64,000 nt of DNA from Tubulanus polymorphus. Lineage: Eukaryota > Animalia > Nemertea. The notes beneath the pieces were generated by a model that was not told the DNA's origin, searched no databases, and saw only the letters and a program-made list of their open reading frames with translations. Positions 1 to 64,000 of this stretch are shown piece by piece. The stretch covers positions 5,580,001-5,644,000 of the forward strand of contig NC_134031.1 of the NCBI RefSeq assembly GCF_964204645.1, read 5' to 3'. Each line of letters starts with the position of its first letter. Within the stretch, counting starts at the first letter, position 1. Made by a program: the position numbers and the translations under genes.

Positions 1-419
1 CTGATTCACCGTCAACGTCTGATGCAAACAATAGGTTCAAATGATCGGTCATTTTGTATACGTCAATGTCACTGGTAGGCCTATATTTCACACCGCAGCT
101 GGCTGCTACTGCTGCTGCACCGATCAACTCTGATTCACACACATAATCAACTCGAGTTTGTTGTCATATGACAGATTGCTGCGGCTGCGATTCATTTTCA
201 TTTTTTTCGTAACTGTCAATTATGTCTACACACTGAGTCATCTTTCCTAGATAAGAAATGTTGCTATTCTCACGCTTGTTATATTCCTTTTCGGAGTCGT
301 CGATAAAAAGAACTTTATTTCCTAGCGAGATCCCCAGGATAGCAATTTAACGGCTGGAGGTTGATTAGAATGGGCATTAAAACAAAAAAACATGGCCACT
401 AGAAAAAACACTCGAGTTT

Positions 420-730
420 GAACGGAATGACGTCATCGCGCTAGCCCTCTCTTAAGTCACGTGATGTCTTGTGATGATAAGTACTAATTTGCGCTAAATA
501 TCGCGCAGGCGGGCTTCCTCCTGTCGTATGTACTAATCTTATTATTTAGCAGCGATTCGGTTCGGCTGATTCAATCAATTGTGAAAACACGCTACAATTC
601 ACCGAGCACAGCGCCACTTGTCAACATGAATCATACCTTCAGACGTCTTGCAACAACAACATCTACCCTGTGTAAGTAAATGGAAAATCCGGAAAATCTA
701 CCGCCACCGGAAGTCGTGTGACGTCACATC
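420..730. promoter_or_regulatory. Promoter-like motif cluster
   Basis: CRE TGACGTCA (428-435), E-box GTCACGTGA (near 456), ETS CCGGAAGT (707-714) next to GTGACGTCAC (718-727); CpG-rich; a minus-strand donor AAG|GTATGA at 637/636 lies just downstream. Confidence 0.4.
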
Positions 731-1650
731 GCGTCACTGTTGCGAATTTCGTCTGCCGAAACCGCGCGGAAAAAGTAATGGAAGGAAAATGTCGGGAGGT
801 CGTCGACTGATGGACTCGGGTAGCGCACGCAATCTGTCCCAAGCTACCGTCATTAGTCTATTCTTTACTTGTAGAATTAGGCATTTTTCCCGCCGTCGCC
901 AAATCTTGGATGAAATTATCGCGAATTCGCGCGCGCGTGTTCCGCCGTCTAATGACTGCCATCTCGTCGTCGTCGTTTGGTATAGGATTGCCAATTTTCG
1001 TCGCTCGATCGGTCATTTTTGTGCAAAAGCGTGCTGCGACTAATCACCTATCAACTTCCGAAAATCCACAACAACCGGTAAATACATCACCGTAAGCGCT
1101 GTTCTAACGACACTAATACCCCCACGTCTCCTCTGACCGGCGTGGTCAAAGCCAATAAATCCAATTACCTATTTCTAGTGCAAATAAAAGCGACCGAATA
1201 TTAAGAGCTCTGGCAGAGTATTTTATGGCGCGGCTTAAGACGGCGCGTTGAGTACTAGAGGGTTTGATGGATCGACGCGGAAAGAATGCGAAAATAACCT
1301 GTTCTCCTGGGAAATTAATAATAAACGCCGGTTGAGGTAACGAGCATCCTGTAAGAAATAGCCGTGCGCACTAACCACGAAGACCCTAAATAATTCACTG
1401 ATACACAGTGTGTACATGATCTTTCATTTCTAGATCAATGAAGGGATATGGGCACACGTGTATAAAGACAATATCTAACAAAATGTTCGTTATATAGGCC
1501 TACACTGAAATGTAGAAGTGCCATTCTATAGGGGATGAAAATCAACTTGTTTTTATTGGAACTAATGTTTCGATTTTTTTACCATATATCATCATATAAA
1601 GGGGCCAGTAGCGCGCGCAAAAGTTGGTTAAAGTTTCTATGTCCAGCCAG

Positions 1651-1810
1651 GGCCAAATTCGGTTTTCGTATCTAGTCGACTAGTGGTCGGAACTAAATAA
1701 TCGAATGCGCTTGGTTTCCGAGCTATTTCCGGAATATAGTTCCGACTAACTGAAATTCGGTTTCACTTAGTTCAGCTATAGTCGACTAACCCAGATAATC
1801 GAAGTTGGCC
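1651..1810. mobile_element. MITE, PIF/Harbinger-like
   Basis: Terminal inverted repeats GGCCAAATTCG...CGAAGTTGGCC, internally palindromic, flanked by CAG/CAT. Confidence 0.55.
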
Positions 1811-1933
1811 CATACTGTCTCTAGTCTGTTAGGTCTCAGTCAAGGTTTTAGTTTTAAAATAGAATATCACATTTGCACGAATCACGAGTCCATGTTTGGT
1901 TAAACACAAAGGCAATGGAGTTATCACATACTG

Positions 1934-2047
1934 GGACCAGTTGCTTGAAAGTTATTAGTACGTAAGTTGACATAGTGACATTTAAAAGTTCATCGTTATT
2001 GGTATTTATCGTCGGTAATCATCAACCATCTTTTGAGCAACTTGTCC
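1934..2047. mobile_element. MITE, PIF/Harbinger-like
   Basis: TIR GGACCAGTTGCT...AGCAACTTGTCC with 3-bp CTG direct repeats. Confidence 0.6.
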
Positions 2048-2794
2048 CTGGACTGTTGAGTGAATAAGATAAATGTTATAGTTTTTTTTCGGAAAAAGTT
2101 ACGGAATAACGAAATTTGACGTATTGAGGGGCGTTTTATACGAACGTAAGCGCCCTACCTACTCTTCAAAAGTGACCAATTCGTGTGAAGTCAGCTTTGC
2201 TCGGTTCCTGATCCACGTTATACCAACATTTTACCTGCAGCCTCTTTCAGGACTTCTTTAATGTCCCGAGCACCGTGTGATTTTATTAGGTTACACTCTC
2301 AACATGAAAGACACCCCTACAAATCTGTTTATTGTTTCATTTCACACCTCATTTGTTCGGGAATTAAACAAAAAATTCAATTTCCAGAGAATTATCCTTC
2401 AAACGGAAATAATAACGAGGATCGTAACGGAATTATACAGACGGTACACCAGTAAACTGAGCGGTTTCAACCATCGGCGCAGATTCCCAAAGAAAAACGA
2501 TCGTTGCGCAGTCAACAGATTCACATCAGACTGTCGACCTCTTCCCTACAGCTGTGTGATGTACATTATGTAAGCACACTAGAACCGTGATCGTATAAGC
2601 TAGAGTCATACTAGAACAGACACGTGGGTTATCATGAACTTTGTGACAAAAATGGTTAAACAGGATCGGAACAGGGGGTTTTGTGGGCCTTGTATACAAT
2701 ACACTCAAATCGTTGCCCTTTTCTAAGTGAAACCATACATTTTACTGTATCATTATCATATGGAATCTTATAATCTTCTCTTGTATATCTAGTA

Positions 2795-2965
2795 GGTTAA
2801 GGCCAAGTTTCCCACTTGGAAATGCTGCAAAATAATCCACCCACGAACAAATTTTCAAATGCGACGCTTTCCTTATCATTACGCCTGCAAATATACCTTT
2901 TCAATGATTATAAATGCACTTAAATGTGCCTAAAGACCTCCAGAGGTAGGCATTGGATCCGCCCC
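2795..2965 (+). repeat. Interspersed repeat (second copy about 13805-13982)
   Basis: Closely similar text at both sites (TTAAGGC.AAGTTT.CCACTTGGAAATGCTG...CAGAGGTAGGCATTGGATCC.CCCC). Confidence 0.75.
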
Positions 2966-3540
2966 GGTTTTCATTCGGCTTTAAATGGTCAATAATTGGA
3001 ATTCTACAAAGGTTAAATGCTTGGTCCTCTTCAGAAAAAACTTTAACCAAACCCAATAATGATCAGAACATAACTGTCACGATTAGGTTCGAATGCCGCA
3101 TTTTCAAATCTCTTTAACGCAGTATACTTTATCGATCCGAGGCGAACGTCACCATCAATGACAATATTATTGCGTTAAAACTTATTCAATTGGAAAACGA
3201 AGTAAATTGAGACGGTGATTCATTTTCAGCGAAGGCAATCATCTTGAATTTCCGGCATGTTTTGAAACTGCGTGTCTGAATACACAGTGCGTGTGTGTTT
3301 GTCGCGATTGCAGCCAGACAGCTTATACACATTTATACAAAAAAAGTCGAAGAAATATATACAAGAAAAACGTACTTATCCTGCCACAATGCCCATACAG
3401 ACAATTGCAGAATATATACATTTTGTTTTTTTTACATTTCCTTTCTCTTTCTTTCTTGAAATAAGGTTGAACCGTATAAACACAGACAATACATCTATTC
3501 ATCTATGAAAATTCGTTCTGATACGCGCTCAGCGACAGCC

Positions 3541-3704
3541 CATCCTCCCTCGGCAGGGATTCAAACATGATGGCATCGCTACACCCAGCCACGGCGCGTA
3601 CCCTGGTAGACTGGTTGCCTGTCCCGGATAGAGACCGGTAACCAGTCTAGTATCGCGGCGATCTCGATGCCATCAGGTTCGAATCCCTGCCAGGGGATGA
3701 TAGT
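3541..3704. mobile_element. Foldback made of two back-to-back tRNA-derived SINE-like heads
   Basis: Arms 3552-3578/3665-3691 (25/27 complementary) and 3607-3623/3633-3649 (15/17); B-box GGTTCGAATCC; related single heads at about 40385-40472 and 5400-5465. Confidence 0.6.
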
Positions 3705-4855
3705 GACAGCCAGGTTTCATATGAAATCAACGGTCAACATTTAAGATTAGAATTTGATTATTCTCGATGTGATCTTATCGACTCTATTTCTGAGTCATTT
3801 CATTGTTTAGTCAATTTCTCATTAATTCATCGGCGGCCAAAAAATTATCGCAAAAGAGCCATCGATGTCAATAACAGAAAATTGAGATTGGTTCCGCGAT
3901 TATCAACGAGCACTTAAATTCTCTCTAAGCATCGCAACACCGAGAGATACCTTTCTCACCCGCGGCTTTGAATTCGTTTCTTTTGATATCACTTTTCTCT
4001 CAAACACCGCTCTGAGCGACGAACGAATAAACATCGCCTAATTGAAGTGCTCATTCGCCGCGTATTTGCCGCACGAGGAAACTTTTAAAATTCTTCTCGT
4101 CAAAACTTCACCATCCGCAGAGATTTACCGCTTTCCGTCTGCACAGATTTCGGGATACACGGCGGCTCAATCGAGTATATCGCACGACACTTTTTAAGAA
4201 TCCTTTGATACGTAATTTTTGGAAGGTTATACCGCGCGCGGTTTCATCCCGGTTCGAGTGGAGATGTTGTCTACGCCGCTCGGCGCGGAACGGAGAGATT
4301 TTGATCGTCGGTGTTAAAAATTGATCGGCATTTTCAGTCGTGATTTTCCGCGGCGACAAGTTGTGTGTTCAACGATGCCGCAATTCGTCGTGTTTTTCAA
4401 TGATTACTAGGAACAGCCGTCGTCTGCCTAACATCGATTAACCGGGGTTACATTAGCGCGATAGTAACATCATCCGCGCATCCGCGCATCCTGCTTTGCT
4501 AAGGGATGATGGGGAAGTATCCGCCGCCGCACTCTTTCGTGGAAGATCACATTTGCATTTGCATTTGTGCGTTTTTGTAGTGTATTGTTTGCTAAAAACT
4601 AAATCAAGAAAATATATATTGATATGGTTTCGTAGAGGAATGGGGGATGTCAACATTTTCATAGCCGCGCAGCGGGTTAGACAATCACTGGACACACCCT
4701 GACAATCAGACGGGTAGAACGGGCCCCTTAATAGTCAGCCGGTCAATGGACAGTCGGATAGATAGGACGGGTCTCATCTTCAGCCATTCGGCAGTCCAGA
4801 CACACTAGACAGTCGGTCGACAGTCCAGACACGCTGGGTAGTCGGGCAGCAGACA

Positions 4856-5030
4856 GGGTACACAGCTAAGAGGCGGTCAGCGCTGTGGAAAGTTGACAGG
4901 AGGGTACACTGCAGCTAAGAGGCGGTCAGCGCTGTGGACAGTTGACAGGAGGGTACACTGCAGCTAAGAGGCGGTCAGCGCTGTGGACAGTTGACAGGAG
5001 GGTACACTGCAGCTATGAGGCGGTCAGCAT
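4856..5030. repeat. 49-bp tandem minisatellite, about 3.5 copies
   Basis: GGGTACACTGCAGCTAAGAGGCGGTCAGCGCTGTGGACAGTTGACAGGA starts at 4902, 4951 and 5000; shorter copy at 4856. Confidence 0.9.
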
Positions 5031-7967
5031 GGACAGTATGTGGACAGTAGACCCGATACAGCTGAGCGTGTTAGCCGCGAGGACAGGCTGACTACGATCA
5101 ATCACTATTATAGATGGCGATTATCCGGTTAAGTAGTTTCTGTAGGGAACAAATCCGGATAAAAGAGGGAATTATTGGAATCGATAATACGTCGTTAACA
5201 CCCCGGACCATCCAGTGACCTTTAAAATAATTCACATTACACCGAGGGGCTAAATGCGATATATTGTGTCATAAATTGTGACGGAGAGGAAATGAGCAAA
5301 TAATACTGCAATGAATATTCCATCAATGTAAACAATTTTATGATGCTTTTTGTATGGATTGGATAAGCAATGTTCGTCACGACAGTCGAAGGAAATCAGC
5401 CTGCCTCGACAGGGAACTTAATGGCATCGAGACCCGACTCGCCACGGCACGAGACCCTGCCTGAATAGCCCTAAAGTTCGCATCTATTTGGCCATCTTAG
5501 CCGCAAAAAACGAATTGCAACACCGATCACTCTTCCAAATCTTCCAAATGCATGGATAGATTTTTAGGCCAAATAGAATAAACCGGGCTTAAATGAAACG
5601 TTATGTTTTTGGGGAAGGGACTAGAGCAGCGTCGTGCCCGTGCTCCAGGCTTTAGCTGTAGATATGAATCCAGGCATTCCAGCATTTCCTATTGAGAATC
5701 GTCGATGGTTTACCCATAATATAAACCTAGAATGCCTATGTCTTAGAATGCTAAGATCGTTGAAATCGGTAATTCATATAAACATATAACATATTTATCG
5801 TACGCACTCGGAAAACGGCCGCCATTTTGAAAAATACGACGTAAATATAAACATTTTGAACGGGCATATTTTGACTTCAATATCACATATTCATAGAACT
5901 GTCGACCCCTGATGCCGAGAGATCTGATGCCTTTCGCCTGACAATCATTATTACACAGGTAATTACGGTAATAACAATATGGCTGTTTTCTCAGCGGTGT
6001 TTCAGTTGTTGTTTTTACGGCCGTTCCTGATGCGTTGTTAATTATCATTCTCTCGCCGTTACTGATGAGTATTGTCACGATATTATTCCTTCGATAATAA
6101 CAACGGGATTATTGTCTGAATACGCGGAGCTGCACTCACACACACGCACGCCATCAAACTACATCGCCTTTACGCAGATACTGTTCACTAGAATCTACAA
6201 CTTCCTTTTCAACCAGCAAATATTCTCCCAGACGCAAAATGAAATACATTCTCACTTCCAGCTATACTCAAACTCCCATCTCTGCGATAACCCTGTTATA
6301 ATTGTCAGTCTCATCGCTTATTCTCAACTCCCTATTCTTTTTCATTGTCTTTTCCATTTTCTTTGCTACTCTTCTCTTATTTTTATCACCCCTCTGCCAA
6401 TGGTGATTGTAAACTTCTTAAACGATCGTGGCGAGATTTCAAAGGTGGGCCAGTTCACCCCTGTTTTCTTCAAAATCAAACATTGCCAGTTCTGAGAATC
6501 ATACGGGGGAACGAAGGCCGTAGGTGGACAGAAGTCGAGCCTGTCGGAAAGATAAACGAGACATTGAAAATGGGACTATACTTGTATGTCCACGAGGAAA
6601 ATCATGATATATTATATCAGTGTCACAGAACATCAAAATCTATGCACCGAAGCTGCGTATATACATTATACAGTGTATGTATGTTACTATGAAATACGTG
6701 TTTAAAGCAATCCCTTCTTTTTTAACTTCGTAGAATTTACGCTCAAATTAAATGCAGGGTTAGCTTTGATTTGTTAAAATTAGGCATTTAGCGAACAACA
6801 AATCCGAGACGCTGCGTATACGCCTGCAATTAGGCGTGTACGTCTATCTATCAGACGAGATGTGTCGTATTATGTATCACGTGATCGATGAATATAATTA
6901 AAGCAATTTTACCTGGAATTACTCGATTGGTTAGATCAGATAGAATTCGTCGACGATAATTTGCTTTAATAAGATTAAACAAGCTCTGGCGTTCTGAGAA
7001 AAATCTAATTCACGGAGAAATTTATTCAATTATGTTGTAATTAGATTGCGAGCGAAACGTGCTGTAGACACGTATAGGCCACACGTCTGCTTAGAGATGA
7101 TACTAACTTCAAACTTCACAAACGTTGTTCAACTTTCATTTCTAAAACAAAAATAGATTTCGAAATTTGATAGATTATCTAATGACGCAGGTGAACTACT
7201 TATACGGGGTTTGATGTAGCAGAAGGTTAGAAACATCGAATATCGTAAAAAATGTTTCGACCCTGTCTTAGTAGCTAAATTAAATCTTGCCTGTGACATC
7301 GTGGATGATTAAGATTCTTAACATAATGAGATTGAGAATGCGAGGTTTACTAGATATACTGGGTTGAACCGAGAACACGATATTTGAAAGGTCAATGACA
7401 ATCGTTTTTCCAGCTCTCCGACATTCAAATAAACACACACACGAAGATTTTCGGAAATTGATTTTTCGATTATCTTTGGGCCTTACGTATAGGGCTTCTA
7501 TTTCTAATTACAACACAGAAAATTGAGAAGCTGCAACTTTAAGACCTAGCTTGCGTATTGAAGACTACATCCAAAAAAGTAATCTACGGTACGCTGCCTA
7601 GTGTGCAGATTATTTTGAGTTTTGATCTCGAAATATGGAATCTTTCCATCCCTATTTATTTGATTGACTGATTAATTTTTATTTGAATTTTGCATCCCTT
7701 ACAAACCCGCAATACCTACCGGGTTTGATTTCAATATTCCGAAAACGAAGTACACTATACAATCGGATGATTGATCGAATTTTCATTAACTTCTTTTTTT
7801 CAAATCGAAATACATAATCGGAAATTTCGATTCCGATTCGATTAATCAATTTTCCAACCAGTCTGATCCGGTAAGCGACTGGTTGGGGTTGAGTGTAAAG
7901 CGAGCAAAATCAATTCGAGACTTGCAGCCCCATCCCACCAGAGGGCGCTCAGCGTGCATACAGACTA

Positions 7968-8424
7968 GTTTATTTGAATTTAGGGTCGGGTCCTATGTTT
8001 TACCTGTGAACATATGTTCAAACCTTCACTTAGACAGAGCCGATAGAATATGCCCCACTTGTAATACTTTAGGTGACGAATCCCATTTTCTGTTTGACTG
8101 TACCTTACTTAACGAACCCCGCGAAAACTATTTGAATTTGAATACCTTTAATACCCTTGATATTCTGAAAAACCCAACGGTCAAATTAGCTAAATTCATT
8201 AAGACCGGCTTAGATGTATATAGATCCCTCCAATAGTATATATAGTATTGTAAATAGTTGATGTATATATATTTCGTTACGTTTTCATTCTCTAAATTTT
8301 AATCACTCCAGTGTTGTTTTGTAAATACATGTATTTGTATATACATGTGCAATAGTTTTCCTCCATATACCATGGAAATGGTTGGAGTGTAAATAAAATC
8401 GTAATCGTAATCGTAATCGTAATC
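7968..8424 (+). mobile_element. 5'-truncated non-LTR retrotransposon (LINE) 3' end
   Basis: ORF ending at 8236 encodes FRVGSYVLP...DRICPTCNTLGDESHFLFDC (CCHC zinc knuckle typical of LINE ORF2 C-termini), then 3' UTR, AATAAA and an (ATCGTA)n tail at 8398-8424; possible GACTA target-site duplication (7963-7967 / 8425-8429). Confidence 0.8.
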
Positions 8425-10384
8425 GACTATATTTCACGTGAAACATTTGTTATTTCATTGCCGCCCGTGCAACACGACAACTTTGTACGACGAACGGACG
8501 GAAACTCGTAATAATCAAAATTGATTACAACTCTGGGAGTGAATTCTCACGTGCCCGCGTATCATCAAATTTCGGAATTGGTTCCGTGACTCAGAGATGC
8601 CGGGACCATTTTTTGCCGTCGACACTTATATTTATTTTAGGCCCGTGCGGTGCGGCGCGCCTGGACGGAGAATTAATTCGTGTAGTGATTAATAGTCGTG
8701 TAAATCCTATTGGATTCCGTATGGTCCGTCATCCATATCTTTATTTAATTCCTATGACGGGAGCGAGTGACTCGCTCTCTCGCGCGGGGACGAGCGCCTG
8801 AATAAATTAATCACCGACCACCAGCAAAAAAAGATAATTCGTCGCGTAAAACACAATGAAAGAGCGCATATCAGCGACAATGCTTTTATCTACTTAAACA
8901 ATTCCGACAGGAATAATGACATCGACACGGACTTTTTGTTCCGCTAATTAAAGAACAACAAACATTGCGACGCAGCCTGTAATTTGTTGGCCTAAAGGTC
9001 TGCTTGATCGGATCGGTTTTGCGAAGATATTTTGACCCGATGTTTGGAGATGTTTATACAACTGATTAATTGGAAATGACTGTTCAATTTGTACATTGAA
9101 AAGCTAAGATCGCCAGGCATTGTTTGCGGTGACTTTCTACATGACTCATTGTCAATGAAATACTGAAATATTCATCATCATCAATTTTCCTTCCCATCTT
9201 TTCAACTTTACAAAGGCTTTATCGAAGGAAGAAAAATCCAGGAGGTGGATCAAGGGGAAGACTTTGACAGGAGCACAGAAATGAAAAGGGCATACTGAAA
9301 AAAGGGCAAGTTAAGTATCCACGCAGCCAAAACAAAGGTCTTGAAAATGTTGAAATTTCAGTGCAATTTCATACATTTTCTAGGAACTTGAGGGACCGGA
9401 AAATAAGCTAAATCTTGCGCTGCAGACTGTTATCTTATTAGTGTGAATAGTGCCATTGTATTTTCAGAAGGGCACGGGGAAAATCCCGGCGGGAGTACAA
9501 CGTGCTTCTTGCGCTCCCGTCTGGCACCCTATAACACTACACTTAACATTTTCTGAAAAAACGTGTATAATTGTGCTGTAGGTGAAGGTCGTATGCAGAT
9601 TACTTTCATGAAGAACAATGGGCGAGCGTGTGAACAGATTTGTCGTCGAATAACTCTAGATTAAATCCAAGTCACGTCATTTCGCGTTTACATTTGTCTG
9701 ATGCTCTTCAAGAGAAACGTTTGATAGAATCCTCTCAGCCTCGTTATTTCTCTCTCGCGGCGTCGGAGCAGCGATCAGGAATAAAAAGTTCTAGAAACTT
9801 CTTCTGCGCGCTATCGGCAGAGACACGATTTAACAGAAGCACTTGCTACTTAGCGCGACCTTCAGGTGACTTCTTAAAGGAGCTTTGGAATGAAACATTT
9901 CAAATCCGAAATCATAGTTTCGCTGATTACAGGAATTAAACGGTTTACTACGACTTCGAAAAATGACTAATGCGCCTTTTACTCAGCAGCGAGAACCTCT
10001 TCAATTCGTAATGGCCGCGTACTGTCGAACCGTTTTATTGGACATTTATATGAAAGCTGAATCGCTTCACATCAGAAATCGATACCAATTTGAAATTCCA
10101 ATTCCAATAATAAGCGGTACATTTCGAATAGAGCAGGCATTCGAATTGAACTGAACCTCATGAATGTTATAACCATTTTAAGCGGTGTTCTCGCCGTTCT
10201 TGAAGCCTCTAGTAGAAACTTTATTTCCTGTCGAATTCAACTCGACGAAATTTATTGAGGGGAAGACTTCACAATAGTTGAAAGTGCAATAACTCAGTTC
10301 TGGTGATCCGAAAAAGCCCCTGAACCAGGTACCTCGATATTCTTTGAATTGTAATTCAAATTGACATGATAGATGAGAAAAGTA

Positions 10385-10803
10385 ATTAGAAAGTTTATTG
10401 ATGCCTTGAAAGATAACACATATAGGGCTTATTGCTTAATATTGTCGACAATGAATTATATAACATAGATTATATGGTAATGAGGATCAATAAATTTATT
10501 TCGGATTTGAATATATCGATATTTGAATTGAATTGGCCGGCAACCAGTCGATAGGCCTATATAGATGACGTAGTGCAAATCCTTTAAAAAATAATCATCA
10601 AAATTAATCAACAAAATATGAGTTATGAAATATGTTTGATTACTACAAAATATACGCCAAAATTTAAAATTGTAATTGTTATTTTGAAACACCAATATTG
10701 ATGACGTAGTGTAGATCATCTCACACAGAGCCCCTTAATGACGCATACTATAGTATCGATGTATATAAACATTATTGTAACGGTTTTTACGGCGTCAAAA
10801 AAG
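10385..10803. repeat. About 430-bp interspersed repeat (inverted copies at about 22115-22545 and 62530-62942)
   Basis: Shared blocks AACGGTTTTTACGGCGTCAAAA, GATGACGTAGTG and GGATTTGAATAT are found in reverse complement at both other loci. Confidence 0.75.
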
Positions 10804-12390
10804 ACACACGTTTTTATTCATATAGATATATATCTTTTTGATTCGGGATCATTCGGAAAAGTTGCCGGAGAGACTACACACTTAAAATTGTATCGATTTA
10901 TCTTATAACACACATCGCGCAAAACGAGGAGCTGGATTAATGACGTCGCGGGTCGTGAGAAAATACCGGGACACGCGTCTTTGCATCTAATCCCTAGTGG
11001 CGTCCTAAAGCCGCCATCGAGGCCAAATCGTTCAATAAAGCGTTTCACTCTCACTACTCGTGACCCAATTAGAGTCGCTAGAGATATGGCTTATTCAAAC
11101 TTCAAAATGCCTCTTATGCTTAAAAGAGTTATATGTAGTTTATATCCACCCAAGACGGAGAATTACTGATTCAATTATAGGCATGTTGTTTTTAGTAGTG
11201 GATCTGAAAGGACCTTCAACTTTGTTATTTTATTGGAGCAGTCTTTAAATCGACCAAAACGGCATATATACACACAACAAACGTTTGACTGTTAGACTGT
11301 TATTGATCTCAGTATTTCTGAGTTTATGATCAAAATCCACAGTTAACGACTTTACGATTTATTTTCTGACAGTAACGAAGTTTTGACAAAACTTCATCAT
11401 CAGAAAAACGAAAATTACGAAGTATAAAGCCTAACCTAAATGAATGAATTTACTTTCTCAAATATATGAACGTGAGTATGAAATTTTTTCTTTGATTGCT
11501 TCGTATAAATTGAAAATTTACATATTTGAGGAGGGGTCATCTCCGAGCTCTAAGAGCTGTAACTTTGAAACCGTCAGAAAATAAATCGTGAAATGATTTT
11601 GCATAAGCATGTTATATGAGGGGCATTGTGCGTAATTTTCTCATATCACTCCATCCCTCTCCCCACCAGTCTTACTTGTTTGTCGATCAAATCGTATCTT
11701 AAATACTACCGTTATTTGTACTTTGGACTGAGACCCGGACTCCTAGTCCCTCCGATTTCATTTCGAATAACCTAGATGAATTTCCATGTTCCGAAAATTA
11801 AAGATCTCTGGTAGAAAATATCCAATCAATTCAAGACCTTGTACTGTGCGTTTGATGTCGAGCTGTAACCGCTTACCACCAGTTTCATGCCGGTTTTAGG
11901 GCAAACATTGAAAAACCAAACGCGTTATTTCGCGTGGCCTGCGTCAATCGTAGATTGAAGGTGACGGAAGCATCTGTCCCGTTTGCCTCTAATCCAACTG
12001 GACGCGCAGTGACTAATCACAAATTCTTCGGCGGAACGTAAAAAATTTCCTCTCAAGAGATCAAAAAGTCAGACGTCGTCATCAGCAGCCGAGGAATGGT
12101 TAGTTACAGGATGCTTGTGTTTTGTGATTAAGCTGCAGCAGCCGATGGAATCTTGATTTTCTTTTGCGCGCTAGATGAACCGTGAAAGAGAACCAGGTCC
12201 GAATACTGTTTTATCCGTTCTCTCTTTTAAGACCCACGCATTTCGTATCTCGTGGAGAGTCAGTCTGTATATACTACATGTTCTTACACTTTGTCATGTT
12301 AGAACTCTCAGTCTGAAGGTTTACTTACTCTGACTCGTGAAACGTTTCCGTCTAAAATCCACAGTTGTGGATTGCATTCAATATTGGAGT

Positions 12391-12500
12391 AGCCGCGATC
12401 ACGCACGAGCGTTTTAGGCCCGGCACGACCGTTCACACGGTTGCCAAATTCGTCGGACCAGGCCTGAACCAAATTTTAGCACGGGTCAATTTGATGACTC
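12391..12500 (+). mobile_element. Partial copy of the AGCCGCGATC-ended MITE family
   Basis: Starts AGCCGCGATCAC and shares CCAAATT.TAGCACGGGTCAA with the copy at 61423 and similar text with 63413. Confidence 0.6.
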
Positions 12501-12746
12501 CCGACCCAGATCCAGTTCCACATTACTCAATTCATGTTCCAAATACACATTTCGTCCAACACCTTTTTGACAGGGACGATCAGTTTTTGTTTATATAAAT
12601 ATCGAAAATCTAATAGCATCTCAGAAAAGATAACAGGCATTGATAATTTTAAAAATGGGAATCCAATTGTGTATAGTTAAAGAAGTAATACGCCTGGTTC
12701 GAAAATTAATAGATCTTATCAACTAACATGTTCAGTTAAGTTTGTA

Positions 12747-13075
12747 GGGGTGCCGGCACCGTTATTGTGGCAATCGAGGGTTCCACCTATGACAGGCGAG
12801 GATCCACCAGGTTCGCTAGTGGTTACTCAGTTACATCGCTTCAATTTCTTCCTCATTTCAATTAAATTTGAATCAACTTTTCTCATTCAATCAAAAAGTA
12901 CAACTATACCATACACTCATTGGGGACGCCAATCTTATATCGATTTGATGACTTGTTTGACAAAATTTCCATTTGGGAGTCCTAAAATCGAGTTCAAAGT
13001 TCATTGAAAATGAACTAATTTTCACTGTCTACAACTGAGTGCATTGTTGCGCCATCTGGTGTGTGCAGGTACCCC
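12747..13075 (+). mobile_element. About 330-bp MITE with GGGGT(A/G)CC termini, copy 1
   Basis: TIR GGGGTGCC...GGTACCCC; colinear along its length with 56292-56617. Confidence 0.8.
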
Positions 13076-16000
13076 ATAAGATTCGTATCTAATTTACATA
13101 TTCTTTATTTTCGACAGGCCCTGGTCGTCGAGGGAATACGGCCAAGGTTAAGACTCTCGTCCACCGCGGCGTCTTTACATAAACCTGGCATCAATCTACC
13201 GATATAGTTCGATCGTTAACCGTGCAGAAATTCCCTATTGGTCAGAAACTCGGGGAAGATTGAGCGGCAGTTTTCCGGCTAACGTTCAACGATGCGGGAA
13301 ACATTGAACAAAGCTATATTATACAGTAACCAGTCGAGTGTGTTTATCTTTATGGATGCACACGTCGGATGTCGGGTAATCCACGCGCGCGGCCAATCGT
13401 CATTCAACCGTCGAGATTAGACACGACCACAAACCGCAAACATACCCGAATCCAAAACAAATATATACGAATGGCTCTGGAGACGTTTCGTGCTAATACC
13501 GAGTCGCGTGCTAATGCAAAGCTACAGAACCTGATTTGCATCAAGACTGTATGTCAAAATACTGACAATTTCCTGTCCCGTAGCACTGTTACCGTTTTAG
13601 AGATCAAGCTTGATAGAAAAACACGACGAAAATGTATCGAAATAAAGTAATCTTTGGCACTAAAGCATTTGAAATGTGTAGTTTGTCTTGAAATGTCAAA
13701 GCTCCCCGGGCGCGGATCAAGGGCGTCTTGTAGGCCGTGTAGGAGACCCTCAAATCTCATAAACTTTCAACTGGAATCTAATAAACTTTTCTTGCATTAT
13801 AGGAAGATTAAGGCGAAGTTTTCCACTTGGAAATGCTGTAGAATAATCCATCTCACCCATCAACTAATTTTCAAATGCGACGCCTTGCTAATTAATACGT
13901 CTCCAAATATGCCTTTTCAATGATTAAGAGAGCACTTACATGTGCCCAAAGACCTTCAGAGGTAGGCATTGGATCCACCCCTGCTTCCAATCGATACGTC
14001 GCACGTTTAGATTGATGACTACTTGATCAAAGTAATGGCCTTCGGATCGTATAGGAACTGTCCCTTTTACTCATAGTTAAAAGGTTTTTCTCGAACCTGC
14101 GTGGTTTATTAGTATTCTTGTCACGTAGCCCTAGTCAACACTCTATTACTAATTCCCTTAATGTACGGAGGACAACCCAGACCTCGCCAGTAATGACTAA
14201 ATGGGGCTATCTATATATATGCGCTTTAAGCCCGCTGAGAAATGTATATCTAAATCTTACAAAAAATCTCTTATAGAAAGTAATTGAAGAGAAGATTTAT
14301 ACATAACTTGTATCCTAAAATGACACGCGAGTGCTTTCAGAATCCGACCAGTACCAAGCTCAATTAGAAGCCTGATACATGTTACAACTTGTAATGTGGC
14401 TTTTTGCGCGAATTACATAAAGATGGTCGCATGTTTCTATTCTGTGTATCAATTTTATGAGCCAATGGACCCTATAATTGTATCTGTACTGACAGGAGAT
14501 CTATAAGTCGCAGCGCAGTCTGAATGAAGCACGTGCCAGACCGATCATATCGCTCGTATATTACCGAACCGTCTTTGTTCGTCTGCGTCGCCGGTTTTCT
14601 TCTTCGTAACGCGACATCAAAACGGCTCCAAAACAATATCGCCATGTCACCTACTAAATCATTTTTAGCTGTGTGTCACGGTTTCGCGTTTTGATATTAA
14701 CGACGTCGTCGTCGTCGTGAGCGCCGGATTTTTGCACCGCTCTCTTCTCAACACGGATAATCAAGAACAACGGAGAAAAAGACGAAGACAACGACTCCCA
14801 GGTCGCATAACTCAGTCCGGTCATGCTTCGCGTTCACTCCCAGTACATCCATTGTTAAAATGGCTTTTTGCACCGAACTCCCGCCGCATACACATCTCCG
14901 TCGGATGATTAAGACACTTTGTTAGAGACTCCTCTTGTCTGAAAATTGGTCTCGTATCGAGAGAGAGAGAGAGAGAGCGGGTCTCGGCGCGCATCTCCAA
15001 TCGGAATGAAATGTCATAAACTTGAATTAGTTCTCGGTGAGATGACGGGAATTTGCGTTCGATCCACTTCGAACGTCTCTTCACTTGCGCTTCTGCTAAT
15101 GGCTTTGTGCTCGTGCGACGACGGTTTCACTTTTCGAATCTCGCAGAAAAAAAAACGAGTTCAAATTTTGTTTACATTCCTAGTAAAAAATTGAGACTGA
15201 AATCGACTTTCGTCAAGCGATAATTTGTGAGAGCATCCGATTGAGACAGGCTTAGACAAAAAGACGCCGGGAATTGGGAATCTTATATTAAATATTGTGT
15301 GCTCAGTGATATATACTCGTGGTTCCCCAGCTCCTGAGACTAAAACCCAGGGCCCGGATCTATAGACCGTTATCAACTCTATCCCTGCAGGGGCTAACTC
15401 AATTGATAATGAATTGTGTTAACCCCCGGGTTAAAGTTAATACCGTCGATGAAACCTGCTGATTTCGGACATTGAAGAGGTGTAATAATGATAAGATACA
15501 AGATAATTTACTCCTTGAAGCATTAGTTTCCACTCTCGGGGAAGACTTAGACCATGGATATCCATTTAAGTCGAAGGATTTTACGGGTTTCTGGTCAGTT
15601 GTAGACGAAACCTCTTGGGTTCGAACATGGACTCGAAAAAGTGAAGTCCATGTCTCAAACACAATATGTAGGCGATATACGTAGAAAAGGAATCGATAGA
15701 GACAAGTCCTCAGTGAACTCCGACTAGTTCAGGCTGTAAATAACAGTCGTACATATTTTTTTTTTCAATCATGAGGAAACCAACATAAAGACCGTCGTGA
15801 TTTTTACTCGATCATCAATCTATTGAATTGGTACAAATGACTTCCTCGTCCAGGATTTATCCATCGGCATAGAGATATTTTATGTGGCGCGCGGGGGCGA
15901 AAACCGGTGATTCCGCGCAACCAAGTGGCGACCTTATGCCGCGGTTTATCAATCAATCTCGTATTATTAGTTTTATTATGTCAAACGTTATCGGTAGATT

Positions 16001-19000
16001 TTATCAATGTGAGCCGTTATTAAAAGATGACTGATATATCGGAAAGTGATGAAATTTATTGCCGCATAAAACATCGGCGTAGTGGCAGATGAAGATGGGT
16101 TCGGATCGATGGCAACAGATGCCCGATTTCTCATCTCCCAGCGTCGTCTCAATCATCTTCCCGGCGGCGGCTTGGTTTTCAGTTCCCCCGATCAGTCGTC
16201 TGCTGCTGCGGTGGTAATTCGGTGTTTGTCGATGGATCATCGTACTAAAAACCACTGGCGTCTTTCGTTGTATAAGATCATATTTCAATGGGGTTACAGA
16301 ACGAACGTCTGCCAAGCGACGGACGATGAAATGAATAACACGACGCAAATCGATATCAAGACGAAACTAGCGAAAGTCAAAAAGAAGAAATTTTGCGACG
16401 ATGGATGTTAACATGTTCCTTGTTATCATCAGCGTAAATTTTACCAACGGTGGGTAAGCTTCTATTATTGTGGTCGTTTAAGAAAAATCGAACCATCTCG
16501 AGATTGGAAACCTTTTGGTACGTAAGCCAGATCACAACATGCTTAGGCTGAAAGATGATGATACCTTGCAATAAAATTTGTAATCAGTTCATTTCTATAG
16601 CTGCCGGGTCTGTTATCGTTATCAGGTTTTGGTAAAACAAAAGTAATGTACAGGCCTATAGGGTAGATAGGCGGTCAGCCGGGTCCGCTTTTTAGCTCGG
16701 AAATGGGAAACGAGGTATCATTTTCTTGATGAATCGCTAAGGTGATGGACTCGATGATGGACTATTTTTGGTTTTTTCATACCAAGTGAATATTTTGCAA
16801 ATAAGATTTCATTTTACGCCAAAATACGGCGAATTGGTCCACTATAGAACCAAAAACGTGACATGAGAATCAAAATGATTGAAATTACCGAATTTTTTCA
16901 CATCAGTTACATAACGTGGAACTTGTCCGGGCTGCCATGCTTACACACGCGGGCGTAGTAAAAGTTCAGCGGAAATCGAACAACGACAACGAAAAAACAT
17001 TCGCATCCAACAGATTCTGATTGTTTAAAAAAAACACGCGGACGATGTCCACTCGGATGATATCGTGCATTGATATTCCATGCATAAAGTCATTATTCGT
17101 GGCTTCTATCAATTTACCGAACGCGACATAGTTTCATTACCGACGCGCAGTTAGCTTCGTTATGCGCGTTTGTTTATCGACGGTCGGCGCGCGCAACGAC
17201 GACTGACCATCATCGGTGACAGTTCTATCAGACTTGATCAAACGATTCGCCGCGCCGTACACATCAGTCGATCCCGGCACCACGCGTACAGCGTACAAAC
17301 AAGACTTACCTCCTCTAATGCACGCTACGTTAAAAAGTAAATGACCAACCAGCCGAGCGTTGCCATCATCCGCGAGGCTAGGCCTACAACTTCTCTGAAT
17401 ATAAATCGAATTACACCCTTTCTCTCGATCGTACATAGTTTCGCAATACACAGCACGGCACATATATTACTTGGAAACTAGTGGAAACCTGATCTTAGTT
17501 TTTGGAAAGAATAATTTCCTTTTTCACAGTCGACTGAGAGGGTTGATTGAGAGCGTGTTTGAGGTTTTACATTTCTCTTTTTTCTTCTTCACTTTTTTAT
17601 TTTCGAGGGACCTATTTTGTGTTTCTACATTCCCCTCCAAGTTTGATTCACTGTATTTTGTATTTCTGTGTGTATTATGCTGCATGTAAGAAATACATGG
17701 AAATAAAGATTTTAATTCAATTCAATTCATGTATAGTGTTCGATCCTGATTGCTTAGCCTAATCGGTTTTTACATTGTGAAGTAAAAAAGGTTTTCTAAA
17801 GAAACTTTTCAGTTAGATATCGATGGTGTGGTCGGTCTCTGGGAAAGGTATACATCGACACGAATTATCCGGCATGAAGGGTCTGTTATAGCGAGAATAG
17901 TCGTTAAGCGACAACAATTTTTCGCCGACGTAAAATTTTATCTCTCTCTCTCTCAGTCTCAGTCCGACTGTTCTGATGATCGATTTCTCTACGTGGTATT
18001 CTATCGAGGGAAATCAAATAAATTTGATCGATGAATGCCGGCGATTTAGCCGATAACTGACGAGAATCAGCGATATAAAGCGAGATGTCGTCTGCGAGTT
18101 AATCCGGCTATTGTTGTCAGCTACTCGACAGTGATGACGGATTTCCTCCCAGTTATTATCCTCGGCGTATAAATCGATAACGAACCGATCCTCTCTCTGT
18201 ACTTTTTATTTCTTTCACGTGCACGAAATTCCTGATAACCACTTTTTATTTATCTATCATCCGACTCGCTCTCTTCGTCCTTCAGTCAGATTTATCTCGA
18301 GTGGGAAGAAAACGAATTTGTTTAGCGTTTAGGATCGGTCTCCCAGATATAAACAGGAATCGGAAATTATTTTGATTCAATGCGCAAAAAGGACAAACAC
18401 TATCTGCTCATATGCATACCTTGATATATAGTTATTTCCAAAATCTCAAAATTCCAAAATTTTATTGAATTAGGCAGCAAACAGAATTAACCCCAATCAG
18501 TAGTTAGACTGGTTAGAAGATTGTTTGAATGGACCAGAACCGAAACTTCCAATTATGTACTAAAAAGGAATTCTGTAAATTCTACCGCCGATTACACTAT
18601 CTGTACTTCAATTTCCGATTTCAAAATCAACCCCCCTGTTTCGCTCCCGGCAGGAGTGGTGGATTTACAAGGGACACCAAATGAAAAGTTTCGAAGGGTC
18701 TCTGATTTTCGAACTCGACAAGAAATCGTGGAAATTCATTAATGGTTGATTCCGCAGGCTAGCAAACATGTCAGCATTGTCCTCAGACATATACAGCGTC
18801 GATCCTCGCGGTGTTTTCTTTTTAACGAATGTCTTGCGATCCGTTTAATTCCCGAGTTCATTCTTTGCTGATTTTGAATATTAGCTCCGAGGACCAACAA
18901 GTTACTATAGCAACTAACTAAACGCCCGAGAAAATAAATGAAACTCCTTTTCATAGTGTTTTGTGTGATTAGAACCTGGCCCTTGGCGCGTGGTCGGATC

Positions 19001-22000
19001 TCGACTGCAGCCTAAATGGAAAACACCGTCTGATTAGATGAAAATATATACATTTCACGAAACCGAGTCGGCAAAGAACGCGTATGAATTGTTATAGCAT
19101 CCACACACCTTGTGACAAACAACATGAGAAAATGGGCGAGAGGAGAATTGAATATTGAACCTGTATTTTTTCTACCGTGCAGCTAGTATCCCCGAGTGGC
19201 AAGTCACCTCAACATATGCACGTCTGCGAACAGTCTACTTCTGAACCTGATGTAGTCACTAATTCGATTTGTCCGCACGCCTCCAGCAATAGCTCGTTTA
19301 TTTGCATTGATTATAGACGAGGTTTTCTCACGAGTCGTCTCTGTTTGACTTCCAAGGACATTTCGACTGTATTTCATACATTTCAGACATGTTCATCCGC
19401 GCTGAAATTCCCCATATAAGCCCAGGAAAAGACACCCTCGAGGAACAAAGCCGTATTTCAGCGCAGACGATGAATACAGTTCCCGAGTAATCCTGAAAAA
19501 AACCTTCCATCTTGATCGCTAATTCATATATATTGAATGAGTTCACATTTGGAAGAACTGGATATCAATTCATTATTTAAGTACAAAGTATCGGATTCAA
19601 ACAAGCTGGCATCTATATCATACCAGATGGAAATATATGTATTTGTTACTCGGATCGGGGATTCTCTCCCACCTACCTGCAGTCAATGTATAATCTGAAT
19701 AGACAGGTTCTGACCCCTGATCTTTACTTCCCCTACGTACACATGTAGGCCCGTCCCGAGCTTTTCTGAGGGGCATTTTCTCACCGTAAAAAGGGGCACT
19801 TTCCTATTGAAAAATGATAGATCTTTTGACGCTGCCTTTTGAATATTAGTTCGTTCGCTAGCAGCGCCCCCCCCCCCCCCGGGTCGACGCGGGCCTGACA
19901 CGTTATAGTTGATTACGAGAGTATCTTTTTACCAATTCAGTTACGAAACCAACAAAATATGGCGTTGCTTTGGATGCCTTGATTTTATATCTTCAATCAC
20001 GAGATCACTCGTAAACATTTCAGGTTTGTTTTCGGGTTTTTACGCAGTCACGTATAGGAATGTTAGACCGATGGTATTTACCGTAGTTGTCTTATCTCCC
20101 TCTTGCTAATGTCTTCTGTTCACATTGATTTAGCGGTAATTCACTTGACGAAGCAGATTGCGCCGCACATGAGAAGCAAAGAATTCCTCTCCTCGACGGC
20201 GGCAAATTCTACCGGATGGCTGATGCACACACGGCGTCATCATCACTCACACTACACACAGTCATCCCCTCCTCTATATGTGTCGATTCCGCCGGGACCC
20301 GTCTAGTCACCGAAACTAGGATTTCATCGTCGTCGTTGTTGTTCTGAAACATCGAATTGACTTATCATCAAACTTCGGGCGAACGGAAACTTCTTGAGTC
20401 ATAATTTGAGAAATAGAATCTTCACGAGAACGATCAACATATTGCCTAACCTCAACCCAGGGGATGTTACAGTTTACGAGAGCTACGCATGTGATACGTA
20501 GCCGTTGCCCTTTTTAAATCCTCTAAGCAATATTTGACATTCGGAATTATTTCTGCTTATAATTCCGTTCGCGATAGTTTTCGCTATACACGACGTATGT
20601 TTTCTCATACGAAGCGAATCGTGATATCTTATAGCCACGCGGCGTATTGGTAGAAAAATTAATGCGGTATTAATGGTTCTCCTTGCTTGACACCTGGGGC
20701 CCACTCACGCGGTACGAGTATTAAGTCACCCCGATGGCGTCATCATCGACACGATTTTAATATACATGTTCTCTTCGGTATATGAAATGCTGCTTTCTCA
20801 AATATCATCTTAATTTAGCCCGCGGTACGTTATGATATCTGATATTTTCTCTTAATGTCTATAATGGAACAAACATTAAAAAATGTGTTTTCCCTCTTTT
20901 CATCGCCGTGCATGCGTTAGACATTTATTCATTTGACAGAACAGTCATTAGCATGCCCGAAGCGACGCTTTCGGCTAAATGTAGCGAGCGGGAAAAAGTC
21001 GAATGTATCTAAATCAAAGAAATATCGGCGATCGAGTGAAATTCGTTCGGTCTTCGTTCGTCGCCTACAACGTCATGAGCTGTTTACAAGACTTTTGCAT
21101 AAAGAGAAACCGGCACTCACCAGATGGCGCAACAAAACACTTGGTTAAATCGCTTCTCGGCCTATTGGCTAACCTCCTGTTTCGCTCCTCGTGGTATTAG
21201 GGACGCCAAATCAAGTCAAATCAAACGAAATCTACCAATCAAATAATTAACAGGGTCAATCCCTATTTTAAGATAGAAAAAGATCAAAGTATACTTGTAG
21301 TCAATATAGTTATTATCTACGTATGTGTTATTCGTATATATACCAACATAAACCGTTCAATTCTACCCACAAATTAGGAGACAGAACTATGATTGATGCG
21401 GTCGTGTTGCTGTTCTAAGACTTCCCGCTCCTATCGATTTTCAGTAAAGAGATATATAAATATATACATAAGCCGTCGCAGTTGCCGCAACTTTTCATCA
21501 ATAAGCAACATAATATCATAGATGCGCTAATAACAAAATCTCTGGTTACTTTAAACAATACTGACAAGCGTCGTTCTATCGGATATGTTTGGAATGAACT
21601 ACACGTCCCTGTCAGCCGTTACTCCTAATGCCTTCTCGCATCGCTCGACTCGATTTTATCAACCTGGCACGAAGAGGTAGTGCGCACCTCCGTAATATGA
21701 ATGATTCTTATGATCAATGATAATCCGGTGTCATATGATCAAAAGAAGGTTTTGATAATGTTTTTACATGGTTCCACTAATATGTTAATTGTCGAGGCCA
21801 CAAGGAAAACCTGATCTGAACGTGAAGTCCATCGCTAGATGGAAGTGATGGGTACCATGTTTCAAGTAAGCTAAATTCATCCAAAAAATCTTAGATGTAT
21901 GCACATGTAAATAGTGTATGTGTGTATTGTTACAAACTTTGTTATAATTTACTAAGTAAAGTGTTTATTTTCCGTTGTTTTATAGATATTCTATATATAC

Positions 22001-25000
22001 TTTAGAGTCTCCCACCATACATCGGTACATGAAAATGGATGTGTAATCAAATTCCTAATGCCTTTCCAAGCAAAGGAATGGGGTGTAGGCTTTATAGCAT
22101 TCGCCGCAGCCGTAATATTGGCACCGCAAAAACCGTTATAAAATGTAGGTTTTATACACTGATAATTACCATGCATTATTTAAAGGGTTCTGTGAGGGTC
22201 GATGTGCACTACGTCATCAGCATTGGCGTTTGAAGATAACACTTACACCCGTTAATTTCGGCGTTCATTTTGTAATTGAATATATGTCATGACTCTAATT
22301 TTCTTATTATTCAAGATCTTATTATTTTTTATATTCAAGTCTTCTTTATAATGAATTTTGAATGGATGTACGATTTTTCATCAATGTTGGCGCTAGCCAC
22401 TGGTTAGACTGGTTGCCGGTCAATTCAATTCAATAGTCTATATATTCAAATCCAAAATAACTTTATTGATCCTTAATACCATATTACAATTCATTACCGA
22501 TAATTTTAGATGTAATCTATCTTCAAGGCGTCAATAAAGTTACAAGAAAGTTCTCTCGTTTATATAGATCTGATAGATATGAAGCAGTGATGAGATCATC
22601 CGAGGATTTAGAATGCAGCCACTTTTCACGTATATGATAAGGGTGGTGATGCCACCACTGAATCTGCGTTTATTCAAGCGCAATACGAATTTTTTCCAGC
22701 TTCCACAGTTAAGCGTCGATTCCCCCTTAATCTAGCAGACATTTATAGGAGAAAATCCGCGTCCAACTTTCGAGAACACTTCATGTCATCAACCCGAGGC
22801 ATCGAGTGCATTAGTGTCTTCATCGCTTTTGCCGCATCGGCGACGGTTTTTTACATATCGAGAAAATTTAACGAAATTCAATTCAGCGAGAAATCGTTGC
22901 CCTCGGAGCACGCGAAGTAAATGAAAGCGAAATCTCATTTTGCGTTCCCTATGCATCGGTACGTCTACCCGGTGTAGTGCGTCAGAAACTTCATTTGCAG
23001 TCACATTTTTTGGCCGGTTATTCCGACGAATTGAGTAGATGCCGTATAAAGAGAGATGGCGAACTCACCCCGGGCCCATCGTGAACCAGTTTACAAGAAA
23101 AATCATGATTAGTTTGCCCTAACCGGCGACGACGAAATTGAATCTCGACCCAGACATAAGTCTGATCAACCTGAGTCAGTCTAGATCAAGACTGTACAAA
23201 CCAAACCCTGGACTAGTTTTCTATACAAACCAGACCCTTGCCTCATTTTCTATATCAGAGAAGTAGAGATTTTCGAAAAGCGTTTTCTCTATTTTGCATT
23301 CAGTTGCCGCATCAATGTTTTTCGATGTTTCGGGCTAAATAACCTACGGAAAAAGTGAACTGTTATTATACATTTGATTATTTCGATGAATTCAACAATC
23401 GTGGAGCTGAGCGTTTTATTCTAGCGAAAGCAAAAAGGGTTCAGAAGAAGTCAGTACGACGCTGAATATGAAATATTCATAAGTATATCGAGTGTACGTA
23501 TCTTTGAGCTGAAATGTGAACTGGTATTGAACCTCTCAATCTCCTCCTCCCGTATACTGCGCCGTCACACGACTCAGATCGCAGTCTGCAACTGTTACTT
23601 CTAGCAAATTACCACAATATTCCCAAGAAGGTAGCGAAAATAAAAATACCGGTGCGGCGCGAGTTAACTGTGCCGACGCTCCGGGCTGCTGTAGGGAATA
23701 TTTCCATTAGGTTGATTGCCACAAATTGCCATCGATGTTAAATACCACGAGGGACACGACGTGAAAATATATATCCTTCGCGTTGCTCCGGTGGTGTTGG
23801 ATTTTAAGGTGTGGCTTTATTGATAAAAGGTTTTACTTTTGGCAATTCATCTACTTAATGTATTTGAAATGATTCCATTACGGAACGGCGTTGACGCACG
23901 CGGTCAGGCTATTTGAAACCACTCGGAGAAAATGGTTTCATTATTTGCAGGGAGCGATTTCAAGAAATTCCTATAACTTCCAGATATTCGTCAAACGTAC
24001 CGGTATGGTTATCACGCTACTCGCCTCAGCTCTGTTGAGAAAAGTCCCTAGGGATCACATCGTTAGTCTTTCCTTTAACTGAGATCCCTATCTAACTTCA
24101 TAATTTCTGCAATTTCGGAAGTTTTCTCTGATTCGTAATTTCGATGCTGTTGATTTGAGTCATTTTCTAGTCTTTCATTCGATCATTACGTATTCATACA
24201 TTCGCGCCGATTCCCCGCGTGTTCTTCAACAAGACGTTCTCGGAAAACATCCCGCGCGCTCGCCGGTAGCCTTAGAAACGGATAAAAACAGTTCTGTTAT
24301 CCCGCAACCATATCTAGCACCGCGGAAAACCTGGCTTGATCGTGCCAGTGAATTCATGCTCCATTCAATTTGCTCATAAATATTTTATCAACTGCCGTCG
24401 ACGTCGAAATGTACAGGATCAGATCTAATCACGATGGATGTCGTACAATGATAGAAAAAATCGTCCCTAAATCAATATGGCCGCCAGGCAGTCTACCACG
24501 ATAACTGTGATGGAATCTAAATTGATTATTTCTACGAGCGATACAGAGGAGGTCCCTTCGTATGATGGTCCCTGAACTGATTTGATTTCCAGAAACTGTC
24601 AAAGAATTTTGACACGAAATTATTTGATATCGGAGAGGTATAAATTCTCTATATGGATTACCTATATTAAATAATAGACAGAATCCGTGTTACCTTAAGT
24701 TGACAAATTCTCTGACATGCCTTGTTCGGTGTTGGAAATCGAAATTCGACCAAGAAATGACTCGCTGCGAGTTGTGGGCTTGGAGAGTGATTTCCAATTA
24801 TCTTCGAAAGAGTCGATTTCATTTTGTGTTATCGTCTGGGATTCTGACAGTACAATTTCATAGCACTAGCATACGAAACATCTTCGCGCGAGCTCGGGTC
24901 AGAACTTCAGTACTTCGTCCTGAAGTACAGTAAACCTCGTCTTACTCGGACTTAGCCGACTCGGGACTTTTGACTAACTCGAAATAAAAGCGAAATCATC

Positions 25001-25560
25001 TTACTGACTCACTAACGTATTCATTTTCCTTACCCTTTACTTGAACTTCGTTTACCTCGGACCGATTTTGCTGGTCCAAATTGCTGGTTTCTCTGCCGCT
25101 ACCCCACAAAAATAATTCAAATGCTAGGTACAGCCCTGGGTTGATTTCGTTTTTATTCCGACGATAAATGCTACTGTGCTAATACGGATATGGTCCATGA
25201 TTAATTAAAGGCAAAATTCACAGTGGAAACTGAAACCAAGTTTTAATCAAAACCTCTCAGAAGAGTCCGTACACGGATTCATTCATTATACAGCTATTCA
25301 TTACAACCCAATCTATTCCTTAATCATCTTTTTCGAAAGTGTTTCTTAGACTAGTTTAAAATGCGGGAAACGTAAGAGCTTATCATTCCTTTTTTGATTT
25401 AGCCATTCAAACTGGTAAAATCTGCGATGTTCTTCTACACAAGGAACGAAATTTTCCGTCGACACTAACGTATCCTATCTCCGCAAAGGTTCTTATGCCC
25501 GTAGTCGATTATCAAGATTAAGATTATCAGGCTGAAAACGTAAGTCTTGTGAAGATTCAT

Positions 25561-26453
25561 CCATGGATTCAGCATGGGATCATACTTTATCTAATTTCAG
25601 CCATGGGTTCACCATGGGATTACTTAGCTTAATTTCAGCCATGGGTTCACCATGGGATCACTTTTTATCTAATTTAAGCCATGGGTCCACCATGTAATCA
25701 CTCTTTATCTATTTTCTTTCAGCCATGGGTTCACCATGGGATTACTTAGTTTAATTTCAGCCATGGGTTCACCATGGGATCACTCTTTATCTAATTTAAG
25801 CCATGGGTTCACCATGGTATCACTCTTTATCTAATTTCAGCCATGGGTTCACCATGGTATCACTCTTTATCTAATTTCAGCCAAGGGTCCACCATGGGAT
25901 CATTCTTTATCTAATTTAAGTCATGGGTTCACCATGGTATCACTCTTTATCTAATTTCAGCCATAGGTCCACCATGGGATCACTCTTTATCTAATTTAAG
26001 CCATAGGTTCACCATGGGATCATTCTTTATCTAATTTCAGCCATGGGTTCACCATGGTATCACTCTTTATCTAATTTCAGCCATGGGTTCACCATGGGAT
26101 CACTCTTTCTCAAATCTAAGCCATGGGTTCACCTTGGTATCACTCTTTATCTAATTTCATCCATGGGTCCGCCATGGGATCACTCATTATCTAATTTCAG
26201 CCATAGTTCCACCATGGGATCACTCTGCTTAATTTCAGCCATAGTTCCACCATGCGATCACTCTGCTTAATTTCAGCCATAGTTCCACCATGGGATCACT
26301 CTTTATCTAATTTAAGCCATGGGTTCACCGTGGAATCACTCTTTATCTAATTTCATCCATGGGTTCAGCATGTGATCACTCTTCATCTAATTTAAATGGG
26401 ATCACTCTTTGTTTAATTTCAGCCATGGATCCATCATGGTATCACTCTTTATC
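25561..26453. repeat. 40-bp minisatellite, about 22 units, palindromic core
   Basis: Unit CCATGGGTTCACCATGGGATCACTCTTTATCTAATTTCAG repeated head to tail, with some shorter variant units. Confidence 0.95.
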
Positions 26454-29400
26454 TTATAGTCTCAACCGCAATGTGGGACTGGATGCCGATGGGCTCAGCG
26501 TCATTCCTGATGTTAAAAATCCCATTTGACAAGTCTTCATTCAATGAAACCTACCACGAACTGACCGAATGAGTTAAATCTCGAGACGAGAATGAAACTT
26601 TAGAAAAGATTAACACTTCGTTTTCAGGTATAAAAAATACATGTATTTTTTATTGTTTAAATAGCGCAAATCCTGCATTTATTAAGATATAACAAACAGA
26701 ACATGGTTTTGATTTATACAAAAAAACAATAGTTGTAAAACAGGTTTTTAATCCATAATAATAATAATATAATATATAAGTATCGTATAATACACTATGA
26801 CCTAAACTAAACCACACAAGACATTTTTTACAAATGCTTCCGAGCATAATTCACATCACTCTGAAATTCGCCGAATATGAATAATTCCTCATTTTTGTTT
26901 CGGTTTTAAGTTTGGATTTGCTCCAACGTACGGATACGATTATCAACTTGTGAGATTGGAGTAAAATCCAATTTGTCGACTTCGATAAGTTCTATTTCTA
27001 ATCGAAAGAATTACATTATTTACACAGATTATCGTTCGAAATAAATCGATCCTATCCGGGATCGAAAAACGGTTAGATAAAATCTTTATTACGAGACCGA
27101 AAAAAATAATTCTTGTGACCACTTCGATTAAATGATCAAATAAAACTAAAAATTCCGATGTTTTACAAATCCATGATTGAAAGATAAAACAAAAATGATC
27201 GTTTTAATTGCTGAACAAAACATTGGAAATCATAATAACCTTAGGCAAGTTTTGAGATTCGATAAAATAACGATTAAAATTACGCATGTGCGTGCGCACA
27301 ATCCGACGCGATGTAAGAAAAATATTGAAATAGAATCGCACTTTCGTAAAAACAGCGGAGAAAACACTCTGTTTAAAATAACGAACATTGCGCAAAGCAA
27401 ATTTCGCATGTTGAAATTTCATAATTCGCGAATTCGTCTGTGGAACCTGTGTTTCATTACGTCAGAACAATTCTTCATATCATTTTTATACAAAATACTA
27501 AGTGATCGAACTGACAAAATAGAAAATAGGTTCACACAAGAAACCTGGCCGGGAAAGATAGCCGATAGAATCTTAAGTAAATTCATTGTAATTATCCTTT
27601 AGGAATAAGTCGCATCACGAAGTAACTTTTCAGAATTTTAACCTTCTATTTCAAAGTTTGTTTTACGTCGTGAAAAAAGGAATAGAAATGTATATGTAGC
27701 GAAATAAATACAAAACCGAACACAAGATACTTATGAAATGGCGCTTTTTCTTCATTCGAACAGTCTAATAGTGGTAGCACAAATATTTTCAGAACTAAGA
27801 ACAATACCATTCATGAGATACAGTGGAACCTTGATAATACGAATCTTGTGGGTGAAAAGTGAAATTGTCTTATTTTTCAAAGCTTGATTGATACAAATAT
27901 CTTAGCCGGGACATGCTGGAAATCATTCGGTTTCAGCTTAAACAGAATCGTATTAACGAGGTTATCAACAACTCAACCAGGTCTCGGTTTTCAAAGTGAA
28001 GAAGAATAAAACTAAACGCTGACCGCAGGGACTAAGTTCAGTTTGCATCTCTAACACATGACCGTCCTAAATTCGTTTAAGTAATCAAATACAAATTAAG
28101 ACCAGAGCCGAGTAGCTTCTTCAAACATTGTTTCAGCCAGGTTAAATGTAACTGGCGTTGTCAGTATATGATAGTCCAGATGTGGTAGGATAGCCACACT
28201 CTGACATAGAGGACATATAATAAGTTTAAAACCGACGCTATATACCAAATTCATAATTTTCACGCCTAATAATGGTCTCTAGAGAGATTCCGAAATGTCG
28301 TGCTTTTGACCTTGATAGTCCAGATATGGTTTATTTCATAAACAAATACTTTGATAAAACGCCCTCAACTCACATACGCTAGACGTATTATAATAGTTAT
28401 TAGATTAAGTATCAACCGTGTATCAACGAAACTGGTATACAAATGTATGAAGTGCTATGATAGCCGAACAATTTCCTGTCTACATTATTGTCGAGGAAAC
28501 ATCCATTTCATTTGAATGATCTACTAAATGCCGTCTTTTAGAAAGAAAGAAAAAGATCAAAGAAAAATGCGAAAGTGCCTAAAACGAAAAACAAAAATTA
28601 ACATTTTGTGATTCGTTTTCGGGAACGCACGAAAACCACGCATTCTAAGCTCTGAATTTTTTTCTGAACACGAAAGATACCGATATGCTCGAATATAGCG
28701 AGTCTTCCAAATACACGCACGAGGAAAAATAGTTCTTCATCTAAGAATTGAAAATGATGTAATGGGAGTTTCTTACAAGTAACATTTTCCGTATCGAGCA
28801 GTCGTGCACGAACGAGGCTTGTCCATCTTTGATGTCCCGCATTTCGAATAACAGAAATTACAAATATAACCATCTCGTTCCATGAATCTATGAATACTTC
28901 GGCCTTTGAAGAGGGAGAAGTCAGCTGAAAGGGATCTTTGCATTCCTTTGAATATCATAATGCGAATTCCCGGAAAAAAATGGCACACGTCACGAGAAAA
29001 CGATTTCGCGTAAAGAAAGCCGTTTATGCGAATTTTTCCCGATTTGTGTGGTTGCACCGGTTAACGCGGGTTAGTTTTTTTAAGACCGCGCGAGCGTCTT
29101 TGATGATCGCGATCTTCTCAAAGCGAAACGGGACACGCATGTACGAGACGCTGCGAAGCTAGCCGTCGATAACCGGCTCGGATTTCGAAACGTCAACTTT
29201 CATTCGGATCAACTCGGACGAAAGCGGATGCGTTTTCGTCATCGTCATCAATTATTCAATCGCCGCCGAATTTCATCGCAACCGGTTTTTTTTTCATTTG
29301 CGGCCGCTATCCGTCGAAAAGACGTGATTCATCCACGGATCGTATTTCGATCTCGAAGAACGCAACAGAAGTTACGTTACGACAATCCGGCGCATAGACA

Positions 29401-29837
29401 CCGATTGCGTACGATTGACACACGATCAAGTGTTATTTTCTCAAGGGTGTCGTCGGTCGGAACTCTTTCGACGCGAGATCGATACGTTCTTCGATCGCGG
29501 TGACTTCTTCGTGTTCATTTTTCGTTCGAACGAAAATAATCGAAATGATGTAGCGGGTTGAAAGTTTAGTACCGTAGATGCCACGAATGACGTCGGGTCA
29601 TTTCGGACCGTAGAAATTTCAAAGAATCAAAAGAATCGCTCAACAAACAGTTTAGAGTTAAGCAGTGATCTGAGTTAGATTCAGCAGGGCCTACTTCTAC
29701 CTGATACATGTGTAAAACTACATTTTCGCTAAGAAATCAGATGCAACAGCCTTGAAGGAACTTTGTACTAAATTACAGAAGCAATCTTCCGCGTGCTTAG
29801 GTTATAAACCGAGAAATGATTCGCGTATGAAATACAG

Positions 29838-29945
29838 GGCCCGGTTGCAGAGTTGTGAGTTAGAGTTAACTCTGAGTTAAAGTTACTTCCTTTTCAATGT
29901 TTTAACTCCTGAGTCAAATCTAATTCCGAACTGTGGAACTGGGAC
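29838..29945. mobile_element. MITE, PIF/Harbinger-like, within candidate 3' UTR
   Basis: Imperfect TIR GGCCCGGTTGCAGAGTT...AACTGTGGAACTGGGAC flanked by CAG/CTG. Confidence 0.5.
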
Positions 29946-30190
29946 CTGATGAAATTTCCTGTGTTTATCATTTCAGGTTCACAACCGATTAATATTCTCG
30001 CAAATTATTCCAGATGCGCATGCCATCCTGCGATTTCATTGGTCGAGAACCTTCGACAAGGCGTACGATAGCTAAAATGATTCCGTTGATAACTACAACC
30101 ATTTTCGGTATCTTTCATTTTCGAAAACAAAAAAGAATTAGGCCTCCTCTTGTCTAACAAGGGAACGCGTCTAAAAGTCTATTGCACCTA

Positions 30191-30227
<37 letters not shown>
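30191..30227. repeat. (AAT)n microsatellite
   Basis: About 12 AAT units. Confidence 0.95.
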
Positions 30228-30231
<4 letters not shown>

Positions 30232-32442
30232 TATACAATATCTACATTTTTTTACAGCGAGTGAATCATCATCGGCGAATCCTTACAGAACTCGTCGAAA
30301 TAATCAGTTAAAAATCACAATAACTCAGTCGGAGATAACATAACTCATGAGTTTAATGACTTCAAAGGTTACGTATGAGTCAAGGTTAGAGCTTTGAAGC
30401 ACAGTTTCGTCTATTCTCTTATCGAATTGATTCGTTCCAGTTCCGATTTGAAAATTTGAATTTCTTTGAATAAGAAATTTCCAGTGCGACACCATCTCAG
30501 CTCGAGAAATGTCGGATAGCGCGGCACCCGACGGCATGTTCAGAAACAGAGGTAAAAAAGCTGTATTCACCTCGCAAATCAAAACTGGTCGTTTTCAACT
30601 TTCGAAACGAAGCGACCGATTTGAAACCAGGTACAAAGATGAAACGAACCCTGAACTGTGGAACATTGATCCGTCTTCAAATTTGGCCATCTAATCAAAA
30701 CTAGATGCCGACGACCTTATCGCTGGAACTAACAAGGATCAAGGGCGTCACGGCTTGTGAGACCTAAACAGTTGTTTCCAATCTCGGACACGTACCACTT
30801 CCTGCCGCGTATGAATTGTTTATCTTCCGGGGGGACCCCTTGACCATCAGAGACCATCAGTCAGTGCTGTTGCTAGCCAAGTTTTGTCCCGAAGTCACAC
30901 ACACACACACAATACCATCATCTACATCGATACCAAACATCCATTACCTTAATGTTACAATCAATGATAGATCGACGGTCGAGGATCGTTCGAGAGAGAC
31001 GACAACGCGAGGCGCAGTTCTCTTATCGCCGTCTCTACACATGACTTCGTAACTCATACATAATCCGCATTAACTCGGGGCTATCAATCGTTTATCTTCG
31101 ACTGATGGCTTTTCTTATTCAATAAAGCTTTGCCATCGTCCGATACCGTTTATATATGTACAACCAGAGAATGTTATATATATATATACAAGGAACAGGA
31201 TAGATAGGTCAACCTAAAATGATGTAATTTTACACATTTTCATATCAATTACTCTGTTTTCGACCTACTATAGTTATCAATCGTATTGTCCTTTGTATTT
31301 TTGTATACATATATAGATATATTCTGTGTTATTTTTTTGTATATATATGTACATACATCTATGTATTCTCGAATTCATTTCTATTTACAGTAAATTTTTC
31401 AGCATTTATAATAACAATGTAGCAGTGCAAATCCGAGCTTACACCGGATCCCCTTAAAACAGCAGTCGCAAAAAAATTCAAACAATTTTTCCACCGTTCA
31501 ATGCACTTAATCGTTTAGTTAAGCATAAACGCAATATTTCAGAATCCGAACGAATCAGAAGGCGGATTGAAATATTGCGCTTAGACTAAGCCATATCAAC
31601 TTCCGGGCGTTACTTCCTTCCCCTCTGATTGCCGCGCGCATGGGTCCGATTGAGCTAGAAGACAAGACCCATTGCACACACGCGGGGGGAGGAGCTGTCG
31701 ATCGTTTTCATATTTTTGCGTTTCGAACTAAAATCATCCCGCCAAAAATGTCACTCGTATGTTACGGGGTCGATTTCCCCGCAAAGCATTATTCGACTCG
31801 AAAAAAAAGAAAAAGCACCGGAAAAACTGAATAAAGTTTTCGATGTTCGACTTTACGCTATGGGCAGACGGATGATGTACCTTCCATCTAAAAACAGGCA
31901 CAGGTGTAGACGCTTTTAGCGCATGCGAAATAGTCAGCTAATTACTCCCAAAAGTCTCGTGACGATGAGTCAGAAGAGGTACGAATCCCGAGGACCCGGA
32001 ATAATAGATCCGCAGCAGATTATCACTCTCAATCTTTCGATGACTTTCGCTTTTTATTTCTGAACAAATGAACAATCGTCAGTCGTCATCGTCGTCGCGA
32101 CAGCTGTTATCCGAATTACCCGCATCGTCGTCATGGGTAACAACAAACGTGTGCGCGCGTTGCTATAGAAACTAGATATCCGAGGGAGATGCAGTCGCCT
32201 ACGTTCGAAAAAAAAAAATGTTGATCGTTGTTACGAAACCTTCCCGCGTTGAACGTAACACATTCTTCTGAAGTACGGGCAACACATAGATAGTTGATAA
32301 TTACACAAATTAGACAGCGCTACTTCACGAGCGAAGTAGAAAGAAAACTCTGAGACAATCATATATTATTACGTTCTACGTTTAAATCACAATTCATCGT
32401 TGTTTTTTTTTTCGTAAAAAGTTTTCAGCTCCGCCGACGAGG

Positions 32443-32710
32443 CTATACCATGAAACCGTCCGATACGGTAGCACCGTGTATTTGAACGCGCATCGTCTGC
32501 ACGGAGTTCATCAGCTTTTTCTGATGTCCGACCAACGTGATGCCCATGTTGACGAGGTCTTTCAGCGTGATCTTCGCGATCGAGTCAATAGTTGCATAGC
32601 CGTATTGCAGGAAACTTTCGAGGTACCGTTCCATTTTAATACTAATCAGCCACTCCTCCAACGAGTCGTAGCGCGTGAGATCAACGTTCGTTTCATACGT
32701 GTTGTAGGGC
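32443..32710 (-). CDS. Eph: Eph terminal coding exon: SAM domain and C-terminal PDZ-binding motif
   Basis: TATTTTCTAG|G; phase 2; ...SLEEWLISIKMERYLESF...DLVNMGITLVGHQKKLMNSVQ...SDGFMV then TAG at 32443-32445. Confidence 0.95.
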
Positions 32711-32795
32711 CTAGAAAATACGAAATATAAATACGACGTTTTACAAGTAGTAGGATTCTACATTCAAATGTTACAACATTACCATTAGGATCCGG

Positions 32796-32937
32796 GGGTC
32801 GGTTGCTTAGTCATGACTTACACTTAAGACCAGTCTAAGACCAAGTTAGTTCTATAGCCAATCTAACAACTTGAGACCAGTCTTAAGATTGAAGACCACT
32901 GTCTTTTGGACTTAAGTTACGAGTGTGCAACTGGCCC
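32796..32937. mobile_element. PIF/Harbinger-like MITE, copy 1 (last Eph intron)
   Basis: TIR GGGTCGGTTGC...GCAACTGGCCC; same family as 51289-51494. Confidence 0.75.
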
Positions 32938-33807
32938 CAGCATCACAAAAAAGATGTACTCAATTTTTTGGTTTAATTGCTGTTGCCAGGGTGGACGGAC
33001 CTAGGAAAATTGGAAGGCCGGGGTCCAGAAGAAAAGAGAAGGTATTTCTCGGATGAGGTAGCCAAACACGTAAAACATAGACAGAAACTGTTTGATTTTA
33101 CATGCAATCTAGCAATTTCAACAGTATGACTGATTTTTCACTGATTTTTATATTTTCATAAAATTGACCCCTCGAATAATATTTCCTTCGTTTTCTAATG
33201 AACTCCTCGGACTGAATCCCAGGATCTTCCCTGGAAAAAAATCAATCCCTAATACTTTGGATTTAACAAGGAACTGGACACCACAAATTAGGCACTTCAG
33301 CCGAGCGACATAAGCATCGGAAATGCGATGTGAAGAGATCTTGATTATTTCCGGCCGAATAGATTTATATATACACACACATCTTTAGAGAGAAAGTAAC
33401 CGATGGTTTCAGCGAGTTGTCACCACCAGCACCGGTACCGCTAACCGACAACAGAAGACAATCTAGCGTGGCGATATAATGAAGCTAGTTTGAGCGTCGT
33501 CGCGAAGGAGATACATGTGTTCGCCCGCGACGTTATCGGCACGGCAACGACGACGATGAAAGTCAATGTTTTTATCGCTTCTCACCAACAGCCTTTTATG
33601 GTACGTGCGTTAACGGTACATATACTCACCGGTAGTACGCGACTACGCCGTGTCGAACAGTAGGCTACATATACCGATAACGAAATTGAATCGCTTCATG
33701 TTTTTTTTCCTGGCCTCACCGCTTTATCGACTTCCTGGCGAAGCTAGCATTCGTTTATTTAAATCTCCGGCTCGATGGGAATTTGCGGTTTGCCCGCGCT
33801 CGCTTAC

Positions 33808-33950
33808 CTTGGTTTAGCAACTTTCCTCAGCAGTTCAGGTGCGCGTATCAATTTGTCTATTGTTCGTACTGTAGCCGCGAATTTCGGTCGGTGGCTTCGC
33901 TCTTTTTGCCAGCAGTCGAGCATTAATTGATGGATGGCCTCCGGACAATC
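33808..33950 (-). CDS. Eph: Eph kinase C-terminal exon
   Basis: CTTACAG|GAT...CCAAG|GTAAGC; 143 nt, phase 0 to 2; [24 protein letters not shown]...[17 protein letters not shown]. Confidence 0.95.
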
Positions 33951-34619
33951 CTGTAAGGGTAAAAAAGAGGAAGCTCTCAGTCTACATACAGTCTACCGTT
34001 CATCCATAAAGAGAGGATCGCGCGCACGGGTCTCATCCGTAAACAACCATTCCGGCTTTGATTAGCATCGTAAGAATGAACGAAGCCTCGGGGAACGAGC
34101 GTTTGAACGGCGCGAAGCGTATGATGACCTTCGACTGACATTTGCAGGGTGGTCACTGAGACCCGGATAAACCACAATACCCGATTGATCTACTATCGAT
34201 AAGGACCCGGAGCCATATGTCTGCGTCTGGTTTCATAGATTGGCTAGTTAAGTACTTAGAACCCGAGCAAGGAATCTTTCAACAGCTATTTCCGAAGTTT
34301 GTTCTGCTTAATATATGATCTCTATAACCTTGCTCGATAGCCAGTCTATGAAAGCAGCCACTGCAATAAGTACAAGTACAAGTTTTTCTATAAGTTTTGA
34401 CTTTAACTTGAAGTTATCAAAATTTAAAACCGGCCCGTAAAAGCAGTGGCCAGTTGCTCAGAAGTTGGAGTAAGTCAAACATTTGATCATTTCATATTCG
34501 CAATGCAGTTTTGATAGTAACTATATCAGTTATCTAAGCGTTATCTTTAACCAACTTCTGAACTTCCTATACATCATGACCGCTTTGAATCTGGATCTCA
34601 ATTTGGAATAAGTTCTTAC

Positions 34620-34814
34620 CATCGGTGGGGGTAAACGGTAACCTTTTTCGACGGCTTTTATAACGTCTTGATTCGACCAATTCCAATATGGCCGTTCGCC
34701 GTATGACATCACTTCCCACATGACGACTCCGTAACTCCAGACGTCCGACGCTGATGTGAATTTGCGATACGCGATCGCTTCCGGTGCGGTCCATCGAACT
34801 GGAATTTTACCTCC
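34620..34814 (-). CDS. Eph: Eph kinase exon (P+1 loop to LPPPM)
   Basis: TTTTGCAG|GGA...ATG|GTAAGA; 195 nt; [29 protein letters not shown]...GYRLPPPM. Confidence 0.97.
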
Positions 34815-35027
34815 CTGCAAAATAGATGGAAAAGTTCTTACATATACGTGCCGAATGATATCAATTTAATGTCACTACAAATCAATGATCATCTCAGATA
34901 TCGAAAACTGACTTCAAATCAGTCAGAAAAGATGACTGAAAATCTTAGATTACCGTTCAATTGGTTTTTGTAAGAAATATTTGAAAGGAATCTTGTATAG
35001 TACTGAACCCAGTTCCATTGTTCTAAA

Positions 35028-35293
35028 CCCTTTCAGTGATGACTAATTAATACCCGAAAGTGCTGCAGATTAAAAAAATAAAAGAATCCCACCCAGTGTG
35101 TTGAATAATAGTCATACTGCTACACCATGGTGCGATGTACCATTAGTTACCAATATTTCACTATGTTTAATAGGTGCTGCCATCTTTCAGATAAAAACTT
35201 TTACTCATAATATCAATACACTGCGATGCGGTGAACTAGCAACGTCCATTACCGAATTATACACCGCACCACGGTGTAGCCACGCTGAAAGGG
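35028..35293. mobile_element. Non-autonomous piggyBac-like MITE
   Basis: CCCTTTCAGTG...CGCTGAAAGGG flanked by TAAA/TTAA. Confidence 0.75.
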
Positions 35294-36376
35294 TTAAGTT
35301 TGACTCAAGAGTCAATCAGTTCATTTCTGGTGAGTCAAACATTAACTCTGTTGCTGTTCAACCACTTGCTAGGAAAGGAGAAACAGTACACCCAGGTCAC
35401 AGCTCTGAGCTAGCAGAGCTAGAGGAACCCTAATAATGCTATGAAAAGACCGATTCAAAGCGTCGCTGAAGAGAAATGGAGCCAAACTAACACTACATCC
35501 TCTCATAGCTAGCAGAAGTGTAAATTCTCCATTTTGCTTTATGAAAGGGTATGGATTACTAGATGTCGCTTAAAAAAAGGTCTAATTCCATCTGAATTTC
35601 ATCCTTTATGTACATCGCATCGCGTATAATCGGGGACTTGGGTTGTATACAAATCTGACTTCAGTTTACTCAACTGTGCTATACATGCTGTAATGAGTTG
35701 TGAATCAGGACCAGCTGCTAGTCGGGAATTGTATTAGATTTCCTTCGTTCGGTAAAACGAATGCGACGAATGCTAAAAAATTCAATTTATCGAGCTAAAC
35801 TAATTCAGGTATGGTACGACGACGATGACGACGACGTAATCTAGACATGGAATGGAGAGACAAATTCGCCCGGAGAAAAAATGGAGGAGAACGGATGAAA
35901 TTACGGCGAACACCTGTTGATATGAGTCACCTCGGATTATTCTCTCTCTCTCTCTGTCTTGGAGCAGAAAAATGACACGATATATCAAATACACGATACG
36001 GAATTAATTTCGGACACTAATTTCTGAAATAAATCTTCCGCGAGATTTTTTTTGGATCAGATTAATCTGCGAGCATTGACATAAGTCTATAGATCTATGA
36101 CTAATCACGGATGCCGCGCCATATAAACTTGATTCTATGTGCGCGGACTAACAAAGCATCTAGTTATACAGTTGCGCGTTCAATCTGTCAGATTCAGGCG
36201 CCAATTCACCGGTTACGGGCTCAAAATGACACTGAACCCAAATGCCAGTTTCGGATTCGATTTGTCTCTGGATCAACAGTGGCGATACTTAGTTTTACCA
36301 AGTAATTCAATTCACGACCAAGAAGTTCCACAGTACCTGGGTTTGATTTCTCAGTTCCCCAGTTGTGTGGGTTTAA

Positions 36377-36656
36377 CCTTTTTAGCGCCAACTATTTAAT
36401 TCCCGAAAGTGTTGGAGATGATTTGAAAATTTTAAAAATTCCACCTGTGTATTGAATAGCGGGCATACTGCTATTGCGCATTTACACCGCGGTGCGGTGT
36501 ATGATTAGTAGCTAATACTAAACTCAGTTTGGCAGGTTCTGCCATCTCAGAGATGGAAACTAACTACTGATTACATCAACGCTTCGCAATGCGTTTTACT
36601 AGCAAAGTCCATCAACGATTGAAACACCGCACTGCAGTGAAGATGCGCTGAAAGGG
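36377..36656. mobile_element. Non-autonomous piggyBac-like MITE
   Basis: TTAA|CCTTTTTAGCGC...GCGCTGAAAGGG|TTAA; internal similarity to the 35028 copy. Confidence 0.75.
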
Positions 36657-36824
36657 TTAAATCTGGTTCAACACCACAATGGTTGCAGTGGGTTCGTACT
36701 TGATTTAAAACAGACAAACTTATTGAACCAAATGAGTACCGGTATCGTAGAAGTTCGAACTATAAACGATGCATATAAACGTCATCTCGGCAATTTATTC
36801 CGCGCATGTTTGAAGGGATCTTAC

Positions 36825-36938
36825 CTTAGTTGTATAGGCGCCATCAGTATCGTCGCTTTCAATTTCTCGAGATAATCCGAAATCGGCGACTTTACAAACA
36901 AGATTCTCGTTAGCCAGAATGTTACGAGCCGCTAAATC
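36825..36938 (-). CDS. Eph: Eph kinase exon (catalytic loop, DFG, activation loop)
   Basis: TTTTGTAG|GAT...AAG|GTAAGA; 114 nt; [38 protein letters not shown]. Confidence 0.96.
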
Positions 36939-38559
36939 CTACAAAATACAATTTCAGATACACAACATTTAGTGAAAACGCTTTATGACAGGGTAATAAT
37001 GGACGACATGATGTCGCATTAATGATCTAACTCTATCTGAACTTGTTTAGATTTAATAATAGCCAGAAAGAAAGGTCCCGTAATGGACTTTTGACATCTA
37101 AAAATAGGGTTCGTCCCTCTTATCTATCTGCTAGGTAAATATCATTTGATTAAGTGTCCTTGACGTTCCCCCCCCATGCCTGGAGCGAACAGAGGGTTTG
37201 TAGCCGACACAAAATCCAAGTCCACCTGGAGCTACCATCTGACGTCTTTGGACGCCGTGATTTGGATTTTTTTCGGAGTCACCCCTATTCGATACAAGCA
37301 TGGAAATCATTGTGAAGATACCGGCAATCAAAACCTATGATTTGTACCGAAACTTTCAAGTTTCCGGTAAATAACTGATTCTAACCATCTATAAGCTCCA
37401 GGGGTGGACCCAGAGGCTAATTTTGAAGGACTTGTCACATCCCAGAAGGGCGCATTGATGTCCAAAAAGGCATTATTAGGTGTACTACCGCACTGAAATG
37501 CACCAATAATCTTTGTTGACAAAGTAGAAAACTGGCACTCAAAAAGATTCGATGAACTTGTAAAAGTCTCAAAAGTCCCCCTGGATCTGCCAGTGAACTC
37601 ACTATATTCAATGAATGCTGGCTGAATCGAAACATACGTCCTCCGACGATTATACGCGGAACCTCCGAACCAATTTCGATTCAATCTATCGCGGTAATAC
37701 GAAGCTATTTCAGGAAGCTTTTATACAGTTTAATAGCGACGTTATGTGATGCAAGACTGCGTCTCACGTTAGCTAAGACCGGTGGAGACTTTATACCGCT
37801 AGCGCGGCGGTGGCAGCGGCGAGAGCGGAAAAAATCGATACGAAATAAATAACAATCCCTTTCACCCGACGGCGATGGATTAGGCATGAACGACGGTTAA
37901 AATCATTTCATTTGCATCTAAATCTAATCACAATTGAATACGACGCACGAGAGGGAAAACGCCAACGAACGAACGACGCACACGGAAAGCACAGCCTGTT
38001 TAATTCGATCAGAACCTCTCAGGCAGAAATTTAACACGACGCGACCGACTACGAGATTTTTCCCCCTTATTCGCATGTTATTTCAACGGCGTCCCTACCC
38101 CCCTCGAACCCCCACGGGTGCCGAGAACTGCTTCGCGCGAGTGAATCGTCGTCGAAAAATCTTTACTACGCACCTCTGCAGGTGATTTCGCCGGGTCGCC
38201 GGTGGATTTTCGAAAAAAAAAAAACCAAGTTAAAGTTCGTCGGACTCTTTCCGAACAGCGAGATATCCGAGACGAGCGCGAATGGCGACGAAATAAAAAT
38301 CGAACGAAACCGACGGAATTTATTATCAATTTTTACGATTTCGAAACGAGAGATATTTTTTGCAAAATCGTCATGACGACTGTACGGTAGTATTAATCGA
38401 AAAACGGAACCGATGACAATGACGATGACGACGGCGGTAATCCCTGCGACGCTCGAAATAATCCATCACAATTCCGTCTGGATATCGAAGGGGGAAAAAA
38501 CATGATAATTTCGACGGTAAATTCATAATCGCTGAGCACCGTATCAGATAAATCATAGA

Positions 38560-39008
38560 CAGGGTTCTTACAGGTTCGGCAATTCGATTTTCATACCTTT
38601 TCCAAACCCAGATGATACATTTTCCATACCCCTAATTTTACAAAACATCGCCTACCTGAGTACGCGATGTTTAATGTAGACCTATTCAAAGTAAATGAGT
38701 GTCACTTATTGATACCACTGACAAAGTGTTTTCATAAAGATTCAAATACGTTTTATTGGCTATGTAGAATGTGTGACAACTCAACCAGTCTTTATAAAAA
38801 TTGTTAGTAAAACAATCAGGCACATAAGCGTGGCCTAAAATCCAAAATAGGAAAAAAGGTTAATTTCAATTTGAGAACCCTATTCTGACTTTCCATGCCT
38901 TTCCAATAGCCATAGAGAAAAAAAAAATTTTTCATAGTTCTTTCAAGGGCCTGAGAAAAAAGCCATTTCCAAACTTTCCAAGACTATCCGAAACCCGTAA
39001 GAACCCTG
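38560..39008. mobile_element. MITE with CAGGGTTCTTA termini (hAT-like), copy 1
   Basis: TIR CAGGGTTCTTAC...GTAAGAACCCTG; colinear with 52889-53254; no clear TSD. Confidence 0.65.
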
Positions 39009-39129
39009 AATACGAAGAAAATTGTGGAAATTCGGGTTTAAAGATGTAGAAATGTCAAGATATTGCATTCACGTTTTTTTGTCTAAGTTCTCGCATTAAA
39101 TGGAAATCAGTGATGATTTTTTTGTAGAA

Positions 39130-39345
39130 TTGTCATGTAGAGCAGATGATCTCCATTACGCAACGAAGACAAAGCAAATTGCGAATCTTCAAAAGATGTT
39201 CGCTTAAGATAACCATGCAAAGATTCAACGAAGATTTTTACTTCAAATTACTGGCTACCTGAAAGTGTTTTTAGAAATATTCAATCAAAGGCCAGTATTA
39301 CTTTCGGTCGAGCCAATTTTGTGGAATTTTTGGAAATTGACCAAA
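39130..39345 (+). repeat. Local direct duplication (second copy about 40860-41082)
   Basis: GTAGAGCAGATGATCT...ACGAAGACAAAGCAAATT...AATCTTCAAAAGATGTTC...AGATTTTTACTTCAAAT is present at both sites. Confidence 0.8.
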
Positions 39346-39884
39346 TGGGTACGTCAAATTTGGCCCTACTAAACAATGTGTCGCAAACCAGTTGCAATCC
39401 ACATGCAATAATTTGACCCGTGCTAAAATTGGCCCGGATCGTCATTTTCAGTCGGGCCAAATTTGTCGCAGGCCCATTTGACAACCGTGTTAACACTTGT
39501 TTCGGGTCAAATTTGGCTCGGGCCATAAATATTCGCATGATCGAGACGATGATGGAGACATTTTGGTCCAATCGGCACAGATCAGGCTTAAGTCTAATTA
39601 GAAAGCAATATTCCATCCATATTTTGTCTAGGCCGAAGTTCTCGCATCACCACGAATGGATAACGGTGATTTTTTGTCGAACGTAAAATAGAAGTAATTT
39701 TTATCGGCGTCGACTCCTCGGAGACCGTCTCGCGCGACGTTGTTAGGAAACGCACGGGACGGCGCCGGGTTACAAATCTAATCAACGCGCGTCGTTCCGT
39801 GCCGTCAAACTGTATCATCGATTTTCACATCGTAAATAATAGATTTTCATTTTCGTTTTTTCGGAAATCCACGCGCACGAGAGT

Positions 39885-40022
39885 TGATTGACTTCGCCGA
39901 CTGACTTCATCGACTGACTTCGTCGACTGATTTTTTGACTGACTTCGTCGACTGATTTTGTCGCCTAAATTTGTCGATCGACTACATCGACTGACTTCGT
40001 CGATTGACTTCGTCGACTGACT
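39885..40022. repeat. 13-bp tandem repeat (GACTGACTTCGTC)n
   Basis: About 9-10 degenerate units. Confidence 0.85.
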
Positions 40023-40384
40023 CTACGCAAGGATGTTTGAACAGCCAGCTATACCAGGCGAATTCAGTCTGTCAACACCTCGAGGTAACTGACAAAATTG
40101 GGCCAATTTCAAATTTATTCTCATTAAACGAGACGTCGATATGACGGTCTCTTTGCGAGATAATGGGGATGATATTGATTGTACAGCAGCCTGAAACCAC
40201 CAGCCCTTCGGACATTCACCGTTGCATTGTTTGAAGTTTTGTGCTATCAAAAAGAAAACTTTTTAATAGCACGCTCATGAATACGATGTCCGGTGTTTCA
40301 ATTCCATTTTTTCGTCCGAAAAAGCCTCGGGTGAAGTCTTGAACATGTGTGAAGCCTCGACAATCAATTCTACCCCGGCATGTA

Positions 40385-40472
40385 GCTGGGCAACCGGTCT
40401 AGTGAGGCAGGGTTTCGGACCACAGCGAGTCTCAATGCGATAAGGTTCGATTCCCTGCTCGGGAGGATGGGA
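40385..40472 (+). mobile_element. tRNA-derived SINE head
   Basis: A-box-like GGTCTAGTGAG and B-box GGTTCGATTCC; similar to the arms at 3541-3704; no cloverleaf. Confidence 0.5.
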
Positions 40473-41507
40473 CAATTTAAGACTAGTAAAATGTTCATAA
40501 AGTATTGAATGCCTGGTGGGTCTGCTCCAGTCAGCAGATTGATATTAGCAGAAATGAGATCGGTCACGGGCCATGTAGTTCACAAATATATCACACTTGA
40601 AATCAACTTAAGTCACCATTTAGTTTTAGTTTGGTTTCAGTGCGAATTCAAAGAACCATTTAGCCACAAAATGGATTGAAAAATTGCTCAGAAATCTCAA
40701 TATTCATGGACAGAAATCGAAACTGTTTGCCATCTCCTCGAGTAGGATAAGTTACAACGAAGATGCTATCTTTCTACTGCGATCGCGTTAAGTTTGATGG
40801 ATGAAATTTATTCAAATTGAGTTTTTTTTTTCACTATGAATTCATTAAAAATTCACGATGCGTCACGTAGAGCAGATGATCTTCAATCATTTATGCGACG
40901 AAGACAAAGCAAATTCTGAATCTTCAAAAGATGTTCCGTTCAGATAACAACAGTCTCAGATCATCAAAGATTTTTACTTCAAATCGATGACTAATTTAAA
41001 GTTTTCTAAATTTTATAAATCATAGGCCATTTCACATTCTACTTATCAAGCCGAGCCCTCTTTGCGGACTTGGAAATTGACTATGGCGCATGATTTGCCA
41101 CTCGAGACAAAACCAGGTTGGCTAAGATCCGATCAGATCGTCACATCGAAAGCAGTCACGTCTACGATATTTTTTAATCAAGAACCTTTTCGACATGGAT
41201 TCACTTACCACCGCGATGGATTGGACACCGACCGATCATAAGCCAAAACATAACGATACAACAAGTTCTATTTCCTAAGACTGATCTTAACGTTGTAGCC
41301 AATCAGTAAAGAGTATTGCAGCATGTGACTTTTAGCATTCAAAATGGCCAGTCAAAAAACCACGAGACTTGGCAATGATCGAATCGTAGTCGACCAGAGC
41401 GCAGAGATCACGAGACAAACGAATTGGCAATCAGCGGTCACTACTACTGCTGTTCTTATAAGACGATCTATAGTCGGGTCGTCAGTCGACCTGAGCCAGG
41501 TTTAAAA

Positions 41508-41677
41508 CCCTTTCAGTGCTGACTAGTTAATACCCTATAGTGCTAGAGATAATTTGAAAATTTTTAAAAATTCCACCCTAGTGTGTTTAATAACGGGAAT
41601 ACCACTATAGTGCGTCTACACTGCGGCGCGGTGTACTCGCAAAATCTATCGCTGATTCATACACCGCACTGAAAGAG
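41508..41677. mobile_element. Non-autonomous piggyBac-like MITE (internally deleted)
   Basis: CCCTTTCAGTGC...GCACTGAAAGAG|TTAA; ends about 40 bp from an Eph donor site. Confidence 0.7.
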
Positions 41678-41718
41678 TTAAGCCTTTTTTCGATGCTGCA
41701 ATGAAATTTTCCACTTAC

Positions 41719-41817
41719 CCGATGTACGTAACCCATTTCCGAGAGGTATTTCATTCCGCTAGCTATTCCTCGCAACATTCCGACGAGTTGCATCACCGTA
41801 AACTGACCGTCGTTATT
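41719..41817 (-). CDS. Eph: Eph kinase exon (helix E to HR)
   Basis: TTTTGTAG|AAT...CGG|GTAAGT; 99 nt; [33 protein letters not shown]. Confidence 0.96.
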
Positions 41818-41972
41818 CTACAAAATACATAAAAACAAGAAAACCGTTTTTAGAACTATGCGCAAAAATGCCCGAACACTCGATTACTTTTCGTGAACGG
41901 TATGTTATGCTGTTCCAGTAGGTAGTTGACTTAAATGACCCGAGTTTAATTACCACCTCGGTTTAAAAACCG

Positions 41973-42115
41973 GGGCTGAGTTTCGTAGATGTGGAAGCAA
42001 AATAATCGCCGGAAAGATTTTGAAATTTGTCAGTTATAACCTCGGTTTCTCATTAGTAGTTTGAGGATTTACACCCCTAGGGGTAACTTCGATACCCAGT
42101 CTATGAAACCGGACC
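41973..42115. mobile_element. MITE, PIF/Harbinger-like
   Basis: Imperfect TIR GGGCTGAGTTTCGTAGA...TCTATGAAACCGGACC; related termini at about 34225-34340 and 15350. Confidence 0.5.
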
Positions 42116-43011
42116 CAGGCTAAGGGAATCTGAAAATTGGGCAGCACAGTTTACGAAGAAAATTTCAAAATCAAAGCCAGTCTGGATTCACTTTTCATCA
42201 ATTACCATAAACCAATCAAATTCACTGGTAACCGAGATAGATTGTAGTCTTTTCAGCTGATTAATCACCTTTTTGGAGGTTGATTAATGGTTTTTGAATT
42301 AAGTCAATTTCATGATTGATCGCAACCCTAGACAGAGACAAAACTGCGAAGACATTTTTCTGTGTTTCGAATCACCGTAGGCCAATACGGTAGATAAAAA
42401 ATCCAATTTCAGTGGACCAGCGAATCAGTTGTTTAATATAATCCAAGTCCTATCTTCCAGTAAGAAATATATAAAACATGAAATATTTTGTTCGCTACAT
42501 GGTATTGTCATGGTATTGTGTTATATGAAGAGGTTCTCCAGTATCGTACCTTTTTTTTTTTTTAGGAATCGCTATCATAAAATCATAAAATGTGTTCAAA
42601 CAAAAGATGTTTTATTCATATAAATACGCCAGTCGTTGCATATGGCAGCAGTTGGCCCTTCACCATTTTATAAGTCAGGCTATCAAAATATTTTCCGACA
42701 GCGGGACCGCTTAACATTTGATGGAGAGTACTTATAATCGAAGTCACTACGGTAGTTCTATACGGGCGATCAGATGGTCATAGATAACCCGATATTGGCA
42801 GGCGTTAATACACGACAGAAAAAAATGACGGTATTAAAATAACAACCTCATCGCCCGCGCGAGTAAATAATCATTGTTCCCTCGCGCGGTAAATAAATGA
42901 GTCGCAAGTACACTTGTATTTTCGGCACAAAACCGCACGCCATAAAGGCAACAAAGGAACGAGCTGTCTCTCGTAGTTGTGATTGAGAGGTTTTTTTGTA
43001 AATATCTTTAA

Positions 43012-43420
43012 CCCTTTCGGTGCTGACTAATTAACACCCTAAAGCGCTGGAGATGAATTGAACATTTTTGAAAAATACCTCCCCAGCGCGTTGAATAACG
43101 GGCATACCGCTTTAGTGCATCTATACCTCAGTGCAATGCAGTTACTAATATTTCATGATGTTTGACAGGTGCTGTCATCTTTCAATCGAGACAAAAATCA
43201 TTTACTAATGACATCAATGCACCACGGTGCTGTGTACTACTATCAATGCCAACCACCGATTTATACACTGCACTGAAAGATTTACAGAGTTGTAGTTCTA
43301 GAAAACTATTCTGAGTCAAAACACCATTTGCACCACCAGGACTTAAGACAGTAGGGTCCGTACTAGCAAAGTCCATCACCGATTTATACACCGCACTGAA
43401 GTGTAGATGTACTGTAACGG
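43012..43420. mobile_element. Non-autonomous piggyBac-like MITE (composite, duplicated right end)
   Basis: TTAA|CCCTTTCGGTGCTGACTAATT...ACTGTAACGG|TTAA; the right-end block CCGATTTATACAC.GCACTGAA occurs twice. Confidence 0.7.
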
Positions 43421-44196
43421 TTAAGCACAGCTCACTGGATACGATTTTTCGATCCCGCGAAAAAATTCGTGGCTACAATAGCGATTTTCTATGACGATAG
43501 GTTTCTAATATCGAGGTCAACTTTATTTACATGGCTAAACTGCGACTATATAGCAGCGCAGGCTATCTGTCAAGTTGGCGTTCAATTAACTGTTATTAAC
43601 TGTATTTAGGCAATATAACAAGACGTACACTCGAGTTACTCCGCGTTCTCAGGCACTCATTTCGTCTAGCGCCGGGGCCCGATATCAACAAGCAATTAAT
43701 ATCCGTAATTTCTAATCATTTTCTCCGTGACAGCCGAGAATGATCGATGACGGGCAATCTGAATCGCGATTCGATAGCCGCCCGATTCGTCGACGCGGAA
43801 TAAATCTGAGCGTGACAACCGTAACAATGTGCCCGCGCGCGCCCGCCGTTGACCGAAAAGCTATTACGCCGCAACCGCGAAGTTTATTCGGGTAATTTTT
43901 TCGCGCGACGACGAATGGTGTTAATGGTCATTTAATGCCATTCGCGTCACACACATGTTGGCGTTTATAAACGTATTAACCGAAACTGGTAATTGTAGTG
44001 ACAGCTCTCCGAGAAAAGAGCACTGGCTCTAAACCAAACATCGACCGTAATTCGATGCCACAAGATACTCAGACGCTGTCGCGAAGAATATTCTCGTGCG
44101 CGCGCCCGGTCCCCCAAGGACTCACGAAATAATATGTCGATTTGTGCTATTGAAAAGATCCGAATCATATGGGACTGATTGACGGACTTTGAAAGA

Positions 44197-44359
44197 AAAC
44201 CCTGTTAGTGCTAACCGTGGTTAGTAAAGTGTTGTTGGGCATAAATGGACGCAAGAAAGCGCTGTTAGCTAACCATTGTCTTCGTGTGGCCTCTTATTCT
44301 AAGCTGGTTAGCCTAAACGCAGATAAGCCACCACTAACCACGGTTAGGCTAACAGGGTT
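44197..44359. mobile_element. Foldback/MITE
   Basis: AAACCCTGTTAG..CTAACCGTGGTTAGT / ACTAACCACGGTTAGGCTAACAGGGTTT inverted repeats. Confidence 0.6.
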
Positions 44360-47107
44360 TGCCAGCACCCGTCCTAGTTTTAAAGACTGGTATTATCCTT
44401 AACCAAAGGGTCACAGTTATATTGTGGTTCTTTACTTCAAATAATATTGGACATTCGATACTTGTCTTTGGAAACCAAATCTAGCCCAAAGAGGTGACGG
44501 TATCGTACGGGGTTTACGCCCACACGACCTGACCTGGCATTTCAGTGTCGCTTCGATACGAGTGCTATCAGAACATATAAACCATATCACTCCAATTGAA
44601 AGTGAGACCTTTTTAAAACCCAAAGAATCGATGTTACGAGAATTAACGCCGTATAAACAATGATGTCGTCATCGATATTAACGCTGCATCGAAACACGCG
44701 GAGAATGACGACGACGACGAGGACGGATATAGCGGCAGAAAGCGGAGCGCTGAATTCAGAGCAGCCGTTAAATCTGCCTTTGAACATTAACGCCAAGTAA
44801 CTGGGGATAATTAAATAGATGATGATGAATAGCGACATGTGAATGAGTTACTGCAACTAATCACATAAAATTGTCTACCTCTTAGCAATGTACACACAGT
44901 CATTCCCGTTTCCTTAATTGCCACTAAACTTTTTTTCGGGGCTACGGAAACCGACTGCGAAATTGTCGGAGGTATTTCGACAGTACGTGGGCTGTAAATG
45001 GCATCAGATTTGCATGTTTGCGGTTATGCCGACAGCGCAGCGCAGTAATCGAAGAGTATATGTCGGAGCCCAATTATCAGGGTAGATCCAAATGGTTTCG
45101 TGAGACTTCGGTTAGCCCCTGAGGAGGTAAAGACCCATTTCGCAAAATGGGGACTGCAAAAAGGGCTCCATTTTGGCATAAAGAAACTTGAAATGGAGCA
45201 ATTTCTGTAAAACAAAAGCCCAATGTCTACATAAATTCTAGTAAGGGATCAAAAAGGTGCTGCCAGAATGCATTTTTCTTATTAATCTGCCTCAAAAATA
45301 TATCTGGTAAGACTCCAAGAACCCACCCCTAAATATACCCTTGGTAATCCTAAACGATTTGAATATTTGTGTGTCGAGCCAGCCCCAGGTCCGAAGTCGA
45401 AGTCCTCATATTTTTTCAAACCGCTTCGAATATCAAGGATTTCTAGAAACTCTATCGTATCAATTCCGTATTCGTAGGAGCGGCCGATCGATATCATTTT
45501 ACAGTCCATTAAACATATCATCTATCGCGCTTCTATCCACAGACATCATTAAGACGACGGTTACCGAGACCGATTCGCGTCGGAAAACGTCGAGCCCAAG
45601 GACGCTGCTACGGCAGAAAGGGTTAACATAACTTCCTGTTACCTGTCTCGAATTAATGGCTTTCTAATACGATTTTCCGACGGCGCGCTCGGGAATACCG
45701 GCAGCTCGCTATATATCATCGCCGAGTCATAAAACATAAAAACATTACCGGGCGAATTCTTAATGCATCACATCTCTCTATCCATCTATCTATCTCCGCT
45801 AACGCGTCGTGTTATCGTTAAAAATTGTTATCCATACCGACTTGATATAATTCACCGCGACCATTAAACTAGCGATGAGTGCCGATGACGATCTACGTAT
45901 ATTCCTATATTCCCAATTATTTATTATATCTGTGCAGTAGCATTTTTATTATGTATCATAACCGCTCACACGCGCGCCCGCCGATGGGTATAGCATGGGC
46001 CGCACTTTTATCTGATCATATCAACCAACTAACTACACGGCACAGGACGAAATTGATGATTTACGACGTTGAGTATAATATGTTTTCATAGCATCGTCGT
46101 CGGTAAATTTGTGGTTGCTTCGTTTAATCGCCGGTACAGGAAGACATTCCGATCCGCGGTTAATGGACCGTCGCGACTTTTTTCAGGCGCGGGCGCGTGT
46201 TCATCTATCATTTCCTATCGAATATTTCACAGATCGACTTCCCCCACCGGGAGTCAAAAGTTGAAAATAACGATAATCTAGACGAACGCGAATAAACGAC
46301 CTCGGAGCAACAAATAGGCATAAAACAAAATGAAACTCTCGGCGTGGCGCGACCATTTTCATCATAACCCCTACATAGGTGAATACCATTACCGTAACTC
46401 ATAACGGATATTGTAAGCCGTGGATCGTACAAGCGTTTTCGACCCGGGCCAACCGTTCATAATCCTGCCAAATGGGCCCCGAGCCCGTTCGACGATCAAT
46501 TATGAAAGGAGGCTTATTCTAGAGGATGTTATTTAAGATTGAAGTGGGCTGAAGTGGGCTCGTAATATATGAATCAAAAGTGAATTTTTATCCGATATTA
46601 GTCGATGATCTTTTTTTCCCAAAACTGTCAGTCACTGAAGAGGAGAGGCATTAAGTGCTGCCAATCACAGTGATCAGTCACTAAAACTGCCCCTGTGTTC
46701 CTTAGTGGAGGTAGTTGATTTCAAAATCCTCGTCCTCGCTTTTGTTTTGCTCCCTCTCATGAAATGCCCACGCAAATCTTTTTGTTTTTAGTTTTTCGTG
46801 GGATTTACTTTTTAGGATACTAAATTTCTTTCCTATGGTACTAGCCCTTAACTCACTGGAATTATCTACATAGACTTTACAGCATTTGCGAGGATACCGT
46901 GCATACGTACATAAATCCTTGACGGCACCTATTTCTAAGGCACAAAGGTTTTATATGTACTGGGGAAAGCATTTAATTCATTATCGAGAAAGAGCTTATC
47001 AGTATTCCGCATTTGTTTAGCTAAGCCGGGGAGAGACAGACGTAGAAGAATAAGATAGGTGATTAGCCGAATGTAGCTATTAACGGCGGCGTATACTGTA
47101 TACTCAC

Positions 47108-47169
47108 CCTAAGGAACGAATCAAGCGAACCGTTTTCCATGTATTCGGTAACTATCATTATCGGATGAC
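47108..47169 (-). CDS. Eph: Eph kinase exon (hinge)
   Basis: CCGCAG|GT...AGG|GTGAGT; 62 nt, phase 1 to 0; SHPIMIVTEYMENGSLDSFLR. Confidence 0.95.
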
Positions 47170-47559
47170 CTGCGGAGAGAAAACAAAGTGAACATCAAAA
47201 ACAGTTGTCGCTTGTTTTCACCGTGACGATAAATGAGTCATCGGGCCCCGTATTTACGTCGCAGCGGCGGTCAGGATGAGAGTAATTAGTCTCGCTTGTT
47301 ATTTTGCGTCTGATAACAACGGGGTGACGCGCTCTCGCGCACGTTCGCTGGCTCTTAACGTGTCACCGGGGTATAAACGCGCAAGTCATCACCGCGCCGC
47401 CGCCGAGTTCGCGCCAACTTGACAGGATTCGCTTATCTTTCCGGCGCGCGTGCTAGATGTGAAAACAGGGTCACTACGGATCCGCCATTCCTGGGTGTAA
47501 GGAGTTTTTTCAACGAGCTTTGATAAGGCAGAAAATTTCCATCGCGTTCATATCCCAAT

Positions 47560-47727
47560 TACTGTAGACTCCTCCTAAATCGGTAGTTTATCTCTGTAAA
47601 CCATTTCAGTGTTTTCGTCAGCACATTTTTATTTCAAACATTACCTAAACTCGATTTCTAATTTGGAAACCCCCTAATAGGGTAAAAACGAATCCCAACT
47701 GTATCGATTTAGGGGTAGTCTACTGTA
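47560..47727. mobile_element. Tc1/pogo-like MITE
   Basis: TA-CTGTAGACTCCTCCTAAATCG...CGATTTAGGGGTAGTCTACTG-TA; related TACAGT..AACCT starts near 24926 and 27819. Confidence 0.55.
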
Positions 47728-48628
47728 CGACTTAAAACTAGACAAAAATTTCTAATTGCCTCTTTTTCAAACATGAAGGAGTTTCAAAGGAGTTTAAGGC
47801 ATTTTGCTCAAATTGAAGGAGTTCCAAGCACCCTTGAAAGCATTTTCCGTTTAAAAGACATTTTTAAGGAATCGAGGAGTCATAGCAAGGACCCTGGAAA
47901 AGTAAAAGCGATCCCGTTCTAGTTGCGTCATGCGGAAAAGTTGCCGTATGAATTATCATAACGAGCGCGTGGTGATGAAGAAATGATTTAAACCGTCGCG
48001 AAGAGAAGATCAGGATTTATGCGCGTTCACAGTCAGATTATACGACTGCCCGACGACGACGACGAAGCTTTCATTGACTTTAAAAGCTTTACGCTAAGCC
48101 CGTAATTGGTAATTCCCTAATGTCCTTTTAACAGTTCTCAAACGAAAAAAGAATTCGACGCTATCATCTTCTAAGACCCTAAATGCATCTTCATCAAGGA
48201 GAGATCTTTAATAAGCAAAAACGTTCCGGTTTGTCAGGCGGAGAAGGATCATATTTTTTTCAACAGACGCTATTGATAAGGCTGTTAGAGAAACGACTTC
48301 TTCTATTTGTAGAACGCTCAATAATTCAAATCTGGACAACCTAGGATGATCTTTAACAGGGTGGCCACCTATAACTTGCTCTTTCCCCGGTTATTCCCGG
48401 ACACGCGCGCTGTTTTCCCTGACTTGATCTGCTAAGAATCCAATCAATTGACGCAGTCGAATATGTAAAACATAGATGGGAAACTGTTTAACTTTAACGC
48501 CCGATCTAGCATTCTCAATATAGACTTTTCCCTGATTTTTAGCTTTTTCTTACAAAATTCCCTGACTTCTTAAAAGAAAAGAAAATTCCCTGACTTTTGC
48601 TTTTTTCATCAATAACATGACGACTTAC

Positions 48629-48814
48629 TTTTGGTAACCACGCCCTCCAGCGCGATCACGTTCGCGTCCTCAAACTGTCCCATGATGCTCGCTTCCGTCA
48701 GGAAGTCCAAACGGTTTTTCTCCGATGCGCCTGGTTTCAACGTTTTGATGGCCACAGTCATTTCCATGTGCGTCGGGATGCGTAATTTACCTTTGCAAAC
48801 GTCCCCGAATTCGC
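48629..48814 (-). CDS. Eph: Eph kinase exon (Gly-rich loop, VAIK, helix C)
   Basis: CTTCAG|GC...AAAA|GTAAGT; 186 nt; [11 protein letters not shown]...VAIKTLKPG...[11 protein letters not shown]...EGVVTK. Confidence 0.96.
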
Positions 48815-49197
48815 CTGAAGATTGAAACAGAAAACCGCAATGAAACAAATGTTTCTAAACCGCAAAACCCGACAAATTGATCAGATACCGCAAATTCAGT
48901 TTTCATATACAGCACCCGTTAAAAAACCGTATTCCTAGGGAATTACTCAACGTACATGCTCAATAGGGGTATGAAAAAACAAAAGGTTGAGCATGACCAA
49001 GCTATATGAAATACATGGTATTTGATATTGAACTGCACAGTCCAGCAGGTCTATAACCATTCTAACAACTTAAGATCAGTCTTTTGTTTCGGACTCACTT
49101 AAAATCATAACCAGGGTACACTAGAGGGAAGAGGGAATGACGATATAACATTGTATCTAAGTAACATCAGTTTACAGTCCGTGAAAATAGCCCTTAA

Positions 49198-49346
49198 CCT
49201 TTTCAGTGGGTCTACACTGCAGTGCGGTGTATTAATCAGTGAACTTTGCTAGTACACCGCATTGCAGTGTATTGATGTTATAAGTAATTTTTTAGAAATT
49301 TTCAAATTAACTCCAGCACTTTAGGGTATAGTCAGCACTGAAAAGG
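49198..49346. mobile_element. Non-autonomous piggyBac-like MITE (opposite orientation)
   Basis: TTAA|CCTTTTCAGTG...CACTGAAAAGG|TTAA. Confidence 0.75.
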
Positions 49347-49404
49347 TTAACGAACCCTCAAAATAAACTGAACTTAAGACAGTTCATTTAGTAAATAGAC
49401 CTAC

Positions 49405-49548
49405 CTCCACCGATAACGGATTCGATCGTGATGTGGGACGCGTCGATTTCTTTGGTGAATTCGCGCACCGCCTGATGAGGGTCTTCGTAGGTGTGCGGGT
49501 CGACGTACGATCGTATGGAACCGGGAGACGTGAACAACGGAACCGTCA
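49405..49548 (-). CDS. Eph: Eph receptor exon: juxtamembrane [10 protein letters not shown] motif and start of kinase
   Basis: TTATTGCAG|TG...GGAG|GTAGG; 144 nt, phase 1-1; [48 protein letters not shown] with both canonical autoinhibitory tyrosines. Confidence 0.95.
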
Positions 49549-50500
49549 CTGCAATAACAAACAAACTTCCGATTTAAAAATACTATGATAGGCATAAAAT
49601 TTGCATAAATTAGAATAAAATTAGTATCGAAACAGTAAATAGCGATACGGGAGATCATGTAGCACAAAATTGGAATCACTACTAAGTTATAGATATGAAA
49701 TATTTAATGACTACTAGCGAACATAATATCGGTCATTGCAAATAAATAATGGAACCAATTAATGAAGAAATTGAACTAATATTCCTCATTGCTTCAACAG
49801 CCGCCTGTGGCTCAGTCAGACCCACGACCCTCGAAAAATGGATTAGAAAAATAGCAGAAATCTCTGGGTTTCTACCAGCACTGTCTGCTAAGAATTATAT
49901 ACAATTCAGATCATGCAAATTTTCAAAATGAATCATCGGTTTCCCAAACTCTACTCGACGGTACATATAGGCGTTATTTTACTACGCTAACTGAAGGAAT
50001 TATCGACGTACAATATAATGGAAGGAACGAAATAAAATATTAATATTCAACAATCATGCAGCTATTATTCAGCTATAAATCGATCTTGCGTTCAGTATTT
50101 TCAAAGAACTGGTTAATTGAATATTGAAAGAACTATCGGACATGATTTTTTCATTTCCTAGAGTTTATTGATTAATAATTTAACCATTTAATGGATCTTT
50201 TAAGATTCTAATCGCGAGAAGCAGTCGAAGAATAGATCAAAAATGTAATATCTATTAGTAAAAGAGAATAACTAAGAGGGTACGTCGATCCGAGCTGGTC
50301 GGCTTATTTTTTACCGACAAGCCCGGATCGTGATCAACTACCCCGATGGTAAGTATATTCAAGGATTAAGCTTGTATAACGAGTAAACAGGACGACTAGC
50401 ACCACCTGGTGGCTACTTCAATCAGACAGAGACACACGATACATCGATTATAAAGAAAACGATGAAAGACCACCAGGTGGCGTCGTTCGTAGAAACTTAC

Positions 50501-50530
50501 AGCTGCCGTTCGGTTCTACGTGACAGTGCA
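50501..50530 (-). CDS. Eph: Candidate 30-nt juxtamembrane microexon (VHCHVEPNGS)
   Basis: CTAACAACAG|TGCACTGTCACGTAGAACCGAACGGCAGCT|GTAAGT; phase 1-1 and open; 'VHC' resembles an optional segment I recall in arthropod Eph (unverified). Confidence 0.65.
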
Positions 50531-50965
50531 CTGTTGTTAGCCATGTGAAAAGAAACGAAACGATGAATCAATAATAAACGAACGGTAGCGCCACCTAAAC
50601 CCAATAATCTTACGAGATAGAGACTACATTCGAATTGGCCTGAGCCTCGTAATGATAATTAGCTCGGCGATCCGTACAGGGTTAAGTGCGCAATTTTCTA
50701 GTTAAGACTATATAGTACCCGACCCTTCGTCGTAGTGCAGGCAATCTTCAATAAGATTACCTATAAACGAATATATATCGCGATAAACGAATTATCGCGA
50801 GTAAAACGGATTATCTCGAGAGAAACAAGATCATCCGATGAGCGCATGTTGTTATGCGTCTAAATGAATTGGATTACGTTTAAGGGATGAACGCGACGGT
50901 GAGCGTGACGCGCTAAATGACGAAATATTAAGGGTAGTAGACAGACGTAATATATGGATAATCAC

Positions 50966-50998
50966 CTTTCAGATAGGGCCACTTCCCCGTGCATGATC
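50966..50998 (-). CDS. Eph: Candidate 33-nt juxtamembrane microexon (RSCTGKWPYLK)
   Basis: Strong polypyrimidine tract TTTCTTTCGTCCACCTCTTTTTAG, donor AAG|GTGATT; phase 1-1 and open. Confidence 0.5.
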
Positions 50999-51288
50999 CT
51001 AAAAAGAGGTGGACGAAAGAAATCGAATCAGAATGTCACAAAAAAGTGCGAGGGAGAAAAATCTGGTGGTTATTTGCACAAAAATGAGGGGAAATCTCCG
51101 CCAACGGAAGTCGTGTAAGGATTAACGAGGTAATCTAGTTAAAGATGGATAAGAAAGTAAGGTGGAGCTGATTGCACTTCAACATGAGTTCCTTCACCCG
51201 GTCAACGCGACAGTAACCAAACGCAAAAGAAGTAAATTCATTTCTTTCTAAATAATGCATTCGTCAACAAGATCAGGTTCCAAACCAG

Positions 51289-51494
51289 GGGCCGGTTGCA
51301 TAGTCATGGCTTAGACTAAAGACCAGTCTAAGACCAACTTAGTTCTATAGCCAATCTAACAACTTAAGACCAGTCTTAAGTTGTTAGATTGGCTATAGAA
51401 CTAAGTTGGTCTTAGACTGGTCTTCAACAACTTAAGACCAGTCTAAAGATTTAAGACCACTTTTGGACTTAAGTCATGACTGTGCAACTGGCCC
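51289..51494. mobile_element. PIF/Harbinger-like MITE, copy 2, with internal perfect palindrome
   Basis: CAG|GGGCCGGTTGCA...TGCAACTGGCCC|CAG (3-bp CWG TSD). Confidence 0.8.
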
Positions 51495-52148
51495 CAGGAA
51501 CTACCGACGTAAAAGACTTACACCATTCAGTTTTTCTAAAACTCGAAATCTATTGTCGCATAACTGGCCCCCGGAGACCTTTAAACTTAGCCCGAACGGG
51601 GAGCATTACAAGATTTAGGTTGTAATGTCGAAACAACGAAGAATACTAGTTCGGGACGAAAATCTACGTTCATAAGTCATTGAAATATACAAAAATAAAA
51701 TCGGATGTTATATCATAAAAGTCTCTAAGAGAAAGTTCAAAAATATGAAAAAACAATGATTACGCAATCACAAAAATGAGTGACACATTGATTCCGATGG
51801 TGTGTGCTGTGGTGAACAGTGTGTGAAACAAACAACGAAATCATCAACTGTGCGAACCAGAAAACCACGAAAAATTAGCGTATGATAACTGTGTAACTAC
51901 AGCAAATAGAAATACAATAAGTTAGCCATAGATTAATTGCCACGAGAGAAGACCCACTTATATATATATGAAATTAGCGACAATCATACATATCTAAAGT
52001 GGTAATACTCTTTACAGAAGAAAAAGATACGTGAGTGTGTGTGTGTTCCGTAGTAGAGGACCTAGGAAGGGTGTGATTTATGATACGGTAACCATCCTTA
52101 TAAGATTAGATCACGATTGATAAAACGCTAAATAAACGTGTTGCGACG

Positions 52149-52439
52149 ATAATGTAGAGAGAATCCCACAATAATAACTAAAAACACAGTGCGAAAATGT
52201 TACCAGCGCTAGTGTAGTTTATTCGACTATATTCTAATAGTCATCTTCAGGAATACTGATTTTCCCTTAGTTTGTATCACTTATGATTTGTTCCAGATTG
52301 TATATATATATTTCACAAGTTCTGTTGAAAAATCAGTATTCCTGAAGATAGTGGAAGCATCGAATAAACTACCAGTTCAAGGAAACATTTTCAGGACTGT
52401 TGTTCGTTATTATTGAGGTATTTATTCTCTCTACATTAT
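52149..52439. mobile_element. About 290-bp foldback element
   Basis: Nested inverted blocks ATAATGTAGAGAGAAT, TAGTTTATTCGA and ATCTTCAGGAATACTGATTTT, each with its reverse complement in mirror order. Confidence 0.7.
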
Positions 52440-52588
52440 AAGATTGGATCTGTCACGCAGTTTTTCACAAATAAAATTATCGAGACTAGGATGGATGCTG
52501 CATCATCGTATAGGAGAGAGTTTGAAACCACCGATAGATCGGAAAAAACCAGTTAATATTTGAACTGTTTCTTTTTTTGTTTACTCAC

Positions 52589-52609
52589 TCAACGGGCCCT
52601 TTCCAATAG
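52589..52609 (-). CDS. Eph: Candidate 21-nt juxtamembrane microexon (TIGKGPL)
   Basis: TGTTTAACAG|CTATTGGAAAGGGCCCGTTGA|GTGAGT; phase 1-1 and open; branch-like TGCTAAC and UG/YCAY-rich sequence upstream. Confidence 0.5.
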   Translation of the reverse strand, partial: LLERAR

Positions 52610-52888
52610 CTGTTAAACATACACAAAACACATGTACACATTTTACGATGATGATGATGATGTTAGCAAAGAGAAGTGTTAGTTTGATCTCGTTTTATTG
52701 AGAATCGTTTTCAATCTCCTTCCGAGACATTCACACGACAGATAGGTAGAAACGGAAAAAATGATGACCAATTCGAATATCACTGGACCACTGAAATGAA
52801 TTGGTCCATTCTGAAGTTGGGTATTATGACCCAATTTAGCTCAGATATCATGACAGCACATGCTTGGTCCATTCTTTTCCCCGCAAAC

Positions 52889-53254
52889 CAGGGTTCTTAT
52901 GGGTTTTTTATTTTCCCTATACCTTTTCCATACCCGGATCATAAATTCTCCATACCCTTAAGTTACACATACCCAACCTAGAACAGGCAATGTGAAGGTC
53001 TGTTCAAAGCAATTAAGTGCCAATTATCAATACAATTGATGAAGTGTTTTCATAAGGTTTGTTATCAAATGTGTAGTAAGACATTAAGGCATATAGCCTA
53101 AAATTCAAAATAGAAGGGAAATTTTATTTTAAGACCATTTTATGATTTTCCCATACCTTTTCAAAATATAACCATAGAGAAAATAACAAAATGTCCATAG
53201 CTTTTCCCAGGGCCTGGAAAAAATTCCCATTTTCCAAAACCCGTAAGAACCCTG
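52889..53254. mobile_element. MITE with CAGGGTTCTTA termini, copy 2
   Basis: CAGGGTTCTTATGGG...CCCGTAAGAACCCTG. Confidence 0.65.
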
Positions 53255-55968
53255 TTAAACGACTAGATTTAGGCTTATATTTTTGTTTTAAGTACACAAA
53301 AGCTAAACCGCGACGGACATTTCTGAACTGCGAATACCTAGAAAAAGTTTGCACGGTTTTTTTCTCTCCGTCGTTTCGAATAAAGAATCGACGATCCAAA
53401 TCGCCTACAAGAGTGAGAGCCTCGGAGGAACTGAACATTTCAGAGCGATCGTCGCTCATTATCGATTTGATAAAATCGATCGATCGTCAATTTGATCATT
53501 TAATTTGAGATCTGGTTTATGTAAAAACACTCGATAAAGGTTAAATCAAACGAGCCGAATTAACCACGAGAACTCCAGCAAGCAGCAGCCGAGATTCTGA
53601 GGACAACTGATCAGCGTATTACACCGTCACATGAGGTTATAATACACTTATAATTGATCAGTATCGACGGGAGATAAATCTCAAATCGATCATCAACGAC
53701 GGATTACAACTACGCAGCGAACGCTGTCTGCTCCTACACGCGAGGCTTCACAGAATAAAACCATCGGCAACAGGTGAAAATAATTCAGGTCGTTTATTCA
53801 GACTCCCTGATACTGATCAGAATTTCAGGCATATTCAGCCATAATAGAATTAAAAAGCTTTTCGTACTGAGATGAACCGTGTCGGATTCGATGAGTGATC
53901 TAGAGCCGATTCCTAGAATGTGGGGCAAGTTGTACAATCCGACTTCAAGATTGTTGTCCTGAAATACCTCAACTGGTTGAGCACCGCTAAGGGCAGTACA
54001 AGCAAGTCCCAGTTTTCGTGTTTCCTTACGGGGAAAGAAACTTTTGCCCAAGAAAGCGAGGCTTTGCACCCATGGCCCCTGGATTGACGAGACCAGTCAG
54101 AAAGACTCTTCGTAATCTTGAAGACCATTCTAATCCTTTGGTCGAATCACTAATATAACAAACTTTTTGGGCTTCAATCTGGGCATAGGTCAGCTTTGAG
54201 GCACAAGTAGGTCATGTTATATAGGTCGGTTGCAGTAACTAGGTGTGCGACCCATCTCTTACATACATCATTGAATCCTTGACACCTGTTGATCATACAT
54301 CGAATTTCATTTACGGTACTGTTTTCTAATGCAGCGCTATTCCAACACAAAACCTTGAACCGAAAGCAACCAAAATGGAACGGTACTGTTTTCCAATACA
54401 GCATTATTCCAGCAGATAACCTCGCGTCGAAAGCGACCGAAATGGAACAGTTCGAGAGAGGGCTGGGACACCGGGAAATTTTCAGCACTCGGCATTCACG
54501 GTTAAGTACTACTCGACTGCAAAACGCGAGCGAAAGCACTAGTCATGGGGCTGTCATTCAGGAAATGACCATTCATATAGCGCAGGACTGCTCGGTTTCT
54601 AAGCAACACAGTAGTCGTCGTCTTGACATGTATTTCTGGTTGTCGGAGTCGCTGTTTTTTTTTTCCGCCTGACAACTACGAGTAGCTACACCGCGTACAT
54701 ACACACCGACATATACACACACGGGGGACACGACGACGCTGCAACCAGTGAACCATCGATCATTGAAGTTATATTAACAGGCAGGTGGAAAAGTAACTGG
54801 CCAGCGCACGCCTGAAAAAACCGGCCGCGATCAATCACACCGCGCGCGACCGACGATGTGACAGTTTCATTAACTTCTCGCATTCGAGGCTCGGGCGAAC
54901 CTCAAATTTTTAAAAGCTGCATCGATTACGCGTTGCGGCCAATTTCGCGGAATGACGTAACATTTCATGAAAATATCATCAGGTATCGTGTACGACCATC
55001 TAATCATACCAGATCATCCGACTCCATGAGCCGCGATCACACGAAGATGATTTGGCCTGGACCGAATCTGCGCAGATTTGGGCGTAAACCACTCACTCGA
55101 TACTGAATAAAACGATATGCTTTCAACTGTTTTCTATAATCAGAAAAGACACTTCAGTTTTTCTCATCCTACTGTTGGATTTAGACTCGATAGAGATTTG
55201 ACAGCTCTATAAAAATGAACGTGAAACTGAATTGAGTCGACGCTTCTTAAATCATAGTCGAGCACGAACACACTCAGAGTCAGTCGAGCAGACACACGGG
55301 TCGTATCGATCCGGCATCAGAGAAAAATTGCGCCGTGTATTTTACAATCGTCATCATTAACAATCATGCATTGCTATCATATACACTATATATATATAAA
55401 AATACATATATATATACTTAAACATATACGTAGAGAAATATGTTACTGATTTTCATGCTTCAAAAACATCATTTGCAGCGAGACATGTATTGATTGAAGT
55501 CGGTATTTTCTTTTTCATAAAACTGGATCGAGTCTGAATTTGATGATCCAGTTTTATGAAGAAAAAAATCTTTTTCAAGCCGTGTAGAATAGCCTATCCC
55601 GATGATAACTGGGATTTCCGAATGAAAATTAAAGAAAAAAAATCAGGGCTGCCAACCTCTGAAAAGTGCTGTAATGAATTGAATTTTTGTTCGCTAACAT
55701 TTCATTGAAATATGAAAGAAAATGTTCGAATTAATCATTTCTCAAAACTAAGATCCTCAGTTGCATCTTTCATATTTCTGTACGCATCAAACAAATCGAA
55801 TCAGTATTTCTTGGTATGAAATAGTAGCAAATACTGAAAATCAGGAACAGTTGGCAGCTTTAGAAATACTTATTCTTCATTATCACCGGGATTGAGCTAG
55901 CACTGTAGCCCAAAAAACATTAAGATGCATATTTTTGTGAGGATGGTTTTTCTGTCCATAAAACTTAC

Positions 55969-56030
55969 TATTCGTGTATTGCAGGTTATCGCAATCTCCA
56001 GGATTCTTTTCGCTACAACCTTGGTTATTC
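55969..56030 (-). CDS. Eph: Eph receptor juxtamembrane exon (not in ORF track)
   Basis: GTATTTTAG|G...AATA|GTAAGT; 62 nt, phase 2 to 1, exactly the phase bridge needed; encodes (R)NNQGCSEKNPGDCDNLQYTN, resembling the 'C.KK.PSDCDTLEY.N' segment I recall from protostome Eph receptors. Confidence 0.85.
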
Positions 56031-56291
56031 CTAAAATACGACAAAAAATCAACATTTCATACTCGGTTCATATATCATCTAATACTATCTAATCTATCGA
56101 TTTCATCGAATACGATCGAGGTGCGTAATTAAAATCAGCCTACAGCGAAACGTATTTTAGCAACAATATATCTCGCGGCCGTCTACCGTGTGTGCCGAGC
56201 GTTTATTCGAAACGAGAGAAAAATAACATTCGAATAATTACAGCGCGATTAATAACGAGAAAAGAAAATTGAATTTTCTCTCCCTCGTAAT

Positions 56292-56617
56292 GGGGTACCA
56301 GCACCACTAGTGTAGCAATCGAGGATTCCACGTATGACAGGTGAATATCCGCCAGGTTCACTAGCGGTTACTCGGTTACCACACTTCAATTTCTTCTACA
56401 TTTCAAGTATATTCGAATCAACTTTTCTCATCAGCAAATCTTTTTTCAGTAAAACTAAACCATACACTCATTGGAGACGCCAATCGTATGTACATTTGAT
56501 AACAAAATTTCAATATAGGAGCCAAAGAATCCAGTTCAAAGTCCATTGAAAATGGACTTATTTTCACTATCTATAACTGAGCGCATTGTTGCGCCATCTG
56601 GTGTCTGCCGGTACCCC
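56292..56617 (+). mobile_element. About 330-bp MITE with GGGGTACC termini, copy 2
   Basis: AAT|GGGGTACC...GGTACCCC|AAT (3-bp TSD, PIF/Harbinger-like); fills over half of the intron after the TM exon. Confidence 0.8.
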
Positions 56618-56640
56618 AATCGTATGACGACACTGCTTAC

Positions 56641-56816
56641 CTTCGAGTGAATATGAATATCATGATGATGACGATCGAGATGCAAACCGCGACGGCGACG
56701 ATGGATCCGGCGATGATGCCCATCGGCGTCGAGTCGGCCGCCTGGTCGACGCCCGTCTTGAAATAGTGCACCGAACTGAAGTCCGACCAGCCGCCGTTCT
56801 TCGTCTTGTATCGAAT
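56641..56816 (-). CDS. Eph: Eph receptor exon: end of FN3 and transmembrane helix
   Basis: TCTTCAG|ATT...CGAAG|GTAAG; 176 nt, phase 0 to 2; IRYKTKNGGWSDFS...PMGIIAGSIVAVAVCISIVIIMIFIFTRR (hydrophobic TM followed by basic residues). Confidence 0.92.
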
Positions 56817-59354
56817 CTGAAGAGAATACGCGAGAAACGAATCGATGATTGAACTGTTCAACATAAAGACAGAATGCTCTCTTCAGCATGGCTGCCCCAA
56901 CCTATGATCAGTACTATCAAGTGCTATCAGTAGCAAGTTTGATTTTTGTTATGGGGCATTCATCGAAATATGTAAGAAAATCGGTAATCAATGGTAAAAG
57001 CCTCAGCAACATCTTTCACATTTTAGTACATATCATATGAATTCAATAAGTAGATCTCGGGACAAAATAGTATTGGAATACTGACAATCAGGAACAGTTA
57101 ACAGCTCTGGTAGTGACAAGGTGAAAGCGAAAAATATGTGAGAAAAAAGTTCATATTCATGAGACCAAATCAATAAAATCTATATTTCTCACTAGGGCGA
57201 AAAAAGTAAAAAATCGGGAAAAGTAAGGAGCTTTTTAGGATTGCACGAAGGCTGAATTCTAATGGAAAGTGTCTCTTCCCTGTTTTAATGGATTGCCAGT
57301 ATCAAAAATGCAACAAGTAAAGAAAAAATCAGGAAACAGTCGACAGTTTGTAAAGATCGCGTGATTAATGTTTTCATGTTGCATGCAGGATTTTTGCGTC
57401 TAAGCCCTCGGGGCGCGTATTACAACCAGCATTCAAAAAACCCGACACGCGCATTTACTTATAGCAGACGCGCTCCACTGCGACGACGTATCATTTCAAT
57501 ATTTCGAATCCAGGCGCGAAAAACATTAAACGTTATACGCTTACGTTACGCGTAAAACGTTATCGCTGAGACACACCCAAAGTCGAAGAAATATAATCCG
57601 CGATAAAATTGGAATTGGGATATCGGTTGCATACGCGAAGGTGCGTAATTGAGGATTTTTGCATCGGTTGAGATGGGCGATATATACATTGCCTAAAGCG
57701 ATGACGAACAGAAATATGCGGAGTAATAGTTTCGGTTTAATTCGCACTAAAGCGTAAAATGTCAAATTTTTCTCAATTACTGGTAATGCACACTAAACAT
57801 AAGTGCAATGTACATAATTCGATCGACCGTTCGTAACCTATGGAGTTGACTTCCACGACACACGACATAATATCACACATGAGCAAACTCGAAATCGAAT
57901 CACCTCCCCAGATTCATCTTGCATTACACACCCGTTTGAAAAACTTCGCGCCGGAAAAAAACTTTTCCTCCGATTCACCCGCGGCGTTCGTCGCGACGAC
58001 ATAAAAGGCAACAATTTTTTGTCTCCCGATTTACGAATCGCGATCGATGCGCAGGATATTCGAGTAGGCCGTTTTTAGCCTATTCGTCACACGTACCTCC
58101 CTCCTCGCTGTAGAAACTACCGTGGCACGACGTGTTGTTTTTGGTTTTTTTTACATCGATTACGATGAGCAACCAATCGAAAATTTTATTCGACTAGATC
58201 AAGTTAAACGAGAAAAAGATAGAATACCCGTCGAAAACGCTTACGTCTATACGAACCGACTTCAATGAACATGCCTTCAGAGGTGCGCGCGTTTAATTGT
58301 TAACTGATCTAAAAGTCTTTAAGCGATTTTCACGCGTAGCTAAAATAAAGCGTCAATACTTTTTCAGCGCGCGTGTGTGTGTAACTTTTTACTCGTCGAA
58401 ACGAATATCGAAACGAGCCCGAGGCTTCGCCGTAACTTCCAAGGGAGTGTCGAGAACTTTCATCGATATGTAACAGCCGATATCTCCAAACTGAGTGAAC
58501 CGATTAGAATTCCGATTGGAAATACGAAATAAAATCGATCGGATATATATTCGAAAAATTTCTTCGGCGGCGCGTTGGTAACCGGATTTCTTTCACCGAA
58601 GTCACATTTGATCTTTATATTCATTGCTGGCGGGCTAAACACCTTTCGCTGTGATAAAATCCAAACAGATAGAGAGCACGAAAGAAAAGCTACGAGCAAA
58701 AATTCAGAAGAAAATTTCCACCTTGATAAATCGGTTACAAGGTTGAATAAATCGGAATGCATATTTAAATACGTCTCATAATTCTCGGTAATATTTCAAA
58801 AGCAGCGGCTATACGACCCAGGGGAGTGTCATCTGCTAGACAGCTCGATGGCCCAAACTACCGTTCGAATCTGGAGCAATCCCCATTAGATACCTGAGTG
58901 ATTACCAAAACATTACTCAGTGTGCACGATCAAACCTTCAATACTGAAACTTCATTTCATTTGACACACCGAAATAGCAGAAAAATGTTGGCCTCATAAA
59001 AATTGGTAACTATCAATGACTCCAGCAACATCCAAATCTTTTTCAGGGTGTGGCCATTTACAAATCCCCAGAGAGTTTTCCCTGATTTTTCCATGTGATT
59101 ACACAAAATTACCCTTGGTGAATCAGAGATATTACTAGGTTTAAAATGTTATGTTTCATTCATCTTTCATTGAATCGCATACTAATAAAAAAGAAACACA
59201 GGGTCAAATAGCATCATCCAAATTCCCTGGAGTTTTCCAGGTCTTTTAAAAAATGTGTCAAATTCCTTGAGTTTTACTAGATTTTTGATAGATTTTTCTG
59301 ATTCCTGAGTCCAGGACAGTGGCCACCATAATGAAGCAATAGGGGCATCCTTAC

Positions 59355-59560
59355 CTGAAACGCGTATTGCGTATTTCTAGTCAGATTCTTGAACGGTAGT
59401 TTCGCGACTTTCGTTTGAACAGACGCCACTTTTTCCGGATGCTCGGTCGGATAATATCGTATCTCGAACATTTCGATCTGGCCGGATAGTTTCGGCGATC
59501 CGATGTTCAACGTGAATTGTCCGTCGATGATCGTCGATCCGACATTCAAATCTTTGGCGG
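59355..59560 (-). CDS. Eph: Eph receptor exon: membrane-proximal fibronectin type III domain (first exon inside window; gene is 5'-truncated)
   Basis: Acceptor TTTTATTTCTAG, donor CAG|GTAAG; 206 nt, phase 1 to 0; encodes AKDLNVGS...MFEIRYYP...KNLTRNTQYAFQ (FN3 'L.P.T.Y.FQ'-like), which joins in frame to IRYKT of the next exon. Confidence 0.88.
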
Positions 59561-59750
59561 CTAGAAATAAAAGAAAAACAGTTCAAGTGAAATGAATTGT
59601 TGCGCAGTTGCAATTTGGAATTTGCATACAGCAAGGGGCAGTGGCTGAGTGGATTTAAAGCCAGTTCTTCTGTCTCTCTCCCCACTGGGATAAAGGAACC
59701 GTAAGCCTGCTTATAACATCTTGAGTGGCGCTCTTTGGGTTGAATTATAT

Positions 59751-60100
59751 ACAAGGCACAGGCGCAACAAGGTCAAACTCCGAAATTCTCATGCGTTAGT
59801 TCCCATTGCATTTTGGATATGTTGTATCAAGGGCCAATAGCTAAATTTTGTCAAAACAACATTTCGAATTTCAACCCCATTACTCAGATAGAAGGTCATC
59901 TTCAATGTCATATCATTGAAAACCGGAGTTTTTAGTGTCTAGTTCTGCCTTAGGTGACACAACTAGACCCCCCTACTAACATTGTACCCAAGTTCCATCA
60001 AGAACAACCCACCATCAATGAGACTAAGTATTGAAAGGCAGACACACACAGTCAGTCAGTACGAGAATAAGGGTCTCATGGAAGTATGAGAACCAGAAAA
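59751..60100 (+). mobile_element. Non-autonomous Helentron/HINE-like element
   Basis: Starts ACAAG, has AAGGTCA and CCAAGTTCCATC blocks, a subterminal (CA)/(CAGT) microsatellite and a terminal stem-loop GGTCTCAT-GGAAGT-ATGAGAACC before an A run. Confidence 0.45.
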
Positions 60101-61422
60101 GTGTCTTAAAAATGACGTAAATCTCATTGAATGCAATATTTAAAGGTAATGCAGGAAAATAGAGTAATTTTCTTATGTATAACAGCCGTTAATTTTACGC
60201 GATGACAGATGACACAAAGGGACGTCGAATAAATATCGACTATCAACAGACATGTTTCGTGTCTGTCATGTTAAGCGAACGAATGTAAATTGCCGGTGAC
60301 ACGGTACAGGTTTGACAGCCAGATCGGTAGGTAGCGAAATGAATCCGCATTATTCGAATCGAATCGAATCGAAAAAAACTCCTTTGTACCCGATTGAATA
60401 GCTAATTACGAAAATAAGCAGTTTAAACCATAATAACATACGCGACTTCAATCGGTATGACGCAAATGTTTGAATACAAAAATCTATTGAATACAGCGAT
60501 GAAAAATTCCCCCCATGCGTCAGTCAAAGTTCTACTTGACTTTAAAATATGATTATGGTTATCTAGTGACATTTCAAGTGATTCTTTTATTATCTATAGT
60601 TCATCGCTGCTGGGTTAGGTTTAACCGGCGCATCGTCGGGAAAAACGATAACTTCGAATCGATACCGTATCGAATATCTGAACTCGGTCCCAATTACGTA
60701 GGTACGTTTACAATAACAGAGTTCCACGGTCTGTGAGCGTGTACGGTTGTTCAATTCGAGAACCATATATTATCTTTTTCGGTTGTTTGTTTCAACCGCG
60801 TAGAAAAAAAATGAAATAAACAACAAACTTTCCCTTCGAGGCAGTAGTCGAGTTCCCAGATTGTTCTAGAACGAATGTCTCGTCGAATGACGACGACGAC
60901 GCGCAAGTTCCGATCGAAAGTTTCTTCGCGCGAGCGCGCCGAAAATCTCCGGCGACGTTTTTCTCGTGAACGTTTTTCTACCCGATTTCTCGATGCCGTT
61001 CTCGCGCAGCCGTTCCTTAAAAAGCGACGAGAACAATTCAAACGAACGAAATGTACAAAAGTAATTCGATATGCTTCCCGTAGAATTTCTACAAGCTTCT
61101 TGCGTTTCCCCGGATCACGGAGTTCCGTGTTCCGTCTGCAAGGTTTCGCTTTTTATTTGATTGGTAAGTTACTCGCAGATGCTAGGCCTTTTAGTCACGC
61201 GAATTCCGAAGTTTCGAAGAACAAAGCCCCTTGAAAGTTATCCGAATATCTTTCAATTCCGTCAGCCATTTCTCTGATACTACTAACACGCAACGCATTA
61301 TTTTTTTTTCAGAAGCCATCAAACTGATGGCTTTCGCATCAACTCATTTTCGAGCCATGGACAGAATATAAAACGCTATGAATATCCACAAGAGAATAAG
61401 GCGCAGTTTCAGAGACTTTGAC

Positions 61423-61647
61423 AGCCGCGATCGCACAAGCATTTTTAGCCTGACCAAAAATGTTGGACCAGGCCCGAGCCAAATTCTAGCACGGGTCAAA
61501 TTATTGCATTTGAATCGCAACTGGTTCAAGAAATAATTCACTGCGCTCGAGTGAGTGGTTTGCGTGTGAAAGCGCTCTCTAATTGGTCATGGGAAAAATT
61601 GACTAGGTCCGGACCCTTGTCAATTTGGCTCTGGCAAAATCGTGGCT
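61423..61647 (+). mobile_element. AGCCGCGATC-ended MITE
   Basis: TIR AGCCGCGAT...ATCGTGGCT; colinear with 63413-63713. Confidence 0.7.
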
Positions 61648-63412
61648 ACCGAGGACATCCTCAAGAGAATAACGCACAAGTTGAATAGACTTTGACGACA
61701 TCGAAAAAAGATGCTTGACGTAAATTGTCACTCTAGATCGGTAAATTGAGAAGTAAACACTGGCAGCAACAAAGCTCGATTTCTAAGCAGAGGAACATAA
61801 TTATTGGCTTATAAATGAGTCAAAGATGACTTCGAGGAATGTTTGCATTGTAGCGGCTAGTGCCAGTAAATTGCGGTTAATTGAGCCCCGACGATAAATA
61901 GTTCTTTTGATTCCTAAAAAACGGCAGAGAAAACTAAAGCGACGTATCCCCATATACTACTATCGTTACTATTGAAGATGTGAAGGTATTTTCGCGTAAT
62001 GGTCGGCTGATACAGGGAATGCTAGATTTAATCCTCTTAGACTATAACGTTCGACTAGGGAAGAAGTCGTCGACAATCCTATTAATCAATGAATGCCATT
62101 TCACATCATCGGCGCAGACGCAAAGCCCCTTAAAGCCACTACAGGGGATAACGGTTTCATAGTTCACTGTTGCACGGTGTCATCAGCAGTCGACCGTACC
62201 AAGTGCATTGCACTGATAAACTGAAAACCCTATCAACAACATCTGCATACAAAAACCACTGCTGAATAACAAATATTGACAATTGGTCTTATGAAAATTT
62301 TTTCTTCAATATCAATTACGAAGATAACCGCACATTATATGCAAAATGTTCTAAACTCTAGTATTAAACCATGTTCATCCAGTTCCACCAACAGGTGTCT
62401 CCGAAATATGCTGTTGAAAACAGTCGAATGGTGTCAAAATTCGCTAAGACTTTTAATTCGACTTTAAGCGCGACTGAATGAAAACAGGGATGATAGTTTA
62501 GATGGACTTCATCAACATTTATACCAAAGATTTTTTGACGCCGTAAAAACCGTTTATAATAATGTTTATATATATCGATACATAGTATGCGTTTTAAGGG
62601 TTTATGTATTGCGTTTTAAGGGTTCAATGTGCACTACTACATCATCAATATTAGCGTTTCGAAATAACAATTCACAATTTGCGACGTTTATTTTGTAATG
62701 AAATATATTTCATAACTATTGTTTCATATTTGATAAATTTCAATAATTATTTTTGGGAGGATGTGCACTACATCATCATATATCGGGGCTAGACTGGTTA
62801 CAATTCAATTCGATTACTGATATATTCAAATCCAAAATAACTTTGTTGATCCTTAATATTATATAATTCTATACCATTATCGACAATATCAAGCAATGTA
62901 TAATTTATAATTTATTTTTCATGGTCGTCAATAAACTTTCAAGTTTTCTCATTCATAACTTCACTACTCCGAGGCTGTATCTCAACAACAGCCCATCCCG
63001 CATCTCACGTCAGGGGGAGGGGGTAAAACGCATAGTAAGCTCTATAGTTCAGGACGTTATTAGATCCTACGGCTTGATTCCATAATCAGTACATGACATC
63101 CATATACGGTTTATGAGTTTAAGCCGGAATATTTACACGGTAAACGCTAACACGCGCGCAGTACTGGAACCCGGCGGCTGAAAATATTGTAATATTTACA
63201 ATGAATGGTATTTCACCCCGCAGTCAGATTAATAATCAACGTCGATCGAGAATTATCAACTGTGGGAAACAAGCAACGAGCGCGGCGCATTTAATCCTTT
63301 ACTCCGGGCCCAAACATCTAACTTTTTCGATTTGATTTGCCCGCATGCAAAAAACATTTTCTACGCCGAATAGGTTCATGTTACACTCGCTAAAAAAATG
63401 CTTTGAAACAAT

Positions 63413-63713
63413 AGCCGCGATCACTTGAGCCAAATTTGGCCCAGAACAACTGTTTACACAGGTGCCAAATGGGCCCGAGCCTGTTTGGCCCAACCAAAAA
63501 TGTCGAACTAGGCCAGAGCCAAATCTTAAGCGTGGATCAAATTATTGCGTGTGAATTGCAACTGGTTCCAGAAGTGACTCGCTTCATTATTTAGTATCGA
63601 GTGAGTGGTTTACGCGTCAACGCGCTCTCTAATTAGGCACGGGCCAAATTTGAATTGGGGCTCGATCCGTGTCAATTTGGCCCTGGCCAAATCGTCTCCG
63701 TATGATCACGGCT
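63413..63713 (+). mobile_element. AGCCGCGATC-ended MITE, most complete copy
   Basis: TIR AGCCGCGATCA...TGATCACGGCT; fragments at 12391, about 39350-39540, 46415 and 55030. Confidence 0.7.
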
Positions 63714-64000
63714 TATGTTAAGGCCCGATTAGTACAGTCCAGAGAATGATGAACCAGGCTATATGCCTCAGGCTGCTACTGGAAAGTAGTCAGCCTTCAG
63801 AAGATCAGTCGTTTTTGAAATCGCGCAATTTTTACGACAGGACTAGGATTTCAAGTACTCAGAATATACCGGCTATATGCACTGATTTCGCCTACGAAAC
63901 GCGCGCACTAAACATTCGCAGCGTGAACAAAAATACTAAATACTAACATCCTTAGAAAAAATAAACTATGCAAAATGACTGTTTTTTGTTTTTTACAGAG

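What the first reader, a model, noticed from the sequence alone, without database searches (positions are those of the whole stretch)
50501..52609. Array of three frame-preserving microexons in the Eph juxtamembrane region (up to 8 isoforms)
Seen: between the 62-nt exon (ends phase 1) and the [10 protein letters not shown] exon (starts phase 1) lie three AG/GT-bounded segments of 21, 33 and 30 nt. All are multiples of 3 and open in phase 1, and every possible junction codon (ACT, AGA, ATG, GTG, TTG) is sense. They would insert TIGKGPL, RSCTGKWPYLK and VHCHVEPNGS. Known: the Eph juxtamembrane segment autoinhibits the kinase, and neural microexons remodel signalling proteins. Inference: a combinatorial splice cassette that tunes linker length and adds Cys/His/Tyr residues. 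None appears in the ORF track.
Basis: partly seen in the sequence, partly recalled or inferred. Interest (0 to 1): 0.8.

Follow-up and report, generated by a model that had tools for sequence, protein, structure and literature searches.

The report
Conserved alternative microexon in Eph gene
Of three tiny candidate exons in a ribbon worm's Eph receptor gene, one is the unannotated counterpart of an optional exon that other protostome animals also keep at this exact spot, a second is plausible, and the third looks like chance.

Summary
The window holds the only detected Eph receptor gene of the ribbon worm Tubulanus polymorphus, on the minus strand. All three segments exist exactly as described: 21, 33 and 30 nt, AG/GT-bounded, open in phase 1.

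The pattern alone is not special. The same 6.4-kb intron holds 183 such segments.

The 30-nt segment (50530-50501) is real in an evolutionary sense. It is the reciprocal best match of a 45-nt alternative exon annotated in Lineus longissimus Eph isoforms X1/X3. It has the same phase and sits last before the [10 protein letters not shown] exon. It carries the motif HC..[VL][ED][PH]..NG[GS], also found in inserts at this junction in molluscs and a brachiopod. Arthropod inserts there align only loosely.

The 33-nt segment has constitutive-grade splice sites, expected 0.01-0.08 times per intron by chance. It matches the length and relative position of a second Lineus microexon but shares no sequence with it: plausible, about 50%.

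The 21-nt segment cannot be told from chance, about 15-20%.

No RNA covered the locus, and the only RefSeq model uses the direct junction. Inclusion and "8 isoforms" are therefore untested.

Verdict: an unannotated member of a widespread protostome Eph juxtamembrane microexon system. That system is visible in database isoforms, but I found no paper describing it.

The parts
55969..56030 (-). Constitutive 62-nt exon after the transmembrane exon (NNQGCSEKNPGDCDNLQYTN). It ends in phase 1 on A.
   Evidence: Spliced in RefSeq product P0001. Its homologs in Lineus (L002:91424-91485) and the chiton Liolophura are also exactly 62 nt.
52589..52609 (-). m21, a 21-nt candidate microexon (IGKGPL). It is unsupported and cannot be told from chance.
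   Evidence: Splice scores are acceptor 1.9 and donor 5.0. Segments of this grade are expected 0.47-1.7 times per intron. It has no counterpart in the Lineus intron above the antisense control.
50966..50998 (-). m33, a 33-nt candidate microexon (SCTGKWPYLK). It is a plausible second alternative exon.
   Evidence: Splice scores are acceptor 6.2 and donor 8.0, inside the range of the gene's constitutive exons. Segments of this grade are expected 0.012-0.075 times per intron. It has the same length and relative position as Lineus microexon b (L002:92068-92100) but no sequence similarity to it.
50501..50530 (-). m30, a 30-nt microexon (HCHVEPNGS). It is the ortholog of the conserved class-c alternative juxtamembrane exon of protostome Ephs.
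   Evidence: It is the top hit of the Lineus c peptide in all six frames of the 64-kb window. It is also the reciprocal best hit among splice-compatible candidates, scoring 35 against 14-24. It shares the motif in the MAFFT alignment, the acceptor context CTAAC..AG and the donor T|GTAAGT with Lineus.
49405..49548 (-). Constitutive juxtamembrane exon (TVPLF...[10 protein letters not shown]...GGG). It starts in phase 1.
   Evidence: It is 78% identical in DNA to the Lineus exon.
50402..50412 (.). Second copy of the palindromic 11-mer CCACCWGGTGG, downstream of m30.
   Evidence: The two copies are the only ones in the window, against 0.24 expected. They pair in the centroid RNA fold.
50470..50482 (.). 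First copy of the palindromic box, 19 nt downstream of the m30 donor. It is complementary to an upstream box.
   Evidence: The 8-nt complement AGGTGGCG/CGCCACCT brackets the exon. Lineus has AGGTGG 77 nt upstream and CCACCT 65 nt downstream of its c exon.
50589..50596 (-). Upstream box AGGTGGCG, 66 nt before m30.

Best explanation
The 6.4-kb intron between the 62-nt exon and the [10 protein letters not shown] exon of the Tubulanus polymorphus Eph receptor gene contains at least one genuine alternative microexon that the annotation misses. That exon is m30 (50530-50501). It is the shortened ortholog of an optional exon that protostome Eph genes keep at exactly this junction. When included, it inserts about 10 residues (HCHVEPNGS plus junction codons) between the membrane-proximal Cys-containing segment and the TVPLF...YxDPxTYEDP segment. 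That second segment carries the two regulatory tyrosines. By inference from vertebrate Eph structures, the insert lengthens and re-decorates the tether of the autoinhibitory juxtamembrane segment without changing frame. m33 (50998-50966) is probably a second, lineage-specific cassette exon, analogous in position and length to Lineus exon b. m21 is most likely a chance AG/GT segment. Shown here: the sequence features, the orthology and the conservation. Inferred: actual inclusion in Tubulanus mRNA, tissue specificity and effect on signalling.
For: P0001, the RefSeq 'ephrin type-A receptor 7-like' protein of Tubulanus polymorphus, is 100% identical to the window's exons and fixes the gene model and the flanking exons. 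Lineus longissimus RefSeq isoforms differ only at this junction: X4 is direct, X2 adds AGADLGSIIRKL and X1/X3 add VHCHGVDPNLHLTGGL. In the Lineus genome these are separate phase-1 exons of 33 and 45 nt, in the order ex62-b-c-JM. With the Lineus c peptide, m30 is the best hit of all six frames of the 64-kb window (score 40, 7 SD above the mean). It is also the reciprocal best hit among 205 (Tubulanus) and 56 (Lineus) splice-compatible candidates, scoring 35 against next-best 14-22 and antisense controls 17-24. The rest of the two introns shares no alignable DNA, so the similarity implies selection. The chiton Liolophura has the same 62-nt exon and a 42-nt c exon in the same phase, ending T|GTAAGT. 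Forty-nine distinct inserts occur at this junction across protostome Ephs, and the c-type inserts of molluscs and a brachiopod align on HC..[VL][ED][PH]..NG[GS] together with m30. For m33, splice scores are in the constitutive range and segments of that grade are expected 0.012-0.075 times per intron.
Against: There is no RNA evidence. The one putative RNA run of this species has no contig on the region. The only annotated product skips all three segments. m30 has weak splice sites (acceptor -1.4, donor 5.9) and is 15 nt shorter than the Lineus exon, so it could be a decaying relic. The six-frame scan's second-best hit (score 37, in another intron) shows that short-peptide scores alone are not decisive. 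The case therefore rests on score combined with position, phase and boundaries. m33 and m21 have no detectable homolog. The splice scoring uses a generic matrix with little power: the annotated Lineus b exon scores only -2.9/3.0.
Confidence: 0.8

Rival explanations
1. All three segments are real cassette exons used combinatorially, giving up to 8 juxtamembrane isoforms.
For: Arrays of up to three inserts at this junction exist in database isoforms of other protostomes. Tenebrio X6 (P0244) has three in a row, and ticks and crabs combine b and c types. All junction codons are sense. Real microexons here can have very weak splice sites, as Lineus b shows, so m21 cannot be excluded.
Against: m21-grade segments are expected 0.5-1.7 times per intron by chance, and m21 has no homolog. 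The four Lineus isoforms show none, b or c, but never b plus c. There is no RNA evidence.
Confidence: 0.08
2. All three are chance pseudo-exons, and the gene makes only the direct junction of the RefSeq model.
For: The intron holds 183 equivalent segments. The only annotated product uses the direct junction. m30 and m21 have chance-level splice scores.
Against: m30 is the reciprocal best hit of an annotated Lineus exon in the right intron, order, phase and boundaries. The introns are otherwise unalignable.
Confidence: 0.07
3. m30 is homologous to the conserved exon but is a relic that Tubulanus no longer splices in.
For: It is 15 nt shorter than in Lineus. Its acceptor is weak, with the branch-point-like CTAAC only 6-10 nt from the AG. 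It is absent from the RefSeq model.
Against: The frame, the absence of stops, both splice dinucleotides, the GTAAGT donor and the terminal residues are all retained, while the surrounding intron kept no alignable similarity between the two worms. Lineus has the same close CTAAC..AG arrangement at its annotated exon.
Confidence: 0.1

Closest known systems
Lineus longissimus Eph receptor isoforms X1/X3 (XP_064643189.1, XP_064643191.1; P0269, P0268): 45-nt alternative exon c
   Same: It lies in the same intron, is the last microexon before the JM exon and is in the same phase (1-1). It shares the start HCH, the core V[ED]PN and the end G[GS] plus a Leu junction codon. It shares the CTAAC..AG acceptor context and the T|GTAAGT donor. 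The distance to the JM exon is similar, 941 against 952 nt.
   Different: The Tubulanus exon is 30 nt rather than 45 nt and lacks the LHLT stretch. With the 62-nt exon ending in A rather than G, its first codon reads Met unless it is preceded by m33. The Tubulanus exon is not annotated and has no RNA evidence.
Class-c juxtamembrane inserts of mollusc, brachiopod and arthropod Ephs, for example VVHCPPLEPHMNGGL in Mytilus and VVHCAPLEHHFNGGL in Liolophura
   Same: The position and phase are the same. The chiton genome confirms a separate 42-nt exon after a 62-nt exon. The motif HC..[VL][ED][PH]..NG[GS] is shared with molluscs and Lingula.
   Different: Those exons are longer, at 42-57 nt. Arthropod versions (for example VVPALEHPPIVQTARL) align only loosely. 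Many of these species also have a 6-nt alternative donor that adds GE, which Tubulanus lacks.
Lineus exon b (AGADLGSIIRKL, 33 nt) and other b-type inserts: cephalopod GLSRLIWADRMGEK, crustacean GLIVTFSK, tick GKK
   Same: m33 has the same length as Lineus b (33 nt), the same phase and the same position between the 62-nt exon and exon c.
   Different: m33 and m21 show no sequence similarity to any b-type insert above control level. b-type inserts are themselves poorly conserved between phyla.
Juxtamembrane splice variants of vertebrate Eph receptors (recalled from memory, not tested here), such as the neural 16-residue insertion form of chicken EphB2/Cek5 and EphA7 variants
   Same: They are in-frame insertions in the juxtamembrane region of an Eph receptor produced by alternative splicing.
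   Different: Homology of the inserted exons was not examined. Vertebrate sequences were not compared here.
Neural microexon programme driven by Srrm234/SRRM4 (eMIC domain)
   Same: These are very short, frame-preserving cassette exons in a neuronal signalling or guidance receptor.
   Different: By my reading of the flank printed (not a tool search), there is no UGC in the 30 nt upstream of the m30, m33 or m21 acceptors. Tissue specificity is unknown. Membership was not established.

Membership tests
Eph receptor tyrosine kinase | The domain set: fibronectin III repeats, EphA2-type transmembrane segment, tyrosine kinase domain and SAM domain. | tested here: met
   The precomputed Pfam list for P0001 includes PF00041, PF14575, PF07714 and PF00536. 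The exons map to the window. The ligand-binding domain is missing from the truncated 603-aa model and was not looked for.
Eph receptor tyrosine kinase | The juxtamembrane double-tyrosine motif YxDPxTYEDP. | tested here: met
   [10 protein letters not shown] is encoded at 49548-49405.
Conserved protostome Eph juxtamembrane microexon, class c | It lies in the intron between the 62-nt post-transmembrane exon and the TVPLF/YxDPxTYEDP exon, as the last cassette before the latter. | tested here: met
   the order is the same in Tubulanus, Lineus and the chiton.
Conserved protostome Eph juxtamembrane microexon, class c | It enters and leaves in phase 1, its length is a multiple of 3, it is bounded by AG/GT, and its last base plus TG gives Leu or Met. 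| tested here: met
   m30 is 30 nt, and T plus TG gives TTG (Leu). The Lineus (45 nt) and chiton (42 nt) exons also end in T before GTAAGT.
Conserved protostome Eph juxtamembrane microexon, class c | The sequence motif HC..[VL][ED][PH]..NG[GS]. | tested here: met
   MAFFT alignment. Reciprocal best hit with Lineus. Top hit of the six-frame window scan. The Tubulanus version is shortened.
Conserved protostome Eph juxtamembrane microexon, class c | Alternative inclusion in mRNA. | not testable with these tools
   Only one putative RNA run was found, and it has no contig on the locus. Skipping is represented by P0001.
Srrm234/eMIC-dependent neural microexon | A UGC motif close upstream of the 3' splice site. 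| tested here: not met
   This is my reading of the flanks printed, not a tool search. I saw no TGC in the 30 nt upstream of the m30, m33 or m21 acceptors.
Srrm234/eMIC-dependent neural microexon | Neural-enriched inclusion. | not testable with these tools
   There are no RNA data for the locus.

The most novel reading that the evidence does not exclude
Protostome Eph receptors share an ancient array of optional juxtamembrane microexons: one conserved exon (class c) plus fast-evolving ones (class b and others). The array would tune the tether of the autoinhibitory segment. In Tubulanus it would comprise m30, m33 and possibly m21. In nemerteans, inclusion of the conserved exon would be controlled by complementary intronic boxes (AGGTGG upstream, CCACCT downstream, with a competing second palindrome in Tubulanus) that loop the exon out. 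I found no paper describing such a system in four literature searches.
Probability: 0.12. Interest if true: 0.6.

Novelty: new member of a known kind. Interest (0 to 1): 0.36.

Why it matters
The finding corrects the annotation of the Eph receptor gene of Tubulanus polymorphus, whose current model is truncated and has a single isoform. It also shows that an alternative exon of only 30-45 nt has been kept at one junction of the Eph juxtamembrane region across nemerteans, molluscs and a brachiopod, with loosely similar inserts in arthropods. That region controls kinase autoinhibition, so the optional insert is a candidate ancient switch for Eph forward signalling. With one Eph gene per genome in these invertebrates, isoform-specific function would be easy to test. 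The system is visible in automatic RefSeq isoforms, but I found no description of it in the papers I could search.

Tried and rejected
**RNA evidence.** The look-up of sequencing runs returned three DNA-like holders and one putative RNA run of the same species label. Read laying placed no contig of that run on 49400-55399. This is no proof of silence. I chose the stretch to include the 144-nt JM exon rather than the 62-nt exon because of the 6,000-letter limit.

**Polymorphism in the DNA runs.** No variant falls in any of the three segments. Variant density, roughly 1 per 115-280 nt, is too low to say anything about 21-33-nt targets.

**Closer relatives or transcript fragments.** A word search with the JM exon found nothing above 85% identity. 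The P0001 cluster has one member.

**Intron-to-intron blastn, Lineus against Tubulanus.** Only the two constitutive exons align. Homology of m30 shows only at the peptide level.

**Mollusc c peptides as queries.** They did not pick m30 out of the window. Only the nemertean query does.

**RNA folding around m30 and Lineus exon c.** Neither region folds better than shuffles, with z of -0.98 and +0.92. The B:C hairpin in Tubulanus is the only stable element.

**Tenebrio three-insert isoform.** Its locus is not on record.

**Literature.** Four searches and one paper read found no description of invertebrate Eph juxtamembrane microexons.

I did not build or search any joined spliced model containing the microexons.

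Full report
**What is there**

The finding lies in a minus-strand Eph receptor gene.
- The 62-nt exon is 56030-55969. It encodes NNQGCSEKNPGDCDNLQYTN and ends in phase 1 on A.
- m21 is 52609-52589, m33 is 50998-50966 and m30 is 50530-50501.
- The juxtamembrane (JM) exon is 49548-49405. It encodes TVPLF...[10 protein letters not shown] and starts in phase 1.
- Each candidate follows an AG and precedes a GT, and all junction codons are sense.

A protein search with the JM exon returned P0001, which is 603 aa and 100% identical. Its source name is 'ephrin type-A receptor 7-like [Tubulanus polymorphus]', XP_074655929.1. The organism is therefore a palaeonemertean ribbon worm. Earlier notes of this scan had already called the genome a ribbon worm. 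Only one locus in the 268-Mb assembly matches the JM exon.

Mapping P0001 back onto the window gives ten exact junctions, including a direct 55969-to-49548 junction. The only annotated product therefore skips all three segments. It carries no isoform label, and its cluster has a single member.

**Is the pattern more than chance?**

As a pattern, it is not. The 6,420-nt intron holds 183 AG..GT segments of 9-51 nt that are multiples of three and open in phase 1. The density is about 27 per kb on either strand of the window and in 514 kb of strand-bases sampled from six contigs of the same genome.

I scored splice sites with a crude generic matrix:

| Exon or candidate | Acceptor score | Donor score |
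|---|---|---|
| Constitutive exons of this gene | -0.4 to 9.8 | 6.5 to 11.8 |
| m33 | 6.2 | 8.0 |
| m21 | 1.9 | 5.0 |
| m30 | -1.4 | 5.9 |
| Lineus exon b (annotated) | -2.9 | 3.0 |

The number of segments at least as good, expected per intron of this size from the same-genome background, is:

| Candidate | Both scores thresholded | Summed score |
|---|---|---|
| m33 | 0.012 | 0.075 |
| m21 | 0.47 | 1.7 |
| m30 | 1.0 | 5.1 |

On splice sites alone only m33 is unusual. The method also has little power, because the annotated Lineus exon b scores very low. All three candidates lie in single-copy DNA. The intron is otherwise studded with high-copy repeats (depth table).

**RNA evidence**

The single run search found three DNA-like holders and one possible RNA run of the same species label. 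Laying all four on 49400-55399 put no contig of the possible RNA run on the stretch. No RNA evidence exists here, either for or against inclusion. The DNA runs show no variant inside any of the three segments, but variant density is too low for that to mean anything.

**Comparative evidence**

This is where the finding is decided. I pulled the JM region out of about 110 protostome Eph proteins found with P0001 residues 150-260. I also pulled it out of the isoform sets of ten clusters. The junction between the '...CDxLxYxN' exon and the 'xT[VMT]PLF...[10 protein letters not shown]' exon is a hot spot of optional inserts, with 49 distinct inserts found. They fall into recognisable classes:
- **Class c.** This is VVHCPPLEPHMNGGL in mussels, VVHCAPLEHHFNGGL in a chiton and VLHCPPLEPHINGSM in a clam. 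It is VQYPPPVIVDTHMNGSL in Lingula and VIQYPPLEHHINGGYGGL in gastropods. Looser arthropod forms include VVPALEHPPIVQTARL and VHHSLDNPPIVTTHTNV.
- **Class b.** This is short and fast-evolving: GKK in ticks, GLIVTFSK in crustaceans and GLSRLIWADRMGEK in cephalopods.
- **A 6-nt 'GE' extension.** This comes from a tandem donor.

One beetle isoform has three inserts in a row (P0244), and ticks and crabs combine b and c.

The other ribbon worm with RefSeq isoforms is Lineus longissimus. It has X4 = direct junction, X2 = +AGADLGSIIRKL and X1/X3 = +VHCHGVDPNLHLTGGL.

I fetched the Lineus gene (L002) and located these pieces:
- a 62-nt exon at 91424-91485, the same length as in Tubulanus;
- a 33-nt exon b at 92068-92100;
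- a 45-nt exon c at 92856-92900;
- the JM exon starting at 93842.

All junctions are in phase 1.

**m30 is the ortholog of Lineus exon c**

Several observations agree:
- With the Lineus c peptide as query, the best local alignment in all six frames of the 64-kb window is exactly m30. It scores 40, against a mean of 13.7 and an SD of 3.6. The next hits, 37 and 35, lie elsewhere.
- Among candidates with compatible splice sites and phase, the match is reciprocal-best. m30 against the Lineus intron scores 35, with next-best 14 and antisense control 17. Lineus c against the Tubulanus intron scores 35, with next-best 22 and antisense control 24.
- The two exons share the peptide start HCH, the core V[ED]PN and the end G[GS] followed by a Leu junction codon.
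- They also share a CTAAC..AG acceptor context and a T|GTAAGT donor.
- They sit 952 and 941 nt upstream of the JM exon respectively.
- The rest of the two introns shares nothing that blastn can align. Only the two constitutive exons come up. Retained similarity at m30 therefore argues for purifying selection.
- The chiton Liolophura has the same 62-nt exon, here with the tandem GE donor. It also has a separate 42-nt c exon in the same phase, again ending T|GTAAGT.
- A MAFFT alignment of residues encoded wholly inside the exon places m30 on the shared motif HC..[VL][ED][PH]..NG[GS] with Lineus, molluscs and Lingula.

I put the probability that m30 is a genuine, selected alternative exon at about 0.8-0.9. 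The remaining doubt is that it may be a relic, because it is 15 nt shorter than in Lineus and has weak splice sites.

**m33 and m21**

Neither has a counterpart in the Lineus intron above the antisense control. Lineus exon b likewise has none in Tubulanus. Neither resembles any of the 49 inserts convincingly.

m33 has constitutive-grade splice sites, which are rare by chance. It is 33 nt like Lineus b and sits between the 62-nt exon and exon c, as b-type exons do. Spliced to m30, it restores the Val codon (GTG) that other species have before HC. I rate it about 0.5.

m21 is at chance level on every measure I could apply. Because real microexons here can have very weak sites, I leave it at 0.15-0.2.

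A word search for short transcript-derived fragments close to Tubulanus found nothing above 85% identity. No nearer relative was available to test the two candidates.

**How it most likely works**

It is shown that the inserts are in-frame. It is also shown that they lie between the membrane-proximal segment encoded by the 62-nt exon and the segment that carries the two juxtamembrane tyrosines.

The following is inferred from established knowledge of vertebrate Eph receptors, recalled and not tested here. The unphosphorylated juxtamembrane segment packs on the kinase and inhibits it. Optional residues just N-terminal of that segment would change the length and chemistry of its tether to the membrane. 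The conserved c motif may also add a docking site. Which tissues include it is unknown.

No UGC element of the Srrm234/eMIC type lies within 30 nt upstream of the three acceptors. That is my own reading, so I do not file the exons under that programme.

**A possible control element**

Two copies of the palindrome CCACCWGGTGG lie at 50470-50480 and 50402-50412. They are the only ones in the window, against 0.24 expected, and they form the only stable hairpin in the predicted fold.

The first copy is also complementary over 8 nt to AGGTGGCG, 66 nt upstream of the exon. Lineus has AGGTGG 77 nt upstream and CCACCT 65 nt downstream of its c exon, while the chiton has neither. This would fit an exon-looping pairing with a competing downstream hairpin. 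However, the folds are no better than shuffles, so I report it only as a lead.

**Comparison with what is known, and novelty**

Class-c and class-b inserts are present in automatic RefSeq isoforms of many protostomes, so the kind of element is on record in databases. Four literature searches and one review of Eph evolution yielded no description of it.

For Tubulanus the exon is unannotated. I classify the finding as a new member of a known kind.

Noticed in passing
window 50402-50412, 50470-50482 and 50589-50596; L002 92774-92784 and 92965-92975: Two copies of the palindrome CCACCWGGTGG lie just downstream of m30, and a complementary AGGTGGCG lies upstream. Lineus has AGGTGG upstream and CCACCT downstream of its orthologous exon, while the chiton has neither. 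This could be an exon-looping pairing with a competitor hairpin, but the folds are not better than shuffles.
   Followed up: partly
window 32446-59561 (minus strand); protein P0001: The only RefSeq model of this Eph gene is 603 aa and starts inside a fibronectin III repeat, whereas other invertebrate Ephs are about 1,000 aa. The ligand-binding part is missing from the model, so the annotation looks truncated.
   Followed up: no
window 51200-51600, 52000-52400, 53000-53400 and 55000-55200: Very high contig depth in the DNA runs (up to about 2.6e5) marks high-copy repeats inside the JM intron. The one at about 51300-51500 is an inverted-repeat, MITE-like element with many rearranged copies. These repeats probably explain why the intron is 6.4 kb here and 2.4 kb in Lineus.
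   Followed up: no
window 55969: The 62-nt exon ends in A in Tubulanus, whereas its Lineus and chiton homologs end in G and other species show Val at this junction. The direct junction codon is therefore ATG (Met) instead of the usual GTG (Val). Only splicing through m33 restores Val before HC or TVPLF.
   Followed up: partly
L023 about 51721-51733, and isoform pairs: Many molluscs, Lingula and arthropods have a tandem donor (G|GTGAGG|GT) that optionally adds Gly-Glu at the end of the 62-nt exon. Neither nemertean has it.
   Followed up: partly
window 50531-50540 and L002 92846-92855: In both nemerteans a branch-point-like CTAAC sits only 6-10 nt before the acceptor AG of the c exon, with the pyrimidine tract upstream of it. 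This is an unusual and conserved 3' splice-site layout.
   Followed up: no
window 36580-36699 (minus strand, frame 1): The second-best six-frame match to the Lineus c peptide (THCNHCGVEPDLTLSAHLH, score 37) lies in a kinase-domain intron. I took it as a chance hit and did not examine its splice context.
   Followed up: no
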